64,000 nucleotides of DNA from the NCBI GenBank assembly GCA_965238225.1, contig OZ250183.1, positions 1,338,264 to 1,402,263 on the forward strand, given 5' to 3'. Within the stretch, counting starts at the first letter, position 1; each line of letters starts with the position of its first letter. The notes beneath the pieces were generated by a model, which worked only from the letters and a program-made list of their open reading frames with translations, searched no databases and was not told the origin of the DNA. The translations under genes were made by a program, and so were the position numbers. Below are positions 1 to 64,000 of the stretch, piece after piece. This DNA comes from Gammaproteobacteria bacterium. GTDB lineage: Bacteria > Pseudomonadota > Gammaproteobacteria > Eutrophobiales > Eutrophobiaceae.

Positions 1-407
1 TATTAATTACTGAACAATACCCCAAAGGGTTGGGTTCTACAGTGCCTGAGATTATCGAATTACTCCCTAATGACACTCTAAAATTTGAAAAAACCTGCTT
101 TTCTTGTACCGGTTCAGAACAATTCCTGCAAAAACTAGAAAAAACTGGACGTAAACAAGTTGTTATCGTTGGTATGGAAGCTCACATCTGCATCTTACAA
201 ACAGCTATTCAATTGATCGACATAGACTATCATGTCTTTGCTGCTGCTGATGGCATCTGTTCGAGGCATAAGGAAGATTATGAAATATCATTAAAGCGCA
301 TGATTCATGCAAATGTTGTTATTTGCAGCACTGAGTCTGTAATATTTGAATGGCTGCGCGATGCTAAACATGGGCATTTTAAAAAATTATCACGCCTGTC
401 TCAATAA
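1..407 (+). CDS. Isochorismatase-family (YcaC-like) hydrolase, C-terminal part; 5' end lies outside the window (track ORF starts at 30)
   Basis: Translation VVIVGMEAHICILQTAIQLIDIDYHVFAAADGICSRHKEDYEISLKRMIHANVVICSTESV has an isochorismatase-fold character; the frame is open to the window edge. Confidence 0.5.
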   Translation, partial: LITEQYPKGLGSTVPEIIELLPNDTLKFEKTCFSCTGSEQFLQKLEKTGRKQVVIVGMEAHICILQTAIQLIDIDYHVFAAADGICSRHKEDYEISLKRMIHANVVICSTESVIFEWLRDAKHGHFKKLSRLSQ

Positions 408-429
408 ACATCATTAAACATAAAATTTC

Positions 430-2994
430 TCAAGTCATAAAATCTTCAATAATACCAAATAAAGTAGATTTCTGTATTGGCTTACCAACATGAGTATCAA
501 AACCTGCGACCATACATTTATCAATTTCTTCTTTGATGGCATGAGCCGTTAACGCGATAATCGGCGTTGGCGGGCGGCCATTTTCTGCCTCTAGTACACG
601 TATTGCTCTAGTCGCTTCATGCCCATCCATGATGGGCATCTGGATATCCATCAAAATAAGATTGTAAGTATTATTACGATAAAGTTCTACGCCAATTTTA
701 CCATTCTCTGCTTCATCAATGGTAATGTGGGGAAATTTTTTGAGATAAGTTCTGACTAACAAACGATTATCTGAATTATCTTCAACTAACAATATTTGTT
801 TTTTCTCAACAGGTATTGCATCTATTTCAGAATCGTTTTGTTCACTATTATTAACGTATTCCTCTGGCATCTGATATTTATTTGAAAAAATATACAACAA
901 ATCAGATTGCTTTATTGGTTTAGTTAAATAACCATCTAACCCTAATTCATTAATCCTGTTTATTTGCTGATGCAGAGAAACAGGGTTGAGCATCGCGGTA
1001 ATTACCGGGCCAGAGTCTGATTGACTTGATTTCAGAATTTCCTCAATCTCAGAATCTTTACATTGGAACAAAATTTTATGATCCAGAAATACATACTGAT
1101 ATTTATCCACAGATAAGAATTCTTCAGATTCAATACATTTTGCGCCATAGGTATGAAGTACATTACAAATCTTGGCTCTATTGTATTTATTGCTATCTAA
1201 TACAAGGACTGTTTTATCTTCAAGGGGTTTATCCAGAATCAAGTCATGCCTCGTTGCTGAATTATTGACAGGTAAATTTACAACAAATAAGAATGTACTC
1301 CCCACACCTTCTGCACTTTCTACCCAGATACGACCATTCATCATCTCAACTAAAGATTTAGATATCGTTAGACCTAGACCTGTCCCGCCATATTTACGTG
1401 TTGTTGAAGAATCAGCCTGTGTAAAGCTGGCAAAAATTTCTTGTTGTTTTGCTTCAGGGATACCAACGCCTGTGTCATTTACCGATATCTGCACCTCATC
1501 TGCATTCACATTAGACACCATTACAACAATATGACCGTTTTCTGTGAACTTAATCGCATTGCTAATTAAGTTAAGTACTATTTGTCTAAGTCGTGCTGGA
1601 TCGCCCATCCGTCTCATATCTAATGTCGATTCAAAATTGCTAATTAATTCAGTATGATTTTCTGCTGCCTTAATGGCATAGATTTCAACCGACTCTTCGA
1701 CAACTTCAAGCAAATCAAATGAGATATTTTCTAATACTAACTGTCCTGCTTCAATTTTTGAGAGATCTAATATATCATTTACCAAACTCAATAAGGTATT
1801 CCCTGATTTTTTGAAAATTTTGACATATTTTCCCTGGTCGCCGCTCAATTCTGTATCAGAAAGCAATTCCGCCATACCAATAATAGCCGTAAGAGGCGTT
1901 CGTATTTCATGACTCATACTTGCCAAAAAATCTGATTTCATCAGTGAAGCCTCAAGCGCTTTATCTCTGGCCAAAGCCAATTCTTCGGTCTGTTTTTCCA
2001 CTTGTGATTCAATCACGACATTGCGTTCACTCAATTCCTTTTCACGTAAATCTTTCGCCCTGACCAACGACATTAGCAAAAGCGTTATACCCAACCCAAT
2101 AAAGAGAGCGATATATATCAGTTCCCGATTAATGTCAGACCAATAAACATTCTTTGCTATGGATAATTTAATAGAATAGGACGCAAATTCAAATTGAATT
2201 GATGCGTCATAAATAAAACTGGATATCATAATACCTTTTCGACTGTTGGTCGGCGAAGCATTATAAATTAATTGTCTACCACTTAGACCGGATGATTCAC
2301 TATATAAATCAACTTTCAATGTATCAGGAATCCCGGAGTGCTCAATTAATTTTTCCGGGCTTATCAACAAAGAAAGAATCCCTCGAATTGATTTTTTTGG
2401 TTTTCCATCAATTACTGAGGAATAATCTTCATTGAACATCGCTTTGAATAAGACATAATATTTTCCTGACTTCAGATTGACAATAGAAAGAATAGGATCT
2501 TCTCCTTCGTTTAAATATAAGGATTTTAGAATAGTCTCGTAATCATCAATATCTCTTATATCGTAATCTGCAATAGATTTTTGTGCGTCACGAAATCTAT
2601 GGTATTCATTTTCTAGAGAGGGACTAGAATCTGATTTACCCGAAATTTTTGGTAAGGGGTAGTAATGGATACCTTCTATAAATAGTTTTTGATCCAATAC
2701 CCCTTGAACCATAGGTTGAAATATTTGCTCGCTAAGTGCATTGTTTTCATCATTGAGCGCCTTATTTGCGTCAATGAACGTTGCAAAGCTATTAATAATG
2801 TCGTTACTTACCTGAACATTATGTGCGACGGATTCTCCTATTTTTGAAGACTCAAAACTAAAACTTCTTTTGTTTTCTTCTAAGGCACTATCCCATGCGA
2901 TAAAAACTAATGTAACGCCAAGCGTAAGAGCAGAAAATAAAGTAACAGAATAGATAAGCAACCTTGATGCTTGTTTGTTCTGATTATCAAGCAT
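430..2994 (-). CDS. Hybrid sensor histidine kinase/response regulator. Domains: N-terminal TM, ~270-aa periplasmic domain, TM2, HisKA (SHEIRTPLTAIIGMAELL), HATPase_c, a degenerate receiver-like segment, and a C-terminal canonical receiver.
   Basis: 854-aa ORF. H-box and N/G-boxes (NAIKFTENG...DTGVGI...GGTGLGL) are present. The C-terminal REC reads LLVEDNSDNRLL...ILMDIQMPIMDGHEATRAIR...ALTAHA. Confidence 0.85.
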   Translation of the reverse strand: MLDNQNKQASRLLIYSVTLFSALTLGVTLVFIAWDSALEENKRSFSFESSKIGESVAHNVQVSNDIINSFATFIDANKALNDENNALSEQIFQPMVQGVLDQKLFIEGIHYYPLPKISGKSDSSPSLENEYHRFRDAQKSIADYDIRDIDDYETILKSLYLNEGEDPILSIVNLKSGKYYVLFKAMFNEDYSSVIDGKPKKSIRGILSLLISPEKLIEHSGIPDTLKVDLYSESSGLSGRQLIYNASPTNSRKGIMISSFIYDASIQFEFASYSIKLSIAKNVYWSDINRELIYIALFIGLGITLLLMSLVRAKDLREKELSERNVVIESQVEKQTEELALARDKALEASLMKSDFLASMSHEIRTPLTAIIGMAELLSDTELSGDQGKYVKIFKKSGNTLLSLVNDILDLSKIEAGQLVLENISFDLLEVVEESVEIYAIKAAENHTELISNFESTLDMRRMGDPARLRQIVLNLISNAIKFTENGHIVVMVSNVNADEVQISVNDTGVGIPEAKQQEIFASFTQADSSTTRKYGGTGLGLTISKSLVEMMNGRIWVESAEGVGSTFLFVVNLPVNNSATRHDLILDKPLEDKTVLVLDSNKYNRAKICNVLHTYGAKCIESEEFLSVDKYQYVFLDHKILFQCKDSEIEEILKSSQSDSGPVITAMLNPVSLHQQINRINELGLDGYLTKPIKQSDLLYIFSNKYQMPEEYVNNSEQNDSEIDAIPVEKKQILLVEDNSDNRLLVRTYLKKFPHITIDEAENGKIGVELYRNNTYNLILMDIQMPIMDGHEATRAIRVLEAENGRPPTPIIALTAHAIKEEIDKCMVAGFDTHVGKPIQKSTLFGIIEDFMT

Positions 2995-3009
2995 CGTATA
3001 AACCTAATT

Positions 3010-3315
3010 TTATATATATACAATTTCTATATGAGAAAGGTAATGCGCTAGCTTTTTTATACTTTCATCAATGACCTCTAGCTTGTCTTCCTTTGCATTT
3101 TCTTCAATCTCCGCACCTATTATCCCTATAGCATGAAATCCATAACCACCACTGACACCTTTAAGGTTATGTCCAATCAATTTTAGTGTTTCAAAATCTT
3201 GTTTTTCCATTGCCTGTTCAAGTTTTTCTATATCTCCTTGCCTGTTCTCAAGAAACTCATCAACAATATCTTCCAGATCAATATCTACATTAACAACTAT
3301 TTTCTCATCGCTCAC
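3010..3315 (-). CDS. Stand-alone Hpt (histidine phosphotransfer) domain protein, co-operonic with the hybrid kinase
   Basis: 101 aa with an HNLKGVSGGYGFHAIGIIG Hpt-type motif. It ends 16 nt upstream of the kinase start. Confidence 0.7.
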   Translation of the reverse strand: MSDEKIVVNVDIDLEDIVDEFLENRQGDIEKLEQAMEKQDFETLKLIGHNLKGVSGGYGFHAIGIIGAEIEENAKEDKLEVIDESIKKLAHYLSHIEIVYI

Positions 3316-4134
3316 TTTAAAATACCTCCCAAATTAGACACTAATTTCTTTGATCTGAATGCCTATTTATCTTGCAAATATAGCACAACCTATGCTTTTT
3401 CTGATTGTTTATCTGAGAGAGTATATTCAAGGGAATCTGTTCCGCCATCATAGAGTTCCTTATATTGTGTCATAAAGAAGTTGTTGGTATTCTGAGTATG
3501 GGGATAGAGTGCCGATCCAAAATTTGTAAAATTTTACATTTCAATAATTCTATTTCTGATCGTTCTTTTTTTTCGGAAAAAATTGGATATTTAACTTCAG
3601 ATACTCATCTGCTTCTCTGGAATTACTTTAACTGAGGGTCTTTTCCTGTTGATGTGTCGGAATAAACATTGAAACTAATATCTATGAGATTACTCATGCT
3701 TCTTAGGACTATGCCACTGTTACTGATTTCGTTTGAACGGAAGGGATGGTCATCGGTGCTAGAATATGCCACAAACTTTCATCAAATCTGAAATGTTCTA
3801 CACACTTTATGACAGACTACCACAGTGGTTTTTTTACCATCATAATCTGTGTGACTAAATGGAGGTTCATTATTAACTTTGACTGCAGCCGGGACGGCAT
3901 CTCTGGAGAAAATTTGACCAAACCTAACTTTAACATATACCACAATCATAAATGTATTTACGCAACAAATTCAACTCAGGGTTAGGGACATTAATTGATA
4001 CTATACCTGCTTGGTGGAGTTCGTTTGCTCGTCTATGCGACTGAGAAGGTCTGGCATCCATTAAATCTTTTAAAAAAACCCATATTTCACTCCTAATAAT
4101 TATAATTATATAATAAATACAAAGGTGATGCGTA

Positions 4135-4296
4135 ATGAAAATGATTCTATTTATGCTAGGGATTGGTTGTTATTTATGGGCAGGTTACTCCATTATTCGT
4201 TTTTTATTTATGGTAACTGAGTATGCAGGTTGGCAGTGGATTATTAGCATTATTATTGAAATATATTTGGGCAATTTCTTTGTCTCAAAATCTTAA
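4135..4296 (+). CDS. Hypothetical 53-aa hydrophobic small membrane protein (not in the ORF track because it is under 60 aa)
   Basis: ATG preceded by AAGGTGA 8 nt upstream. Translation is MKMILFMLGIGCYLWAGYSIIRFLFMVTEYAGWQWIISIIIEIYLGNFFVSKS. It sits in a ~1-kb AT-rich gene-poor gap. Confidence 0.2.
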   Translation: MKMILFMLGIGCYLWAGYSIIRFLFMVTEYAGWQWIISIIIEIYLGNFFVSKS

Positions 4297-4336
4297 AAGT
4301 TATAGTTTTCAGCAATCCCCGTCCTGTTCATTGAAA

Positions 4337-6169
4337 CTATTCCACAGTAACAGACTTTGCTAGATTCCTAGGTTGATCGACATCAGCACCCTTCAAGACT
4401 GCAATATGATAGGCAAACAATTGTAATGACACCGTATAGACAATTGGAGATATATACTCACCAACTGGAGATATTTTTAATAATTCAGTCTCTTCATCTA
4501 AATCAATTTTAGCGCTCGTATCAGTAATAACATATAGTTTTCCACCGCGGGCTTTAACCTCGTGCAAATTTGATTTGAGTTTTTCCAAAAGAGTGTTATT
4601 CGGCGCTACAGCAATAACAGGCATTTCTTCGTCCACCAATGCCAATGGCCCATGTTTCAATTCACCTGCAGGATATGCTTCTGCATGAATATAAGATATT
4701 TCTTTCAGCTTAAGCGCGCCTTCCATTGCTACAGGCAACATCGTACCTCTTCCTAGATAAAGCGCATGATTCTTATTGGCAAATTGACTTGCCAAATCTC
4801 TAATTTTCTCGTTACATTCAAGCACTGAATTTATTTTTCCAGGCAAATGCTCAAGTTGTGAAACAATTTCCTTCTCGGTTTCAGTGTTTAACCCATGTCG
4901 TCTGGCAATAACTAGAATCAGCAAAAGTAATGAAACCAATTGTGTTGTAAATGCCTTAGTCGATGCCACGCCAATTTCCATACCTGCCCTTGTCAAAAAA
5001 ACTAAGTCTGACTCACGCGTCATCGTGCTCTCTGCAACATTACATATGCTTAAGGTGCTTAAAAAAGATAATTCCTTTGCCTTCCTCAATGCAGCTAATG
5101 TGTCTGCGGTTTCGCCAGACTGTGAGATAGTTATAAATAAAGTATTTTTTGGAACGAAAATATCTCTATATCTAAACTCACTGGCAACCTCAACTTGGCA
5201 AGGAATATTTGCAATCTCTTCAGCCCAGTATTTTGCGACTAGGCTGGCATGATAACTGGTTCCACACGCAACAATATTCATTGACTCAACTTTATCAAAA
5301 ATATGACTCGCCGCATGACCAAAGCCATCTTCCAATACCAAGCCTTGCTCCAATCTTCCTTCAAGGGCATCTGTGATAGCTGTCGGCTGTTCATATATTT
5401 CTTTCAACATATAGTGCCTAAAGCCAGCCTTGCCAGTATTCTCTGCGGATAATTCTGACAATCTGATCGGGCGTTCAACAACATCACCATTTTTATCATA
5501 GATAGTTAAAATATCTCGACTGATATCTGCAACATCACCTTCCTCAAGAAAAATAAACTGTTGAGTAACAAACAATAAAGCAAACGCATCTGATGCGATG
5601 AAATACTCACCGATCCCAACACCTATTACCAATGGACTACCACTTCGTGTGGCAAGAATTCTGTCAGGATCATTTTTATTAATAACACCAAGAGCATAGG
5701 CTCCTTTAAGCATCAGCGTTGTTTTCATCACCGCATAAAGCAAGTCTTCTCCTGTATCAAGATAATCATAGATTTGATTTACAATAACTTCACTGTCTGT
5801 ATCGGAAGTGAATTTATAGCCCAGTTTCGCCTGTTGCTCTCTAAGTTTTTCGTGATTCTCTATAATGCCATTGTGGACTAAAGCAAGCTGATCACGACAA
5901 ATATGAGGATGGGCATTCTCGATCGTGGGTTTCCCATGCGTTGCCCAGCGTGTATGAGCAATCCCTGTTTTCCCTGATAGTTGTCCGCCCCCTAAAGCTC
6001 GCTCAAGTTCCTCAATCTTCCCAACCACCCGAATTCTTTCAAGCAAGTTATCGCTATTAAGTACGGCGATCCCAGCGGAATCATAACCCCTGTATTCCAA
6101 ACGTCTTAGGCCTTCAAACAAAATAGGTGTTACATCCCTTTGTGCAACTGCGCCAACTATGCCACACAT
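4337..6169 (-). CDS. glmS: Glutamine--fructose-6-phosphate aminotransferase
   Basis: 610 aa. N-terminal MCGIVGAV (Ntn Cys1), plus two SIS domains. Full length matches GlmS. Confidence 0.95.
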   Translation of the reverse strand: MCGIVGAVAQRDVTPILFEGLRRLEYRGYDSAGIAVLNSDNLLERIRVVGKIEELERALGGGQLSGKTGIAHTRWATHGKPTIENAHPHICRDQLALVHNGIIENHEKLREQQAKLGYKFTSDTDSEVIVNQIYDYLDTGEDLLYAVMKTTLMLKGAYALGVINKNDPDRILATRSGSPLVIGVGIGEYFIASDAFALLFVTQQFIFLEEGDVADISRDILTIYDKNGDVVERPIRLSELSAENTGKAGFRHYMLKEIYEQPTAITDALEGRLEQGLVLEDGFGHAASHIFDKVESMNIVACGTSYHASLVAKYWAEEIANIPCQVEVASEFRYRDIFVPKNTLFITISQSGETADTLAALRKAKELSFLSTLSICNVAESTMTRESDLVFLTRAGMEIGVASTKAFTTQLVSLLLLILVIARRHGLNTETEKEIVSQLEHLPGKINSVLECNEKIRDLASQFANKNHALYLGRGTMLPVAMEGALKLKEISYIHAEAYPAGELKHGPLALVDEEMPVIAVAPNNTLLEKLKSNLHEVKARGGKLYVITDTSAKIDLDEETELLKISPVGEYISPIVYTVSLQLFAYHIAVLKGADVDQPRNLAKSVTVE

Positions 6170-6454
6170 ATCATCGTCTCAAATCTATTAATACGCTCAA
6201 AAATCATTTGCGTCCGTTACCAATAACATCTTTCACAATCATATGCTCTCGATTTTTCTCGAAGTACCATTGTATTATTTGGTGAAAGTTTTGTAACCTA
6301 AAGATCGCAAACTTGCTGCCGCACGAGGATGTCCTTCGACTATATGCAGCATAAAGCCATAGATATGCCTGTTCAAAATCTCTTGGCAGATTTCCTAAAT
6401 TTAAAAAATTTTCTAGCCAAGAGTAATGACGGCGAAAAACAAGAGCAACTTACC

Positions 6455-6531
<77 letters not shown>

Positions 6532-6626
6532 ATGTGCAAAGTAAATTCTCAAAAATGGCAATCTCTCGAAAAGAATATGGATTGAGAGATTGGAAACGAA
6601 CTGTTAGCCGTAAGATATTTTTTAAA

Positions 6627-6983
6627 CTATCTTCTCAGAATATCCAATACTTCTTCCAATTCAATACGAAGCTGTCTTACGATCTGCCGGCTTTGATTAG
6701 AATCGTCTTTGGCAACATCACCAGACAAGCGCTGGCGCGCACCGCCAATCGTAAAACCTTGCTCATATAACAGACTTCTTATTTGCCTGATTAGGATAAC
6801 ATCATGTCTTTGATAGTAACGTCTATTACCACGTCTTTTCAGAGGCTTCAACTGAGGAAATTCTTGCTCCCAATACCTCAGCACATGCGATTTTACCATG
6901 CACAGATCACTCACCTCACCAATGGTAAAATAACGTTTACCTGGGATTGCAGGTAATTCTTTATTGCTTGATGCTTCCAGCAT
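6627..6983 (-). CDS. MerR-family HTH transcriptional regulator (conserved neighbour of ihfA)
   Basis: [33 protein letters not shown] is a MerR-type HTH. The ORF overlaps the 3' end of ihfA by 23 nt, so the true start may be internal. Confidence 0.7.
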
Positions 6984-7263
6984 ATGCCTCTACCCGTGAT
7001 TTAAGTTTTTGTCCCGGACGAAACGTAACCACGCGTCGCGCACTGATAAGACTTTCTTCCCCCGTTTTTGGGTTCCGCCCTGGACGTTGATTTTTTTGCC
7101 GTAAATCAAAATTGCCGAACCCGGCAAGCTTGACTTGACTGCCTGATTCAAGCGCGCTACGAACTTCTTCAAAAAACAATTCAACCAACTCCTTGGCTTC
7201 TCTCTTATTCAAACCAAGTTCATTATACAAACGTTCCGCCATTTCTGCTTTTGTCAGTGCCAT
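6961..7263 (-). CDS. ihfA: Integration host factor alpha subunit
   Basis: 100 aa: [35 protein letters not shown]...GRNPKTGEE..., canonical IHF-alpha. Confidence 0.9.
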
Positions 7264-7266
7264 TTT

Positions 7267-9642
7267 TTATTCTCTGAGTGATGCTCCAAATTCCTTACAG
7301 AGGTTTTCCAAAATACTCCCTGCCGCTGACTCTACTTCATCGTCCCTGAGAGTGCTAGAAATTTTCTGAAAGGTCAAGCCTAAAGCAAGACTTTTTTTTC
7401 CTAAATCAATGGCTTCCCCGCGATATACATCAAATAACTCTAGGTTGTATAACACGTCTGGTGCGGTTTTTTCTATTAAATTCATAATTTCTGCGACAGA
7501 AATCTCTTCTGCAACCGTTATTGAGAGGTCGCGCTGAATTGATGGAAATTTCGATATTTTCTTATAAATAGGCATTATCTTCCTCGAAATGTGCTTAACT
7601 TCTAATTCAAATAGAAAAATTTCTTTTGTCAGTCCTAAGGTTCTCTGTGCTGATGGGTGTAAGGCACCAATAATCCCAACTTCTTGATTATTATATATAA
7701 TTTTGCTTGATTTTCCTAGGTGCAATGCTGCATGTTGCGCAGGCACAAAATCAACCTTGATTTTGTAGGTATTGAGCCCAAAAAGTGCTTCAATATCTTT
7801 CTTTAAATCAAATAAATCACTCGATCTATCATCTATATCCCACTGATTATTATAAATATTTCCTGTAATAACTCCTGCAATCGCGAGTGTTTGAGATAGT
7901 TTATCGTGGTTCTTAAAGATTAAACCGGTTTCAAACAATCTAATCCTTGCTTGCTGTCTTTTTTGGTTATAGAGCAATGCACCTATTAGCCCTGCCCATA
8001 GACTGGTTCTCATGACCGACAATTCAGAAGCGATCGGATTAGCCAGCGCCAGCGCCTTAACCTCAGGATTTAGAATTTCCAGTATTTTAGTATCCACGAA
8101 GCTGTAGGTAATGACCTCTTGATAATCTCTGTCCACTAATAATTGACGCATTTTCTTGATGTGAACTTGTAATTCATTCTCTTTATGAAGCTGCAAATGC
8201 GCCAAAGGCAATTGTGCCTTTATATTGTCATAACCATATATGCGGGCGATTTCTTCTATCAGGTCTGCCTCTATTTTGATATCGAACCGAAATGATGGCA
8301 CCGTCACTAACCAACCTTCATCAATAACTATCGTTTGCATACCCAAACGGGAAAATATGCCAAGAATATCTTCATCAGCGAGACTAATGCCAAGCAAGCG
8401 ATCGGTCTGACCACGCCTTAAACTGACCTGCTTTAATTCTGGTAAATCATCAACTGATAGCTTTTCTACAATCAGACCTGGCTTACCACCACAAATTTCT
8501 ACAATTAACTGGCTTGCCCTGTCGATAGCCTGTTTTTGAATCTGAAAGTCAACACCGCGTTCGAAACGGTGAGATGAATCTGTGTGTAATCCGTATTTTC
8601 TTGCCTTACCCATTATTGCCTGAGGATTAAAAAAGGCACTTTCCAGAAAAACATCACTTGTCTTTACAGTCGCCGCACTTGCCTGCCCTCCCATGATTCC
8701 TGCCATAGCAAGAACCCCGTTATTATCAGCAATAACCAATGTATCTGTAGATAAAGCACATTCCGTTCCATCGAGCAACTCAAGTGTTTCATGTGAATTT
8801 GCATACCTAACACACAAGCTGCCCTGTAATTTACCATTATCAAAAACATGTAAAGGCTGGCCAAGCTCAAGCATGACGAAATTGCTTATGTCTACAACAG
8901 GGTTAACACTCCTGAGACCACAGCAACGTAATTTTTCTATAAGCCAAAGCGGTGTCGGCTTTGAAACATCAATATTTTCGATGATTTGCCCAATATATCT
9001 TGGACATAGGGCTGGCTCATTTATAATGACTTCCCTGCTTTTTTGGCTCGTTTGTTTGACAATCTCTACATATTGAAGTTTAAGTTCATCGCTATTTATT
9101 GCAGCCCATTCTCGTGCAATACCGGAAACACTCAGACAATCACCTCTATTGGGTGTCAATGCTAGCTCTATTATTTGATCATCCAGTGATAAGGCATCCC
9201 TTAAGTCTTTACCCAAAACAAAATCATCTGGCAATTCCATCAGGTCATTAGATTCTTTGCCTAAACCCAATTCCTGTGCCGAACACAGCATACCTTCAGA
9301 TACAACCCCTCTTAACTTGCTGGCTTTAATTGCAATACTTCCTGGCAATACAGCGCCAACCGTTGCCAAGGCAACATGAAGTCCAGCACGCACATTATTG
9401 GCACCACAAACAATCTTCAGGCTTTTACCTGTTCCTATAGAGACCTCACATACCTTTAATTTGTTCGCGTCAGAGTGCTGTTCTACTGCCTCTACTCTGG
9501 CTGTAATAACACCTGAAAATTCTGGAGCAGCAGAAACAATGCCTTCAACTTCTAAACCCGCCATTGTTAATTTCTCGCCTAACTCTTGAGTATCACAGCT
9601 AACATCTACCCACTCACGCAACCATTGTTCACTTATATTCAT
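7267..9642 (-). CDS. pheT: Phenylalanine--tRNA ligase beta subunit
   Basis: 791 aa with tRNA-binding, B3/B4, B5 and FDX-ACB architecture. Immediately downstream of pheS. Confidence 0.95.
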   Translation of the reverse strand: MNISEQWLREWVDVSCDTQELGEKLTMAGLEVEGIVSAAPEFSGVITARVEAVEQHSDANKLKVCEVSIGTGKSLKIVCGANNVRAGLHVALATVGAVLPGSIAIKASKLRGVVSEGMLCSAQELGLGKESNDLMELPDDFVLGKDLRDALSLDDQIIELALTPNRGDCLSVSGIAREWAAINSDELKLQYVEIVKQTSQKSREVIINEPALCPRYIGQIIENIDVSKPTPLWLIEKLRCCGLRSVNPVVDISNFVMLELGQPLHVFDNGKLQGSLCVRYANSHETLELLDGTECALSTDTLVIADNNGVLAMAGIMGGQASAATVKTSDVFLESAFFNPQAIMGKARKYGLHTDSSHRFERGVDFQIQKQAIDRASQLIVEICGGKPGLIVEKLSVDDLPELKQVSLRRGQTDRLLGISLADEDILGIFSRLGMQTIVIDEGWLVTVPSFRFDIKIEADLIEEIARIYGYDNIKAQLPLAHLQLHKENELQVHIKKMRQLLVDRDYQEVITYSFVDTKILEILNPEVKALALANPIASELSVMRTSLWAGLIGALLYNQKRQQARIRLFETGLIFKNHDKLSQTLAIAGVITGNIYNNQWDIDDRSSDLFDLKKDIEALFGLNTYKIKVDFVPAQHAALHLGKSSKIIYNNQEVGIIGALHPSAQRTLGLTKEIFLFELEVKHISRKIMPIYKKISKFPSIQRDLSITVAEEISVAEIMNLIEKTAPDVLYNLELFDVYRGEAIDLGKKSLALGLTFQKISSTLRDDEVESAAGSILENLCKEFGASLRE

Positions 9643-9656
9643 GATATGAAATTATT

Positions 9657-10640
<984 letters not shown>

Positions 10641-10728
10641 TTAACCAGAATTCGTTAACTATCATTTTAATTTTACACATCACTCTTATCCTGTATTCAG
10701 GAAACTGAACGCATATATATACTGCACA

Positions 10729-10756
10729 TAAAAAAGGGGAAAGCTAACTTTCCCCT
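10729..10756 (-). terminator. Rho-independent terminator between rplT and pheS. On the minus strand it is a 9-bp stem GGGGAAAG/CTTTCCCC-like (AGGGGAAAG-TTAG-CTTTCCCCT) followed by T6.
   Basis: Plus strand reads cataaaaaAGGGGAAAGctaaCTTTCCCCTat. The reverse complement gives a perfect hairpin plus a U-run 25 nt after the rplT stop. Confidence 0.6.
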
Positions 10757-10780
10757 ATAAACAGATTTAATTTCATAGCG

Positions 10781-11140
10781 CTAAGCCGTGAAACTAGATT
10801 TTGCTATATTTGCAAGCTCTGAAAATGCTGTTTTATCAGCAACAGCTAACTCTGCAAGGATTTTACGATCAACATCAATATTAGATTTATTTAGCCCATC
10901 GATTAAGCGACTATATGACAAACCATTTTCGCGCGCAGCGGCATTGATTCTGGTTATCCACAAACTTCTAAAAACACGTTTCTTCGCGCGACGATCCCGA
11001 TAAGCATATTGCCTAGCTTTTGTGACTGCTTGCTTGGCAACACGATAAACATTTTTACGACGTCCTCGATAGCCCTTAGCTTGCTCTAAAACTTTCTTAT
11101 GTCTGGCATGGGCGGTAACACCGCGTTTTACTCTTGGCAT
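10781..11140 (-). CDS. rplT: 50S ribosomal protein L20
   Basis: 119 aa: [18 protein letters not shown]…. Confidence 0.95.
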
Positions 11141-11151
11141 TTCAGTGCTCC

Positions 11152-11349
11152 CTAACTATACGGTAACAAACGCGCAACCGATTTTTGGTCATTATCATGA
11201 ATAGCAATAGTGCTACGCAATTGACGTTTGCGCTTGGTGCTTTTACTGGTCAGGATGTGATTCCTGAATGATTGGCGATGCTTAAATTTTCCTGAAGCAC
11301 TCTTTGAGAAACGCTTCGCTGCACCACGGTTTGTTTTCATTTTCGGCAT
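11152..11349 (-). CDS. rpmI: 50S ribosomal protein L35
   Basis: 65 aa: [14 protein letters not shown]…. Confidence 0.9.
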
Positions 11350-11634
11350 TTGTGACTACTTTTTTATAACTGCTTTGTTAATTTTCACCAACTTGTATGT
11401 CTTACGCAAGTTCTTGCATGCTACCCATCTCTAAGGCAATTCTGATACGGTGACATGATAAAATATAGCCCAATAATAATAATTACTGCGACAATTATAG
11501 TAACAACAGGTGGTTTTAATAAATTTTCTATTAATATTTTTCTACTTCATCTTTTTTCTCAGGTTCGTCCGTCATTTTTGCTTCCATCGTTTTCACCCCC
11601 CCCATTAATTTTTTATTACCATATCAATAATACT

Positions 11635-12156
11635 TTAAGCTAATTTTTTTGGCTCCATGACCATAACCATCTGCCGACCCTCCATCTTCGGGAATTGTTC
11701 TATATTCCCAAACTTGCCAAGGTCTGCTTCAATTCTCTGCAACATCTTGGTTCCTAATTCCTGATGAACCATTTCACGTCCTCGAAATCTCAGCGTAATT
11801 TTTACTTTATCACCCTGATTTAAGAACTTAATTAAATTACGCAATTTAATTTGATAGTCGCTCTCTTCTGTCCCTGGGCGAATCTTGATTTCCTTCACCT
11901 GAATCTGTTTTTGTTTCTTCTTGGCAACGTGCCTTTTCTTGGTCTGTTCAAAAACGAACTTGCCGTAATCCATGATTCGGCAAACTGGAGGTTCCGCAGT
12001 TGGAACAATTTCAACTAAATCCAGTTCAAATCCATCTGCCATAGCTAAAGCATCTTTTAGAGTTGTTAAACCCACTTGTTCTCCATCCTTATCAATAAGT
12101 CTTATTTCTGGAGATGTTATCTCTCCATTTAGACGCGTCTTTTTATTTACAGCGAT
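11635..12156 (-). CDS. infC: Translation initiation factor IF-3, with a non-AUG (AUC) start
   Basis: The track ORF (GTG at 12075) lacks the IF3 N-domain. The in-frame upstream read [32 protein letters not shown] matches the IF3 N-terminus and is bounded by an in-frame stop at 12160-12162. GGAGG lies 8 nt upstream of ATC at 12156-12154. Confidence 0.8.
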
Positions 12157-12178
12157 TTGTTATTCCTCCGAATTAAAA

Positions 12179-14101
12179 TTACCCACAATTAGAGCGACCC
12201 AAACACGCGATATCACTTTCAAGGTGCTGAACAAAGGCATCAATTGACATACTGCCCAAGTCTTCGCCATTACGCGTGCGTACGGTCACTGTTTTATTTT
12301 CAACTTCACGAGCCCCTATCACCAACTGATATGGAACGCGTTGAATTGCATGCTCGCGGATTTTAAGCCCGATCCTCTCATTTCTCAAGTCAAGATCGAT
12401 TCTGAATCCTTGTTTTTTCAAGCTTTCTGCTATTTCAGATGCAAATTTGGTCTGATTCTCAGTGAGACTAATCACAGCAGCCTGTATTGGCGCTAACCAA
12501 GCTGGAAAATTACCTGCGTAATGTTCAATCAAAATCCCAATAAATCGCTCCATTGAGCCTAAAATCGCTCGATGGATCATGATGGGCACCTGTTTTGCGC
12601 CATCTTCACCAATATAACTCGCATCTAAGCTACCGGGCATAGAAAAATCTACCTGTATAGTGCCACACTGCCAAGTTCTACCAATACTGTCTTGCAGGAC
12701 AAATTCAATTTTTGGTCCGTAAAAAGCACCTTCGCCCGGCTGTAGCTTCCAATCTAGTTTTTTACCATCAACGGCAATTTTCAGAGCCTCTTCTCCGCGA
12801 TCCCATTGCACATCTGATCCGACACGCTGCTTTGGTCTGGTCGAAATTGCAATGGAGATATTCTCAAAACCAAAATCACGATACGTCTGAAAAGTTAGAT
12901 CAATTAGCGTTGTAACTTCTTCCTGCAATTGTTCTTCGGTGCAAAAAATATGCGCATCATCTTGGGTAAATCGCCTGGCTCGCATCAATCCATGTAGCGT
13001 CCCCGACGCTTCATTACGATGCACGATACCAAACTCAGACATACGTAGCGGTAAATCCCGATAACTCTTGAGTCCTTGATTAAATATCTGGATATGAGCA
13101 GGGCAATTCATTGGCTTAATTGCATATTCACGATTCTCAGAACTGGTTGTGAACATATCATCTGAAAATTTATCCCAATGTCCTGATTTTTCCCACAGTG
13201 AACGATCAATCAATTGTGGTGTGTGAACTTCCTGATAACCATACTGTTTCAATTTTTCTCGCACATATTGCTCAAGTAACTGATAAATTTGCCAACCCTT
13301 TTCGTGCCAAAACACCATTCCGGGCGCCTCATGCTGAAAATGAAAAAGCCCAAATTTTTTACCTAACTTACGATGATCACGTTTTTCGGCTTCTGTAAGA
13401 CGGAGTAGATAGGCCTTCAGGGATTTTTTATTCTGCCATGCTGTTCCATAAATACGTTGCAGCATTTCATTATTGGAATCACCGCGCCAATAGGCTCCTG
13501 CCAGTTTTGTCAATTTGAATGCTTTCAATTTCCCCGTACTGGGAACATGTGGTCCCCGACAAAGATCAGTAAAATCTCCTTGTGAATAAAGAGATAAATC
13601 CTGATCTTCGGGAATTGATTCGATGATTTTAGCTTTATATTCTTCGCCCATATCACGAAAAAATTTCACAGCGTCATTCCTTGGCAATATTCGTCTTGAC
13701 ACCTGCAAATCGGCTTTTGCCAATTCAATCATTTTATCTTCAATCTTTTGCAAGTCTTCTGGTATGAATGATTCCTTGTAAGAGAAATCGTAATAGAAAC
13801 CATCATCAATGACAGGGCCAATAGTGACCTGCGCATCTGGGAATAAGTGCTTCACTGCTTGTGCCATAAGATGCGCACAAGAATGGCGAATTATCTCCAA
13901 CCCTTCTTCATCTCGCTCAGTGATAATTCTTAATACAGAATCATTTTCAATGATATATGAGGCATCAACCAGAACATCGCCAAGCTGGGCGCCAAGGGTT
14001 GCTTTTGCTAGACCAGAACCAATATCATGAGCCACCTGCATGACAGATACAGGATGATCGAACTTTTTTTGAGTGCCATCAGGAAGAGTGATTACGGGCA
14101 T
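12179..14101 (-). CDS. thrS: Threonine--tRNA ligase
   Basis: 640 aa with TGS, editing, class II core and anticodon-binding domains. [24 protein letters not shown]…. Confidence 0.95.
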
Positions 14102-14404
14102 GCTACCTCCTTTTCTTAAACAGTGGCGACCTACACAAAGAGTCGCTTAACAAAAGAGCAGTGATACTAAAAATCAAAGGCACTGTATTAAAAAATACTG
14201 TATTAAAATATTTCCCCATACTAATAATTTGTACTAATAAAATCTTAATTTGTACTAATAAAATCTTGTGTTAATAAAATAAGATTTTATAAAGTGCCCG
14301 ATCCTATAATAGAGTTTCGATACTGGCAAGTAAACTTACAAATATATGTCGTGATGTTAGAATTTATTATCATGGACTTACTTGAGGCAGTACTTTGAGG
14401 AATT

Positions 14405-14481
14405 TGGTAGGCGCGATTGGACTCGAACCAACGACCCCCACCATGTCAAGGTGGTGCTCTAACCAGCTGAGCTACGCGCCT
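14405..14481 (-). tRNA. tRNA-Val (anticodon GAC)
   Basis: Minus-strand read AGGCGCGTAGCTCAGCTGGTTAGAGCACCACCTTGACATGGTGGGGGTCGTTGGTTCGAGTCCAATCGCGCCTACCA. Anticodon loop UUGACAU; 7-bp acceptor stem; CCA encoded. Confidence 0.85.
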
Positions 14482-14583
14482 AAATAATTCAAGGTTGTAT
14501 TAATGCGAGGAATATTTTAATAGCCAAACTTTATAATTGATATATCAGGATCATACGAAGGCACAATGCGCTAAAGTTTAGCC

Positions 14584-14877
14584 TTATTCTCCCTCACTTT
14601 CTTCTTGCAATTCTGCAATATCTGTTTCAACATCTTCAAGCGCTGATTCTTTCAATCTAGAAATCTCCGCTTCAACATCTTCAAGCGCTAATTGATAACT
14701 TGCTATTTCATTTTCATTGTTCGCTAACTTTTCCTTAAAATCAGAATTTGAATCCTGTAATTCTTGTAGCTTATTTTTTGCTTCGGTCACCTCTACAATG
14801 AGATCTTCGTTCCCTGCATAACTTGCTGTCGCAAAAAATAGTAATGAAACAAATAAAATCAATGTTAATCTTTTCAT
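14584..14877 (-). CDS. Small secreted acidic coiled-coil protein (hypothetical)
   Basis: Signal peptide MKRLTLILFVSLLFFATASYA. Internal 15-aa repeat (EDVEAEISRLK / EDVETDIAELQ) encoded by a 19-bp exact direct repeat with a 45-bp period. Confidence 0.4.
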   Translation of the reverse strand: MKRLTLILFVSLLFFATASYAGNEDLIVEVTEAKNKLQELQDSNSDFKEKLANNENEIASYQLALEDVEAEISRLKESALEDVETDIAELQEESEGE

Positions 14878-14956
14878 TTTCGTAAGATTCTTTTAAATTT
14901 CTCTAAGTAGATTCATCTAAGTCTTGTCTGTGATATTTTACTACAAAATTCTGTCG

Positions 14957-15643
14957 CTAGGTACGATATCCCCTAGCGCTTTCGAACAAGTCTGTTATCC
15001 AATATATCTGTGCGCCGATAGCAGCAAATGGTAATAATATCCATGCGACATTAAATACAGCTAAGCCCAAAACGATAATACAGAAGTCTGCACGACTGAG
15101 TTTATGAAATATAAATATGACCCAATCTAGTTTTTTTTCTGGTTTTTTTGCTTGCTTTGCCTGCTCTTCCCTGCTGATAGTTTTTAGATTTCTACTCTTT
15201 CTCGCATAGTATATTAGGTCGACAATATAATCAATCAACGCACCTGCTGCTGCTGCTAATCCTAACCAAAACCAAAACTGCTGCCCGCTTACTTGCACTG
15301 TGCCGTAACCTAATGCAGCAAAGAAACTAGCATCCACGATCCAGTCCACCATATCGTCCAGTTTTGCGCCAAAATCAGAAGACATGTTTTTGACCCTAGC
15401 AACTTCACCATCGCAATTATCAAATACATAACTGGCGACCAATAATAACCCGCCAACAATCCCTGTAATCCAATCACCCTGCATAAAACAGGCAGCACAG
15501 CTTAAGCCTAATAAAAGTGATACAACAGTGATCTGATTTGGGGTGATGGGTATTTTCAGAAGTATGGGGGTCAGTCGATAGGATAGATGTCTTATCAAAG
15601 GGAATATCTGTTCTGGCGCTTCAGGGATGCTCGTGCTGTTCAT
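14957..15643 (-). CDS. CDP-alcohol phosphatidyltransferase family membrane protein (paralog 1)
   Basis: 228 aa with D-x2-DGEVAR-x8-G-x3-D-x3-D (DNCDGEVARVKNMSSDFGAKLDDMVD). Multiple TM segments. Transcribed divergently from the hpnL-like gene. Confidence 0.7.
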   Translation of the reverse strand: MNSTSIPEAPEQIFPLIRHLSYRLTPILLKIPITPNQITVVSLLLGLSCAACFMQGDWITGIVGGLLLVASYVFDNCDGEVARVKNMSSDFGAKLDDMVDWIVDASFFAALGYGTVQVSGQQFWFWLGLAAAAGALIDYIVDLIYYARKSRNLKTISREEQAKQAKKPEKKLDWVIFIFHKLSRADFCIIVLGLAVFNVAWILLPFAAIGAQIYWITDLFESARGYRT

Positions 15644-15987
15644 AATTCATTCAAAAAAATCTTCATTCAAAAATCTATGTTGTTAATAGTCTATTGGCTT
15701 TGTGTTTTTTATCAATCACCGAACCATATTGCTTGTTGTATTCCAAGTTCAAAACTCTCAATTTGGCTTGACCTATGCATCACCTACCGTATAACTCCGT
15801 ACAGGCGTATGCTAAGGGCGTACTTTAATGAATATAACGCGAGACATAGCAAGATTTAATTTTTTTATGTCTGCTGCATGTCTGCCGTGATTCTTGCAAA
15901 GAAAATGGCATGTTATACCTCATTTAAGTTATATTGCGTCTATCGTAATATTAGATTATTTCAAAACTAATTTCCTGACAAACATTA

Positions 15988-16959
15988 ATGCGTGTGCTTT
16001 CTATTATTGGTCTGATTTTAGGCCTGTCTATTTTTGTCCTATTGATTCTGTGGCAAGGTATTGATGATCTTTTTCACCTGTTAGCAACATCAGGCTACGA
16101 ATTACTTATTTTACCTATCGTTTGGTCGCCCTGCCTTCTGGCAGCGACTGTTTCATGGTGTATGTTATTTCCGAAACAATATACGCCAAAATTTTTAACG
16201 GCACTCAAAGCGCTTTGGATTGGGCGAGCTATCAATACATTATTGCCTGTCGCCACTATTGGTGGTGAAATTGCCAAAGCTAGGTTAATAACGCTCTGGG
16301 GAGTAAATGGTGTGAACTCTAGTGCTTCTGTGTTGGTAGATAAAACAGTACAAGCAATGGCGGTGGCTATTTGGGCCTTCGTTGGAACACTGCTACTCAT
16401 CTATCTTGCTTTGGATAACGAACTGGCGATTGCAGCCATGCTGGGCATCACTGCCTTAGCCGGAGGTTTGCTGGGATTTATCCTGATACAGCACGCAGGC
16501 ATGGTCGGTTTCATGGCTAAAGTCGTTGGTAAATTTGTTAGTACTGATAGCTGGGAGACCATCACCAATAATGCCAGAGAAGTGGATGCCATTGTCCGAG
16601 ATATATATAGCGATTACCATTGCATCATCATCTCAACACTGTGGCGTACATTTGGTCTCGTATTACAGACCTCCGAAGTCTGGCTGGCTTGCTGTTTGCT
16701 CGGTTTTCCTATCAGTATTATTGAAGCTTTGATGTTGAAAAGCCTAACAAGTACCATCAGTGATATCGCTTTCTTTATTCCAAATGCGTATGGGATTCAG
16801 GAAGGCAGTTATGTTGTGTTAGGTGCGCTGCTTGGAATAATGCCCGATATAGCATTAGCTATATCGCTGGCAACAAGGATTCGAGAGTTTCTAATCGATA
16901 TTCCTGGCTTAGTGGTCTGGCAACACTTTGAAAGTAAACGGCTTGTGAGTAAAAAGTAA
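15988..16959 (+). CDS. hpnL: HpnL-like / UPF0104 (lysylphosphatidylglycerol-synthase TM-region-like, 'flippase-like') integral membrane protein
   Basis: 323 aa and polytopic. This is the family that accompanies GT2 lipid glycosyltransferases. It is the first gene of a same-strand run with the GT, radical SAM and YdjC genes. Confidence 0.6.
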   Translation: MRVLSIIGLILGLSIFVLLILWQGIDDLFHLLATSGYELLILPIVWSPCLLAATVSWCMLFPKQYTPKFLTALKALWIGRAINTLLPVATIGGEIAKARLITLWGVNGVNSSASVLVDKTVQAMAVAIWAFVGTLLLIYLALDNELAIAAMLGITALAGGLLGFILIQHAGMVGFMAKVVGKFVSTDSWETITNNAREVDAIVRDIYSDYHCIIISTLWRTFGLVLQTSEVWLACCLLGFPISIIEALMLKSLTSTISDIAFFIPNAYGIQEGSYVVLGALLGIMPDIALAISLATRIREFLIDIPGLVVWQHFESKRLVSKK

Positions 16960-16999
16960 AAAAATATTAATTAATCAAAAAATATATAATGGATTTTCG

Positions 17000-18171
17000 A
17001 TGAATAACTACGAAATCATATTTTATCTGTTGTTATTGATTAATCTCTGCGCGATTGGCTATTTATTATTCGCTAGTTTTTGCATCATTAGGCTTCGAAA
17101 AATCAAAAAAACCCCCATACCTTCTCAAGCTTTACACCGCCTGTCACGATATTTAAACCTATTTGTGGTTTAGAACGCGGCATAGATAAGAATTTACGAT
17201 CATTTTGCGAACAAGATTATCCTGAATACCAAATCATCTTTGGGTTGCATGGAAAAGATGATGCGGCAATTCCTGTGATTGAAAAGATTATCCATGATTA
17301 TCCGCATCTGGATTTAAAAATGGTCGTCGATGCACGGTTACATGGCTCAAACCGTAAGGTCTCCAATCTAATTAATATGTTTCACTTGACCAAATATGAC
17401 ATTCTACTGGTTGCAGACAGTGATATGCATGCCAGTAAACATTACCTGCGCAATATTGTTGCGCCATTTGCCGATACCGCAAACGGTGCTGTCACCTGCC
17501 TTTATTCAGGTCGTGCCGCAGGTAATATCGCTTCAAAACTAAATGCCATGTATATCAATGAATGGTTTCTCCCTTCGGTGCTTATCTCAAATGCGCTGAA
17601 AGATATTAGTTATTGTCTGGGGGCGACGATGGCCATACGCCGTGGAATATTGACTAATTTTGGAGGTTTCAAGGCGCTGGCTGATTATCTGGCTGATGAC
17701 TACATGCTGGGTCAAATGGTCACAAAATGCGGCTATAAAATACATTTATCGCACACGATAGTAGAAAACATGTCCTACGAATCAAGCTATAAATCATTGT
17801 TCTTGCATGAGCTTCGTTGGGCTAGAACACTCAGAGCCGTTGAACCACTGGGCTATCTCGGCACCTTTTTGACCGACGCATTAGTAATAAGTAGCCTGAC
17901 TACATTATTCGCGTTGATATTCACACAACACACATTTTTACCAGCAACGATTTTAGTGACTACGATTACTGCTCGAATTTTTCTACATCTACAGGTAAAA
18001 TCGGTGCTTAGTTTAAGTGGTGTGGATTTATTGCTGCTTATTCCGGCGAGGGATATACTGTCATTTATTATCCGAATAATAAGCTTTACCGTACATTCAT
18101 TTGAATGGAGAAATCGCATATTTTCTGTAGATGATGGCGGTCTGATGCATGAAGATTCAGGAAACCAATGA
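17000..18171 (+). pseudogene. hpnI: HpnI-like family 2/21 (ceramide-glucosyltransferase-like) lipid glycosyltransferase; reading frame interrupted at an A7C5 tract (17105-17116)
   Basis: Frame 2 (ATG at 17000) gives a TM N-terminus MNNYEIIFYLLLLINLCAIGYLLFASFCIIRLRKIKKTP, then stops at 17171. Frame 1 continues …FTPPVTIFKPICGLERGIDKNLRSFCEQDYPEYQIIFGLHGKDD…KVSNLINMF…VADSDM…, which are GT21/HpnI signature blocks, to 18171. One extra base in the A7 or C5 run would fuse the two frames. Confidence 0.55.
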
Positions 18172-18281
18172 ACAGTCTTCAACTTGGTGAGATAAAAACT
18201 AAAGAAGACAATTAAAAACACGACAAGCTACAGATAAAATAGTTTTGTAGTTTTAATGAAGAATGCAGGAGTCCCGTTGGT

Positions 18282-19703
18282 ATGTTGAAAACATTATTTT
18301 TAAACCCACCCTCCTTTAATGGATTTGACGGTGGTGCTGGGTCTCGTTACCAATGTACACGAGAGGTAAAATCTTTCTGGTATCCAACATGGCTCGCTCA
18401 ACTATCAGCTCTGGTTGAAGGCAGTCGCTTAATCGACGCACCGGCAAGAAATATGTCGCTGGACAAAGTTTTACCTCTAGCAACTGATTATGAATTCCTA
18501 GTGCTGTATACAAGCACACCTTCATTTCTAAACGACGTAAAAATTGCAGAGGCATTCAAACGAGAAAATCCAAAATTACTCATTGGTTTTTGCGGTCCAC
18601 ATGTTGCAGTCAATCCAGATCACACTGTCCTTACTTCTGATGCTATTGATTTTGTCGCGGGGAACGAATTTGATTTCACCATTCAAGAAATCGCTAAAGA
18701 ACAACCTTTAAAAGAAGTCGATGGCATTACCTACAAAAAAAATGGTAAACCAGTTCACAATAAAGACCGTGCATTGATTGAAGATATGGATTCACTGCCT
18801 TGGGTAACTAAAATCTATAAAGAAAATCTGGTCACAGAAGATTACTACAATGGCTACATGCTGCATCCTTACATGTCTTTTTATACTGGCAGAGGTTGCA
18901 AATCTCGTTGTACTTTTTGTCTCTGGCCACAAACTATTTCTGGCCATAACTACCGCACCCGTTCAGTCGATAACATCATTGCAGAATTAATTTATGCAAG
19001 AGATAACTTCCCTGAGGTTAAGGAATTTTTCTTTGATGATGATACGCTAACGGACAATATCGAACATGTAGAGGCATTAGCAAAAAAGATTGGCAAGTTA
19101 GGTATCACTTGGTCTTGCAATGCAAAAGCCAATGTCCCCTATGAAACACTGAAGATAATGAAAGACAATGGTCTGCGCCTTTTACTGGTCGGTTACGAAT
19201 CCGGTAATCAGCAGATATTAATAAACATCAAGAAAGGCATAAGAACAGATATTGCGCGTCAGTTCACCAAAGACTGTCATAGTTTGGGCATCCTCATTCA
19301 CGGAACTTTTATTGTTGGTCTTCCAGGAGAAACAGCGGACACTATTGAAGAATCAATTAAATATGCACAGGAACTAAATCCGCAAACCATCCAAGTGTCA
19401 CTGCCTGCTGCTTATCCTGGAACATTTCTCTACAAACAGGCAATTGAGAATGGTTGGTTAATAGATGACACCACATTGGTAGGCGATAATGGTGTTCAAC
19501 ATTCGGTGTTGAACTATCCACACCTGCCCAGTGATGATATTTTTGAGGCTGTTGATAATTTCTACAAGCGCTTCTATTTCCGTCCGTGGAAAATGGCAAC
19601 ATTATTTTTCGAAATGTGTCAGGATTGGGAAATTATGAAACGTCGCCTTCGTGAAGGCGTGGAATTCTTTAAATTCCTTTTCGTGCGGGAGAGCACAGTC
19701 TGA
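18282..19703 (+). CDS. hpnJ: HpnJ-like B12-binding radical SAM enzyme
   Basis: 473 aa. The N-terminus KTLFLNPPSFNGFDGGAGSRYQ…SFWYPTWLAQ is the characteristic HpnJ start. A CxxxCxxC cluster (GRGCKSRCTFCLWPQ) lies mid-protein. Confidence 0.8.
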   Translation: MLKTLFLNPPSFNGFDGGAGSRYQCTREVKSFWYPTWLAQLSALVEGSRLIDAPARNMSLDKVLPLATDYEFLVLYTSTPSFLNDVKIAEAFKRENPKLLIGFCGPHVAVNPDHTVLTSDAIDFVAGNEFDFTIQEIAKEQPLKEVDGITYKKNGKPVHNKDRALIEDMDSLPWVTKIYKENLVTEDYYNGYMLHPYMSFYTGRGCKSRCTFCLWPQTISGHNYRTRSVDNIIAELIYARDNFPEVKEFFFDDDTLTDNIEHVEALAKKIGKLGITWSCNAKANVPYETLKIMKDNGLRLLLVGYESGNQQILINIKKGIRTDIARQFTKDCHSLGILIHGTFIVGLPGETADTIEESIKYAQELNPQTIQVSLPAAYPGTFLYKQAIENGWLIDDTTLVGDNGVQHSVLNYPHLPSDDIFEAVDNFYKRFYFRPWKMATLFFEMCQDWEIMKRRLREGVEFFKFLFVRESTV

Positions 19704-19708
19704 AAAAA

Positions 19709-20551
19709 TTGATTGTGACAGGCGATGATTTTGGTCTGTCAATCCCCATCAACGAAGCTGTTTCCCAAGCTCATCAAAAAGGCATTCTCACATCAACCAG
19801 TTTGATGGTTTCTGCAACTGAAGCAGATGATGCAATCGCACGAGCCAAGCAGTTGCCAAATCTTAATGTTGGTTTACATCTAGTGCTATCCAATGGTTGT
19901 TCCTGTCTACCGCACAGTGACATTCCTAATCTTGTAAATACTGATGGTGAATTTTCAAATAGGCTTGTCAGTAATGGCATCAAGATATTTTTCAAAGCAA
20001 GCGTCAAGCAGCAATTGAAAGATGAAATCCGCGCACAATTCGAAGCATTTCAAAAAACTGGACTACGCCTTGACCATGTGAATGCGCATAATCATTTTCA
20101 CCTTCATCCTACCGTCTTTGATGCCATCATCGAGATTGGCAAAGATTATGGAATGAATGCTGTCCGAGTCCCTGATGAAAGACCTCTACATGTACTGATA
20201 AATCACCCTAAAGAAAAAATAACGCGATTTGCCATTTGGCTACTCCTCAAGCCATTTATTTTAAGAATGAAAAAGCGACTCATTAAAAATAAAATTAAAT
20301 TTAATGCGAATATTTTTGGTTTGCATCATACCGGGCACATGAATCTTAATACTCTAGCTCGGATACTTCCAAACCTCAAAGATGGCTTGTCAGAAATTTA
20401 TCTGCACCCAGCAACGAAACTATGGGATGACATTGATCCGCTTACAAAAGATTATGAATTTGAAGCAGAATACAAAGCACTCATTCATCCACGAGTAAAA
20501 CGTATCATCGAAAAATTTTCGATTGAGTTAACAACTTTTCAAGAAGCCTAG
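19709..20551 (+). CDS. hpnK: HpnK-like YdjC-family carbohydrate deacetylase
   Basis: 280 aa. MIVTGDDFGLS…GILTSTSLMV…NVGLHLVL is the YdjC/HpnK N-terminal signature. It starts 6 nt after the hpnJ-like stop. Confidence 0.75.
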   Translation: MIVTGDDFGLSIPINEAVSQAHQKGILTSTSLMVSATEADDAIARAKQLPNLNVGLHLVLSNGCSCLPHSDIPNLVNTDGEFSNRLVSNGIKIFFKASVKQQLKDEIRAQFEAFQKTGLRLDHVNAHNHFHLHPTVFDAIIEIGKDYGMNAVRVPDERPLHVLINHPKEKITRFAIWLLLKPFILRMKKRLIKNKIKFNANIFGLHHTGHMNLNTLARILPNLKDGLSEIYLHPATKLWDDIDPLTKDYEFEAEYKALIHPRVKRIIEKFSIELTTFQEA

Positions 20552-20566
20552 GTGGCCTTTTAAATT

Positions 20567-21172
20567 ATGGTTGGAGATTCTTGGACGCATAAAATAGCAC
20601 GGGTTTGTATCTTGCCGCTTGTTAATACGCCTGTCACGCCAAACCATCTGACAACCTTAAGATTAATTACTGGCATAGCTGCTTGTGGTCTATTTGCCAT
20701 AGGAACGACACAGTGGAACTCCTATGGCGGTTTACTATGGCTATTATCTACTTTTCTAGACCGCGCAGATGGTGAGCTGGCTCGCGTCAGCGACAAAACC
20801 AGTCTGTGGGGTCATCAATATGATTATTACTCAGATATGTTTGTCACAGCATTATTCTTTATTGGAATCGGTATTGGCTTAAGAAATACAAGCTGCTGGA
20901 ATATAGAGCTTAGATTTTGGACGATTGTCATGGGCATTTGTGCAGCGACTGGTGTGATTGTTGCTGAAATCCTTGCCGAAAAAATTGATGAGGCGCAAAA
21001 AGATACTGGAAAAAAGGCCTATGCCGGTTTTGCTGGTTTTGATTTTGATGACATAATATATCTCTTCGCGCCTGTTGTTTGGTTAAATCTACACATACCT
21101 TTTCTGATAGGTGCTACAGCAGGCGCGCCAGCATTTGCCTTGCTTACTTGGTATCGCTTCAAGAAACTTTAA
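20567..21172 (+). CDS. CDP-alcohol phosphatidyltransferase family membrane protein (paralog 2)
   Basis: 201 aa. Motif LDRADGELARVSDKTSLWGHQYDYYSD fits D-x2-DG-x2-AR…G-x3-D-x3-D. It shares the N-terminal TPN(Q/H)(I/L)T motif with paralog 1. Confidence 0.65.
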   Translation: MVGDSWTHKIARVCILPLVNTPVTPNHLTTLRLITGIAACGLFAIGTTQWNSYGGLLWLLSTFLDRADGELARVSDKTSLWGHQYDYYSDMFVTALFFIGIGIGLRNTSCWNIELRFWTIVMGICAATGVIVAEILAEKIDEAQKDTGKKAYAGFAGFDFDDIIYLFAPVVWLNLHIPFLIGATAGAPAFALLTWYRFKKL

Positions 21173-21372
21173 GCTAGATTATTATTAAATATAGATATTA
21201 AGACTAAAATCATAAGCATTTAAAAAAATAAGGCGATCTATATATTCGGAAATACGAATATTCTACTGGAGCTAAAACCCTAATTTTTCTGCTAAGGAAT
21301 CACCGCAAAGCAACTCTTGACCAACATCAAAAAAAATAATAAAGCACAATTAATAAATCACAATCGCAAAAA

Positions 21373-23628
21373 TTGAATAAATATTTCATCATATCAACTC
21401 TAATCATGTCTATATTTTTGACTCCCGTCATATCCGTCATGGCAAGTGAAGCAAAGTTAGATTGGTCGCTATGCGCAGACTCATCAAACATCCCCGCACG
21501 TCCAGTCGTTTTTCCTAAATTGACATTAGACGAAATACACATTACGGCAGATAATGCTGATGTGAAAGCAAAAGAAACCTCTACACTAGATGGAAATGTT
21601 GAGATTATGCATAATGATCAACACATCAAATCCAACCATGCTCAATTCAACCGAGCAGATGATGTTGCTGATTTGCAAGGTAATATTCAGTATTGGGATA
21701 AATCACTTTATCTGGAAGCTGATAAAGCACATATTGAATTCAAAGCCGATACTGGTCAATTCGAAAATACTAAGTATGTACTCAAAGATACTCATGGGCA
21801 TGGGCAAAGCGCTAATCTCGAGATGAAGAGTAATAATGAAATTAATTTAAAAAACGCCGACTACAGTACCTGCGATCCAAAAAATAAACTCTGGTCTCTA
21901 TCTGTAAAAGAAATTAATTTTGATCGCGTAAAAGAATGGGGTAGTGCTAAAAACATCATATTTAAAATTAAAGATATGCCGATATTTTACAGCCCATACA
22001 TATCATTCCCTTTAAACAAGAAAAGAAAGACCGGGTTTTTAATGCCCAGCGTGGAAAATTCAAATCGACATGGCTTTCAAACACAAACACCTTTTTATTG
22101 GAATATAGCCCCGCAAACGGACGCGACATTGACTCCCAGATTGCTCGCGGATAGCGGTGTAATGCTGATGGGCGAATTTCGTCATGTATATAAAAATGGC
22201 GACATCCAAATCCGCACTGAATATCTCCCCAGTGATAAACAATTCGACGACAAGAATAGAAACCTCCTTGGATTGAAACATCAATATAAGTTTGCAAGCA
22301 ATGGTAAATTCTCATTAAACTATAACAGGGTATCTGATAAACAATATTTTGAAGATTTTGGCGCGTCTCTTGGCATCACCAGCACACGTTTTCTACAACA
22401 ACGTGGTGATATTTCATATGTTGCGAATTGGTGGGGTGCCAGTATGAGACTGGAAAATTACCAGCTTGTTACCCAAACAACCACTGTCGCTGGCAGGCCG
22501 TATAAACGTCTACCGCAAATAAATTTCAATGCACATTCCCCGAACGGTACTAACAAATTTTATTATGATTTAAATGGTGCATTTACATATTTCGATCGCG
22601 ATAATGACGTAAGCTTTGTAGATAACGTACTTGGCACAAGGCTTAATTTATTACCTTCTGTAAGCTATCCATATAGAACTGCTTCTATGTTCGTGACACC
22701 AAAAATTAGTTTGCATTTTACACAATACGATCTACATAATACAAACACATTTGAATCAAGCCCTAGTCGCTTATTGCCCGTGGTAAGTATTGATAGTGGC
22801 ATTTTTCTTGAACGTGATTTCTCTTTATTTGGAAAAAGAACATTACAAACACTCGAACCTAAACTTTTTTACCTTTATATCCCTAAAGAAAATCAGGATA
22901 ATTTACCTATATTTGACACCGATACTTATGATTTCTCTTTCGATTCATTATTCAGAGAATATCGCTTTAGCGGTAATGATCGCGTTGGTGATGCTAACCA
23001 ATTGACTTTGGCATTGACCTCGCACCTCATAGACCATAATACTGGTAAAGAAAAAGCTTATTTAAATTTAGGGAAAATTTATTATTTGGATAATAGGGAA
23101 GTGATTTTACCTAATAATTTAAGAATTGATGGTGAAAGCTCGCCATTCATCGCAGCATTTGGTGTGAAATTATCTAATCACTGGGGATTCAGAAGTGAAC
23201 TGCACTGGAATCCAAATTCAAACACGACTGAAAAATTGCTCGCACAAATTCAATACAAACCAACGACAACCAAGACAATCAATCTTAGCTATCGTGTTCG
23301 CGACACCTCTAATGCTGGTGACAATCTAGCAAACATTGAGCAGAGTAATCTCTCCTTTCATTGGCCGTTTAACCAGAGTTGGAGCATAGTTGGTCGATGG
23401 AATTATGCAACCGCAAAAAACAAGTCATTGGAAATTTTCGGTGGTATTGAATATGATGGTTGCTGCTTTGCTTTCAAAACAATTACTCGGCGATTTTTAA
23501 CTAATATAAATGGAGACTTTGATACAGGCGTATTTTTTTACCTTGAGTTCAAAGGTCTTGCAGATACTGGGCATAAAACGATAGACTTTCTGAGGCAAAG
23601 AATTCCCGGTTATGAGGGCAATTTTTAA
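21373..23628 (+). CDS. lptD: LPS-assembly outer-membrane protein LptD
   Basis: 751 aa with a signal peptide and a large beta-barrel. Conserved position upstream of surA-pdxA-rsmA. Confidence 0.85.
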   Translation: MNKYFIISTLIMSIFLTPVISVMASEAKLDWSLCADSSNIPARPVVFPKLTLDEIHITADNADVKAKETSTLDGNVEIMHNDQHIKSNHAQFNRADDVADLQGNIQYWDKSLYLEADKAHIEFKADTGQFENTKYVLKDTHGHGQSANLEMKSNNEINLKNADYSTCDPKNKLWSLSVKEINFDRVKEWGSAKNIIFKIKDMPIFYSPYISFPLNKKRKTGFLMPSVENSNRHGFQTQTPFYWNIAPQTDATLTPRLLADSGVMLMGEFRHVYKNGDIQIRTEYLPSDKQFDDKNRNLLGLKHQYKFASNGKFSLNYNRVSDKQYFEDFGASLGITSTRFLQQRGDISYVANWWGASMRLENYQLVTQTTTVAGRPYKRLPQINFNAHSPNGTNKFYYDLNGAFTYFDRDNDVSFVDNVLGTRLNLLPSVSYPYRTASMFVTPKISLHFTQYDLHNTNTFESSPSRLLPVVSIDSGIFLERDFSLFGKRTLQTLEPKLFYLYIPKENQDNLPIFDTDTYDFSFDSLFREYRFSGNDRVGDANQLTLALTSHLIDHNTGKEKAYLNLGKIYYLDNREVILPNNLRIDGESSPFIAAFGVKLSNHWGFRSELHWNPNSNTTEKLLAQIQYKPTTTKTINLSYRVRDTSNAGDNLANIEQSNLSFHWPFNQSWSIVGRWNYATAKNKSLEIFGGIEYDGCCFAFKTITRRFLTNINGDFDTGVFFYLEFKGLADTGHKTIDFLRQRIPGYEGNF

Positions 23629-24931
23629 AATGAAATTTCACTACATGCATCTTCTGTTTGCAGGCTTTCTCCTTGTATTGCAAACATTTAATTCACTGGC
23701 AACTATGCAGCTAGATCGTATCGTTGCAGTAATTGAAAATAACATTATTATGCAAAGCGAGCTGGATGAAAAACTCCGAACGGTGGCAAGTCAAATGCAA
23801 CAACAAGGCACTGGCCTGCCTCCTCCTAAAACTTTAGAGGCTCAGGTTCTGGAGCGTATGATTATGATGAGAATCCAACTTGAGAAAGCTGAAGAAACAG
23901 GAATCCATGTCGATGATGAAACACTAAACAAAGCAACCAACGGCATAGCATCTGAAAATAATGTCAGCCTAAACAAGTTTAGAGAAATTCTCGAAAAAGA
24001 TGGATTTAGTTATGAAAAATTTCGAGAAAATATACGTAACGAAATTATCATTTCACGACTCCGCCAACGCCAAGTGGACAACCGAGTTTCTATTACCAGT
24101 AAAGAAATCGACAATGCCCTCGCCAATATGGAGTTTCAAGGATATACAGAAACAGAATACCAGTTAAACCACATACTCATACCATTACCAGAAAACCCGA
24201 CTCCAAGTGAAGAAGAGGATGCTCAACTAGCAGCTGAAAAAGTGCTTGAGGCTTTAAAAACAGGACAGGATTTTACAACCACGGCAGAAACTATATCGGA
24301 TAATAAGAAAACACTTGAGACTAATGATTTGGGCTGGCGTAAAAAAAATGACATTCCTACGCTTTTCAGAACTAAGGTTTCCAGCATGGAAAAAGGTGAC
24401 ATCAGCGATCTCATTAAAAGCGCAAGCGGCTTTCATATTATCAAATTAACTGACACGCAAAGCAATGAAAAACATATGATTACACAGATCAGCGCCCGTC
24501 ACATATTGATTAAAGCTGATGAGCTAACCACAGAAGAAATTGCCTTGGGCAAACTAGAACAATTAAAAATACGTCTTGATGGTGGTGATGATTTTTCAAA
24601 GCTGGCTCGATCACATTCGGATGATATGATAAGCGCAGCTGACGGAGGAAACCTTGGTTGGTCTAGTCCTGGGAGACTGGTACCGAAGTTTGAAGAGGTA
24701 ATGAATCAACTCAAAATCGGCGAGATAAGCCAACCTTTTGAGACACAATTTGGCTGGCACATACTGCAGGTTCTAGATCGTAGAGAGCATGACAATACTG
24801 AAAATTCCAGACGAGAAAAAATAGTGGAAATGATTCGTAGAAAAAAATCAACAGAAGCCTACCAAACTTGGTTGCGGCATCTTCGTGATGAGGCCTATGT
24901 AGAATACCGACTAAACGTGAATGAGAATTAA
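23612..24931 (+). CDS. surA: Periplasmic chaperone/peptidyl-prolyl isomerase SurA (alternative start at 23630, MKFHYMHLL…)
   Basis: 439 aa with a signal peptide, SurA N-domain and two parvulin domains (…GWH…). Confidence 0.85.
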   Translation: MRAIFKMKFHYMHLLFAGFLLVLQTFNSLATMQLDRIVAVIENNIIMQSELDEKLRTVASQMQQQGTGLPPPKTLEAQVLERMIMMRIQLEKAEETGIHVDDETLNKATNGIASENNVSLNKFREILEKDGFSYEKFRENIRNEIIISRLRQRQVDNRVSITSKEIDNALANMEFQGYTETEYQLNHILIPLPENPTPSEEEDAQLAAEKVLEALKTGQDFTTTAETISDNKKTLETNDLGWRKKNDIPTLFRTKVSSMEKGDISDLIKSASGFHIIKLTDTQSNEKHMITQISARHILIKADELTTEEIALGKLEQLKIRLDGGDDFSKLARSHSDDMISAADGGNLGWSSPGRLVPKFEEVMNQLKIGEISQPFETQFGWHILQVLDRREHDNTENSRREKIVEMIRRKKSTEAYQTWLRHLRDEAYVEYRLNVNEN

Positions 24932-25958
24932 CAGCAAGCTACCACGTATTATCATCACAACAGGCGAACCTGCAGGCATTGGTCCTGACATCATAGTTCA
25001 AGTTGCCCAAGAAAATATTAACGCTGATATTGTTGTCATAGGCGATCCGGATTTATTGCAGGATCGCGCATCTATATTAGGACTGCCTCTGTCATTAATT
25101 GAATTTAATGATACGAAAAACCAAAAACACACCACCAAAAACCTGAAAATTATTCCTGTTAAAACTAAAACTCATACTATTGCAGGGAATCTTGACACAC
25201 GTAATGTTGAATACGTTCTGTATCTTCTGAAAACTGCCTGTAGAGCTTGTCTTAATCATGAATTTGACGCCATGGTTACTGCCCCAATTCAAAAATCGAT
25301 CATTAATGATGCTGGTATTGTATTCAGTGGCCATACAGAATTTCTTGCAGATATTTGTCAGACCACCTCTGTCATGATGCTGGCAAATCATGCATTAAGA
25401 GTTGCACTGGTTACAACCCACCTGCCCCTGTCAAAGGTAAGCAAGACCATCACCAAAGATAAGCTAATCCAGATTTTGCAAATTATTGAAAGCGATCTTC
25501 GGAATAAATTTTCTATCAACAAGCCCCATATTCTAGTTTGCGGTTTAAACCCGCATGCGGGCGAGAATGGTCATTTAGGGTGTGAAGAAAACGATGTCAT
25601 TATTCCAGCTATTAACACATTAAAAAACCAGGGCTTGGATATAATAGGCCCACAGCCGGCAGATACTGCATTCACACCGAAAATGATCGATAGCTTTGAT
25701 ATTATTGTCGCCATGTATCATGATCAAGGATTGCCTGTATTAAAATCTCTTGGGTTTGGTGAAGTAGTCAATGTTACTTTGGGATTGCCCATAGTCAGAA
25801 CTTCTGTTGATCATGGAACTGCTCTTCAGCTTGCTGGCACAGGCAATGCCTCTCATTCAAGTTTATTAAAAGCAATTCAGTACGCTATTAATATAGCAGG
25901 CAATACATCCAATCGTTTTACTTCTAAAGATGCAACATCACTGATGACGAATGGCTAA
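24921..25958 (+). CDS. pdxA: 4-hydroxythreonine-4-phosphate dehydrogenase
   Basis: 345 aa: …ITTGEPAGIGPDI…GHTEFLA…HGTA…, canonical PdxA. Confidence 0.9.
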   Translation: MRINSKLPRIIITTGEPAGIGPDIIVQVAQENINADIVVIGDPDLLQDRASILGLPLSLIEFNDTKNQKHTTKNLKIIPVKTKTHTIAGNLDTRNVEYVLYLLKTACRACLNHEFDAMVTAPIQKSIINDAGIVFSGHTEFLADICQTTSVMMLANHALRVALVTTHLPLSKVSKTITKDKLIQILQIIESDLRNKFSINKPHILVCGLNPHAGENGHLGCEENDVIIPAINTLKNQGLDIIGPQPADTAFTPKMIDSFDIIVAMYHDQGLPVLKSLGFGEVVNVTLGLPIVRTSVDHGTALQLAGTGNASHSSLLKAIQYAINIAGNTSNRFTSKDATSLMTNG

Positions 25959-25967
25959 CACAGATCA

Positions 25968-26753
25968 ATGGCCGAACATAAAGCAAGAAAAAGATTTGGA
26001 CAGCATTTTCTCCATAACCAAAATGTTGTTCAGCATATTATCACAGCTATAAATCCACAAAAGAATCAGACAATCATTGAAATAGGTCCTGGTAAAGGTG
26101 TGCTTACAGATCCATTGTTAGAGTATGTCGATAAAGTACACGTCCTTGAAGTTGATAGAGATTTAGCTCAGGCTCTAGCCAAGAAATATACGGATGAACA
26201 AAAAATTGTTATTCATTGCATTGATGCATTGACTTATAACTTTAAGGGGTTAGGCAATCAGCATCTGCGTATCATTGGCAACCTGCCCTATAATATCTCA
26301 ACACCTTTGATTTTTTATCTACTGGAAAATAGCCAGTTTATTGAGGATATGGTATTCATGCTTCAAGAAGAAATCATTGATCGTATGTGCGCTGCACCTG
26401 GAAACAAAGATTATGGGCGTCTCTCTGTAATGGTACAGGCTAATTGTCATGTTGAAAAATTGTTCACTGTCAATCCGGACGCATTTTCACCGCCACCCAA
26501 AGTCATGTCAGCAATTATAAAATTACGACCCTATGATAAATTTTTGCAGCAGATTTCGGACTATCCCTGTTTCACACATATCGTAAAACAGGCATTTTCT
26601 CAAAGAAGAAAGACATTAAAAAATTGCTTGAAAGGAATGCTCGGTGAACAACAGATAATGAATCTGGGCATTTCCCCTAAAGCACGAGCAGAAACCCTCT
26701 TAATTGATAATTTTATCCAGCTGGCGAACACTTGCTATGAGAAAAATCAATAG
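25968..26753 (+). CDS. rsmA: 16S rRNA (adenine1518-N6/adenine1519-N6)-dimethyltransferase
   Basis: 261 aa: KRFGQHFL…EIGPGKG…NLPYNISTP, the KsgA family. Confidence 0.9.
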   Translation: MAEHKARKRFGQHFLHNQNVVQHIITAINPQKNQTIIEIGPGKGVLTDPLLEYVDKVHVLEVDRDLAQALAKKYTDEQKIVIHCIDALTYNFKGLGNQHLRIIGNLPYNISTPLIFYLLENSQFIEDMVFMLQEEIIDRMCAAPGNKDYGRLSVMVQANCHVEKLFTVNPDAFSPPPKVMSAIIKLRPYDKFLQQISDYPCFTHIVKQAFSQRRKTLKNCLKGMLGEQQIMNLGISPKARAETLLIDNFIQLANTCYEKNQ

Positions 26754-27135
26754 CTTAGGCTGTGGAAAACTCTGTGAATAAATTTTCTTGATTCATCTGT
26801 GTATTTCCTGAGTTTAAATTTCATATTACCGCTTCATTGTATGATGAGGAATTATAATTATTCTTTATAATCAACAACTTATTTATTTTAATAATTCTTA
26901 CGAATAGTAGCCACTATCAATAAATCACATAGTTTATTATCATTTGGCTTGCTTGTGCATAACAACAGTTAAGCGTATCCATTCAATTGCATTGGCATAT
27001 AACATCATCTTAATCCTGCAAACGCTCAAACAGAAAGCCTGTATGTTTAAATAATCAGATATAACAATTTGGTATGGCGTTTATGCTGGTTCCAAATAAT
27101 AATACGCCTTCAATTTTAAGGAATTACCTTAGGAT

Positions 27136-27672
27136 ATGAAACAAAATAACGCCTTGCATTTATTAACGCATCTCTCAGATAAACTGGAACAATTTAGTGA
27201 TCTCACTGGACAGCTGATTTCATGGCTTGTTTTAACCATGGTCTTGCTGGTGAGTTACGATGTTACCATGCGTTATTTTTTCTTGAGCGGTTCTGTCGCG
27301 CTACAGGAAATGGAATGGCACCTATTTTCCCTGATATTCCTGCTTGGAGGCGCATACACCTTAAAACACGATGATCATGTCAGAATTGATATCTTTTATA
27401 AAAGCAAGTTCATGAATGATAAGCGCAGAGCGTGGTTTAATCTGTTTGGCAGCTTATTTCTATTACTTCCTTTTTGTATTCTAATCATTATTAATGTTTG
27501 GCCTTTCGTTTATCAATCTTATGTTCATCTAGAATATTCTCCTGATCCAGGCGGCTTACCTTATCGCTGGATACTAAAGGCAAGTATACAATTGGGGTTT
27601 ATATTCCTTTTGCTTCAAGGTGTTGCAGATATTATAAAAAATCTCAATATTATCTTCTTCAATAAATCATGA
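27136..27672 (+). CDS. TRAP transporter small permease (DctQ-like)
   Basis: 178 aa with 4 TM segments. Its stop overlaps the start of the DctM-like gene by 4 nt. Confidence 0.7.
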   Translation: MKQNNALHLLTHLSDKLEQFSDLTGQLISWLVLTMVLLVSYDVTMRYFFLSGSVALQEMEWHLFSLIFLLGGAYTLKHDDHVRIDIFYKSKFMNDKRRAWFNLFGSLFLLLPFCILIIINVWPFVYQSYVHLEYSPDPGGLPYRWILKASIQLGFIFLLLQGVADIIKNLNIIFFNKS

Positions 27673-28982
27673 CGACCGCTATTGTCGCCATGTTTGCTAC
27701 GCTTATAACCATGTTATTAGCAGGCTATCCAGTTGCATTCACTCTTGGCTCTGTCGCACTTTTATTCGGCGGCATTTTTTTAGGTCTGGATTTTTTCAGT
27801 TTACTTCCTCTGCAAATCTGGGGAATAATGAATAATTTCACACTGCTGTCTGTGCCATTGTTTATTTTCATGGGTATCACGCTGGATAAATCAGGTTTGG
27901 CTACAGACTTGCTGGAAACCATGGGATTATTATTTGGCAAGATGCGAGGTGGTCTTGCAGTATCAGTAGTAGTAGTTGGTGCATTACTGGCCGCAACCAC
28001 AGGTATTGTCGGCGCAACAGTTGTAACGATGGGTATTATTGCACTACCGACTATGCTCAAACATTACTATTATCCCCCGCTTGCCTTAGGAACCATTGCT
28101 GCGTCCGGCACATTGGGTCAGATCATACCGCCTAGCATCATACTTATCCTGCTTGGTGATGTGATGGGCGTGCCTGTAGGTCGTCTTTTTATTGGCGCTG
28201 TGATTCCAGGAACAATATTGATTACATTTTTCTTGTTATACATTCTTTGTGTTTCCTGGATAAAACCAGATATTGCACCTGCGCTGAAAAATAATAAAAA
28301 CGAATATCTACTCAAAAAAGTTATATTTACATTACTGCCACCCTTGCTATTAATTGCCAGTGTTCTCGGTTCAATCTTTATCGGTATCGCATCGCCTACT
28401 GAGTCTGCTGCAATCGGAGCTCTGGGCGCTATGATACTTTCTATTGCTTACAAAAAATTTACTATAGACAAACTAAAATCTTCCATGCAACTTACAGTGC
28501 GCCTAACCAGCATGGTCTTTATGATTTTAATTGGTGCCATCGCATTTGGTTTAGTATTTCGTGGCATGGGAGGAGCAACGCTGGTTCGTGAAGTAATGAC
28601 AAGCATTCCCGGTGGTATTTGGGGTTTTATGTTTGTCAGTATGTTTTTAATCTTCATTCTAGGTTTCTTTCTGGACTTTCTACAAATCTGTTTTATTGTC
28701 ATACCAATCATTGTACCAATTGCAAATCTTCTGGACATCAATTTACTCTGGTTGGCAATTTTAATTGGTCTCAACCTGCAAACATCCTTTCTAACACCCC
28801 CGTTTGGTTTTTCATTGTTTTACTTGAAGGCTGTTGCACCCCCGGAAATAAAAATTCAGGATATTTATCGCGGAATAATGCCTTTCGTGATGATACAGAT
28901 TTTAACTTTAATATTATTAATTCTATTTCCAAAGCTCATCACATGGCTACCGGATTTAATGGATAGAATAAACGGACTTTAG
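27669..28982 (+). CDS. TRAP transporter large permease (DctM-like)
   Basis: 437 aa and polytopic, typical DctM. No DctP-like binding-protein gene is adjacent. Confidence 0.85.
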   Translation: MTTAIVAMFATLITMLLAGYPVAFTLGSVALLFGGIFLGLDFFSLLPLQIWGIMNNFTLLSVPLFIFMGITLDKSGLATDLLETMGLLFGKMRGGLAVSVVVVGALLAATTGIVGATVVTMGIIALPTMLKHYYYPPLALGTIAASGTLGQIIPPSIILILLGDVMGVPVGRLFIGAVIPGTILITFFLLYILCVSWIKPDIAPALKNNKNEYLLKKVIFTLLPPLLLIASVLGSIFIGIASPTESAAIGALGAMILSIAYKKFTIDKLKSSMQLTVRLTSMVFMILIGAIAFGLVFRGMGGATLVREVMTSIPGGIWGFMFVSMFLIFILGFFLDFLQICFIVIPIIVPIANLLDINLLWLAILIGLNLQTSFLTPPFGFSLFYLKAVAPPEIKIQDIYRGIMPFVMIQILTLILLILFPKLITWLPDLMDRINGL

Positions 28983-29001
28983 AAAATAAACAGATAAAAA
29001 A

Positions 29002-29853
29002 CTACCTTGCAGCCACATACCTGCCTCTCAAACCTTCAATCACCTTGCTGGTGTCAGGACGAACCCCCCTCCAAATAAAAAAAGATTCCGCAGCTTGTTC
29101 AACAAGCATACCTAAACCATCAAATGTTTTACTCGCACCGTGTGCCTTAGCCCAAGAAACAAAAATTGTATCGCTCATCGAATACATCATATCGTAGCAA
29201 CACGCATTATCATTAAAAAGATTTTCAGGCAGCGATGGAACAGTACCCTGCAAGCTAGTCGATGTACCATTTATTACGATATCAAAACTACTTCCGACGA
29301 GCCCATCGAACCCGCAAGCTGAGATATCGCCACGATCAGAAAAAATATCAACAAGCTCACTGGCACGGCTAACCGTACGATTTGCAACAACAATCTTTCC
29401 TGCCTGTTCATCGAATAATGGATCTAAAATCCCTCTAACGGCACCACCTGCCCCAAGCACTAAAATATCTTTACCTTTGATCGGTAATTTCTTATTGATT
29501 GTTAAATCACGAACTAGTCCAACACCATCTGTGTTATCACCAACTATTTTTCCAGTATTAAGGCTAACTGTATTGACAGCCAGTGCGCGTTCAGCCCTGC
29601 TGCTTCTATTTTCCGAGATTTCCCATGCCTCGCCCTTAAATGGCACTGTGATATTCAAACCTTTGCCGCCTTGCGCTTGAAATTCTTTTATTGCCTTTTT
29701 AAATTCTCTATCATCAACCTGAATAGCTTGGTATAAAATATTTTGCTGAGTTTGTTCTGCAAATGCAGTATGAATCTCAGGAGATTTGCTATGCGTGACA
29801 GGATTACCTATCACACAGTAGTTATTGACTGATGGATCTATGTTTATTTTCAT
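29002..29853 (-). CDS. aroE: Shikimate dehydrogenase
   Basis: 283 aa: NVTVPFK…GDNTDG…VLGAGGA…, canonical AroE. Confidence 0.8.
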   Translation of the reverse strand: MKINIDPSVNNYCVIGNPVTHSKSPEIHTAFAEQTQQNILYQAIQVDDREFKKAIKEFQAQGGKGLNITVPFKGEAWEISENRSSRAERALAVNTVSLNTGKIVGDNTDGVGLVRDLTINKKLPIKGKDILVLGAGGAVRGILDPLFDEQAGKIVVANRTVSRASELVDIFSDRGDISACGFDGLVGSSFDIVINGTSTSLQGTVPSLPENLFNDNACCYDMMYSMSDTIFVSWAKAHGASKTFDGLGMLVEQAAESFFIWRGVRPDTSKVIEGLRGRYVAAR

Positions 29854-29890
29854 TTAACCGCGACTAATTAGAACAAATGAAATGAAAAGA

Positions 29891-30940
29891 CTAATTCTTG
29901 CCTTTGCCACCACCCATTAAACCGTTCTTGAGACAGACAACATCCAGACCACGCTCACTTAATAAAAATGCTGCTGCTGCACTGCGTCTACCAGTATCAC
30001 AATAGAGAATATATTGCTTATCTGCAGAAAGCATTCCAACCTTTAGTCGCAACATAAATAATGGAATATTGATACTTTCCTCTTTAAGTCCATCATGTTT
30101 GTACTCACTATCTAGTCGCACATCAAGCCAAACAGCGCCATCTTTTACCATCTCATCACCTTCTTTCTTGGTAACCCAAGTCAACATAGGCTCTTTCAAT
30201 AATTCGTTAAAATCTTTTTTTGCCAAGCGCATCAACACACCATCTGTTACCATCACAACATTGGCATTACGTTTGGCATCTGACAAAAGTGCCTCTTCTC
30301 CAAACGAGACACCGCTTTTGAGTGTTGCAAGCAACAATTCAGAACCAGTTTTTGACGCTCTAGTGACTTTGCATTGTCCATTTTTAATAATGTAGTAAAA
30401 ATCAGCATCATCACCTTGATTAATAATGACATCTCCTGCCTTGGTCGATATTTCCTGAATACGCATAAACATTGCCTGGATATTCCCTGGCGGCACTTGC
30501 AAAAATGCTTTTGACTGCAAGATTCTGATCATCCAATCCTCTTCTTCTGCGTTTTCCGTCTGGATTTCATCAACCGTGATACCTGTTACCTGATCCCAAG
30601 TCATCAAGATATCCAACAGATCTCTGTCTACACGAATAATTTTGCAAACAGATTTAGCAACACCTGTATATCTGCGTGGCTGGAAGTTAGCTAAAGGATG
30701 CTTCCCGGCTTGAGTTCCTGCAACGACAGAAATGCTTTTACCATTACTTGCGGTCATTACAGCCTCGCCTTCAAGCAAGTAGATCGTTTTATTGTCGGTA
30801 TCGCCTTGCTCAAATAGCGTTTTACCTGCCACAATTTCTTCGGAAAATGTTTTGTTTGCAAGCTCCTGAAATTTTTTAGGATTTAATTCGCTAAGCGGTA
30901 CAAACGATCTTAGCAGTGTCTCATCAACCAATTCGGTCAT
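29891..30940 (-). CDS. Protein with two cyclic-nucleotide-binding domains plus a C-terminal rhodanese domain
   Basis: 349 aa with two cNMP-binding-like blocks (…LFEQGDTDNKTIYLLEGEA…; …GDVIINQGDDADFYYIIKNGQ…). The C-terminal rhodanese loop is YCDTGRRS. It lies 38 nt upstream of aroE. Confidence 0.6.
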   Translation of the reverse strand: MTELVDETLLRSFVPLSELNPKKFQELANKTFSEEIVAGKTLFEQGDTDNKTIYLLEGEAVMTASNGKSISVVAGTQAGKHPLANFQPRRYTGVAKSVCKIIRVDRDLLDILMTWDQVTGITVDEIQTENAEEEDWMIRILQSKAFLQVPPGNIQAMFMRIQEISTKAGDVIINQGDDADFYYIIKNGQCKVTRASKTGSELLLATLKSGVSFGEEALLSDAKRNANVVMVTDGVLMRLAKKDFNELLKEPMLTWVTKKEGDEMVKDGAVWLDVRLDSEYKHDGLKEESINIPLFMLRLKVGMLSADKQYILYCDTGRRSAAAAFLLSERGLDVVCLKNGLMGGGKGKN

Positions 30941-30949
30941 GAATTTTTA

Positions 30950-31301
30950 TGTCCTTAGTATTCACATTTATTAAATTCTATATCAAACAATCTAGTGTAT
31001 GAATTTATCATTATATTTACAGACTATCCTGCCATAGAAGAGATGCCATACAGGCAACAGTGAAACACTACATTAAAACGGAAAGAACATTCTTAGCCCG
31101 AACCATGCCTGCATAAAAAAGCGACAAGCCCAGAATGGTCATAAATAATACTAATTACGGTAGCCGTAATCATCCATGACGTGTGTCGCCAGCACTCAGA
31201 TCATCGGCTATGGCTAAAGATGGTGCGAGTAGCCCTGTGATTAATACATGCAGGTATGCCAGTCCTCTGTGCTTTTTAAAACTACCAATTAATGATTTCA
31301 T
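30950..31301 (-). pseudogene. amtB: amtB remnant directly downstream of glnK: N-terminal ~115 codons with in-frame nonsense codons, truncated by the neighbouring gene
   Basis: ATG at 31301-31299 with GGAGG upstream. In-frame read is MKSLIGSF…LAIADDLSAGDTRHG*LRLP*LVLFMTILGLSLFYAGMVRAKNVLSVLM*CFTVACMASLLW. Compare the AmtB motif …ADNAFMMICTALVLFMTIPGIALFYGGLIRGKNVLSMLTQVFVTFALVCILW. Confidence 0.5.
31126..31154. repeat. 29-bp direct repeat, copy 1 (aagcccAgaatggtcataaataatactaa), inside the amtB remnant; copy 2 at 32406-32434
   Basis: Identical except for one A/G. Both copies encode the AmtB LVLFMTI(P/L)GL segment on the minus strand. Confidence 0.8.
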
Positions 31302-31324
31302 CTAAAATGCCTCCCAAATTACCT

Positions 31325-31657
<333 letters not shown>

Positions 31658-31789
31658 TTAGCGGAAACGACTCATGAAATACCGCCCTGAGTATGCGATT
31701 AACACAAATTTTTAAACGCATTTGGAAAGAGTGATCCACGAAAAGCCGGGTGCTAAAGCACACACTTTGAGAGATGAATGATTTGAAAT

Positions 31790-32740
31790 GTCTCTGGAGA
31801 TCGAGACCTTCTATCTCTTCATCTTCACTCACGCGAAGTCCAATCATCGCATCATTAGAATATAAAAACGCCACAATATAATAGTGAGAGACAGCCACTG
31901 ATTAAAAATTTTGAACCAGGCTAAAAAACGCGCCAATAATACCACCAACGGAATGGATACCAAATACATCCGGTAACCCATCTTACGTTTAAGCGTGCTT
32001 GCAGCCTTGAAACAGCATCCCAGCAAGTGGGCCCGATCAGGCTGACTACAGTCACAACCCAGTGCACTGCTTTTGTCCATTAAAATCCATTAATTATTAA
32101 TTACAGCCATTGCCATACCACAATCAGCAGCCAAACTTAGGCAGGGTTAGTGGTAGATTATAATACTTGGGAAACTTAAATAGGCTAACCTTGCATTGAG
32201 AAACCGTAGCAAAATCAAGTATGTCGCCATGGTATAGGCTCGTCATTTCTTGTAGTCTGACGATCATAATTATTTCATTTCAGGAATTGCAATCAGCTGG
32301 CCATACCAAAACCGCCCCAGAAGCTAATCTGACTATATACATATAAAACCCAGTATTGTTACAAACTTCAAAAATTGCTGATAAAATTTGCGAACCAATA
32401 AAACCAAGCCCGGAATGGTCATAAATAATACTAAAGTGATTTTGTTCAGACAATAAAAGAGTCCTGTGATTCAGTAATGCGATCTAATCCCAAATTCTAG
32501 AACCAATAATGCGAGTTATTCTGTACGATTCATCAAAATGCTGGATTCATCACAAAAACAGTACTCTGAGAGCCATGAAATTGAAATTTGAAGAAATTGC
32601 GCGACAGGTTCTGGATAAACTTCCATCTGATCTTGGCAAAATACAGTCACAATTTGCTTGTCTAAAAATTATTATTAATATACATAACAATAACTTAGGC
32701 AAAAAGTGCGTCATTTATTTTTTTGATGCATTTTAATAAA
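31790..32740 (-). pseudogene. Second, heavily decayed glnK-amtB copy: fragments of glnK 3' half (~32500-32740), amtB N-terminal region (~32250-32440) and amtB C-terminal region (31790-31985) in different frames with internal deletions
   Basis: Minus-strand reads LVLFMTIPGLVLLVRKFYQQFLKFVTILGFICI*, then DGLPDVFGIHSVGGIIGAFF… and …HYYIVAFLYSNDAMIGLRVSEDEEIEGLDLQRH, matching the AmtB DVFGVHGVGGIVG and GLRVxEExExEGLD motifs. FLPK plus a shared 'tttttgcctaag' 12-mer and 'aactcgcat' match glnK. Track ORFs 31638..31898 and 31844..32080 are pieces of this. Confidence 0.45.
32406..32434. repeat. 29-bp direct repeat, copy 2 (aagcccGgaatggtcataaataatactaa)
   Basis: See copy 1. The two copies are 1,280 bp apart in the same orientation, flanking glnK. 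Confidence 0.8.
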
Positions 32741-33154
32741 ACCAATGATGCAAGTGATTTTGTTACAATAAGATCCTGAGAGAGCAATAAAATCTTAAAT
32801 CTGCGTTACAAGCTACTTTCTCTAGAATAGATCTCGTCTCACGAGAAGAATTTGATATCCAGACAGAATTACTCTCTCGCACACGTGCTTTGCTTGAAGA
32901 ATTAGAAAAAAAAACCAGTGTCTTGGAGAAAATTATCTTGGAGAAAACAAAAAAACCATGATCTGCGCAAAAATATCATGATGTTTAAGGTCAGATATTT
33001 AATGAATATTAATTGACATAGCGCCCCTTCATCATATGATGAATACTAAACTATTGGTATTTTTTAAGTAGTATCCTTGGGGATAACTATCTAGAAAAAC
33101 TATAAAAGAGAGGGCTTTTGAGTCTGCAAATCAGCAGATTATCGACGTCAATGG

Positions 33155-34672
33155 ATGATGAGTATCGCAATCACCTACAGCCGCGCACAAGTTGGCATTC
33201 AGGCACCACTGGTCACCATAGAAATTCATATCACACGGGGACTCCCCAGTCTTTCCATTGTTGGATTACCTGAAACGACGGTTAAAGAGAGTAAAGATAG
33301 AGTCCGTAGTGCTCTATTAAATAATCATTTTGAATTTCCCTTGGGTCGTATCACTATTAACCTTGCGCCTGCCGATTTACCTAAAGATGGGGCGCGTTTT
33401 GATTTGGCTATTGCCATGGGTGTCCTTGCAGCATCAGGACAAATACCCAAAGATTCACTGAATCAATATGAATTTGCTGGTGAACTGGCCTTGACTGGGG
33501 AACTTCGTTCCGTAAAAGGCATGCTGCCTTTTACTCATGCCTGTTCACAACAAAACCACAAACTAATATTGCCCAGCTTAAATGCAAATGAAGCAGCACT
33601 TGTCTCTAATACAAAAATCTATCCAGCTGTGCATTTGATGGAAGTTTGCTCACATATACACGGTGATGATCAGATTCCCTTATACACAGACAAACCTGAG
33701 ATTGAAGATATTCATAGTCACTATGATTTCTCAGATGTGTGTGCTCAAAATCATGCCAAACGTGCCTTAGAAATCGCGGCAGCGGGTGGTCATAACCTAA
33801 TCATGATTGGTCCGCCTGGTACAGGTAAAACTATGTTGGCAGAACGATTGCCCGGTATCTTACCGCCAATGACAGAACTGCAGGCATTGGAATCAGCAGC
33901 GGTCACCTCGGTGAGCAATCAAGGGTTCGATCCAAAAACATGGAGACGACGCCCAATACGACATCCACATCACACGGCATCCGGCGTTGCTTTGGTCGGC
34001 GGCGGCAGTAATCCGCGCCCTGGTGAAATATCACTGGCACATCACGGCATCTTGTTTCTTGATGAATTGCCAGAATTTGATCGTCGTGTATTGGAAGTAT
34101 TAAGAGAGCCTTTAGAGTCTGGGCGTATTGTGATTTCACGTGCTGCAAACCAGGCTGAATTTCCCGCCGAATTCCAACTCATTGCCGCGATGAACCCCTG
34201 TCCCTGTGGCTACCTAGGTGATGCAAGCGGTCGTTGTAACTGTACAGAAGATCAAATCCGTCGTTACCGGCAAAAAATATCAGGGCCACTGCTTGATAGA
34301 ATTGATATCCACATTGAAGTAGCAAAGGTAGCAAAAGAAGTCTTCCGGCAAAGTCAAAGCGCAAACACAGAAGACAGTCAAACCATACAAAAGCGTGTTG
34401 CCAAAGCTTACCAATTACAATTAAACCGATCAGGCAAAGCTAACCACAAACTTACAAACAAGGAGGTGAATCAATATTGCAAGATCAATGATACTGGGTC
34501 ACAACTACTTAACACTGCAATAGATCGTTTAGGTTTATCTGCCCGCGCTATCCATCGCATCCTGAAGGTTGCCAGAACCATTGCTGATTTATCAGCTACA
34601 ATATCAATAGACTCAGCGCATTTAAGTGAAGCCATCAGTTACAGACGTTTAGATAGAAAAAATCTTGTGTAA
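33155..34672 (+). CDS. YifB/ComM-family Mg-chelatase-like AAA+ ATPase
   Basis: 505 aa. N-terminal Lon-like domain (SRAQVGIQAPLVTIEIHITRGLP), Walker A GPPGTGKT, C-terminal ChlI domain. Confidence 0.85.
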   Translation: MMSIAITYSRAQVGIQAPLVTIEIHITRGLPSLSIVGLPETTVKESKDRVRSALLNNHFEFPLGRITINLAPADLPKDGARFDLAIAMGVLAASGQIPKDSLNQYEFAGELALTGELRSVKGMLPFTHACSQQNHKLILPSLNANEAALVSNTKIYPAVHLMEVCSHIHGDDQIPLYTDKPEIEDIHSHYDFSDVCAQNHAKRALEIAAAGGHNLIMIGPPGTGKTMLAERLPGILPPMTELQALESAAVTSVSNQGFDPKTWRRRPIRHPHHTASGVALVGGGSNPRPGEISLAHHGILFLDELPEFDRRVLEVLREPLESGRIVISRAANQAEFPAEFQLIAAMNPCPCGYLGDASGRCNCTEDQIRRYRQKISGPLLDRIDIHIEVAKVAKEVFRQSQSANTEDSQTIQKRVAKAYQLQLNRSGKANHKLTNKEVNQYCKINDTGSQLLNTAIDRLGLSARAIHRILKVARTIADLSATISIDSAHLSEAISYRRLDRKNLV

Positions 34673-34742
34673 AAAATGAAATTCTATAAAAAATAAATTT
34701 ATAAGCTTGCGCGTATAGATTAATTGAGGTCAAATTGAAATC

Positions 34743-35120
34743 ATGCAAACTGAACATGATATAGATATCGTTGTAGAAACAGATTACCTTCAGAATCAAT
34801 CCGATCCGGATAATAAGCGATATGTATTTTCCTATACCATCACCATCAAAAATAATGGATCAGTTGCCGCTCAATTGCTCAGACGTCGCTGGTTAATAAC
34901 AGATGCCAATGACAAAACTCAAGAAGTCCGTGGAAATGGTGTCATTGGTAAACAGCCATATCTACAAACAGGAGAAAAATTTACCTACACGAGTGCTACA
35001 ATAATAGAAACACCCTTTGGCTATATGCGGGGAGGTTATTATTTGATTGCTGATGATGGAATAGAATTTTATACAGCAATTCCTGCTTTCGGACTTTCCG
35101 CTCCGCATAGCTTGCATTAA
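34743..35120 (+). CDS. apaG: ApaG (DUF525) protein
   Basis: 125 aa. Immediately upstream of apaH; typical ApaG length and sequence. Confidence 0.85.
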   Translation: MQTEHDIDIVVETDYLQNQSDPDNKRYVFSYTITIKNNGSVAAQLLRRRWLITDANDKTQEVRGNGVIGKQPYLQTGEKFTYTSATIIETPFGYMRGGYYLIADDGIEFYTAIPAFGLSAPHSLH

Positions 35121-35134
35121 GCCCCTCAAATAAC

Positions 35135-35950
35135 ATGTCGACTTATGCAATTGGCGATATCCAAGGTTGTTTCAAAGAACTGCTTCAATTACTAGACGAA
35201 ATTAATTTTGACGAAACAAATGATCGGCTATGGTTTACGGGAGATCTCGTTAACCGAGGGCCAGCTTCACTTGAGGTATTAAATTTTGTTATGAAACTAG
35301 GTGGGTCAGCCATCACCGTCCTTGGTAATCACGACCTTCATCTTGTCGCCATTTTTGCAGGATTGACCAAACAAAAAGAGGCAGATACATTAACTCCTGT
35401 TCTTGTCTCGCCAGACAAAAATAAATTGATTACATGGATACGAAAGCAATCATTAATGCATCATGATAAAGAATTAAACTTTTCTATAATCCATGCAGGT
35501 CTTCCTCCGCAGTGGGAAATTGACCAAGCATTGCAATTATCTTCTGAAGTTACTCAGGCATTAAATGGTAAAAATTATCTTTCATTTCTTGCTGCTATGT
35601 ATGGCAATAAGCCTAATATCTGGGATGAAAATTTAACGGGCAATGATCGCCTGAGATTTATTGTAAATTGTTTTACGCGCATGCGTTATCTTGACAATAA
35701 ACATGAATTAGACTTCTCTGAAAAAGGCGCGTGTGGTTCGCAAGGCAAACACTTAACACCATGGTTCATGATCAATGACAGAAAGACCAAGCATGACAAA
35801 ATCATTTTTGGTCATTGGTCAACAGTACGTTTAGGAACCATTCGAGACTTTACACCTTATAATGTTTACCCTGTAGATACAGGCTGTCTCTGGGGTGGAA
35901 AATTAACAGCGATGCGCCTAGAAGATGAGAAGCAGTTCAGTATACCGTAA
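35135..35950 (+). CDS. apaH: Bis(5'-nucleosyl)-tetraphosphatase (symmetrical)
   Basis: 271 aa: MSTYAIGDIQGC…GDLVNRGP…GNHD, a calcineurin-like phosphoesterase. Confidence 0.9.
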   Translation: MSTYAIGDIQGCFKELLQLLDEINFDETNDRLWFTGDLVNRGPASLEVLNFVMKLGGSAITVLGNHDLHLVAIFAGLTKQKEADTLTPVLVSPDKNKLITWIRKQSLMHHDKELNFSIIHAGLPPQWEIDQALQLSSEVTQALNGKNYLSFLAAMYGNKPNIWDENLTGNDRLRFIVNCFTRMRYLDNKHELDFSEKGACGSQGKHLTPWFMINDRKTKHDKIIFGHWSTVRLGTIRDFTPYNVYPVDTGCLWGGKLTAMRLEDEKQFSIP

Positions 35951-35958
35951 CAACAAAA

Positions 35959-36447
35959 TCAAGCAACTCGCTCCAGCACCACAAAACTATAATCAAAATC
36001 ATTCTGCTCATCCGTTAAGTGCGCTTCTCTTTCTACTTCAATCCATTCGCCCTTATCAAACTCAGGAAAATAAACATCGCCTTTTACATCTGCATGCACT
36101 TCTGTTAAATAAAGCCTGTGGGCGCTTGCCAATGATTTATTATAAACACCTGAACCGCCCATTATCATAACTTCTTCAACATCTCCTGCAACTTGAAATG
36201 CATCATCCAATAAATGAACCACCACACAACCTTCAGCTTTAAATTCTTTCGAACGACTTAGAATAATATTCTTCCTGCCCGGCAAGGGTCGGCCTACGGA
36301 TTCATGAGTTTTACGTCCCATAATTAAAGGCTTGCCCATGGTGACTTTTTTAAAATGTTTCAGATCTGCCGACAAGCGCCAAGGCAAACTACCCTCTAAA
36401 CCAATCACACCCTTTTTATCCATGGCAACAATGATTGAAATAATCAT
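35959..36447 (-). CDS. folA: Dihydrofolate reductase (start placed at MIISIIVAMDKK rather than the longer track ORF that overlaps thyA)
   Basis: …AMDKKGVIGLEGSLPWRL…DLKHFKKVTMGKPLIMGRKT… is canonical DHFR. A 162-aa product is the typical size. Confidence 0.85.
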   Translation of the reverse strand: MIISIIVAMDKKGVIGLEGSLPWRLSADLKHFKKVTMGKPLIMGRKTHESVGRPLPGRKNIILSRSKEFKAEGCVVVHLLDDAFQVAGDVEEVMIMGGSGVYNKSLASAHRLYLTEVHADVKGDVYFPEFDKGEWIEVEREAHLTDEQNDFDYSFVVLERVA

Positions 36448-36454
36448 AACAAAT

Positions 36455-37249
36455 TTAAACTGCAATATCCGCTTTGATAGCAGGATGGCATTTATATTCC
36501 TGTAAATCAAAGTCTTCATATTTAAAATCAAATATCGAGTCTACCGTTGGGTTAAGTTTCATTTTTGGCAACGCAAAAGCCTTACGAGTTAGCTGTTTGC
36601 TAGCTTGCTCTCGATGGTTAAGGTAAAGATGTGCATCGCCTAAAGTAATTATAAATTCTCCTAACTTCAATCCGCAAATCTGCGCTATCATCATGGTTAA
36701 TAAAGCATAGGAGGCAATATTAAAAGGCAGTCCGAGGAAAATATCCGCACTGCGTTGGTATAATTGACAGGATAATTTCCCATTGGCGACATAAAATTGA
36801 AAAAATGCGTGACAAGGTGGCAATGCCATTTTGTCCAATTCGCCTACATTCCAAGCACTGACAATCAAGCGGCGTGAATCTGGGTTATTTTTTATCTGTT
36901 TAATGACATCTGTTATTTGGTCTAAGGTTCTGCCGTCTGCTGTTTTCCATGTTCGCCATTGTGCGCCATAAATTCGACCTAGATTACCCTGCTCATCTGC
37001 CCATTTATTCCAAATAGTCACGCCATTGTCTGTTAGATATTTAGTGTTAGTATCGCCTTTTAAAAACCATAACAATTCATAGATAATCGATTTTATATGC
37101 AGCTTCTTAGTGGTTATAGCAGGGAATCCGTCTTGCAAATCAAAACGCATTTGATAACCAAACGTGCTAATAGTACCAGTGTCGGTTCGGTCTTCTTTTT
37201 TGACACCATGCTCTTTAACGTATTTTATTAAATCTAGGTATTGTTTCAT
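36455..37249 (-). CDS. thyA: Thymidylate synthase
   Basis: 264 aa: [11 protein letters not shown]…, with the conserved active-site Cys (LPPCH) and C-terminal …ADIAV. Confidence 0.95.
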
Positions 37250-37369
37250 TATGTTTTACTTACATTACGTTTAGTGTTTTCCCGTCATGCATGGTTCATT
37301 ATCTAAAAATACACAACTATATGGATACAAAAATTAAAACAAAGCACAAAACAAAGCCAAAAAATAATC

Positions 37370-38170
37370 TTAAGCGCGCTGTTGCAAATCCCTACAGGAC
37401 AAAACCAGTAAAATTATACCGAGTAATATCATGGGCAAGGATAATGCCTGCCCCATTGTCACCCAACCAAATGCCAAATAACCTAGCTGCGCATCAGGTT
37501 CTCGTATCAATTCAATACTACTGCGAAATACTCCGTAGCCTAGTAAAAATAAACCAGATACTGCCATCTTTGGACGAGGTCTAGCAGAGTAAATCCACAG
37601 AATAATAAATAACACCAATCCTTCCAATAAGGCTTCATATAATTGCGATGGATGTCTGGGTACGCTGCCCGCGTAAGGGTTAGGAAAAACCATTGCCCAA
37701 GGAAGCTCTGAAGGCATACCCCAGAGTTCACCATTAATAAAATTACCAATCCGACCACAACCCAATCCTACAGGAACAGCAGGTATGATAAAATCTGTCA
37801 CATTGAAAATATTGGTGTTTGTTTTTCGAGCAAACCAAGCCATTGCTAGAAAAACACCAATAAGCCCTCCATGAAAAGACATCCCCCCTTGATTGATTTT
37901 GAATATATCAATTGGATGATCGAGATAATAAGGCAGATTGTAAAACAACACCGAACCCAAACGTCCGCCAATAATAATACCCAACATAGCATAAAAAACC
38001 ATGTCATCAACATGCTTCTGTTTCCATCCTGATAAAGGATTTTTTCTCGCGCGCCAGCGTAATAAGAGCCATGCAGTGACGATGCCAATAACATAAGTAA
38101 CGCCATACCAATGGATCTTTATTGAACTTAAGGTAAATGCTACGGGATCAATATCTGGATAATTCAACAT
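37370..38170 (-). CDS. lgt: Prolipoprotein diacylglyceryl transferase
   Basis: 266 aa with the Lgt signature (…HGGLIG…GRIGNFINGEL…) and the classic lgt-thyA linkage. Confidence 0.9.
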   Translation of the reverse strand: MLNYPDIDPVAFTLSSIKIHWYGVTYVIGIVTAWLLLRWRARKNPLSGWKQKHVDDMVFYAMLGIIIGGRLGSVLFYNLPYYLDHPIDIFKINQGGMSFHGGLIGVFLAMAWFARKTNTNIFNVTDFIIPAVPVGLGCGRIGNFINGELWGMPSELPWAMVFPNPYAGSVPRHPSQLYEALLEGLVLFIILWIYSARPRPKMAVSGLFLLGYGVFRSSIELIREPDAQLGYLAFGWVTMGQALSLPMILLGIILLVLSCRDLQQRA

Positions 38171-38259
38171 AGGATTTGGAGTTTATCCATTATACCTGAA
38201 CTGGATAATTTAGACTGAAAAAATATTGTTTATATAAGGCAGCTGTTATCATCCTTAGC

Positions 38260-40308
38260 ATGCCCAAGCAAACTAAGAACAATCTAGCTCACGAGACCAG
38301 TCCTTATTTATTGCAACATGCAAATAATCCGGTGAATTGGTATGCGTGGAATAAAGTTGCCTTAAATAAGGCTAGCAAAGAGGATAAGCCTATCCTCCTG
38401 TCAATCGGATATTCTGCCTGCCACTGGTGTCATGTGATGGCGCATGAATCATTTGAAGACGAAAAAACTGCTCAGATAATGAATACTCATTTCATTAATA
38501 TTAAAGTCGATAGAGAAGAAAGACCGGATATCGATAAAATATATCAGACGGCACAACAAATCTTGACAGGAAAACCCGGCGGCTGGCCTTTAACGATGTT
38601 TCTTACGCCAAAAGGCCATATCCCTTTTTTTGGCGGCACCTATTTCCCCGTGGAATCAAGATATGGGTTGCCGGGCTTTGCTGGGCTCTTAACAAGAATT
38701 TCAGAGTTTTATAAACAAAAAAAAGATTCTATTGCAAAACAAAATGATTCTTTTTTAACAAGCCTGCACAATGTAAATCAGCAATTAGCGCCAGATAAAA
38801 CAGCAAAATTAAACCCCGAACCTCTACAGATAGCGACACAACAACTACAGCAAAATTTTGACCTGCAACATGGCGGGTTTGGTGATGCACCCAAATTTCC
38901 CCATTCTTCCAATCTTGAGCATTTACTTCGGCAACACCTGAAAACAAATTATTTACAGAGTCAGGCTATCAATATGGCGGAACTCACGCTACGCAAAATG
39001 GCGCTTGGCGGTCTGTACGATCAGCTTGGCGGTGGCTTCTATCGCTATAGTGTTGACAAAGAATGGATGATTCCGCATTTTGAAAAGATGCTTTATGACA
39101 ATGGTCTGTTGCTCACGCTTTATAGTCAGGCCTGGCAAGTTACAAAAACACCGCTGTTTAAACATATAGCTATTGGCACTGCCGATTGGATTATCAAGGA
39201 AATGCAAAGTCCTGAAGGAGGCTATTACTCCAGCCTAGATGCCGACTCTGAAGGAGTGGAAGGAAAATTTTATATTTGGGAAAAAGAAGAAGTCAGATCC
39301 CTGTTAAATACAGAAGAGTTTGAAGCCTTTGCAAAATATTTTGGCTTGGATCAAGTATCTAACTTTGAAGGTAAATGGCACCTTCGCCTCATGCAGGAAA
39401 CTACTGATACAGGAGTATTAGAACTACTTGAGCAAGCCAAAGCAAAATTATTATTACAACGGGAAGCACGTGTCCGACCTAGCTGCGATAACAAGATACT
39501 GACTTCATGGAATGCGCTCGTGGTAAAAGGCATGGCAACCGCAGCCTTTACCTTTAATGATGATAGATATCTCGCATCAACAGAAAATGCTCTGGAATTT
39601 ATTTATCAAAACCTGTACACGGACGGGAAATTACTTGCCACATATAGAGAAGGTAAGGCGCATTTAAATGCCTATCTTGATGACTATGCCTTTCTCATTG
39701 ATGCCATTTTAGCTTATTTACAATGTCGCTGGGATAAAAAATGGTTGAACATAGCAATTCGTCTGGCAGATGAACTGCTATGTTCATTTGAAGACAAAGA
39801 ACATGGCGGCTTCTTTTTCACTGCCCATGATCATGAAAAACTAATCCAAAGAAGCAAGTCTTTTATGGATGATTCACTTCCATCTGGCAATGGGGTAGCA
39901 GCCTTGGCCTTTGAAAATTTAGGTCATCTATTAGGTAACGCCCGCTATCTACAAGCATCAGAGTCGGCGCTTCGAGCCGCCTGGTTCTCAATTGAGAGAT
40001 ACCCATCCACTCATAATGCCCTCCTGCATGCGTTGGAAGAAAATATTTCCCCTGCAACAAGAATCGTCATTTTAGGAGAAGAAAATGAAAATACTCAATG
40101 GTTAGAGAAATACAGAACATTTCATAACCCATTTAACAAGCTCATGTTTCTTCCTAAGAATGTTTCCGAACTTCCTGGAATCCTTAGTAAATACAGAACT
40201 GATAAATTGCCTGTTGCCTACATCTGTGCAGGGCATGCCTGCGCAGAACCTATATTTGATCTTGATTTCATTGGCAAAAGCCTGAACAATCCCCGCACGA
40301 TAATATAA
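38260..40308 (+). CDS. Thioredoxin-domain (DUF255) / N-acylglucosamine-2-epimerase-like protein (YyaL family)
   Basis: 682 aa. N-terminal thioredoxin-like region with CHWCH, then a six-hairpin glycosidase-like domain. Confidence 0.8.
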
Positions 40309-40593
40309 TGTTTTACGGGTAATATGTGTTTTGTTGGTTGAGACCGTGGCAAAACGTGGTGTTTGGACTGTGGAAAAGCGCCCAGATGTGGCAGCTTGAC
40401 ACAGAAGAGTAATAAAAGTTTCTTCGCAAGCGACATGTTTGGACTGACTTTGAAATAATCGGCATCTGAAACAGGCCTGACTTAAAGAAAACAATAAATT
40501 TTTAACCCGATAATTTGCCATCAAAAACAAATCTTTACCATTTTAAATGATTGTTGTTTAATAAATTAAAGTGTATCTGAGAGGTTTTAATTT

Positions 40594-42405
40594 ATGAGTT
40601 CTAATTCTAACAATAAAAGGTTACTGACTTGGGTTGACGAAATGGCTACCCTCTGTCAACCAGACAATATCGTGTGGTGCGATGGCTCAGACGCAGAGTG
40701 GGATGCCATGTGGGACATTCTGGTCAAAAGCAAAACTGCTAGAAAAATAAATGAAGACAAACGTCCCAATAGCTACCACGTTAATTCGATCCCTGCTGAT
40801 GTAGCACGTGTTGAAGACCGCACATACATCTGTTCTCTAAAGGAAGAAGATGCTGGACCTACCAATAACTGGTTTGATCCATCTATGATGCGTGAAAAAA
40901 TGAACAGTATGTTTGCCCAGTGTATGAAAGGTCGCACCATGTATGTCGTTCCTTTCAGTATGGGTCCTGTCGGATCAGACATTGCTCAAATTGGCGTTGA
41001 ATTATCTGACTCTCCTTATGTTGTCACAAACATGCACATCATGGCTCGCGTAGGTCAGGATGTGCTTGATGTGCTTGGTGAAGATGGTGAATTCGTTCCT
41101 TGTATGCATTCTGTTGGTGTGCCTCTGGCTGAAGGTGAGAAAGATATGCCCTGGCCTTGTAACCCTGACAATCGTTATATCGTTCATTACCCGGAAACCC
41201 GCGAGATATGGTCTTTTGGTTCTGGTTATGGGGGTAATGCGCTTTTAGGTAAAAAATGTTTTGCGTTGAGGATTGCGTCTACCATGGCGCGTGATGCAGG
41301 CTGGATGGCTGAGCACATGCTTATTCTCAAGCTGACAAGCCCTGAAGGCGTGGTTAAATTCATTGCTGGCGCTTTTCCAAGTGCCTGCGGCAAGACCAAC
41401 CTAGCCATGCTGACACCGACTATACCAGGATGGAAAGTGGAAACCATTGGTGATGACATCTGCTGGATGAAGTTTGGTGAAGATGGTCAGCTTTATGCGA
41501 TCAATCCTGAAGCAGGCTTCTTTGGTGTTGCTCCTGGTACAAGCATGCATTCAAATGCCAATGCTATGCTGTCTATGGAATCCAATGCCATTTTCACCAA
41601 CGTCGCCAAAACCGATGATGGTGATGTCTGGTGGGAAGGAATGACCAAAGAGTTGCCTGCGCACCTCGTTGACTGGAAAGGTAATGACTGGACGCCGGAT
41701 TCAGACGAACCTTCTTCGCACCCAAATGCTCGCTTCACAGCACGCGCAGGTCAATGCCCTGTCATCGCTGATGAATGGGAAGACCCTAAAGGTGTCCCTA
41801 TAAGTGCAATCTTATTTGGCGGGCGTCGTGCCTCTGTTGTGCCTTTGGTTGCAGAGGCTCTGGACTGGAATCACGGTACCTTTCTGGGCACCATTATCGC
41901 TTCTGAAATGACAGCGGCAGCTTTTGGTGCCATCGGCAAGTTACGTCGTGACCCTATGGCTATGCTGCCATTTTGTGGCTATAACATGGCTGATTACTGG
42001 AATCATTGGCTCGATATGGGTAAGAGAGAAGGCGCCAAAATGCCGAAGATATACTACGTCAACTGGTTCCGTAAAAATGATGCTGGTAAATTCATGTGGC
42101 CTGGTTTCGGCGAAAATAGCCGCGTACTAAAATGGGTATTTGAACGTTGTACTGGCACTGCCGATGCTGTTAAAACAGCAATTGGTTACATGCCTACACT
42201 GAATAGCATCGATTTTGATGGCTTAGATATGACTAAAGAAGATATTGCCAATCTGATGCGGGTTGATACTGATGGTTGGTTGTCTGAACTCGCAGGTATA
42301 GAAGAATACTATGCAACATTCGGCAATCACCTGCCTACAGAACTAAATAGTCAAGTGAAAGCTCTGCGTAAGCGTTTAGAAGATTCGAAACAGGCTGTTG
42401 CTTAA
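40594..42405 (+). CDS. pckG: Phosphoenolpyruvate carboxykinase (GTP)
   Basis: 603 aa: …[15 protein letters not shown]…, GTP-type PEPCK. Confidence 0.9.
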
Positions 42406-42484
42406 TCGTTTCTCGTAAGGCACAGATTAAAATCTGAAAAACCCGCTAGTGGTGAATAGATGATAAGCAGGCCACTTAACTGTG

Positions 42485-43417
42485 TTATATGTCTCGTGCA
42501 AACGCTTCCTTGAATCTGACTTTGAATTCTTCTGTAGTGAAAAAATGATTCTGTGTACCATGGTTTTCAATTTTTATTGCCCCCATCAGTGAGGCAATTC
42601 GTCCTGTGGTTTCCCAATCCATATCATTCATCAGACCATATAACAAGCCGGCACGATAAGCATCTCCACAGCCTGTGGGATCTTCAAGTTTTGATGGTGT
42701 TGCGACAGGTATTTCATAACATTTTTCCTTTGTATAAATTAATGATCCTTCGCCTCCTTTGGTAACGATTAATGCATTTACCGATTCTAAAACATCACGA
42801 AGAATTATATCAGTACGATCCTGCATCATCTGCCACTCATAATCATTGACAGTCACCCACGTTGCCTGATTAAGAAAAGTTTTTAAATCTTCAGATTCAA
42901 ACATTGCTAGACCTTGGCCTGGATCAAATATAAAAGGAATATCTGCTTCAGCAAACTGACTAGCATGTTGAATCATGCCATCGCGACCATCAGGAGAGAT
43001 AATTCCGATATCTATTTCTTTAGTATAAGACACCTTATTTTGATGGGAAAAATACATAGCTCCCGGATGAAATGCGGTAATCTGATTATCATCTATATCC
43101 GTGATGATAAACGCCTGAGCAGTAAATGATTCCTCTATAATTTTTAAATACGTCTGATCAATATTATTTTTCTGCATCCAGTAACGGTACGGATCAAAAT
43201 CCTTACCTACCGTACCCATAGGCACGGCATTGCCTTCCAATAGCTTCAGATTAAAAGCAATATTGCCTGCGCAGCCACCAAATTCTCGCCTTATATCTGG
43301 CACCATAAAACAAACATTCAGCATATGTACCTTGTCCGGCAATATATGGCTCTTGAACTTATCAGGAAAGATCATGATATTATCATAGGCAAATGAGCCA
43401 CAGATAAGCGCTAACAT
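42485..43417 (-). CDS. PfkB-family carbohydrate/nucleoside kinase
   Basis: 310 aa: GGCAGNIAF… and C-terminal GCGDAYRAG motif. Confidence 0.7.
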   Translation of the reverse strand: MLALICGSFAYDNIMIFPDKFKSHILPDKVHMLNVCFMVPDIRREFGGCAGNIAFNLKLLEGNAVPMGTVGKDFDPYRYWMQKNNIDQTYLKIIEESFTAQAFIITDIDDNQITAFHPGAMYFSHQNKVSYTKEIDIGIISPDGRDGMIQHASQFAEADIPFIFDPGQGLAMFESEDLKTFLNQATWVTVNDYEWQMMQDRTDIILRDVLESVNALIVTKGGEGSLIYTKEKCYEIPVATPSKLEDPTGCGDAYRAGLLYGLMNDMDWETTGRIASLMGAIKIENHGTQNHFFTTEEFKVRFKEAFARDI

Positions 43418-43447
43418 TAAATATTATTTCTTTAAATTATTATTTTT

Positions 43448-44038
43448 TTAGAAAAATACTGCGCGTCCAAACAGAAATTTGTGCGACCATAGGAGCAATA
43501 TAAAACCGAACATGGCTATACCGATGACAATTGCGTCTTTATTTGCTGGCATCTTTTCCTGAACATCTTGATCAGTGCTTTCATCATACGTACGTCTATT
43601 TGCTAATATGATGGCTGTAACTGAATAAACTACAAAGCTACCAAACAAAATGAGCGAGACAATATCGCCATTGGTTATCATGTGCATCACACCCCAGATA
43701 ATAATACCAGTTAACATAGGGTGTGGGACATAATGCTTAATATTATTCGGCATATAAGCAGAAACCATTAAGACAAACGACACAAAAATTAAAATAACAG
43801 AGATATATCGAGAAATTCCTGAAGTCTCCCAAAGACCAATAAATTCTGTCGAACCTTTACCAACACCAATAAAGATTAATCCAATCAGTGCAACAACGCT
43901 GAAAATAATTTTATACATATCTTCAGAATCAATTGTCTCATTATCTATTTTCTCTATCAGCTGTTTTCTATATTCAGGATAGAAGGGCAGCATGTGTACA
44001 CCGAAAAATAGCACCAAACCTAATATAAAAAATAACAT
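43448..44038 (-). CDS. Polytopic membrane protein, NnrU-like (hypothetical)
   Basis: 196 aa with 5-6 TM segments and histidine/proline motifs. Family assignment is tentative. Confidence 0.4.
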   Translation of the reverse strand: MLFFILGLVLFFGVHMLPFYPEYRKQLIEKIDNETIDSEDMYKIIFSVVALIGLIFIGVGKGSTEFIGLWETSGISRYISVILIFVSFVLMVSAYMPNNIKHYVPHPMLTGIIIWGVMHMITNGDIVSLILFGSFVVYSVTAIILANRRTYDESTDQDVQEKMPANKDAIVIGIAMFGFILLLWSHKFLFGRAVFF

Positions 44039-44055
44039 TTCAACTCTCCTTTTAT

Positions 44056-45270
44056 TTACTTGATATAACTTACACGCCAGATTTTGCCTGCTCCATCGTC
44101 ACTGATCAAGAGTGATCCATCAGGCATTTGCAATACTGCCACAGGTCGACCCCACACTTCGACCTTGTCCTCAGCCAACATCCAGCCAGTCAAAAAATCT
44201 TCAGGCTCTGATACTGGCTTACCATCTTTAAAAGGCACGAAGACAATCTTATAACCAGTACGCTTTGATCGATTCCACGAGCCATGCAAAGCTATAAATG
44301 CACCGCCTCGATATTTTTCTGGGAATTGTGTGCCCGTGTAAAATGTAAAGTCCAGCGAACCGACATGTGCGCCCAACAAAACGCTTGGATAGAGTGTTTG
44401 CTTGACTTTGTCCGGTGCAACACCTGTATGACGAGGATCTTCATGTGGCCCAATATAAGCATACGGCCAACCATAGAATCCACCTTCTTGTACTTTGGTG
44501 AAATAATCCGGCACCAGATCATCTCCTAAACCATCCCGTTCATGAGATGTAACCCATAATGTTTTCCCAGAAAAGCTATTTGAACTGGCATTTTTCGTAT
44601 CTGGATACCATTGCAGTCCAATGGGATTTCGAATACCGGTGGCAACCAGTTCAAAACCTGTTCCATCTGGATTAAAGCGACTCACTGCTGCTCGAATCGG
44701 AGGCTCGTCTCGATCAACATTCGAACCTGAACCCACGGTAAGATAGAGTTTTTGAGCAGTCTCATCAAACAGGATAGAGCGTGTATTATGTCCACTAACA
44801 TAACGATGTAAAGAGATCACTTCTTCGCCTTTTCTTACGCTTCCCTGTTTTAACGGGTATTTGTAACGCTTCACCGAACTGGTCTCAGCGACATATAACC
44901 AATCTTTATAGAATGCCATACCATAAGGACGATGTAAGTGTGTAATTAATGGCAACGCCTTTCTATCGCGTATGACATGGACAATCCCCGCCGACATATC
45001 TGAGAGCAGAATTTCATTATCAGAGCCAAGCAACATGAATCTAGGTCTCAAGAAACCAGATAAATATTCTTCGACAACAAAGCCTCGCGGCACTAAAAGA
45101 GACGCTTTTTTCGGTTGCGATATCAATTTGGGTGGATTGATTGCAGATTTGGTATGATAAGGTTCTGGGAGGCCTTGCCAATTTACAGGCAATTCAGAGT
45201 GCATATCAGCAACACTGAGACGAGTCAAAATCAGTAGAAGAAAGAAGCAAATGATTATTTTCAATTTCAT
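44056..45270 (-). CDS. Secreted beta-propeller sugar dehydrogenase-like protein (PQQ-dependent glucose/sorbosone dehydrogenase family)
   Basis: 404 aa with a signal peptide and repeated propeller blades. Overlaps the uvrA stop by 4 nt (ATGA). Confidence 0.55.
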
Positions 45271-48248
45271 GATGTCAGTACTATATCTTTTCCGGCTATT
45301 TTGCTTTTGCTTGTTTTTTTCTTACTTGTCTTTTTTTTATTCTTCGATGTTTTTCTATTTCGTTTCTTTACCAAATTAACACACGCCTTATCATTTCGTT
45401 CAAACAAGGGTTTTAAATAATGTCCAGTATATGATCTTTTGTTAACTGCAACTTCTACAGGCGATCCTACAGCAACAATCTCGCCACCACCATCACCACC
45501 TTCCGGGCCTAAGTCAATGATCCAGTCAGCTGTCTTTATCACATCCAGATTGTGTTCAATCACCACCACGGTATTCCCATGCTCACGAAGCCGATACAAT
45601 ACCTGCAATAATTGTTCAATATCATGAAAATGTAAACCAGTAGTTGGTTCATCCAGTATATACAAAGTCTGACCTGTATCTCTTTTTGATAATTCGCGAG
45701 AGAGTTTAATTCGTTGTGCCTCACCGCCAGATAATGTCGTCGCGTTCTGCCCTAATTTAATGTAGGCAAGTCCTACATCGATAAGCGTCTGCAATTTACG
45801 CGCAATCACTGGAACTGGATCAAAAAATACTCTGGCCTCCTCAACCGTCATATCCAATGTTTGGCGAATATTTTTACCTTTATACAGAACATCCAGCGTT
45901 TCTCTATTATAGCGTTGGCCTTGACATATATCACAAGCCACGTAGATATCTGGTAGAAAATGCATTCCCACTTTAATAACGCCATCGCCTTGACAGGCTT
46001 CACAACGTCCACCTTTAACATTAAAGCTGAAGCGCCCCGGCTTATAACCGCGCGAGCGTGCTTCATGAGTGGCAGAAAATAATTCCCGAATAGGAGTAAA
46101 AAGTCCTGTATAAGTTGCTGGATTTGAACGCGGCGTTCTTCCTATTGAACTTTGATTGATATCGACAACCTTATCAAGCCAATCAAGACCCGTGACAGAT
46201 TTGAATGGCGCTGGTTCAAGGCTGGATCCATTAATCTCACGTGCAACAATCTTATACAAGGTTTCGTTAATTAAGGTTGATTTTCCTGAGCCTGAAACAC
46301 CAGTGACACAAGTCATTAAACCAATGGGTAATTCGATGTTTACATCTTTTAAGTTGTTTCCAGTCGCACCTTTTAACTTAAGCACTTTGGCATTGTCAAA
46401 CGGCGTTGTTTGTGCAGGAATATTAATTTGTCTTGTTCTTGACAAAAACTGTCCAGTCACTGATTGCTTGCTTTTGATGATATCCTTGGGTAAACCTTGC
46501 GCTATAACATTGCCGCCATGTGCTCCAGCACCAATACCTATATCAATAACGTGATCTGCTGCAAGAATCGCTTCTTCATCATGCTCAACAACGATTATAG
46601 TATTACCCATGTCTCTTAGGTGTTCTAAAGTTGTCAGCAAGCGTCGATTATCACGCTGATGTAAGCCAATAGAAGGTTCGTCCAATACATACATAACACC
46701 GACCAGACCTGCGCCAATCTGGCTCGCCAAGCGAATACGTTGCGCCTCTCCTCCTGATAAAGTTTCAGCGCTGCGATTCAAAGTTAAATAATCCAAGCCG
46801 ACATTAACCAAAAATTGCAAACGAGCAATTACTTCTTTTAAAATCTTGCCAGCAATCTCAGCACGGTGACCTTCCATCTTTAATTCTAAAAAAAACTTTC
46901 TTGCAACATCAACTGGCATTGCAGTGATATCAGGCAGGATGCAATCATTAACAAAGACATGGCGTGCGGCTACATTTAATCGAGTGCCATGACACGCTGG
47001 GCATGATCGGCTATTCATATATTTGGCTAGCTGTTCACGTACCATGCCTGATTCAGTTTCATGATAACGACGACGCATGTTTGGGATCACCCCTTCAAAG
47101 ACATGCCTTTTCTTAATTACACCTTGCCTATCATTTAAATATTTGAAATTAATTTCTTCATCACCGCTGCCGTAGAGAATAATATCTTGAATTTCATCTG
47201 CAAGATCGCAAAAAGGTGTATCTATATGAAATTTATAGTGGCTGGCTAAAGATTTAATTAATTGAAAATAATAGGCATTGCGTCTATCCCAACCGCGAAT
47301 TGCACCACCAGGTAAAGTTAGTTGTTTATGCTGAACAACACGGGCAGGATCAAAAAATTGTTCAACACCAAGACCATCACAACCAGTACAGGCTCCGGCG
47401 GGATTGTTAAATGAGAATATGCGAGGCTCCAGCTCATTTAGACTATATCCGCATTGACGACAGGCAAAGCGAGAAGAAAAAATCATCTCCTCTGCGAGCG
47501 TTATTTTTGCTTTATGCTCCTGCCTGTTTGAATCTGGCATAGGCACAACCATGGCAACACCATCCGAAAGACGGATAGCCGTTTCAAATGATTCTGACAA
47601 GCGCAGTTTTAGATCAGAATGTACTTTAAAACGATCAATCACAGCTTCGATATCGTGTTTCTTGTGTAAATCCAGTTCCGGCACGTCGTCCAATTCTCTC
47701 ACAATGCCATTGATACGTGCACGCACAAAACCCTCGCTGCGCAAACGATCAATTAATTGCAAATGTTCTCCCTTACGTCCTTGCACTACAGGCGCGAGCA
47801 ACATGAAACGTCTGCCTTCTGGCTCTTCTAATACATGATCCACCATCTGGCTGATGGTCTGTGCTGCTAAGGGGATATTATGTTTTGGGCAACGCGGCTC
47901 ACCGACTCTGGCAAACAACAATCTAAGATAGTCATAAATCTCTGTAATGGTGCCCACGGTAGAACGCGGATTATACAATGTTGATTTTTGTTCAATAGAA
48001 ATAGCAGGTGACAGACCTTCAATTAAATCAACATCCGGTTTTTCCATAATAGACAGAAACTGTCTGGCATAGGTAGAAAGTGACTCGACATAACGACGCT
48101 GACCTTCGGCATAAATCGTATCAAATGCCAGAGAAGATTTGCCCGAACCTGACAAACCTGTGATAACAATCAGCTTGTCACGAGGGATATCAAGATCAAC
48201 ATTCTTCAGGTTATGCGTACGTACACCGCGTAATCGGATTGTGTCCAT
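45267..48248 (-). CDS. uvrA: Excinuclease ABC subunit A, with a ~45-aa Lys-rich C-terminal extension
   Basis: 993 aa with two ABC modules and zinc fingers. The tail is …[33 protein letters not shown]. Confidence 0.95.
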
Positions 48249-48370
48249 GAATGCGTTTTGTCTTCACTGGTATAAACCTCTAAGTATATAACATTGTTTA
48301 AAGAAGTCGTTACTGGCAATATGTGCTTTTTTTTAAACGCTTGGACTAGATTAAAAGACATAATTAAGGC

Positions 48371-49594
48371 ATGCAACCTAATGAAAAAATGACAGCGATA
48401 GAACTTAAGGGAAGCTTAAGTCTGGCGTCTGTCTTGTTCTTTAGAATGCTGGGGCTGTTTCTGATATTGCCAGTTTTTACCCTCTATGCCAGAACCCTGG
48501 CTGAGGCAACACCTATATTAATAGGGCTTGCCTTTGGCATATACGGGCTCACTCAAGCATCTCTACAAATCCCCTTTGGTATGTTGTCAGATAAGCTTGG
48601 CAGAAAACCTATTATCTTTGCTGGCCTATTAATATTCGCAACAGGTAGTCTGATTGCAAGTTGTGCTGATTCCATCTGGGTAATGATCATAGGGCGTGCA
48701 TTACAAGGTGCAGGTGCAATTTCTGCCGCACTCATGGCCTTGGCTGCAGACATCACCCGTGAACAACAAAGAATCAAAGCTATGACCTTGATTGGTATCA
48801 GTATTGGTTTTGCATTTTCACTGGCATTTATTGCTGGCCCATTACTGAGTGCGTCGATTGGTGTTTCCGGGATATTTATGCTTAGTGCAATCTTTTCTGT
48901 GTTAGCTATCATCGTGCTTTACTGCCTAGTGCCTACACCGAAATCTTCTTCTTTCCACGCTGACACAGAAGTCTCTTTAAAAATGTTGAGAAATATATTA
49001 AGGGATCGAAATCTTCTTAGATTAAATATTGGCATCTTTATCCTGCATACCGTGTTGATGGCTAATTTTATTGTGATACCTATAGCCATGCAAGATTACG
49101 CGGGGCTTACATCAGTGCAACATTGGAAGATATATCTGCCTGTATTACTCGCATCTCTTGTGTTTATGGCACCGGCGATTATGCTGGGAGCGCGCAAAAA
49201 AGAATTGCTGGAACTAAGCCATAATAATCACGATATTGGCATTTATTTCAAGGCAGCCGTGCTCATGCTTGCAGCCTCACAAATAGGTTACTTTTTCTGT
49301 CATAATACATTAATAACATTAGCGTTTATGCTGCTTATGTTTTTCACAGCTTTCAACTATCTGGAGGCATCATTGCCTTCACTGATTTCAATAATGTCAT
49401 CAAAAAACAGCAAAGGCACAGCGCTTGGAGTCTATGCTTCATCTCAGTTCATGGGAACATTTACGGGCGGGCTAATTGGTGGCATGATCCATGAATATTT
49501 TGGACTATCTGCGGTATTCATTTTTGGGGCTGCCTTGGCATTGATTTGGTTTTTGCTGGTCTTGCTGCCAGCAAATGAATCCACAAGAAATTGA
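48371..49594 (+). CDS. MFS transporter
   Basis: 407 aa with 12 predicted TM segments and an MFS motif (GMLSDKLGRKP). Confidence 0.7.
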   Translation: MQPNEKMTAIELKGSLSLASVLFFRMLGLFLILPVFTLYARTLAEATPILIGLAFGIYGLTQASLQIPFGMLSDKLGRKPIIFAGLLIFATGSLIASCADSIWVMIIGRALQGAGAISAALMALAADITREQQRIKAMTLIGISIGFAFSLAFIAGPLLSASIGVSGIFMLSAIFSVLAIIVLYCLVPTPKSSSFHADTEVSLKMLRNILRDRNLLRLNIGIFILHTVLMANFIVIPIAMQDYAGLTSVQHWKIYLPVLLASLVFMAPAIMLGARKKELLELSHNNHDIGIYFKAAVLMLAASQIGYFFCHNTLITLAFMLLMFFTAFNYLEASLPSLISIMSSKNSKGTALGVYASSQFMGTFTGGLIGGMIHEYFGLSAVFIFGAALALIWFLLVLLPANESTRN

Positions 49595-49635
49595 CCCAAA
49601 ACAAGCAATAATAAAAATTTAAGAGGAAATAAAAA

Positions 49636-50097
49636 ATGGCCAGAGGCGTAAACAAAGCAATTATTTTAGGATCACTGGGACAGGATCCTGACATCAGATA
49701 CACTGCTGCCGGCGCGACCGTTGCAAATATAAGTATCGCAACGAACGAACAATGGAAAGACAAAGAATCTGGGGAAATGCAAGAACGTACTGAGTGGCAT
49801 CGTGTTGTTTTTTTCGGTCGTCTGGCTGAAATCGTTGGCGAATATTTGCGCAGGGGTTCTCAGGTTTATGTTGAAGGTCGAATACAGACCAGAAAATGGC
49901 AGGACAAAGAAGGGCATGACCGCTATACCACAGAAATTGTCGCCAGCGAGATGCAAATGCTGGGCAGTAAAAGTGGTGGGTCAACTGAGAGTTTTGACCA
50001 AACACCCAAGGCAGAGCAATCAACATCGACAACATCAAGCCCTACGGACTCAAGCAATCAATCGAATAATGATTTTGATGATGATATTCCGTTTTAG
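49636..50097 (+). CDS. ssb: Single-stranded DNA-binding protein
   Basis: 153 aa: [18 protein letters not shown]… OB fold, flexible Gly/Ser/Gln tail, and C-terminal DDDIPF. Confidence 0.9.
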
Positions 50098-50174
50098 AAC
50101 CCACTTTACAATAACCATACCTGTCGAGAGTATCCGCGAAACCAGATAGCTTACATAGTGCCAAGACTGTGCGG

Positions 50175-51491
50175 TTAATTAAAACCTATGTATTTGATAA
50201 ATTGATTGATAAATTCTGGTTCTTGTGTGGCAACAATCACCATAATGATAATATTGAACACAGCGATAATAAAAAAGATATGTGGAATATCTGCGCCTGC
50301 TTTAGTGAGCAAAATGATTGATATTGCGGAAACCACCATAAATAATGCATTAATAATATTATTTGCTGCGATGATTCTGGAACGATGACGAGGATTACTT
50401 TTTTGCTGCATTGTGGCATACAGAGGAACTATATATAAGCCTCCAGATAAACCAATCATGCCGAAGTCGATCAACACGTGCCAGTGACTTAAATATTGTA
50501 GAAACATACTGGCGCTTAATAACTCACCTTCTGTCAGTCTTATATCCGGCAATGAAATAAAAGACAGATCAATTGCAAAAAGTGTTAGCCCTATAGCGCC
50601 TATCGGCACTAACCCCAGATTGATATGTTTGTATGATAATTTTTCACACAGTAATGAGCCTGCGCCTACGCCAATTGAAAATGCAGTAAGTATGATTGTC
50701 GCTATTTTTTCATCAGCGTTTAAAATATCTGGCGTATAGGTAAATATTAAAGATAAAAAAGTAGCGCCGTAGAACCAGAACCACGAAATACTAATTACTG
50801 CCCAAAAAACAATTCGGTTTTCTCTGGAAAATTTAATAATTTTGATAGTCTCTGAAAAAAAATTCCAGTTGATGCGAAGTGATGGATCGGGTGCAAGTGC
50901 TTTAGGTATAAAAAAGCTGGCAACCCAACCCGCCGCCGCAAGCAAGATAATCAAGGCAGAAACATAAAGACCCCCATTAGGATTCATTATGATAAGAACG
51001 CCACCAATAACCGTCCCCGATAATATAGCCAGATATGTGCCCATCTGAATCATACCATTGCCACCAATCATCTCATCCTCTGATAAAAGTTGCGGGAGAA
51101 TGCTGTATTTTAAAGGGCCAAATAATGCTGACTGCATCCCCATAAAAAATAAAACTGTTAGTAGTATAGGGACACTCATAAAATAAAATCCCAGACTTGC
51201 CACGCACATAATTATAATCTCGATGAACTTGATTCGACGGATTAACATAGATTTTTCAAATTTGTCGGCCAATTGACCGGCTGTGGCAGAAAAAAGAAAG
51301 AAAGGCAATATGAATATACCTGACGCAATAGTCACTAAAATAGTACCGTTGGCTCCTATCTGTTTGGCAAGAGAGAATGCTATTAAAATGGCGATTGCAT
51401 TTTTAAAAACATTATCATTAAGCGCACCTAGAAACTGAGTGCTGAATATAGGTAAAAATCGATTGTATTTTAATAAGCTAAACTGGTTCAT
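50175..51491 (-). CDS. MFS transporter, LplT-like (lysophospholipid transporter family)
   Basis: 438 aa; N-terminus FSTQFLGALNDNVFKNAI resembles LplT. Confidence 0.6.
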   Translation of the reverse strand: MNQFSLLKYNRFLPIFSTQFLGALNDNVFKNAIAILIAFSLAKQIGANGTILVTIASGIFILPFFLFSATAGQLADKFEKSMLIRRIKFIEIIIMCVASLGFYFMSVPILLTVLFFMGMQSALFGPLKYSILPQLLSEDEMIGGNGMIQMGTYLAILSGTVIGGVLIIMNPNGGLYVSALIILLAAAGWVASFFIPKALAPDPSLRINWNFFSETIKIIKFSRENRIVFWAVISISWFWFYGATFLSLIFTYTPDILNADEKIATIILTAFSIGVGAGSLLCEKLSYKHINLGLVPIGAIGLTLFAIDLSFISLPDIRLTEGELLSASMFLQYLSHWHVLIDFGMIGLSGGLYIVPLYATMQQKSNPRHRSRIIAANNIINALFMVVSAISIILLTKAGADIPHIFFIIAVFNIIIMVIVATQEPEFINQFIKYIGFN

Positions 51492-51709
51492 AATCAGATC
51501 AATTAGATTGAATTCCTGTTAATTTATTCGACAATATATGCTACCGATTCACAATCATATTATCAAATAATTGACCACAAGCTAATTCCGCTTTTCTTCA
51601 TATAGTTTAATTCCCCATTCTTGTTGCGGGGATTTTTATTGGTTTACTTTGGGGTAATATGTAAAATCATACTGACAGAAGAACTCGATAGAGAGAAATA
51701 GAACACAAC

Positions 51710-53161
51710 ATGAGTATTATCACAGACATAAAATTATTAAAAAACAGGCGTACGAAGATTATTGCCACACTAGGGCCAGCCTCAAATTCAGCAGATATCA
51801 TCAAGCAATTAATCAAAGCCGGTGCCAATATCTTTCGTCTGAATATGTCTCATGGTGACCATGCTAGCCATGCGAATACTTATAAACTCGTGCGTAATAT
51901 TGCCGAAGACTTGGGCAAACCTATTGCTGTACTGGCAGATCTATGTGGTCCAAAGATTCGTGTAGGAAGGTTTAAGGGTGGGCAAATTACATTGCTTAAT
52001 GGGCAGTCTGTGACTATCACGACGCGTAATGTTGAAGGAGATCAAGATCTGATTCCTTCTCAATATAAAGCGCTGGCAAATGATGTTACATCTGGGGATC
52101 GTATCTTACTTAACGATGGCAATCTTGAACTTCAAGTTGAAGATATTCATGGCACTGAAATTTCTTGTAAGATTATCCATGGAGGAGTTCTGAAGGACAA
52201 CAAAGGTATTAACCTTCCTAATGTTCATGTATCAGCAACCTCTCTTACAAACAAAGATCGTGATGATGCACAATTTGTTTTAAATCTCGGAGTAGATTTC
52301 CTAGCATTATCTTTTGTCCGCTGTGCTAAGGATATTGATGATTTGAGATCGATTGTTAGCAAGGCAGGTGCAAATACAAGTATTATTGCTAAGATCGAGA
52401 AATCAGAAGCACTGGAAAATATAGATGCTATCCTCGATGCTGCTGATGGCATTATGGTAGCGCGTGGTGATTTGGGGGTTGAACTTAAACCTGAACAAGT
52501 TCCAGTTACCCAAAGTCAGCTGATTGGTCATGCTCGACAAAAATTTAAATCCGTCATCGTTGCCACTCAGATGTTGGAATCCATGATTGAAAACGCCAGA
52601 CCAACTCGCGCCGAGGTAACAGATATCTCTTATGCTGCAACTTTAGGCACTGATGCTGTCATGTTATCTGCTGAATCTGCTGTCGGCAATTTTCCTGTCG
52701 AATCAGTGGAAATGATGGATCGGATACTACGTCAAACCGAGACTCATCTGTGGCAAAACGGCGAATATAACTCTAACCTTGCTGTCGCAAACACATTCCC
52801 TCTGCCCGTATGGGAAGCCATGGCAAATGCAAACAATGGCCTAGCAAGAGACTTGATGGTACGTGCCGTTATTGTAATTTCACAAGGAGGTATGTCAGCA
52901 ATCACCATGAGTGCCGCAAGGCCTGCAGCACCTGTGGTTGCTATATCAAATAAACTTGGCACCTGTAGAAAAATGGCGATGATGTGGGGTATTATTCCGA
53001 TGCTGGTGGAGGAAGACAAGATGGGCAACCATTACGAACTGACAAAAACGATTGTCAAAAAATTAAATTTGGCGCGATCAGGAGATACCACGTTATTGGT
53101 AAAAGGATTCCATCAGGATCCAAAATTGAATTACCCTTCTGTAACGGTCGTTACCATCTAG
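51710..53161 (+). CDS. pyk: Pyruvate kinase
   Basis: 483 aa: …RRTKIIATLGPAS…, barrel, and C-terminal domain. Confidence 0.9.
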   Translation: MSIITDIKLLKNRRTKIIATLGPASNSADIIKQLIKAGANIFRLNMSHGDHASHANTYKLVRNIAEDLGKPIAVLADLCGPKIRVGRFKGGQITLLNGQSVTITTRNVEGDQDLIPSQYKALANDVTSGDRILLNDGNLELQVEDIHGTEISCKIIHGGVLKDNKGINLPNVHVSATSLTNKDRDDAQFVLNLGVDFLALSFVRCAKDIDDLRSIVSKAGANTSIIAKIEKSEALENIDAILDAADGIMVARGDLGVELKPEQVPVTQSQLIGHARQKFKSVIVATQMLESMIENARPTRAEVTDISYAATLGTDAVMLSAESAVGNFPVESVEMMDRILRQTETHLWQNGEYNSNLAVANTFPLPVWEAMANANNGLARDLMVRAVIVISQGGMSAITMSAARPAAPVVAISNKLGTCRKMAMMWGIIPMLVEEDKMGNHYELTKTIVKKLNLARSGDTTLLVKGFHQDPKLNYPSVTVVTI

Positions 53162-53670
53162 TAACGATATTTATAGACAGGCTCGGCATCATCTGTAGCT
53201 GCCTGATATTTTACAGAAATCTCATTAAACGCATTCAGTGCGTCTTGTGCATCTTTATCTTTTCTTAATTGAAAAGAATTAATGCCACAGCGTTGCATAA
53301 AGAAAAGCTGATCACGCAAAACATCACCGACCGCACGTAATTCTAATTGATAGTGATACCTATCACGCAACAAACGTGCATGCGAGTAACAACGTCCATC
53401 AGTAAAGACAGGAAAATCCAGCGCAATCAAATCAAAATTCTCAATATCTTTTGCTACTGCGTGAATATCATCATCGCCATTGATACAAACTCCTAACATT
53501 CCTTCTCTGTTTGGTAAAACTTCCTTATTATTCAGCCAATAAGAGAAAGGCACGATAATATCGCCTGCGGGTAAACTTTCGCCTGATGTTATTTCAACAA
53601 GACGTTGCCAACTATCTTCAACAATTTTTTTATCTTTAATTAATTGCATTGTACAGATGCCTATCTTCAA
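53158..53670 (-). CDS. DUF934-family protein (sulfite-reductase-associated)
   Basis: 170 aa; 4-nt overlap with the cysI-like gene upstream. Confidence 0.7.
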   Translation of the reverse strand: MKIGICTMQLIKDKKIVEDSWQRLVEITSGESLPAGDIIVPFSYWLNNKEVLPNREGMLGVCINGDDDIHAVAKDIENFDLIALDFPVFTDGRCYSHARLLRDRYHYQLELRAVGDVLRDQLFFMQRCGINSFQLRKDKDAQDALNAFNEISVKYQAATDDAEPVYKYRY

Positions 53671-55349
53671 TGAGGGATAGCAATCTTGTCTGAAGATTGC
53701 TCTGGATAAACTCTTTGCTTGTATGGTGCAATGCCAACTCGGCGATAAGTATCAAGAAAAGACTCTTTTTCTATGCGATGTTCAACGTAGACATCAAGTA
53801 ATTGACCTATAGTATCAGCCACCTTCTCTTTCTCGATGGCAGGGCCAAGACGATCACCCAAAACCGCATCATTTTCTGCCGAGCCTCCAAGTGTTAATTG
53901 ATAAAATTCAACCCCTTTTTTATCTACGCCAAGTATACCGATATGACCAACGTGGTGATGGCCACAAGCATTCATACAACCTGACATTTTTATCTTGATA
54001 TCACCAATGTCATGCAGGTAATCCATATCATTAAATTTTTCGTTAATCTGCTTTGCGATGGGGATAGAGCCGGCATTTGCAAGTGAACAAAAATCCAGCC
54101 CAGGACAACAAATCATATCGGTCAATAATCCAATATTGGGCGTTGCTAAACCCTGCGCAACCAAACCTTCCCATAAAGAAAATAAATCAGCCTGCTTGAC
54201 ATGCGGCATAATAAAATTTTGGTCATGGGTGGTGACTATCTCAGAAAAGCTATATTTGTCTATTAAGTCGGCAAGATGATCCATCTGCACATCGGTAACA
54301 TCTCCAGGGGCAATTGCTGGTGCCTTGAGCGACACCACAACCGCACGATAACCATCTGCTCTGTGCGACACAACATTTCGCTCAATCCATACAGAGAATG
54401 CCGAGTTGTTGGCTTTATGTACGGCAAAACTCGTGTCAGCGCCTGCATCTTTTTCATAATCTGGTGCTGAAAATTGTGTGCGAACACGATCGATTTCTTT
54501 TTGATCTAACAGCAATACAGAATCTTTGATATGTAGCCATTCTTCTTCTACCATTTGGGAGAATTTTTCAATACCTGTTGCATTCACCAAAATCTTTATT
54601 CTGGCTTTGTATTTGTTGTCGCGCCTACCAAAGCGATTATAAATACGCAGGATAGCTTCCATATAAGACAGCATATGTTTCTTTTCAAGAAATTCACGAA
54701 TAACTTTCCCGATGACTGGTGTGCGACCAAGACCGCCGCCGACGAGTACCTTGAAACCAACATCACCAACATCATTACGCACTAGATACAAACCAATATC
54801 ATGTACCTGCACCGCAGCCCTGTCATGTATTGCACCTGATACAGCAAACTTGAATTTACGAGGCAGGTAAGAAAATTCAGGATGAAAAGTTGACCACTGA
54901 CGCAGTATTTCACAATAGGGTCTGGGATCTTCCACCTCGTCTTTGGCAACGCCTGCAAACTGATCGGAAGTAATATTACGGATACAATTACCACTGGATT
55001 GAATAGCATGCATTTGCACACTGGCGAGGTCGGCTAGAATATCAGGGACAGTCTCTAACTTCGGCCAGTTGTATTGTATGTTTTGTCGTGTACTGATATG
55101 ACCATAATTCTTGTCGTACTTACGAGAGATATGAGCAAGCATGCGTAGTTGTCTGGAAGATAATAATCCATAAGGAATATCCACACGTAACATTGGCGCA
55201 TGTGTCTGGATATATAAACCATTCATCAATCGCAATGGTCTAAATTCATCCTCCGACAATTCACCCGCAAGATAACGTCGAGTTTGATCTCGATATTGTT
55301 CTACGCGTTCATCTACTATCTTCTGATCGTAATTATCATACTGATACAT
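53667..55349 (-). CDS. cysI: Assimilatory sulfite reductase hemoprotein (nitrite/sulfite reductase family, siroheme/4Fe-4S)
   Basis: 560 aa with two NIR_SIR ferredoxin-like half-domains and a Cys cluster (…CPGLDFC…SGCMNACGHH…). Confidence 0.8.
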   Translation of the reverse strand: MYQYDNYDQKIVDERVEQYRDQTRRYLAGELSEDEFRPLRLMNGLYIQTHAPMLRVDIPYGLLSSRQLRMLAHISRKYDKNYGHISTRQNIQYNWPKLETVPDILADLASVQMHAIQSSGNCIRNITSDQFAGVAKDEVEDPRPYCEILRQWSTFHPEFSYLPRKFKFAVSGAIHDRAAVQVHDIGLYLVRNDVGDVGFKVLVGGGLGRTPVIGKVIREFLEKKHMLSYMEAILRIYNRFGRRDNKYKARIKILVNATGIEKFSQMVEEEWLHIKDSVLLLDQKEIDRVRTQFSAPDYEKDAGADTSFAVHKANNSAFSVWIERNVVSHRADGYRAVVVSLKAPAIAPGDVTDVQMDHLADLIDKYSFSEIVTTHDQNFIMPHVKQADLFSLWEGLVAQGLATPNIGLLTDMICCPGLDFCSLANAGSIPIAKQINEKFNDMDYLHDIGDIKIKMSGCMNACGHHHVGHIGILGVDKKGVEFYQLTLGGSAENDAVLGDRLGPAIEKEKVADTIGQLLDVYVEHRIEKESFLDTYRRVGIAPYKQRVYPEQSSDKIAIPH

Positions 55350-55545
55350 CTTTTTTCGCCATATAAGTAGCTAATTAACTTAATATATTTTGCTCTAACG
55401 TCGAGGAAAATAGCAATAACTTCTTATACTTAAAAGGAATTAATTTAACTAAAGTTATACTATTTAGTTATTAACTTGACTCTGAAAAATGAATTGCTAT
55501 GCGCTGGCGTGGCTATAGAAAAAGCCATAAATGCAGGGGAATATT

Positions 55546-55788
55546 TTATGGGTATCGTGCAAGGAGCGTTCGTCCTTTGCGCGTAATGTAACCTTCAGCG
55601 TCAATAAATCCACCATTTTTAGCAATGGATAAAAGTTGCACAGGCTTTGTTTTAGAAAGATACACCATACCATCGCCATAGTGGCACTTTAAAAACTCAG
55701 CGACCTGCTGCTCTTCTATTTTCAACCCATCTAAGGATACAACGGTACTCAAATCGGTACTCAAATCGGTGTTCAAATCGGTGTTCAA
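55546..55788 (-). CDS. Hypothetical 80-aa protein with an N-terminal (TDL[NS])n repeat; TTG start with GGAGG 7 nt upstream
   Basis: MNTDLNTDLSTDLSTVVSLDGLKIEEQQ… Repeat encoded by 12-bp tandem units. Confidence 0.4.
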   Translation of the reverse strand: MNTDLNTDLSTDLSTVVSLDGLKIEEQQVAEFLKCHYGDGMVYLSKTKPVQLLSIAKNGGFIDAEGYITRKGRTLLARYP

Positions 55789-55796
55789 ATCAAATC
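55744..55796. repeat. Tandem 12-bp repeat ggt(a/g)(c/t)tcaaatc x4.4 at the 5' end of the small ORF
   Basis: ggtactcaaatc ggtactcaaatc ggtgttcaaatc ggtgttcaaatc aaatc; the period is a multiple of 3. Confidence 0.85.
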
Positions 55797-55980
55797 CTCC
55801 AAAAAAATAATTTACTGTTCTTTTTATTGCTCTTTACACCCAATACTTTGACTTAAGAATTCGTAAATAATGAGCCAACAAGTCTTACATATCATAAACC
55901 ACCTAAACCAACCTCAAGTTATATACATTATCTAAAAACTATGTCAAGTATTTATTGTAATTAATTGATTAATCTATATT

Positions 55981-57084
55981 TTATTGAATATGCTGTTTTG
56001 CAAGGTAAGTGCGTGTACGCATCTCTTCTAGGCGGCTAATCGTCCTTAAAAATGGCTTAGCCAAGCGCTTGCCTGTGTAAAGTTTGCAGGGTTTTTCTGC
56101 TGCAGACACAATTAACTTAACATTTCTGTCATAAAATTCGTCTATCAAAGTCATAAATCTCCTAGCCTTATCGTTTGTCAATTCATCCATTACTGGGATA
56201 TCTGATATCAAAACCGTTTGAAATAATCTAGCGATTTCAATGTAGTCTGCGGAACCTCTTGGTTCATCACAAACGGCATCAAAATTAAACCACACGACAC
56301 CATCTGCATGGCAGACAGTTTGAATCATCCTGCCTACTATCTCAATAGACAAACTATTCGTGACTTCGTTCGGTGCAATGTGATTAAAATTAGTTTTCAG
56401 CATTTGCCTTGCCTTGTCATCTAGGGGCGAATGATAAATTTCCGTTTTATCCAAAAATTGTAAACGATAATCAATACCTGAATCCACATTAACTACTTCT
56501 GTATATTTTTTTATCAGGTGAATCGCGGGTAAAAATTGTTCTCTTTGCAATCCATCCCAATACAATTGATCCGGTGCCTCATTAGAGCTTGTAACCAGAA
56601 CCACGCCTCGCTCGAACAAACCTTTGAGCAAACCACTCAACAACATAGCATCCGTGATATCAGGCACATAAAATTCATCAAAACATAATACTTTGGTTTT
56701 GGAGGCAATGTTGTCTGCCACAATTTTTAATGGGTCATTTATATTATGAAGATTTTTTAATTGTGTATGCACCATTTGCATAAAACGATAAAAATGGACT
56801 CTTTGTTTTTCCTTGAAAGGCAAACTATCAAAGAAGGAATCAAGAAGATAGGTTTTACCTCGCCCAACTCCACCCCAAAAATACAGTCCTTTGATAATAT
56901 TTGATTTATCTTTTGCAAATTTCTGTCTGATCTTTTTAAAGAAATTATTTTTAATATCGTCATAAAATAGTAATTCATCAAAAAGTTTTTGAGTGTGTCG
57001 CACAGCATTTTCTTGCGCCTTATCTAAATGAAAATCTTCGCGCAATAAATCTGCCTGATACTTTTCTAGAGGCGTCATAGTCAA
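55981..57084 (-). CDS. zapE: Cell division protein ZapE (AFG1-like ATPase)
   Basis: 367 aa: GLYFWGGVGRGKTYLLD Walker A in the AFG1 family. Confidence 0.8.
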   Translation of the reverse strand: MTMTPLEKYQADLLREDFHLDKAQENAVRHTQKLFDELLFYDDIKNNFFKKIRQKFAKDKSNIIKGLYFWGGVGRGKTYLLDSFFDSLPFKEKQRVHFYRFMQMVHTQLKNLHNINDPLKIVADNIASKTKVLCFDEFYVPDITDAMLLSGLLKGLFERGVVLVTSSNEAPDQLYWDGLQREQFLPAIHLIKKYTEVVNVDSGIDYRLQFLDKTEIYHSPLDDKARQMLKTNFNHIAPNEVTNSLSIEIVGRMIQTVCHADGVVWFNFDAVCDEPRGSADYIEIARLFQTVLISDIPVMDELTNDKARRFMTLIDEFYDRNVKLIVSAAEKPCKLYTGKRLAKPFLRTISRLEEMRTRTYLAKQHIQ

Positions 57085-57194
57085 CCAGTGTTATTATGAA
57101 TATAATAATGCTAAATAAAAAAATAAGTTCTCATTAGATTGCGGTTAAAGTATAACCGAAAACAATCAAGCATAAGCTAGGAATAACATAATTC

Positions 57195-57881
57195 ATGATA
57201 TTTACCATCGCTATAATCTCTATTATCTTGCTTATCTTCGGGCCGCAAATATGGGCTAGGCATGTGTTTAAAAAATATGCAGTAGAGATTGATGCTTTCC
57301 CGGGCACAGGCGGTGAGCTTGCTGAACATTTAGTCGAATATCTTAAACTTACCAATGTTCGCGTTGAAGCAGGTGAGAAAAACGACAATTATTATGATCC
57401 AGACAATAAACTGGTAAAACTATCTCCAGATAATTTCAATGGAAAATCATTAACCGCTGTTACTGTTGCTGCACATGAAATAGGTCATGCCATACAACAT
57501 CAGAGCAATTATCTGCCTTTATTTCTACGCACTCGACTTAGCAAATTTTCATGTTTTTCAGAAAAAATTGCTTCTATACTTCTGGTTACATGCCCTTTTA
57601 TATCATTACTCACACATTATCCCATCGTAGGCGTTATTACACTTGTCTGTGGCTTGGCTATTTTACTTTTACCCGTATTAATTCATCTAACCACATTACC
57701 AGTAGAATGGGATGCCAGTTTCAAACGGGCACTGCCCGTATTAATTGCTGGGGAATATATTCCTGAATCTGCTGTGCCTGCCGCAAAAAAAATCCTGACA
57801 GCAGCTGCGCTCACTTATCTAGCTGCATCACTTGCCAGTATTTTAAATTTCTATAGATGGATGATCTTCCTAAGACGTTAA
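57195..57881 (+). CDS. Membrane zinc metallopeptidase (neutral zinc metallopeptidase family, HExxH)
   Basis: 228 aa: AHEIGHAIQH plus TM segments. Confidence 0.7.
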   Translation: MIFTIAIISIILLIFGPQIWARHVFKKYAVEIDAFPGTGGELAEHLVEYLKLTNVRVEAGEKNDNYYDPDNKLVKLSPDNFNGKSLTAVTVAAHEIGHAIQHQSNYLPLFLRTRLSKFSCFSEKIASILLVTCPFISLLTHYPIVGVITLVCGLAILLLPVLIHLTTLPVEWDASFKRALPVLIAGEYIPESAVPAAKKILTAAALTYLAASLASILNFYRWMIFLRR

Positions 57882-57939
57882 GCATTTCATTCGCCTTTAT
57901 AGCATTGAAATTATCATTATCACTATGATCTTGTCACCA

Positions 57940-59307
57940 TTATTTTGATTTATCATTTATTTTTGGTGCTTCAACATCATCACTTTGCTCGTCGATAAGC
58001 TCTTCATCTAATCTTTTATTAGTTTGCAGACCTAGTTCATAGATGGCTTCCGCCCTCCCAACAAGATTTCCTCTGCCAGATATCAAACGTTTATGGGCAA
58101 GCTCGTAGGCTTTCTGCGCCTTATCTAATTTTTCACCTACCTCTTCAAGTGCTTTCACAAAATCAACAAACTTGTCGTACATACCGCCCGCCTGTTTGGC
58201 GATTTTCTGGGCGTTTTTATTTTGATCTTCATAACGCCATATATTATGAATGAGCCGCAAAGTCATGTGTAGGGTAGTTGGACTGACTAAAACTATTCCG
58301 CGGTTAAAAGCATCATGATAAATACGCTCATCTCGTTCAAAAGCCAACATCAACGCAGGCTCAATGGGCACAAACATTAATACCATATCTAATGAGTTTA
58401 TTCTGCTCAATTCTTTATAATTCTTTCCCTGTAACTCGGCAATATGTTTACGAATAGCTTTGAGGTGTTCAGCTAAGGCATGTTTCTGTTCTTCATTATC
58501 TTCTGAGGAACAAAATTTCTCATACGCATTAAGTGAAACTTTGGAATCTATCACAACATATTTATTATCAGGTAAATGAACAACTACATCAGGATAAAAT
58601 GACTTACCATTCTCATCATGATAGCTTTTTTGAAATTCATATTCACGTCCATTTTTTAGGCCGGAATCTTCCAACACTCTTTGCAAAATTACCTCGCCCC
58701 AGTTGCCGCGTATCTTGCTTTCGCCTTTAAGTGCCTTGGTCAAGTTTATTGCATCTTTACTCATTTTCTCATTTAAAGAGCGCAAATTGGTAATTTCTTC
58801 AAATAAAGACACCCTATCTCTAGTTTCTTTATCATAGACATCATCAATTCTTTTTTTAAATTCCCTCAATTGCTCGCGCAATGGAACCAAGGTCTCGTTA
58901 ATATTTGATTTATTTTGTTCGGTAAATTTTTTACTTTTTTCCTCCATAATTTTGTTGGATAGATTTTCAAATGCTAAAGTCATATTCTTTTCCATGCTCT
59001 TTTTGGCATCTTCCAACAAGGTTAATTTTTCCTGAAATGATTTCTTTTCATCTTCAAGCAAAGTATTTAGTTTAGTTTTTTCTACATTGGCTTCCTGCGT
59101 CTGTTTTTGTTGTTGTTGATACAAGGACTCCTGCTGCCGAATTTCTTCCTTTAATTCATCAATTTCTATTGTTTTACGCTCAGACCGATCGTTTTCAACT
59201 GCCAGTTTGATATCCAACTGTTGCTGTTTTCGCCTAGAAAATAACCATGCCAAAAGGCCGCCAACGGTCAATCCAATTATTCCTGAGACAATAACAATTC
59301 CGTTCAT
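57940..59307 (-). CDS. rmuC: DNA recombination protein RmuC
   Basis: 455 aa: N-terminal TM, long coiled coil, C-terminal RmuC domain. Confidence 0.85.
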   Translation of the reverse strand: MNGIVIVSGIIGLTVGGLLAWLFSRRKQQQLDIKLAVENDRSERKTIEIDELKEEIRQQESLYQQQQKQTQEANVEKTKLNTLLEDEKKSFQEKLTLLEDAKKSMEKNMTLAFENLSNKIMEEKSKKFTEQNKSNINETLVPLREQLREFKKRIDDVYDKETRDRVSLFEEITNLRSLNEKMSKDAINLTKALKGESKIRGNWGEVILQRVLEDSGLKNGREYEFQKSYHDENGKSFYPDVVVHLPDNKYVVIDSKVSLNAYEKFCSSEDNEEQKHALAEHLKAIRKHIAELQGKNYKELSRINSLDMVLMFVPIEPALMLAFERDERIYHDAFNRGIVLVSPTTLHMTLRLIHNIWRYEDQNKNAQKIAKQAGGMYDKFVDFVKALEEVGEKLDKAQKAYELAHKRLISGRGNLVGRAEAIYELGLQTNKRLDEELIDEQSDDVEAPKINDKSK

Positions 59308-59585
59308 AATAGTTGTATTTAACTAACATAAAAATTGATTTAAAATGTGGCTTTCAAGCATATCTAATCTAACCAGAAAAATCAGTTCCCGCTTCAAAAA
59401 AATCGAACAGGTGGAACTTGAAAATACCCCGCCCGCCTCATTAAATACAGATGATCAGAAAAAAATGTCCTAAGTATTGCATTACATAAATTTTTTCTTT
59501 ATATCGATCAAGTAGCAGCCATTGAAAGCAAAAGATATCGAAATATTTTTGATGATTAAAATGCGCAAACTAAAAACATTTTTTA

Positions 59586-60998
59586 TTATTTAATCATAAT
59601 AAATGCAACACTATTTCCTCTTAAAATTTTCAACAATAAAGATTTATTGTTTCCATTTATAAGCTTGAGAAATGTTGATATATTCTGCACTTTCCGACGA
59701 TTCACAGAAATAATAACATCACCTTTTCTCAGGCCACTGCGCCAAATAAGGCTTCCTCTTTCTATCTTAGTGACATAAACACCCTCTATTTTCCCAGAAT
59801 TTTGAGGCCCCTCCTGAAGTTTGCGAACCGACAGACCTTGCAGATGCTTATTAATTGCGACCAGCTCCTCATTAGCCTCCTCTTTTCCTTCTGTAGAAAC
59901 TACAGTTGTAATCTTTTTGGATTTACCCGCACGTAAAATATCAAAAATAACCTGTTGGCCAACAGTCAGTAAACCAAAACTATTGCGCACATCGTCTGCA
60001 TTTTTAACATCTTGACCATTTATTTTTACCAGTATATCTCCGGGCTGAAGTCCGTCCTTGCCAGCAGGAGAACCCTCATAAACAGCAGTGACTACCGTGC
60101 CTCTATCGTGTCTCAACCCATGCTGCTGCAACCCAAAGGCTGCAATCAGAGCTGGCGTTAAATTCTGCACAGAGATTCCAAGAAAACCACGTTGCACTCT
60201 TCCATATTTCAGCAATTGATCGGCAATTTGCATCACCAGATTAATTGGTATAGCAAATCCGATACCGATATTTACACCACTGTTCGAAAAGATTGCCGTG
60301 CTGATGCCGACCAACTCACCTCTTAAATTCACTAGCGCGCCGCCAGAATTTCCCGGGTTAATAGAAGCATCTGTTTGAATAAAATTTTCATATTCCTCTA
60401 TACCGAGACCGCTGCGACTAAGTGCGCTTACAATGCCAGAGGTTACAGTTTGTCCAAGACCGAACGGTTCGCCAATAGAGACAACAAAATCACCTACTCT
60501 GAGCTTGTCAGAGTCTGCTGTTTTTATAGCCACGATACCTTCTGCCGGGATCTTAATCACGGCAACATCTGTTTTCGGATCGGCACCGATCAATTCTGCT
60601 TGCAGTTGTCTGCCGTCGCTTAATGTCACTATGATCTTCTCTGCATGAGCGATCACATGGTTGTTGGTAAATACCAAACCTCGCTTGGCATCAATAATCA
60701 CACCCGAACCTCGGCTTTGGGCTTTTCTTTCTACACGCTGCTCCGGGATATTAAAAAAACGACGAAAGAATGTATCCGAAAAGATAGGATTTAACCCAGT
60801 CGAAACCGCGCCTTCTGTTGAGATATTGACGACTGCTGATGTAACATGTTCCAACATGGGTGCCAAAGATGGCAATTCTTTGCCATCTGCATAGACTGGC
60901 AATACCGCCTGTGCGGGCAAACAAACCAAGCCCAATACAAATATTAATAAATTGCGCAGTAATGTGTCCGAAATTAAACTCGTTTTTACTTTATTCAT
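59586..60998 (-). CDS. degP: Periplasmic serine endoprotease DegP/DegQ (HtrA family, two PDZ domains)
   Basis: 470 aa with a signal peptide, trypsin-like domain (…GNSGGAL…), and two PDZ domains. Confidence 0.85.
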   Translation of the reverse strand: MNKVKTSLISDTLLRNLLIFVLGLVCLPAQAVLPVYADGKELPSLAPMLEHVTSAVVNISTEGAVSTGLNPIFSDTFFRRFFNIPEQRVERKAQSRGSGVIIDAKRGLVFTNNHVIAHAEKIIVTLSDGRQLQAELIGADPKTDVAVIKIPAEGIVAIKTADSDKLRVGDFVVSIGEPFGLGQTVTSGIVSALSRSGLGIEEYENFIQTDASINPGNSGGALVNLRGELVGISTAIFSNSGVNIGIGFAIPINLVMQIADQLLKYGRVQRGFLGISVQNLTPALIAAFGLQQHGLRHDRGTVVTAVYEGSPAGKDGLQPGDILVKINGQDVKNADDVRNSFGLLTVGQQVIFDILRAGKSKKITTVVSTEGKEEANEELVAINKHLQGLSVRKLQEGPQNSGKIEGVYVTKIERGSLIWRSGLRKGDVIISVNRRKVQNISTFLKLINGNNKSLLLKILRGNSVAFIMIK

Positions 60999-61373
60999 TA
61001 AAAATTACCTGAAAAATAAAATTATCTGAAAGTCAAAATATAAATGCAGAAATGCAAATATATTATTCAATGGAATTAACAATTATACCTCAGTAAAAGT
61101 TTATGTTCTAAAGAAAGAGGCGGAAAACCTTCGCCTCTTCTTGAAATTACTCAGTTTAAACTTACTGGATTTGGCTTTTGACTGTAATTTTTCTTGGCTG
61201 CGCCTTTTTCAATCTATTCAACAAGCCCAATGATTCGTATCCTATAAAGTGTCATTATTCTATCTCCTAATTAACTTACAGTGTTTATCTTGCAGTTACA
61301 ATAAATGGGGGGTGACTTACCATTTTTTAATGGCTACAAAGTTATTTTTTAAAGAAATAAAGTATTTATTTTT

Positions 61374-62081
61374 GTGAAAATAATAAATACAATGATGCCC
61401 ATGGCAAAGATTAGTTATTTTTCACATATCTTCGGTAACTCTCCAGTCTCACCGCTGCAAAAACATACAGCCAGTGTTATCGCCTGTGTAGAACAGCTCA
61501 TTCCCTATTTTGAAGCCGTTTTTGAGGGTGATTGGGATGCAGCTGCAAATATCCAGAAGAAACTCGCCTTTCTTGAAGGGGAAGCCGATGACACCAAAAA
61601 TAAATTACGCATGAACCTGTCTACAAGCCTGTTCATGCCTATCGACCGAGGAGACATCCTTGAGGTTCTGAAGATACAAGATCTGATTGCCAATCGAGCA
61701 AAAGATATTTCCGGACTCGTCCTCGGCCGTGAAATGGCTATCCCAAGCGTTTTGACTGATGATTTCATGGTCTTCCTGCGACGCTGCATTGATGCCGCAG
61801 AACAAGCTAAAGTGGCTATTAATGAGCTGGATGAGCTGGTCGTTACAGGCTTTCGAGGGGATGAGGCAACACGTGTCAGGAAAATGATTGCTGAGCTACA
61901 TATTACTGAAGGTGAAACCGATGAAATTCAGATCAAACTGCGCGCCTCTTTGCATGCGCTTGAAGATGATTTAGCCCCTGTTGATGTCATGTTTATATAC
62001 AAAATAATCGAATGGATTGGTGATCTTGCTGATGCAGCACAAAGCACTGGTAATCATTTGCAGTTAATGCTTGCTAAATAA
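61374..62081 (+). CDS. PhoU-like phosphate-transport regulator (DUF47/TIGR00153 family) paired with PiT
   Basis: 235 aa; immediately upstream of the PiT transporter. Confidence 0.75.
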   Translation: MKIINTMMPMAKISYFSHIFGNSPVSPLQKHTASVIACVEQLIPYFEAVFEGDWDAAANIQKKLAFLEGEADDTKNKLRMNLSTSLFMPIDRGDILEVLKIQDLIANRAKDISGLVLGREMAIPSVLTDDFMVFLRRCIDAAEQAKVAINELDELVVTGFRGDEATRVRKMIAELHITEGETDEIQIKLRASLHALEDDLAPVDVMFIYKIIEWIGDLADAAQSTGNHLQLMLAK

Positions 62082-62141
62082 TTTCCAGAATTGAAGCAGA
62101 TATATTTAACCAAAAACATATTGACCTTAAGGCGCTTCGTC

Positions 62142-63401
62142 ATGGAACACGCAATATTTTTATTGATACTTGCTGCTGTATTTGGTTTGTTTATGGCTTG
62201 GGGTATTGGTGCTAATGACGTTGCTAATGCTATGGCAACATCTGTTGGCTCAAAGGCACTGACAATCAAAACAGCCATTATTATTGCTGTAATCTTTGAA
62301 TTTTCAGGCGCTTTTCTCGCAGGCGGTGAAGTGACTGCCACTATCCGAAAAGGCATGGTGGATTCTGCCATGTTTGCTCACTCCCCAGAATTGCTTGTCT
62401 ATGGCATGTTATCGGCACTGCTTGCAGCAGGTATCTGGTTGTTATTTGCAACGCATTCAGGTCTGCCAGTCTCTACTACCCATTCTATCGTCGGTGCCAT
62501 TGTTGGGTTTGCGGCAGTAACAATGGGCATACATGCAGTGCAGTGGGGGCAAGTTGCTTATATTGCAATGAGCTGGATTGTCTCTCCAATCATAGCAGGA
62601 GTGATGTCCTACTTACTCTACCGAAGCGTCCAGTTTTTGATATTAGATAGCGCAGATCCGCTTAAAAACTCCAAACGTTACGTGCCTATATATATCTTTA
62701 TGACAGGATTTATTATTACACTGATTACTGTATTTAAAGGTTTTAAGCATATTGATTTAGACATGACATATATTGAATGTTATGGCATCGCAACCATTAT
62801 CGGAACTGTTTCTACCATTATTGGTATTTTTATGATCCGTCAGATAAAAAATCAACCAGTGATTACCGATGGATTTCACCTGCATAATGTTGAACTGGTA
62901 TTTGGCATATTAATGATCTTTACAGCATGTGCCATGGCCTTTGCGCATGGCTCTAATGATGTTGCTAATGCCATAGGACCTGTTGCTGCGATTGTTGGTA
63001 TTATAAACAGTGGCGGTATCATTGAACAAAAATCGGTGCTCCCTGTATGGGTTTTATTGCTGGGCGCAGCCGGCATTGTTGCTGGTCTTGTTATGTATGG
63101 ACATAAGGTGATTGCAACCGTGGGGGTTGGTATTACAGAACTAACGCCGAGCCGTGGCTTCTGTTGTAATCTTTCAGCTTCAGCAACCGTCGTCCTTGCC
63201 TCAGGAAATGGAATGCCCATTTCGACAACCCATACATTAGTTGGTGCGGTGCTCGGAGTGGGTCTTGCGCGAGGAATCTCCGCATTGAATCTGCGTATGA
63301 TTGGGTCTATTTTCATGTCGTGGATCATCACACTGCCTGCTGGTGCTATCCTAGCAATTATTTTCTTTTACATCCTAAAGACAATATTTACAATATTTTG
63401 A
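62142..63401 (+). CDS. pit: Inorganic phosphate transporter, PiT family (start placed at MEHAIFLLIL; the track ORF begins 17 codons earlier)
   Basis: GANDVANAMATSVGS and the second GSNDVANAIGP repeat are the PHO4/PiT signatures. Confidence 0.85.
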   Translation: MEHAIFLLILAAVFGLFMAWGIGANDVANAMATSVGSKALTIKTAIIIAVIFEFSGAFLAGGEVTATIRKGMVDSAMFAHSPELLVYGMLSALLAAGIWLLFATHSGLPVSTTHSIVGAIVGFAAVTMGIHAVQWGQVAYIAMSWIVSPIIAGVMSYLLYRSVQFLILDSADPLKNSKRYVPIYIFMTGFIITLITVFKGFKHIDLDMTYIECYGIATIIGTVSTIIGIFMIRQIKNQPVITDGFHLHNVELVFGILMIFTACAMAFAHGSNDVANAIGPVAAIVGIINSGGIIEQKSVLPVWVLLLGAAGIVAGLVMYGHKVIATVGVGITELTPSRGFCCNLSASATVVLASGNGMPISTTHTLVGAVLGVGLARGISALNLRMIGSIFMSWIITLPAGAILAIIFFYILKTIFTIF

Positions 63402-63483
63402 AAACGATGCCTAGGCAAAATAAGCGCTTGGACACAACAACCCATGCCAAATAACCCATGCCAAATAACCCAGCACAAACAAG

Positions 63484-64000
63484 CTAGATCCGATACGCGA
63501 CCTTGGTCATCACTTTTGCAAGTAATCTCATTGCATTTTTGACAGGGATTGGTAATGCTTGAGCACCTGCACCTAAAGCGACACTGGCATGATGCGCTTC
63601 ATCTTCTCGCATTTGTTCTAAAATGGCTCGACTTCTCAAATCGCTTTTGGGCAGCTTTTTCAGGTGTTGATGCAGATGTTTCACCACTTGATTCTCAGTC
63701 TCAACAACAAACCCAAGATTCCATTTATCTCCAAATAAACCAGCCAAAATACCCAGAGTAAATGAACCAAGAAACCAGAAAGGATGCAGACGGCTCGTGC
63801 GTCCGCCAAGCTCAGTTAGACGTTGCTTACACCAAACGAGGTGGCATATTTCATCTTCTGCCGAGCATTGCATGGCTTTTTGAATAGCATAAGACCGTGC
63901 AGTGAGTGCCTGCGCTTTGTAAAGTGCCTGCGCCCCCAACTCGCCCGCATGATTTACCCGCATAAGGCTTTCGGATTGACAGCGCTCGGTTTCTGACAGC
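63484..64000 (-). CDS. coq7: Ubiquinone biosynthesis hydroxylase Coq7 (di-iron), N-terminus beyond the window edge
   Basis: MRVNHAGELGAQALYKAQAL…EDEAHH is the Coq7 di-iron motif. The ORF is open to the window end. Confidence 0.75.
   Translation of the reverse strand, partial: LSETERCQSESLMRVNHAGELGAQALYKAQALTARSYAIQKAMQCSAEDEICHLVWCKQRLTELGGRTSRLHPFWFLGSFTLGILAGLFGDKWNLGFVVETENQVVKHLHQHLKKLPKSDLRSRAILEQMREDEAHHASVALGAGAQALPIPVKNAMRLLAKVMTKVAYRI

Follow-up and report, generated by a model that had tools for sequence, protein, structure and literature searches.

A conserved cassette of six genes joins hpnL, hpnI, hpnJ and hpnK to two CDP-alcohol phosphotransferases

The BHT cyclitol ether pathway, whose genetics was done in Burkholderia cenocepacia, comprises the glycosyltransferase HpnI, the deacetylase HpnK and the radical SAM enzyme HpnJ, with HpnL co-occurring (summarised in PMC12583986 and PMC13459092). 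In hopanoid producers the aminocyclitol ether arises when HpnJ contracts the glucosamine ring, and in two published surveys every genome with hpnI/hpnJ also carried the hopanoid core genes. Other systems compared here are gpgSDF, the GlcN-phosphatidylglycerol operon of Pseudomonas aeruginosa, together with hexSDF of Clostridioides difficile (PMC12713373), and the calditol synthase Cds of Sulfolobus acidocaldarius (reviewed in PMC13459092).

The locus under study occupies positions 14957-21172 of a 64-kb stretch of DNA (the window) and has the layout PT1 on the minus strand followed by hpnL-hpnI-hpnJ-hpnK-PT2 on the plus strand, where PT denotes a CDP-alcohol phosphotransferase. Its features and the adjoining ORF are:

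14584..14877, minus strand: ORF of 97 aa; read by eye, its N-terminus is hydrophobic and resembles a signal peptide, and a charged, repetitive stretch looks like a coiled coil
14957..15643, minus strand: PT1, CDP-alcohol phosphotransferase, 228 aa, divergent from hpnL
15644..15987, no strand: PT1/hpnL spacer, 344-bp divergent intergenic region
15988..16959, plus strand: HpnL, UPF0104 / MprF-TM-like 'flippase-like' membrane protein, 323 aa
17000..18171, plus strand: hpnI, GT2/GT21 glycosyltransferase gene, interrupted by a 1-nt deletion
18282..19703, plus strand: HpnJ, B12-binding-domain-type radical SAM enzyme, 473 aa
19709..20551, plus strand: HpnK, YdjC-family deacetylase, 280 aa, TTG start 5 nt past the hpnJ stop
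20567..21172, plus strand: PT2, CDP-alcohol phosphotransferase, 201 aa, 15 nt past hpnK

The called ORFs matched exactly the coordinates originally predicted for PT1, HpnL, HpnJ, HpnK and PT2. The exception was hpnI, which had been taken for one ORF and was found to be divided between two frames by the deletion. The genes had also been described as lying 6-16 nt apart, which holds for the hpnJ-hpnK (5 nt) and hpnK-PT2 (15 nt) gaps but not for hpnL-hpnI (40 nt) or hpnI-hpnJ (110 nt). Going by position alone, the promoters of both PT1 and hpnL are presumably located in the 344-bp spacer; a consensus promoter scan of this spacer detected sites no more frequently than in shuffled sequence.

Family membership was judged against NCBIfam curated cut-offs, with Pfam scans alongside. 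All four of the predicted Hpn proteins scored above these cut-offs, including (i) HpnL, at 245.5 bits to TIGR03476 (cut-off 195.65) and 91.2 bits to PF03706; (ii) the frame-B translation of HpnI, at 382.9 bits to TIGR03472 (cut-off 310) and 150 bits to PF13506; (iii) HpnJ, at 753.8 bits to TIGR03471 (cut-off 577.6); and (iv) HpnK, at 349.5 bits to TIGR03473 (cut-off 232.6) and 219.1 bits to PF04794. The N-terminus of HpnJ reads MLKTLFLNPPSFNGFDGGAGSRYQ, as noted earlier, and its radical SAM cluster motif is C-KSR-C-TF-C. All 169 positions invariant in both the PT-type and the classical HpnJ sequences were found to be kept in the HpnJ of the window, and HpnK retains the invariant D6, D7, H57, H123, H127, H129 and H133. 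When 83 HpnJ, 69 HpnI and 54 HpnK sequences were aligned, no position was fixed differently in the PT clade; thus, the sugar chemistry and the local recognition of the acceptor look unchanged. PT-type HpnL formed a clade of its own, 24-35% identical to classical HpnL, and shares its family type (UPF0104/COG0392) with GpgF, which the GlcN-PG operon encodes.

Both phosphotransferases match PF01066 (49 bits for PT1 and 53.9 bits for PT2) and carry the predicted motifs: TPNQIT in PT1, TPNHLT in PT2, and in each an intact D-x2-DG-x2-AR-x8-G-x3-D-x3-D, read as DNCDGEVAR-x8-GAKLDDMVD and DRADGELAR-x8-GHQYDYYSD, respectively. The best NCBIfam matches were to archaetidylinositol-phosphate synthase (71.9 bits), DIPP synthase (65 bits) and PIP synthase (53.1 bits) for PT1 and to archaetidylinositol-phosphate synthase (46 bits) for PT2, all below the cut-offs. 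The nearest solved structure is AF2299 (4o6m) for PT1, with IPCT/DIPPS (4mnd) and AF2299 nearest to PT2; to our knowledge, the substrate of AF2299 is unassigned. PT1 and PT2 resemble these inositol-phosphate-acceptor enzymes in that the TPNxxT segment and the whole catalytic motif are preserved, but their scores of 72 and 46 bits fall far short of all the family cut-offs (180), and they have no fused cytidylyltransferase domain. Furthermore, no cytidylyltransferase is encoded in the cassette or conserved adjacent to it, and family scans and neighbourhood comparison revealed no inositol-1-phosphate synthase nearby. Orthologs of PT1 (dN/dS 0.077) hold the same position throughout the PT-type loci. 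On chromosome OZ253445.1 a PT1 copy (81% identical) is found ~220 kb from its own cassette, and its retention though unlinked argues for the unity of the six genes. Wherever a locus extends far enough to show it, PT2 comes after hpnK, or after hpnJ at loci without hpnK; 1446 homologs were detected at E<=1e-10, and ten orthologs, from loci labelled alpha- or gammaproteobacterial, have a mean column identity of 77% with an invariant MVGDSWTHK N-terminus and GFDFDD block.

That hpnLIJK is welded to two phosphotransferases, as originally predicted, was borne out by the recurrence of the arrangement, far beyond chance, in about 50 HpnJ lineages, mostly of marine bacteria. The full six-gene order was detected in 35 of 80 metagenome loci, the remainder being mostly cut off at contig ends, as well as in GTDB loci. 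Only these six genes are conserved across the PT loci, and HpnJ, HpnI, HpnK and HpnL of these loci are each monophyletic. Values of dN/dS for the cassette were 0.03-0.13 (0.03-0.045 for HpnJ), no higher than those of lptD and surA, consistent with a conserved, co-evolving unit. The surrounding contexts are unrelated, with thrS/lptD in the window and TamB/PQQ-dehydrogenase elsewhere; a setting beside lptD is shared by the window with two close relatives only (L001 and L002). We conclude that the six genes are one co-inherited module for a membrane-lipid head group.

Linkage to hopanoid core genes was also examined. As the original prediction had it, none is in sight: SHC, HpnH, HpnG, HpnN and squalene synthase were each undetected in the 64-kb window by tblastn and family scans. 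Core genes were likewise absent from 237 kb of the window and GTDB PT loci, and from all 23 PT lineages in which both flanks of hpnJ extend for 6.5 kb or more. Overall, 45-46 of the 50 PT lineages lack a hopanoid gene in the vicinity, compared with a core gene within 10 kb in 39 of 67 classical hpnJ loci (58%). Linkage is seen in the other 4-5. The cassettes L116, L118, L127, L128 and L137 directly precede sqs-shc-hpnG-hpnN-(third PT)-hpnA, with SHC scoring 803 bits to TIGR01507 and HpnN 784 bits, and PT2 adjoins hpnN in three further lineages, L168 (HpnN, 931 bits), L143 and L162. The L116-type lineage is sister to the group of the window in the HpnJ tree (HpnJ 83% and PT2 63-66% identical to those of the window). 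The absence of core genes from the window had been taken to point to a non-hopanoid acceptor; the absence stands, but an argument that leads from a missing shc to a phospholipid acceptor does not hold in that form, since cassettes of the sister lineage are followed by sqs-shc-hpnG-hpnN.

When compared with the BHT cyclitol ether pathway, the cassette is alike in that (i) its four Hpn proteins match at the level of the curated cut-offs with identical invariant residues; (ii) its hpnI-hpnJ-hpnK order occurs in many classical loci; and (iii) some orthologous cassettes lie within real hopanoid clusters. It is unlike that pathway in its two fixed phosphotransferases, none of which was found in the 67 classical hpnJ loci, in the position of hpnL at the head of the operon, in the separation of the PT clade in all four trees, and in that linkage to shc, hpnH and hpnN is absent for most cassettes. 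On balance, we regard the locus as a PT-bearing form of the hopanoid side-chain module, undescribed so far, rather than as a hopanoid-free pathway, and give an even chance to a lipid anchor that is a C35 bacteriohopanepolyol supplied by shc/hpnH/hpnG elsewhere in the genome. By family membership, HpnI would transfer GlcNAc from UDP-GlcNAc onto the terminal hydroxyl of the lipid polyol, HpnK would then take off the acetyl group, and HpnJ would convert the glucosamine ring into an ether-linked aminocyclitol. HpnL may carry the cationic product to the outer leaflet, a role suggested by gpgSDF and hexSDF, which pair a GlcNAc transferase and a deacetylase with a UPF0104 flippase on glycerolipids. 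The two phosphotransferases are probably obligatory partners of the head-group chemistry, most likely with CDP-diacylglycerol as donor because no cytidylyltransferase travels with the cassette; they may join a group through a phosphodiester bond to the head group, whether polyol or cyclitol, or else their product may be a phospholipid sharing the pathway.

Several observations count against the hopanoid anchor and lend some credence, short of an even chance, to an autonomous pathway in which one or both phosphotransferases would make a CDP-diacylglycerol-derived phosphatidyl-polyol (e.g., PG or phosphatidyl-cyclitol) in place of bacteriohopanetetrol, HpnI, HpnK and HpnJ would form a GlcN- and then an aminocyclitol-ether phospholipid, and HpnL would flip it; the few shc-linked cassettes would be leftovers of the hopanoid cluster where the module arose. 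We know of no phosphorylated or phosphatidylated hopanoid and of no classical BHT cyclitol ether producer that needs a phosphotransferase, and GT21 enzymes with ceramide or diacylglycerol as acceptor are known. The six genes, and none other, move together into unrelated contexts, as expected of a self-sufficient unit, and linkage to hopanoid genes is far rarer than at classical loci. The organism of the window also appears from its sequence to be related to Thioglobaceae, its ThrS being 77% identical to a protein of 'uncultured Candidatus Thioglobus sp.', whose genome shares the gene order from thrS to a histidine kinase. In one published survey, which places Thioglobaceae in order PS1, SHC and HpnH were absent from all 21 PS1 genomes, as well as from 12 of 12 Thiotrichales and 19 of 19 Rickettsiales; according to its authors the PS1 genomes also have no hpnI/J, and they thus say little about cassette-bearing genomes. 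The gpgSDF operon is a proven case in which PG receives GlcNAc that then becomes GlcN, with a UPF0104 flippase involved, and like hexSDF it combines in one operon a GlcNAc transferase acting on a membrane lipid, a deacetylase and a flippase-like protein, with a cationic or zwitterionic head group as the outcome. However, the GT4 synthase and COG3233 deacetylase of these operons are not homologous to HpnI and HpnK, they have neither radical SAM ring contraction nor a phosphotransferase, and their acceptor PG is supplied by housekeeping genes. Cds offers a likeness of chemistry, as a radical SAM enzyme whose proposed reaction turns a lipid-bound hexose, by ring contraction, into a cyclopentane polyol joined by an ether bond to a glycerol-based lipid, but it is archaeal, acts on a tetraether lipid and yields a product that is not an aminosugar derivative. 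Evidence against the autonomous pathway includes the occurrence of orthologous cassettes within genuine hopanoid clusters of four or more separate lineages, one of which is sister to the group of the window, the third phosphotransferase paralog between hpnN and hpnA, the HpnI sequence with no signature of an altered acceptor, and a cassette that carries no phosphatase or polyol-phosphate supply gene.

A product other than a bilayer lipid head group is most improbable, whether a polyprenyl-phosphate-linked aminosugar for lipid A or another envelope polymer, or a soluble inositol-phosphate-like solute made by DIPPS-like phosphotransferases. The nearest solved relatives of the phosphotransferases do include an enzyme joining two soluble substrates, and lptD adjoins the cassette in the window. 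Among lipid A aminosugar systems, Francisella FlmF2/NaxD/FlmK and Bordetella LgmABC pair a GT2-type transferase with a YdjC-family deacetylase (FlmF2/NaxD and LgmA/LgmC) on undecaprenyl-phosphate-linked HexNAc, exposing an amine. Those systems, however, rely on undecaprenyl phosphate as carrier and require an ArnT-like transferase, which the cassette lacks; moreover, HpnI, HpnK and HpnJ match at equivalog level and not as ArnC/NaxD types, an ArnT-like transferase and a cytidylyltransferase domain are not conserved beside the cassette either, and lptD is a neighbour only in the window, L001 and L002. The hpnI lesion raises another matter, as the pathway may be blocked here or the assembly may be wrong. 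Frame A encodes the N-terminal 57 codons (17000-17173), and frame B (the -1 frame) is open from 17092 and ends at 18171; the lesion lies within 17092-17170. The 1-nt deletion is near 17097-17111, and alignment to the intact L001 and L002 genes places the missing base at CG-AAAAAT, most likely at about 17097-17102. We think it rather doubtful, though plausible, that the module is being lost in this genome, such that a real frameshift has left no full-length HpnI and an early pseudo-operon, whatever the ancestral product. The sequence, taken as it stands, contains the frameshift, which among close relatives is confined to the window: hpnI is intact at 398-400 aa in L001, L002, L097, L098 and L100. 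Frame B has no ATG, GTG or TTG in 17092-17245 and so cannot alone yield the invariant K-P-x-x-G segment of HpnI. A heavily decayed amtB relic beside glnK, also in the window, indicates that real gene decay occurs in this genome. Against loss, the lesion is a single one within a short A run, the remainder of hpnI and its five partner genes are intact, the dN/dS of hpnI (0.10-0.13) equals that of intact orthologs, and the further genes of the window that were checked, about 40, appear to be complete. A homopolymer miscalled during assembly would give the same picture, and L102 has an unrelated hpnI frameshift of that kind.

The 97-aa ORF at 14584..14877 comes immediately after PT1 and is read from the same strand. 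It had no match in a Pfam scan, and no counterpart was found at the more distant PT loci; a 60%-identical ORF occupies the equivalent position after the unlinked PT1 copy on OZ253445.1. This ORF may encode an accessory partner of PT1.

The hpnLIJK genes of the window were found to lie between two CDP-alcohol phosphotransferase genes (PT1 and PT2), in a cassette spanning 14957-21172 and organized as follows.

14957-15643, minus strand: PT1 (ORF listing; PF01066)
15988-16959, plus strand: hpnL (ORF listing; TIGR03476, PF03706)
17000, ending at 18171, plus strand: hpnI, a split glycosyltransferase ORF (TIGR03472, PF13506, PF13641)
18282-19703, plus strand: hpnJ (TIGR03471, PF04055)
19709-20551, plus strand: hpnK (TIGR03473, PF04794)
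20567-21172, plus strand: PT2 (ORF listing; PF01066)

The HpnL, HpnI, HpnJ and HpnK assignments of the original prediction were borne out by profile searches, as all four translations exceeded the curated NCBIfam cut-offs: HpnL scored 245.5 bits against TIGR03476 (cut-off 195.65), HpnI 382.9 bits against TIGR03472 (310), HpnJ 753.8 bits against TIGR03471 (577.6), and HpnK 349.5 bits against TIGR03473 (232.6). The Pfam matches (PF03706, PF13506, PF04055, and PF04794, respectively) were consistent with these results. The two bounding genes had been read as CDP-alcohol phosphotransferases with a catalytic motif, and this was also confirmed: PT1 and PT2 matched PF01066 at 49 and 53.9 bits (gathering cut-off 22), and both translations carry the complete D-x2-DG-x2-AR-x8-G-x3-D-x3-D motif, which is invariant across 10 orthologs of the extremely conserved PT2. 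The best profile matches of PT1 and PT2 were to inositol-phosphate-type synthases, all far under the equivalog cut-offs, including (i) archaetidylinositol-phosphate synthase (NF040950; 71.9 and 46 bits, cut-off 180); (ii) PIP synthase (NF045883; 53.1 and 26.8 bits, cut-off 170); and (iii) DIPP synthase (NF041135; 65 and 34.9 bits, cut-off 580). Matches to PgsA (TIGR00560; 22.8 bits, cut-off 109.1) and PssA (TIGR00473; 29.1 bits, cut-off 107) were much weaker for PT1 and were not detected for PT2. The nearest solved structures were AF2299 and IPCT/DIPPS. That the nearest characterized relatives all accept a cyclitol phosphate hints that the two enzymes may recognize a cyclitol or sugar head group, or a polyol phosphate. 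The predicted spacing of 6-16 nt stood for hpnJ-hpnK (5 nt) and hpnK-PT2 (15 nt) and not for hpnL-hpnI (40 nt) or hpnI-hpnJ (110 nt). A scan for promoters and terminators returned sites no more numerous than in shuffled sequence.

The hpnI gene was found to be split: codons 1-57 take up 17000-17173, and the rest of the gene is read in the -1 frame relative to them, open from 17092. Orthologs of 398-400 aa are intact in two of the compared loci (L001 and L002), and the gene is also intact in L097, L098, and L100. DNA alignment placed a single missing base at CG-AAAAAT, about 17097-17102, the repair of which restores a conserved 'LRKN' segment. The dN/dS of hpnI (0.10-0.13) was the same as that between intact orthologs, and thus the lesion is either recent or an assembly error. 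As read, the window appears to lack one intact enzyme gene of a hopanoid side-chain module, through a 1-nt frameshift that may be real or an assembly error. A programmed -1 frameshift is unlikely: read in the incoming frame, the two A runs give no X-XXY-YYZ heptamer, and the gene is a plain ORF in relatives. In a close metagenomic relative (L102, 6204-7377) hpnI was also found to be split, near residue 130 and not at the site of the window, so the two breaks are independent or both are assembly errors. Elsewhere in the window, glnK (PII protein; 31325-31657, minus strand, within 31325-33150) is preceded by about 1.5 kb devoid of long ORFs, where only ammonium transporter fragments are left (e.g., '...GLPDVFGIHSVGGIIGAFF...' and '...IGLRVSEDEEIEGLDLQRH'). 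This region is apparently the remnant of an amtB gene that has decayed into a pseudogene, which suggests that genes are still being lost; real gene decay therefore occurs in this genome.

Recurrence of the six-gene arrangement in relatives, which the original prediction had proposed as a check, was observed in GTDB and metagenome data alike. A GTDB scan with HpnJ and tblastn synteny detected PT1 on the opposite strand followed by hpnL-hpnI-hpnJ-hpnK-PT2 in MAGs labelled gamma- and alphaproteobacterial (L001-L012 and L016), and the order is shared by P0061 and P0053, PT2 clusters that represent two abundant marine populations. By comparison, none of the 67 classical hpnJ loci had a PT gene. A metagenome scan with the PT2 alignment added 80 loci, 35 of which had the complete six-gene order, and most of the others were broken off by contig ends. 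Clustering of HpnJ at 97% identity gave 50 PT-containing lineages, a count that depends on the contigs returned by the pattern scans; inheritance of the two phosphotransferases together with hpnLIJK extends to about 50 lineages. Only the six cassette genes were conserved across the PT loci; a phosphatase, a cytidylyltransferase, and an inositol-phosphate synthase were sought as further conserved genes of these loci and none was found. The HpnJ, HpnI, HpnK, and HpnL proteins of the PT loci each formed one clade in neighbor-joining trees (midpoint rooted, without support values). Purifying selection on the cassette equals or exceeds that on lptD and surA (dN/dS 0.03-0.13 vs 0.10-0.15, with dS near saturation).

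Cassette variants exist, as hpnK is apparently missing between hpnJ and PT2 in two PT-type loci (L143 and L122), and in a third (L172) hpnL follows PT2 in the opposite orientation. In one abundant marine lineage (L081-L089 and L104-L109), the cassette is followed 3′ by several conserved genes, including those for a PQQ-dependent dehydrogenase, a MarR regulator, cytochrome P460, and a methyltransferase, plus a block of PPTase, NAD-dependent reductase/epimerase, AMP-ligase, and hydrolase. The shc-linked lineage of L127 likewise has a pair of genes annotated as methyltransferase and PPTase after PT2. In the closest complete chromosome (OZ253445.1; L090, 1,486,236-1,506,922), no PT1 adjoins hpnL; instead, a copy 81% identical to that of the window is kept about 220 kb from the hpnL-PT2 operon. 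Rearrangement probably separated this PT1 from the cassette. The unlinked copy adjoins lipA/lipB, and fragments of IS110- and rve-type transposases lie nearby. A small ORF was also noted after PT1 in the window.

14584-14877, minus strand: 97-aa ORF after PT1 (signal-peptide-like N-terminus; no Pfam match)

An ORF 60% identical to it follows the unlinked PT1 of OZ253445.1 (L090, 10808-11071), and therefore PT1 and the small ORF move together in this lineage; it was not seen at more distant PT loci.

The cassette of the window is flanked upstream by tRNA-Val, thrS, and infC and downstream by lptD, surA, and pdxA. About 40 other ORFs were assigned housekeeping functions by family scans, including a barA-like kinase, glmS, pheST, pdxA, rsmA, TRAP transporter genes, aroE, folA, thyA, lgt, PEPCK, uvrA, ssb, pyk, cysI, degP, pitA, and coq7. 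Family scans and tblastn with validated queries detected no SHC, HpnH, HpnG, HpnN, or squalene synthase in the 64-kb window, in agreement with the earlier remark that no hopanoid core genes were in sight. ThrS is 87% identical to the copy on the OZ253445.1 chromosome and 77% identical to an 'uncultured Candidatus Thioglobus sp.' protein. In addition, the order thrS-infC-rpmI-rplT-pheS-pheT-...-glmS-Hpt-kinase is common to the window and a Candidatus Thioglobus genome (L091) that has no cassette beside thrS. On these grounds the host (window GC about 39%) is apparently a gammaproteobacterial relative of Thioglobaceae that has the cassette as an accessory element. The glmS gene (4337-6169, minus strand), whose product makes glucosamine-6-phosphate, the precursor of UDP-GlcNAc, is about 9 kb from the cassette; this proximity looks coincidental, as the thrS-to-glmS-to-kinase order also occurs in the cassette-free L091. 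An Rfam match to HPnc0260 'antisense RNA' (14305-14443, plus strand) overlaps tRNA-Val(GAC) on the other strand (14405-14481, minus strand); at 61.3 bits it barely exceeds the gathering score of 59, and it probably arises from the tRNA sequence itself and does not mark a gene of its own.

SHC, HpnH, and HpnG supply bacteriohopanetetrol (BHT), and linkage of the cassette to their genes was compared between locus types. SHC, HpnH, and HpnN were found near none of 14 PT-type sequences (the window and 13 GTDB loci, 237 kb in total) vs 39 of 67 classical loci, and no hopanoid core gene was seen around hpnJ in any of the 23 PT lineages whose loci extend at least 6.5 kb to either side of it. Across all 50 PT lineages, 4-5 were linked to other hpn genes (such as shc, hpnH, hpnN, and hpnA) vs 39 of the 67 classical loci. 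The window itself has no other hpn genes with which the cassette could cluster. From the GTDB loci alone, linkage of PT loci to shc had seemed to be absent, a conclusion that the metagenome loci overturned. A marine population of 31-33% GC (L116, L118, L127, L128, and L137) has a genuine PT-type cassette (83% identity to the window for HpnJ, 65% for PT1, and 63-66% for PT2), followed 3′ by genes for a methyltransferase, PPTase, squalene synthase, SHC (TIGR01507, 803 bits), HpnG, a PhyH-like oxygenase, HpnN (784 bits, over cut-off), a third PT paralog, and HpnA. The low-GC group to which the window belongs has this lineage as its sister in the HpnJ tree. Furthermore, HpnN (931 bits) adjoins PT2 in L168, a basal branch of the PT clade, an HpnN fragment lies 3′ of PT2 in L143, and L162 is a classical-type cluster with hpnL-PT2 at its end.

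Orthology favors a hopanoid as the lipid anchor of the cassette, supplied from elsewhere in the genome, a reading that we regard as having an even chance of being correct. A cassette that acts on phospholipid independently of hopanoids is a tentative alternative, kept alive by the unusual unlinking from core genes in the GTDB and long-flank PT lineages and by the taxonomic background: in a survey of 62,143 genomes, none of the 21 from order PS1, where that survey places Thioglobaceae, had SHC or HpnH. Independence from hopanoids is opposed, however, by the shc-linked cassettes, by HpnN beside PT2, and by L162. The same survey confined the HpnI and HpnJ domains to genomes with SHC and HpnH, and a study of Alphaproteobacteria found the HpnI/HpnJ genes missing from genomes without hpnH. 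Moreover, no position was fixed differently in the PT clade in HpnI, HpnJ, or HpnK, and two were in HpnL; such changes had been sought as a sign of a changed acceptor, and their lack lends no support to a new function but is not decisive. In a hopanoid preprint, the portion of Table S8 consulted counts 1409 occurrences of a CDP-alcohol phosphatidyltransferase family no more than 20 ORFs from shc, with no comment there; the entry is absent from the sample rows and the table looks partly mislabelled, so it is given little weight.

From family membership, HpnI would transfer GlcNAc, HpnK would deacetylate it, and HpnJ would contract the ring to give an ether-linked aminocyclitol. The likeliest donor for the phosphotransferases would be CDP-diacylglycerol, because no cytidylyltransferase accompanies them. 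If the anchor is a hopanoid, phosphatidyl transfer onto the head group of BHT cyclitol ether, yielding an undescribed covalent hopanoid-phospholipid conjugate, is a possibility. If the cassette is instead autonomous, the phosphotransferases would build a phosphatidyl-polyol that replaces BHT, and hopanoid-free marine bacteria, among them the apparent relatives of the Candidatus Thioglobus (Thioglobaceae) group, would make an ether-linked aminocyclitol phospholipid, a reading that we consider rather unlikely.

The kinship of the window proteins with the BHT glucosamine/cyclitol ether module is one of sequence, yet the cassette differs from the classical hopanoid side-chain module in its fixed PT pair, its leading hpnL, and its loose linkage to core genes. 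The gpgSDF and hexSDF operons of Pseudomonas aeruginosa and Clostridioides difficile act on glycerolipids and combine genes for a GlcNAc transferase, a deacetylase, and a UPF0104 protein; hpnL, hpnI, and hpnK on one strand of the window match this design (PMC12713373). The analogy is of design only, as HpnI (GT2/GT21; PF13506, PF13641) and HpnK (YdjC; PF04794) are not homologous to GpgS (GT4) and GpgD (COG3233). By this parallel, the simplest role for HpnL would be that of a flippase of the amine-bearing lipid, a testable role with either anchor for a gene left unexplained by recent surveys, which named other candidate hopanoid genes. No paper found by full-text search describes a constant association of CDP-alcohol phosphotransferases with hpnIJKL. 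With a hopanoid anchor, these would be new enzymes of the hopanoid pathway, predicting an unknown phospho-derivative, and cyclitol-ether hopanoids, which serve as biomarkers, would have unrecognized sources in marine bacteria, the apparent relatives of Thioglobaceae among them. With a phospholipid anchor, hpnI/hpnJ would depart from the published rule of never occurring without shc, and the ether-linked aminocyclitol phospholipid would be a lipid class not yet described, a bacterial counterpart of archaeal calditol lipids.

Two further genes were noted in the hopanoid cluster of the low-GC marine population. A PhyH-type dioxygenase gene lies between hpnG and hpnN (L127, 7273-8022), and its product best matches methylphosphonate hydroxylase in NCBIfam (208 bits, under the cut-off of 500). 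The third CDP-alcohol phosphotransferase paralog (L127, 10668-11276; L137, 10277-10846), 40-43% identical to PT2, sits between hpnN and hpnA in a true hopanoid core cluster and is a candidate for a new hopanoid-associated gene family.

Follow-up and report, generated by a model that had tools for sequence, protein, structure and literature searches.

The window analysed here is a stretch of 64,000 nt with 39.5% G+C, in which a group of genes assigned to the modification of hopanoids is flanked by thrS and a tRNA-Val gene at one end and by lptD-surA-pdxA-rsmA at the other. The cluster and its flanks comprise:

14957 to 15643, minus strand: CDP-alcohol phosphatidyltransferase family gene (PF01066), divergent, at the flank of the cluster; same position in L002, L005, L006, L007 and L009
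15988 to 16959, plus strand: intact hpnL-like gene for a membrane protein (LPG_synthase_TM / flippase-like; TIGR03476 HpnL, 245.5 bits, cutoff 195.65), syntenic in relatives
17000 to 18171, plus strand: hpnI, whole gene for the glycosyltransferase of the bacteriohopanetetrol glucosamine pathway, one base short as written; 390 aa once repaired
18282 to 19703, plus strand: hpnJ, intact radical SAM gene (TIGR03471, 753.8 bits)
19709 to 20551, plus strand: hpnK, intact gene for a YdjC-like deacetylase (TIGR03473, 349.5 bits)
20567 to 21172, plus strand: second CDP-alcohol phosphatidyltransferase family gene (PF01066), directly 3' of hpnK and before lptD; same position in L002 to L006

The whole cluster is syntenic in related genomes, and the association of hpnI with hpnJ and hpnK recurs in the same order in L002, L004, L005 and L006. 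HpnJ is 92-94% identical to its counterparts in relatives. The three genes hpnI, hpnK and hpnJ are required for the conversion of BHT into BHT cyclitol ether, and HpnI is the first of them to act (PMC5462960), in agreement with a preliminary description of this DNA that had named HpnI as the committing step of the pathway. Neither shc nor hpnH or hpnG was found within the 64 kb, and the supply of the hopanoid substrate is putative. The two CDP-alcohol phosphatidyltransferase genes bracket hpnL-hpnI-hpnJ-hpnK, an arrangement kept in related MAGs (L002, L004, L005, L006) and a hint that the cluster produces or processes something outside the textbook BHT cyclitol ether route.

Several other features were observed upstream of the cluster. 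An Rfam match to HPnc0260, a Helicobacter antisense RNA (14305-14443, plus strand; 61.3 bits, gathering score 59), overlaps the tRNA-Val gene (14405-14481, minus strand) on its antisense strand and is probably a false positive driven by the tRNA. Before the first canonical start of infC (11635-12159, minus strand), GTG 12075, the frame is open for another 28 codons; this extension is consistent with the known unusual (AUU-type) start and is no lesion. The longest G/C homopolymer of the window, a C8 run at 11596-11603, is located in the spacer just 3' of infC. Between an Hpt-domain gene and glmS, a region of about 1 kb (3334-4336) yielded no ORF with coding potential, no Pfam match and no match to an RNA family.

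Within hpnI, the N-terminal and the catalytic parts of the protein are written in different frames. The parts of the gene, all on the plus strand, are:

17000 to 17173, plus strand: upstream reading frame, 57 codons counted from ATG 17000, then TAG; N-terminal transmembrane helix
17092 to 18171, plus strand: downstream reading frame, 359 stop-free codons with the catalytic domain; first canonical start TTG 17245
17104 to 17110, plus strand: C_AAA_AAA, a heptamer in register with the upstream frame (AUC AAA AAA ACC), as read from the sequence
17105 to 17116, plus strand: A7C5 tract, site of the one-base deficit; relatives have AAAAAGACCCC (K R P) here

Positions 17096-17119 read ...CGA AAA ATC AAA AAA ACC CCC ATA..., in which direct reading places A7 at 17105-17111 and C5 at 17112-17116. 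The protein of the upstream frame starts MNNYEIIFYLLLLINLCAIGYLLFASFCIIRLRKIKKTPIPSQ..., its residues 4-32 form the hydrophobic window of the N-terminal helix, and its homology to HpnI is limited to about the first 37 codons. The preliminary description was correct on the start and the transmembrane N-terminus of this frame, whereas its stop is TAG 17171-17173 and not 17169-17171 as proposed. The last stop of the downstream frame (TAG 17089-17091), its open course to 18171 and its catalytic blocks (FTPPVTIFKPICGLERG...EQDYPEYQIIFGL) are as described there. By contrast, the two frames had been thought to overlap only across 17105-17116, but both are open together over 17092-17170 (79 nt), and the sequence alone therefore does not put the shift in the tract.

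Adding one A or one C to the A7C5 tract gives a single ORF of 390 aa, in line with the length of about 390 aa predicted earlier. Independent expression of the downstream frame was considered and rejected, as this frame holds no ATG, GTG or TTG before TTG 17245. Public gene callers use this TTG and predict a 308-aa protein (P0013), which is 100% identical to the window. A protein started here lacks profile positions 1-77, the conserved FKPICG block among them, as well as the transmembrane helix, and the 308-aa fragment scores 319.2 bits on TIGR03472 over profile positions 78-371 only.

The repaired 390-aa protein reaches 394.5 bits on the NCBIfam model TIGR03472 (HpnI, cutoff 310), with residues 6-384 aligned to profile positions 3-371 of 373, and likewise matches Glyco_transf_21 and Glyco_tranf_2_3 in Pfam. 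It contains FKPICG (52-57), DSD (140-142) and ELRWAR (271-276), and the latter two represent the DxD and Q/ExxRW motifs of GT2-type enzymes. On the basis of a full-profile score above the equivalog cutoff and of the adjacent hpnJ and hpnK, the gene is identified from its sequence as HpnI. It resembles the GT2/GT21-type HpnI enzymes, which belong to the hpnI-hpnK-hpnJ route by which BHT becomes BHT cyclitol ether, in its match to the full profile, in the DSD and ELRWAR motifs and the N-terminal transmembrane helix of the repaired protein, and in having hpnJ and hpnK directly downstream and an hpnL-like gene upstream. It differs from them in an ORF broken by a one-base deficit, in conserved columns that are altered more often than those of the neighbouring genes, and in a cluster bracketed by two CDP-alcohol phosphatidyltransferase genes. 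Membership of the family calls for the transmembrane helix and the GT-A domain in one uninterrupted frame; here the frame changes at 17105-17116. What is written at this locus is either a frameshifted allele (or pseudogene) or the result of a faulty assembly.

The comparison with orthologous loci, which the preliminary description had suggested, locates the missing base. Seven related MAGs (75-80% amino acid identity) have an intact hpnI in one frame with the same start, and the start codon and the first 34 residues (MGNYEIIFYLLVLISLCAIGYLLFANFCIIELRK) of the window gene align with theirs. At the site, the relatives read ...AAA AGA CCC CAT..., as in L001 (CGC AAA AGC AGA AAA AGA CCC CAT) or, with further differences, in L007 (CGA AAA AAC ATA AAA AGA CCA CAC). 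In a DNA alignment of 98 columns, comprising the window and the seven related loci, the window has a single gap of one base, which falls in the A run, and no other indels. This comparison pins the missing base to the tract, so that the earlier view of an HpnI-like glycosyltransferase split at A7C5 is borne out. Apart from the 308-aa gene call of the window itself, a protein search returned only intact proteins of 397-407 aa with at most 80% identity, a collection of species-representative genomes contained no match above 80% amino acid identity, and none of 109 full-length homologues is interrupted at the site. As the relatives are intact and the window is one base shorter at the tract, the frameshift is lineage-specific and not a conserved recoding event. 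The uninterrupted A7C5 itself is, judged from this alignment, a lineage-specific product of substitutions in AAAAAGACCCC. The affected residue is basic in 91 of the 109 homologues (R in 65, K in 26); repair to A8 would place Asn at residue 38, a residue found there in four of the 109.

Two disrupted homologues came to light in these searches. P0065 (L053, positions 1-1146; NCBI GCA_044240345.1, JAZHCG010796678.1) is a related hpnI whose frame is interrupted by a stop at another place in the gene, where the sequence diverges locally (DEN*TSICEQYYPEY; relatives have DENLRSFCEQDYPEY); either hpnI was possibly disrupted independently here or the contig is in error. In P0068 (L052, positions 1600-3900; ENA ERZ26222911, contig labelled 4x), hpnL and hpnI are split over several frames by small indels outside homopolymers, such as GACCTCACAT against GACCACAT and a duplicated GACTGACTG, which looks like a noisy low-coverage long-read contig and not like biology. 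A recurrent frameshift hotspot, as could be suspected from such truncated homologues, was rejected, because P0068 is a noisy assembly and the stop of P0065 lies elsewhere.

We propose the following course of events. Point substitutions in this lineage would have built the A/C homopolymer tract from the interrupted AAAAAGACCCC, and strand slippage in the tract would then have removed one base, evolutionarily recently. Translation from ATG 17000 would stop after 57 codons and leave the catalytic domain in the -1 frame without a start codon of its own. With the catalytic domain out of frame and startless, the first step of the branch leading from BHT via BHT-glucosamine to the cyclitol ether would be lost or strongly reduced, at a stage when no other gene of the cluster, hpnJ and hpnK included, has been damaged. 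Residual full-length HpnI would be made only through unprogrammed -1 slippage of tRNA-Lys on C_AAA_AAA or through an extra A added by RNA polymerase.

That hpnI carries such a real, recent, mostly inactivating and lineage-specific deletion of one base is the reading that we favour, and to which we give an even chance. Runs of at least seven A/T or at least five C/G account for 0.5% of the coding bases in the window, and A7C5 is the sole composite tract of its size and kind in the 64 kb; such runs being rare in coding bases, the indel is of the slippage type, biological or technical, and not a random one. A technical slip in assembly or basecalling would imply a true tract of A8C5 or A7C6 and an intact, normally expressed hpnI, the frameshift existing in the consensus only, which we regard as quite conceivable if on the doubtful side. 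The deficit amounts to exactly one base in a 12-nt double homopolymer. Homopolymer indels are the main residual error class of long-read consensus sequences, in which a deficit of one homopolymer base is the typical appearance of an error, and this counts against a real deletion, as does the source, a single contig of 1,722,049 bases (1.72 Mb) on which P0013 lies and whose relatives are all MAGs; the genome is missing from the collection of species representatives and is therefore probably a recent long-read MAG. L052, with its label of 4x, illustrates how hpnI and hpnL break in a low-coverage long-read assembly. An artefact is further favoured by an ORF that is otherwise perfect, by the intact state of hpnJ, hpnK, hpnL and both flanking genes, and by the occurrence among homologues of the Asn that repair would create. 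An overall acceleration of HpnI on the window branch, for which we looked in a relative-rate test, is absent (unique-change ratio 1.26, compared to 1.53 in HpnK and 1.49 in HpnL), which likewise points to an intact gene. The known role of hpnJ and hpnK depends on the product of HpnI, yet both are fully intact and conserved, a state that fits a functional hpnI as well as a very recent loss. On the other hand, 41 other long runs are in frame inside intact ORFs (26 A/T runs of at least seven and 15 C/G runs of at least five); nine of them have a length of 8, and these, together with an in-frame A9 in a ubiK-like gene (32906-32914), ought to break down earlier than an A7 or a C5. A codon-score scan of the approximately 54 genes in the 64 kb found no other frame-split gene, and for ten large housekeeping genes the profile match covers the full length. 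The artefact is also at odds with the substitutions in HpnI, which is off-consensus at eight of the 131 columns conserved in at least 95% of the 109 homologues (A131T, R144H, V145A, F185Y, V213I, T294A, G343D, G365V; R144H and V145A adjoin DSD), compared to none of 94 such columns in HpnK and one of 96 in HpnL (together 1/190; Fisher p = 0.004), an excess that varies with the threshold (p = 0.32 for invariant columns, 0.04 at 90% conservation). We interpret this threshold-dependent pattern, seen in the conserved-column test only, as a possible sign of relaxed constraint specific to HpnI. Its HMM score of 394.5 bits is below those of all nine homologues tested (400-428 bits). If the deletion is real, it is probably recent, since no second lesion occurs in the 359 downstream and 37 homologous upstream codons; an old pseudogene was rejected by the same absence across these 396 codons, and we infer, as a rough estimate, a neutral divergence of no more than about 2% since inactivation.

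The preliminary description had offered four explanations, of which an inactivating mutation and a sequencing indel in the homopolymer remain the main candidates, whereas phase variation is unsupported, and transcriptional or ribosomal slippage is mechanistically possible and unconserved. Phase variation would make hpnI a contingency switch, whose tract length flips often in the population and turns glycosylation of the hopanoid head group on and off. The position of HpnI as first enzyme of its branch (PMC5462960) would suit such a switch, and the tract, at codons 36-39, is close to the 5' end of the gene, a region in which poly(A)/poly(T) tracts are reportedly enriched. A polymorphic A6/A7 tract is known from inlA of Listeria monocytogenes, where the A7 allele is in frame, the A6 allele frameshifted and A2GA4 stable (PMC2831843). 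Both are surface-related genes with a short A run close to the 5' end and with one frameshifted allele, and the relatives of the window carry an interrupted version of the tract, like the stable one of inlA (PMC2831843). In inlA, however, strain polymorphism and reversion were measured, whereas hpnI of the window is a single sequence to which no variant was found. The inlA rates (about 5.5e-7 for A6 to A7 and about 3.9e-8 for A7 to A6, with less than 3e-10 for the interrupted tract; PMC2831843) are far below those of classical phase variation, and A7 and C5 are likewise short of the hypermutable length of contingency loci. None of the seven relatives has the uninterrupted tract or the frameshift, no other coding tract in the window reaches contingency length, and alternative tract lengths were found neither by two DNA scans of JGI metagenome contigs that allowed for variable tract length nor in the protein collection (single-member clusters). 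The on/off switch proposed earlier is therefore not upheld, and we consider phase variation very improbable.

Rescue of a real lesion by slippage is somewhat more plausible than such a switch, and still unlikely. In this case, -1 ribosomal frameshifting on C_AAA_AAA or insertion of an A by RNA polymerase would supply a useful fraction of full-length HpnI, and the gene would be attenuated and still under selection, which would account for the open frame of 359 codons and for hpnJ and hpnK being intact. Restoring the frame takes a shift of -1, for which the register of the heptamer is the correct one; both routes would give the identical product ...RKIKKNPHTF..., i.e. RKIKKNPHTFSSFTPPV. For the same heptamer in the same register (C-AAA-AAA), ribosomal -1 frameshifting of 25-60% was shown in E. 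coli, where the A6 transcripts were homogeneous (Belfield et al., PMC1851650), and transcription insertions are known to increase exponentially with run length in A/T runs (PMC5574713). The attB1 site of Gateway pDEST17, from which the former figure derives, has the heptamer, its zero-frame register and the -1 direction in common with hpnI (PMC1851650), but it is vector sequence under T7 overexpression in E. coli and is followed by GCA GGC, whereas the candidate site of the window is followed by ACC CCC. Programmed -1 frameshifting in dnaX and IS elements (A_AAA_AAG or A_AAA_AAC with stimulators) likewise uses a slippery run of lysine codons to enter a long ORF at -1. The window heptamer (17104-17110), by contrast, starts with C, so that in terms of X_XXY_YYZ the A-site re-pairs perfectly while the P-site has a mismatch at the first position. 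It is, moreover, accompanied neither by a downstream structure (fold of 17112-17200: MFE -13.1 kcal/mol, z = -0.96, equalled by 35 of 200 shuffles) nor by an upstream element other than a three-base AGG (17090-17092), 11 nt before the heptamer. Conservation among orthologues is the defining criterion for recoding clusters, and large surveys class most such frame transitions as pseudogenes or errors, counting only the conserved ones as recoding (PMC3711429); the relatives and the 109 homologues are single-frame, and neither position nor direction of the frameshift is conserved. At the level of transcription, the closest parallels are slippage-prone 9A/9T genes and endosymbiont pseudogenes with proposed transcriptional rescue, in which one additional A in the mRNA restores a broken ORF (PMC1088944). 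Coding regions typically show selection against A/T runs from about 9 nt (PMC1088944), and the A7 at the frame junction is a weak site by this measure, with expected slippage correspondingly low; a transcriptome-wide survey found no case in which a transcription error restored the frame (PMC5574713). By analogy, leaky expression may possibly yield some full-length HpnI. A stronger version of this idea, which holds that the base is truly missing, that its loss is tolerated since decoding of hpnI now passes through the tract (by a -1 slip of tRNA-Lys or insertion of an A by RNA polymerase, possibly with occasional reversion in the DNA), and that hpnI has become a lineage-specific gene of new origin, recoded or switchable, which tunes glycosylation of the hopanoid head group, seems to us equally unlikely.

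A different kind of disruption was observed in the ubiK-like (Pfam BMFP) gene at 32560-32961 (plus strand), which is broken in frame by an AT-rich insert of about 138 nt with several stops, at roughly 32680-32815. Once the insert is spliced out, the joined ORF consists of 26 N-terminal and 56 C-terminal codons, and the BMFP match grows from positions 31-77 to positions 6-77 of 77 (65.8 bits). A second copy of the insert is absent from the window. This disruption cannot be a basecalling error, and we count it among the arguments for a real deletion in hpnI.

The lesion in hpnI is an ordinary single-base lesion or an assembly slip and not a conserved genetic switch. An HpnI gene whose frame is shifted at a short homopolymer belongs to a well-known kind and represents neither a new mechanism nor anything that would surprise a specialist; its closest analogies are the inlA A6/A7 alleles and the C-AAA-AAA site of pDEST17. 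For annotation, the locus should be labelled as a frameshifted hpnI and not as a 308-aa glycosyltransferase, and a prediction of BHT cyclitol ether, a lipid biomarker, for this organism should be held back pending a check of the reads. Should the heptamer rescue expression, hpnI would provide a natural "savior" frameshift at a sequence whose characterisation has until now been confined to a cloning vector. A real lesion would make the gene a snapshot of the first step in the loss of a hopanoid branch, taken while hpnJ and hpnK are still intact.
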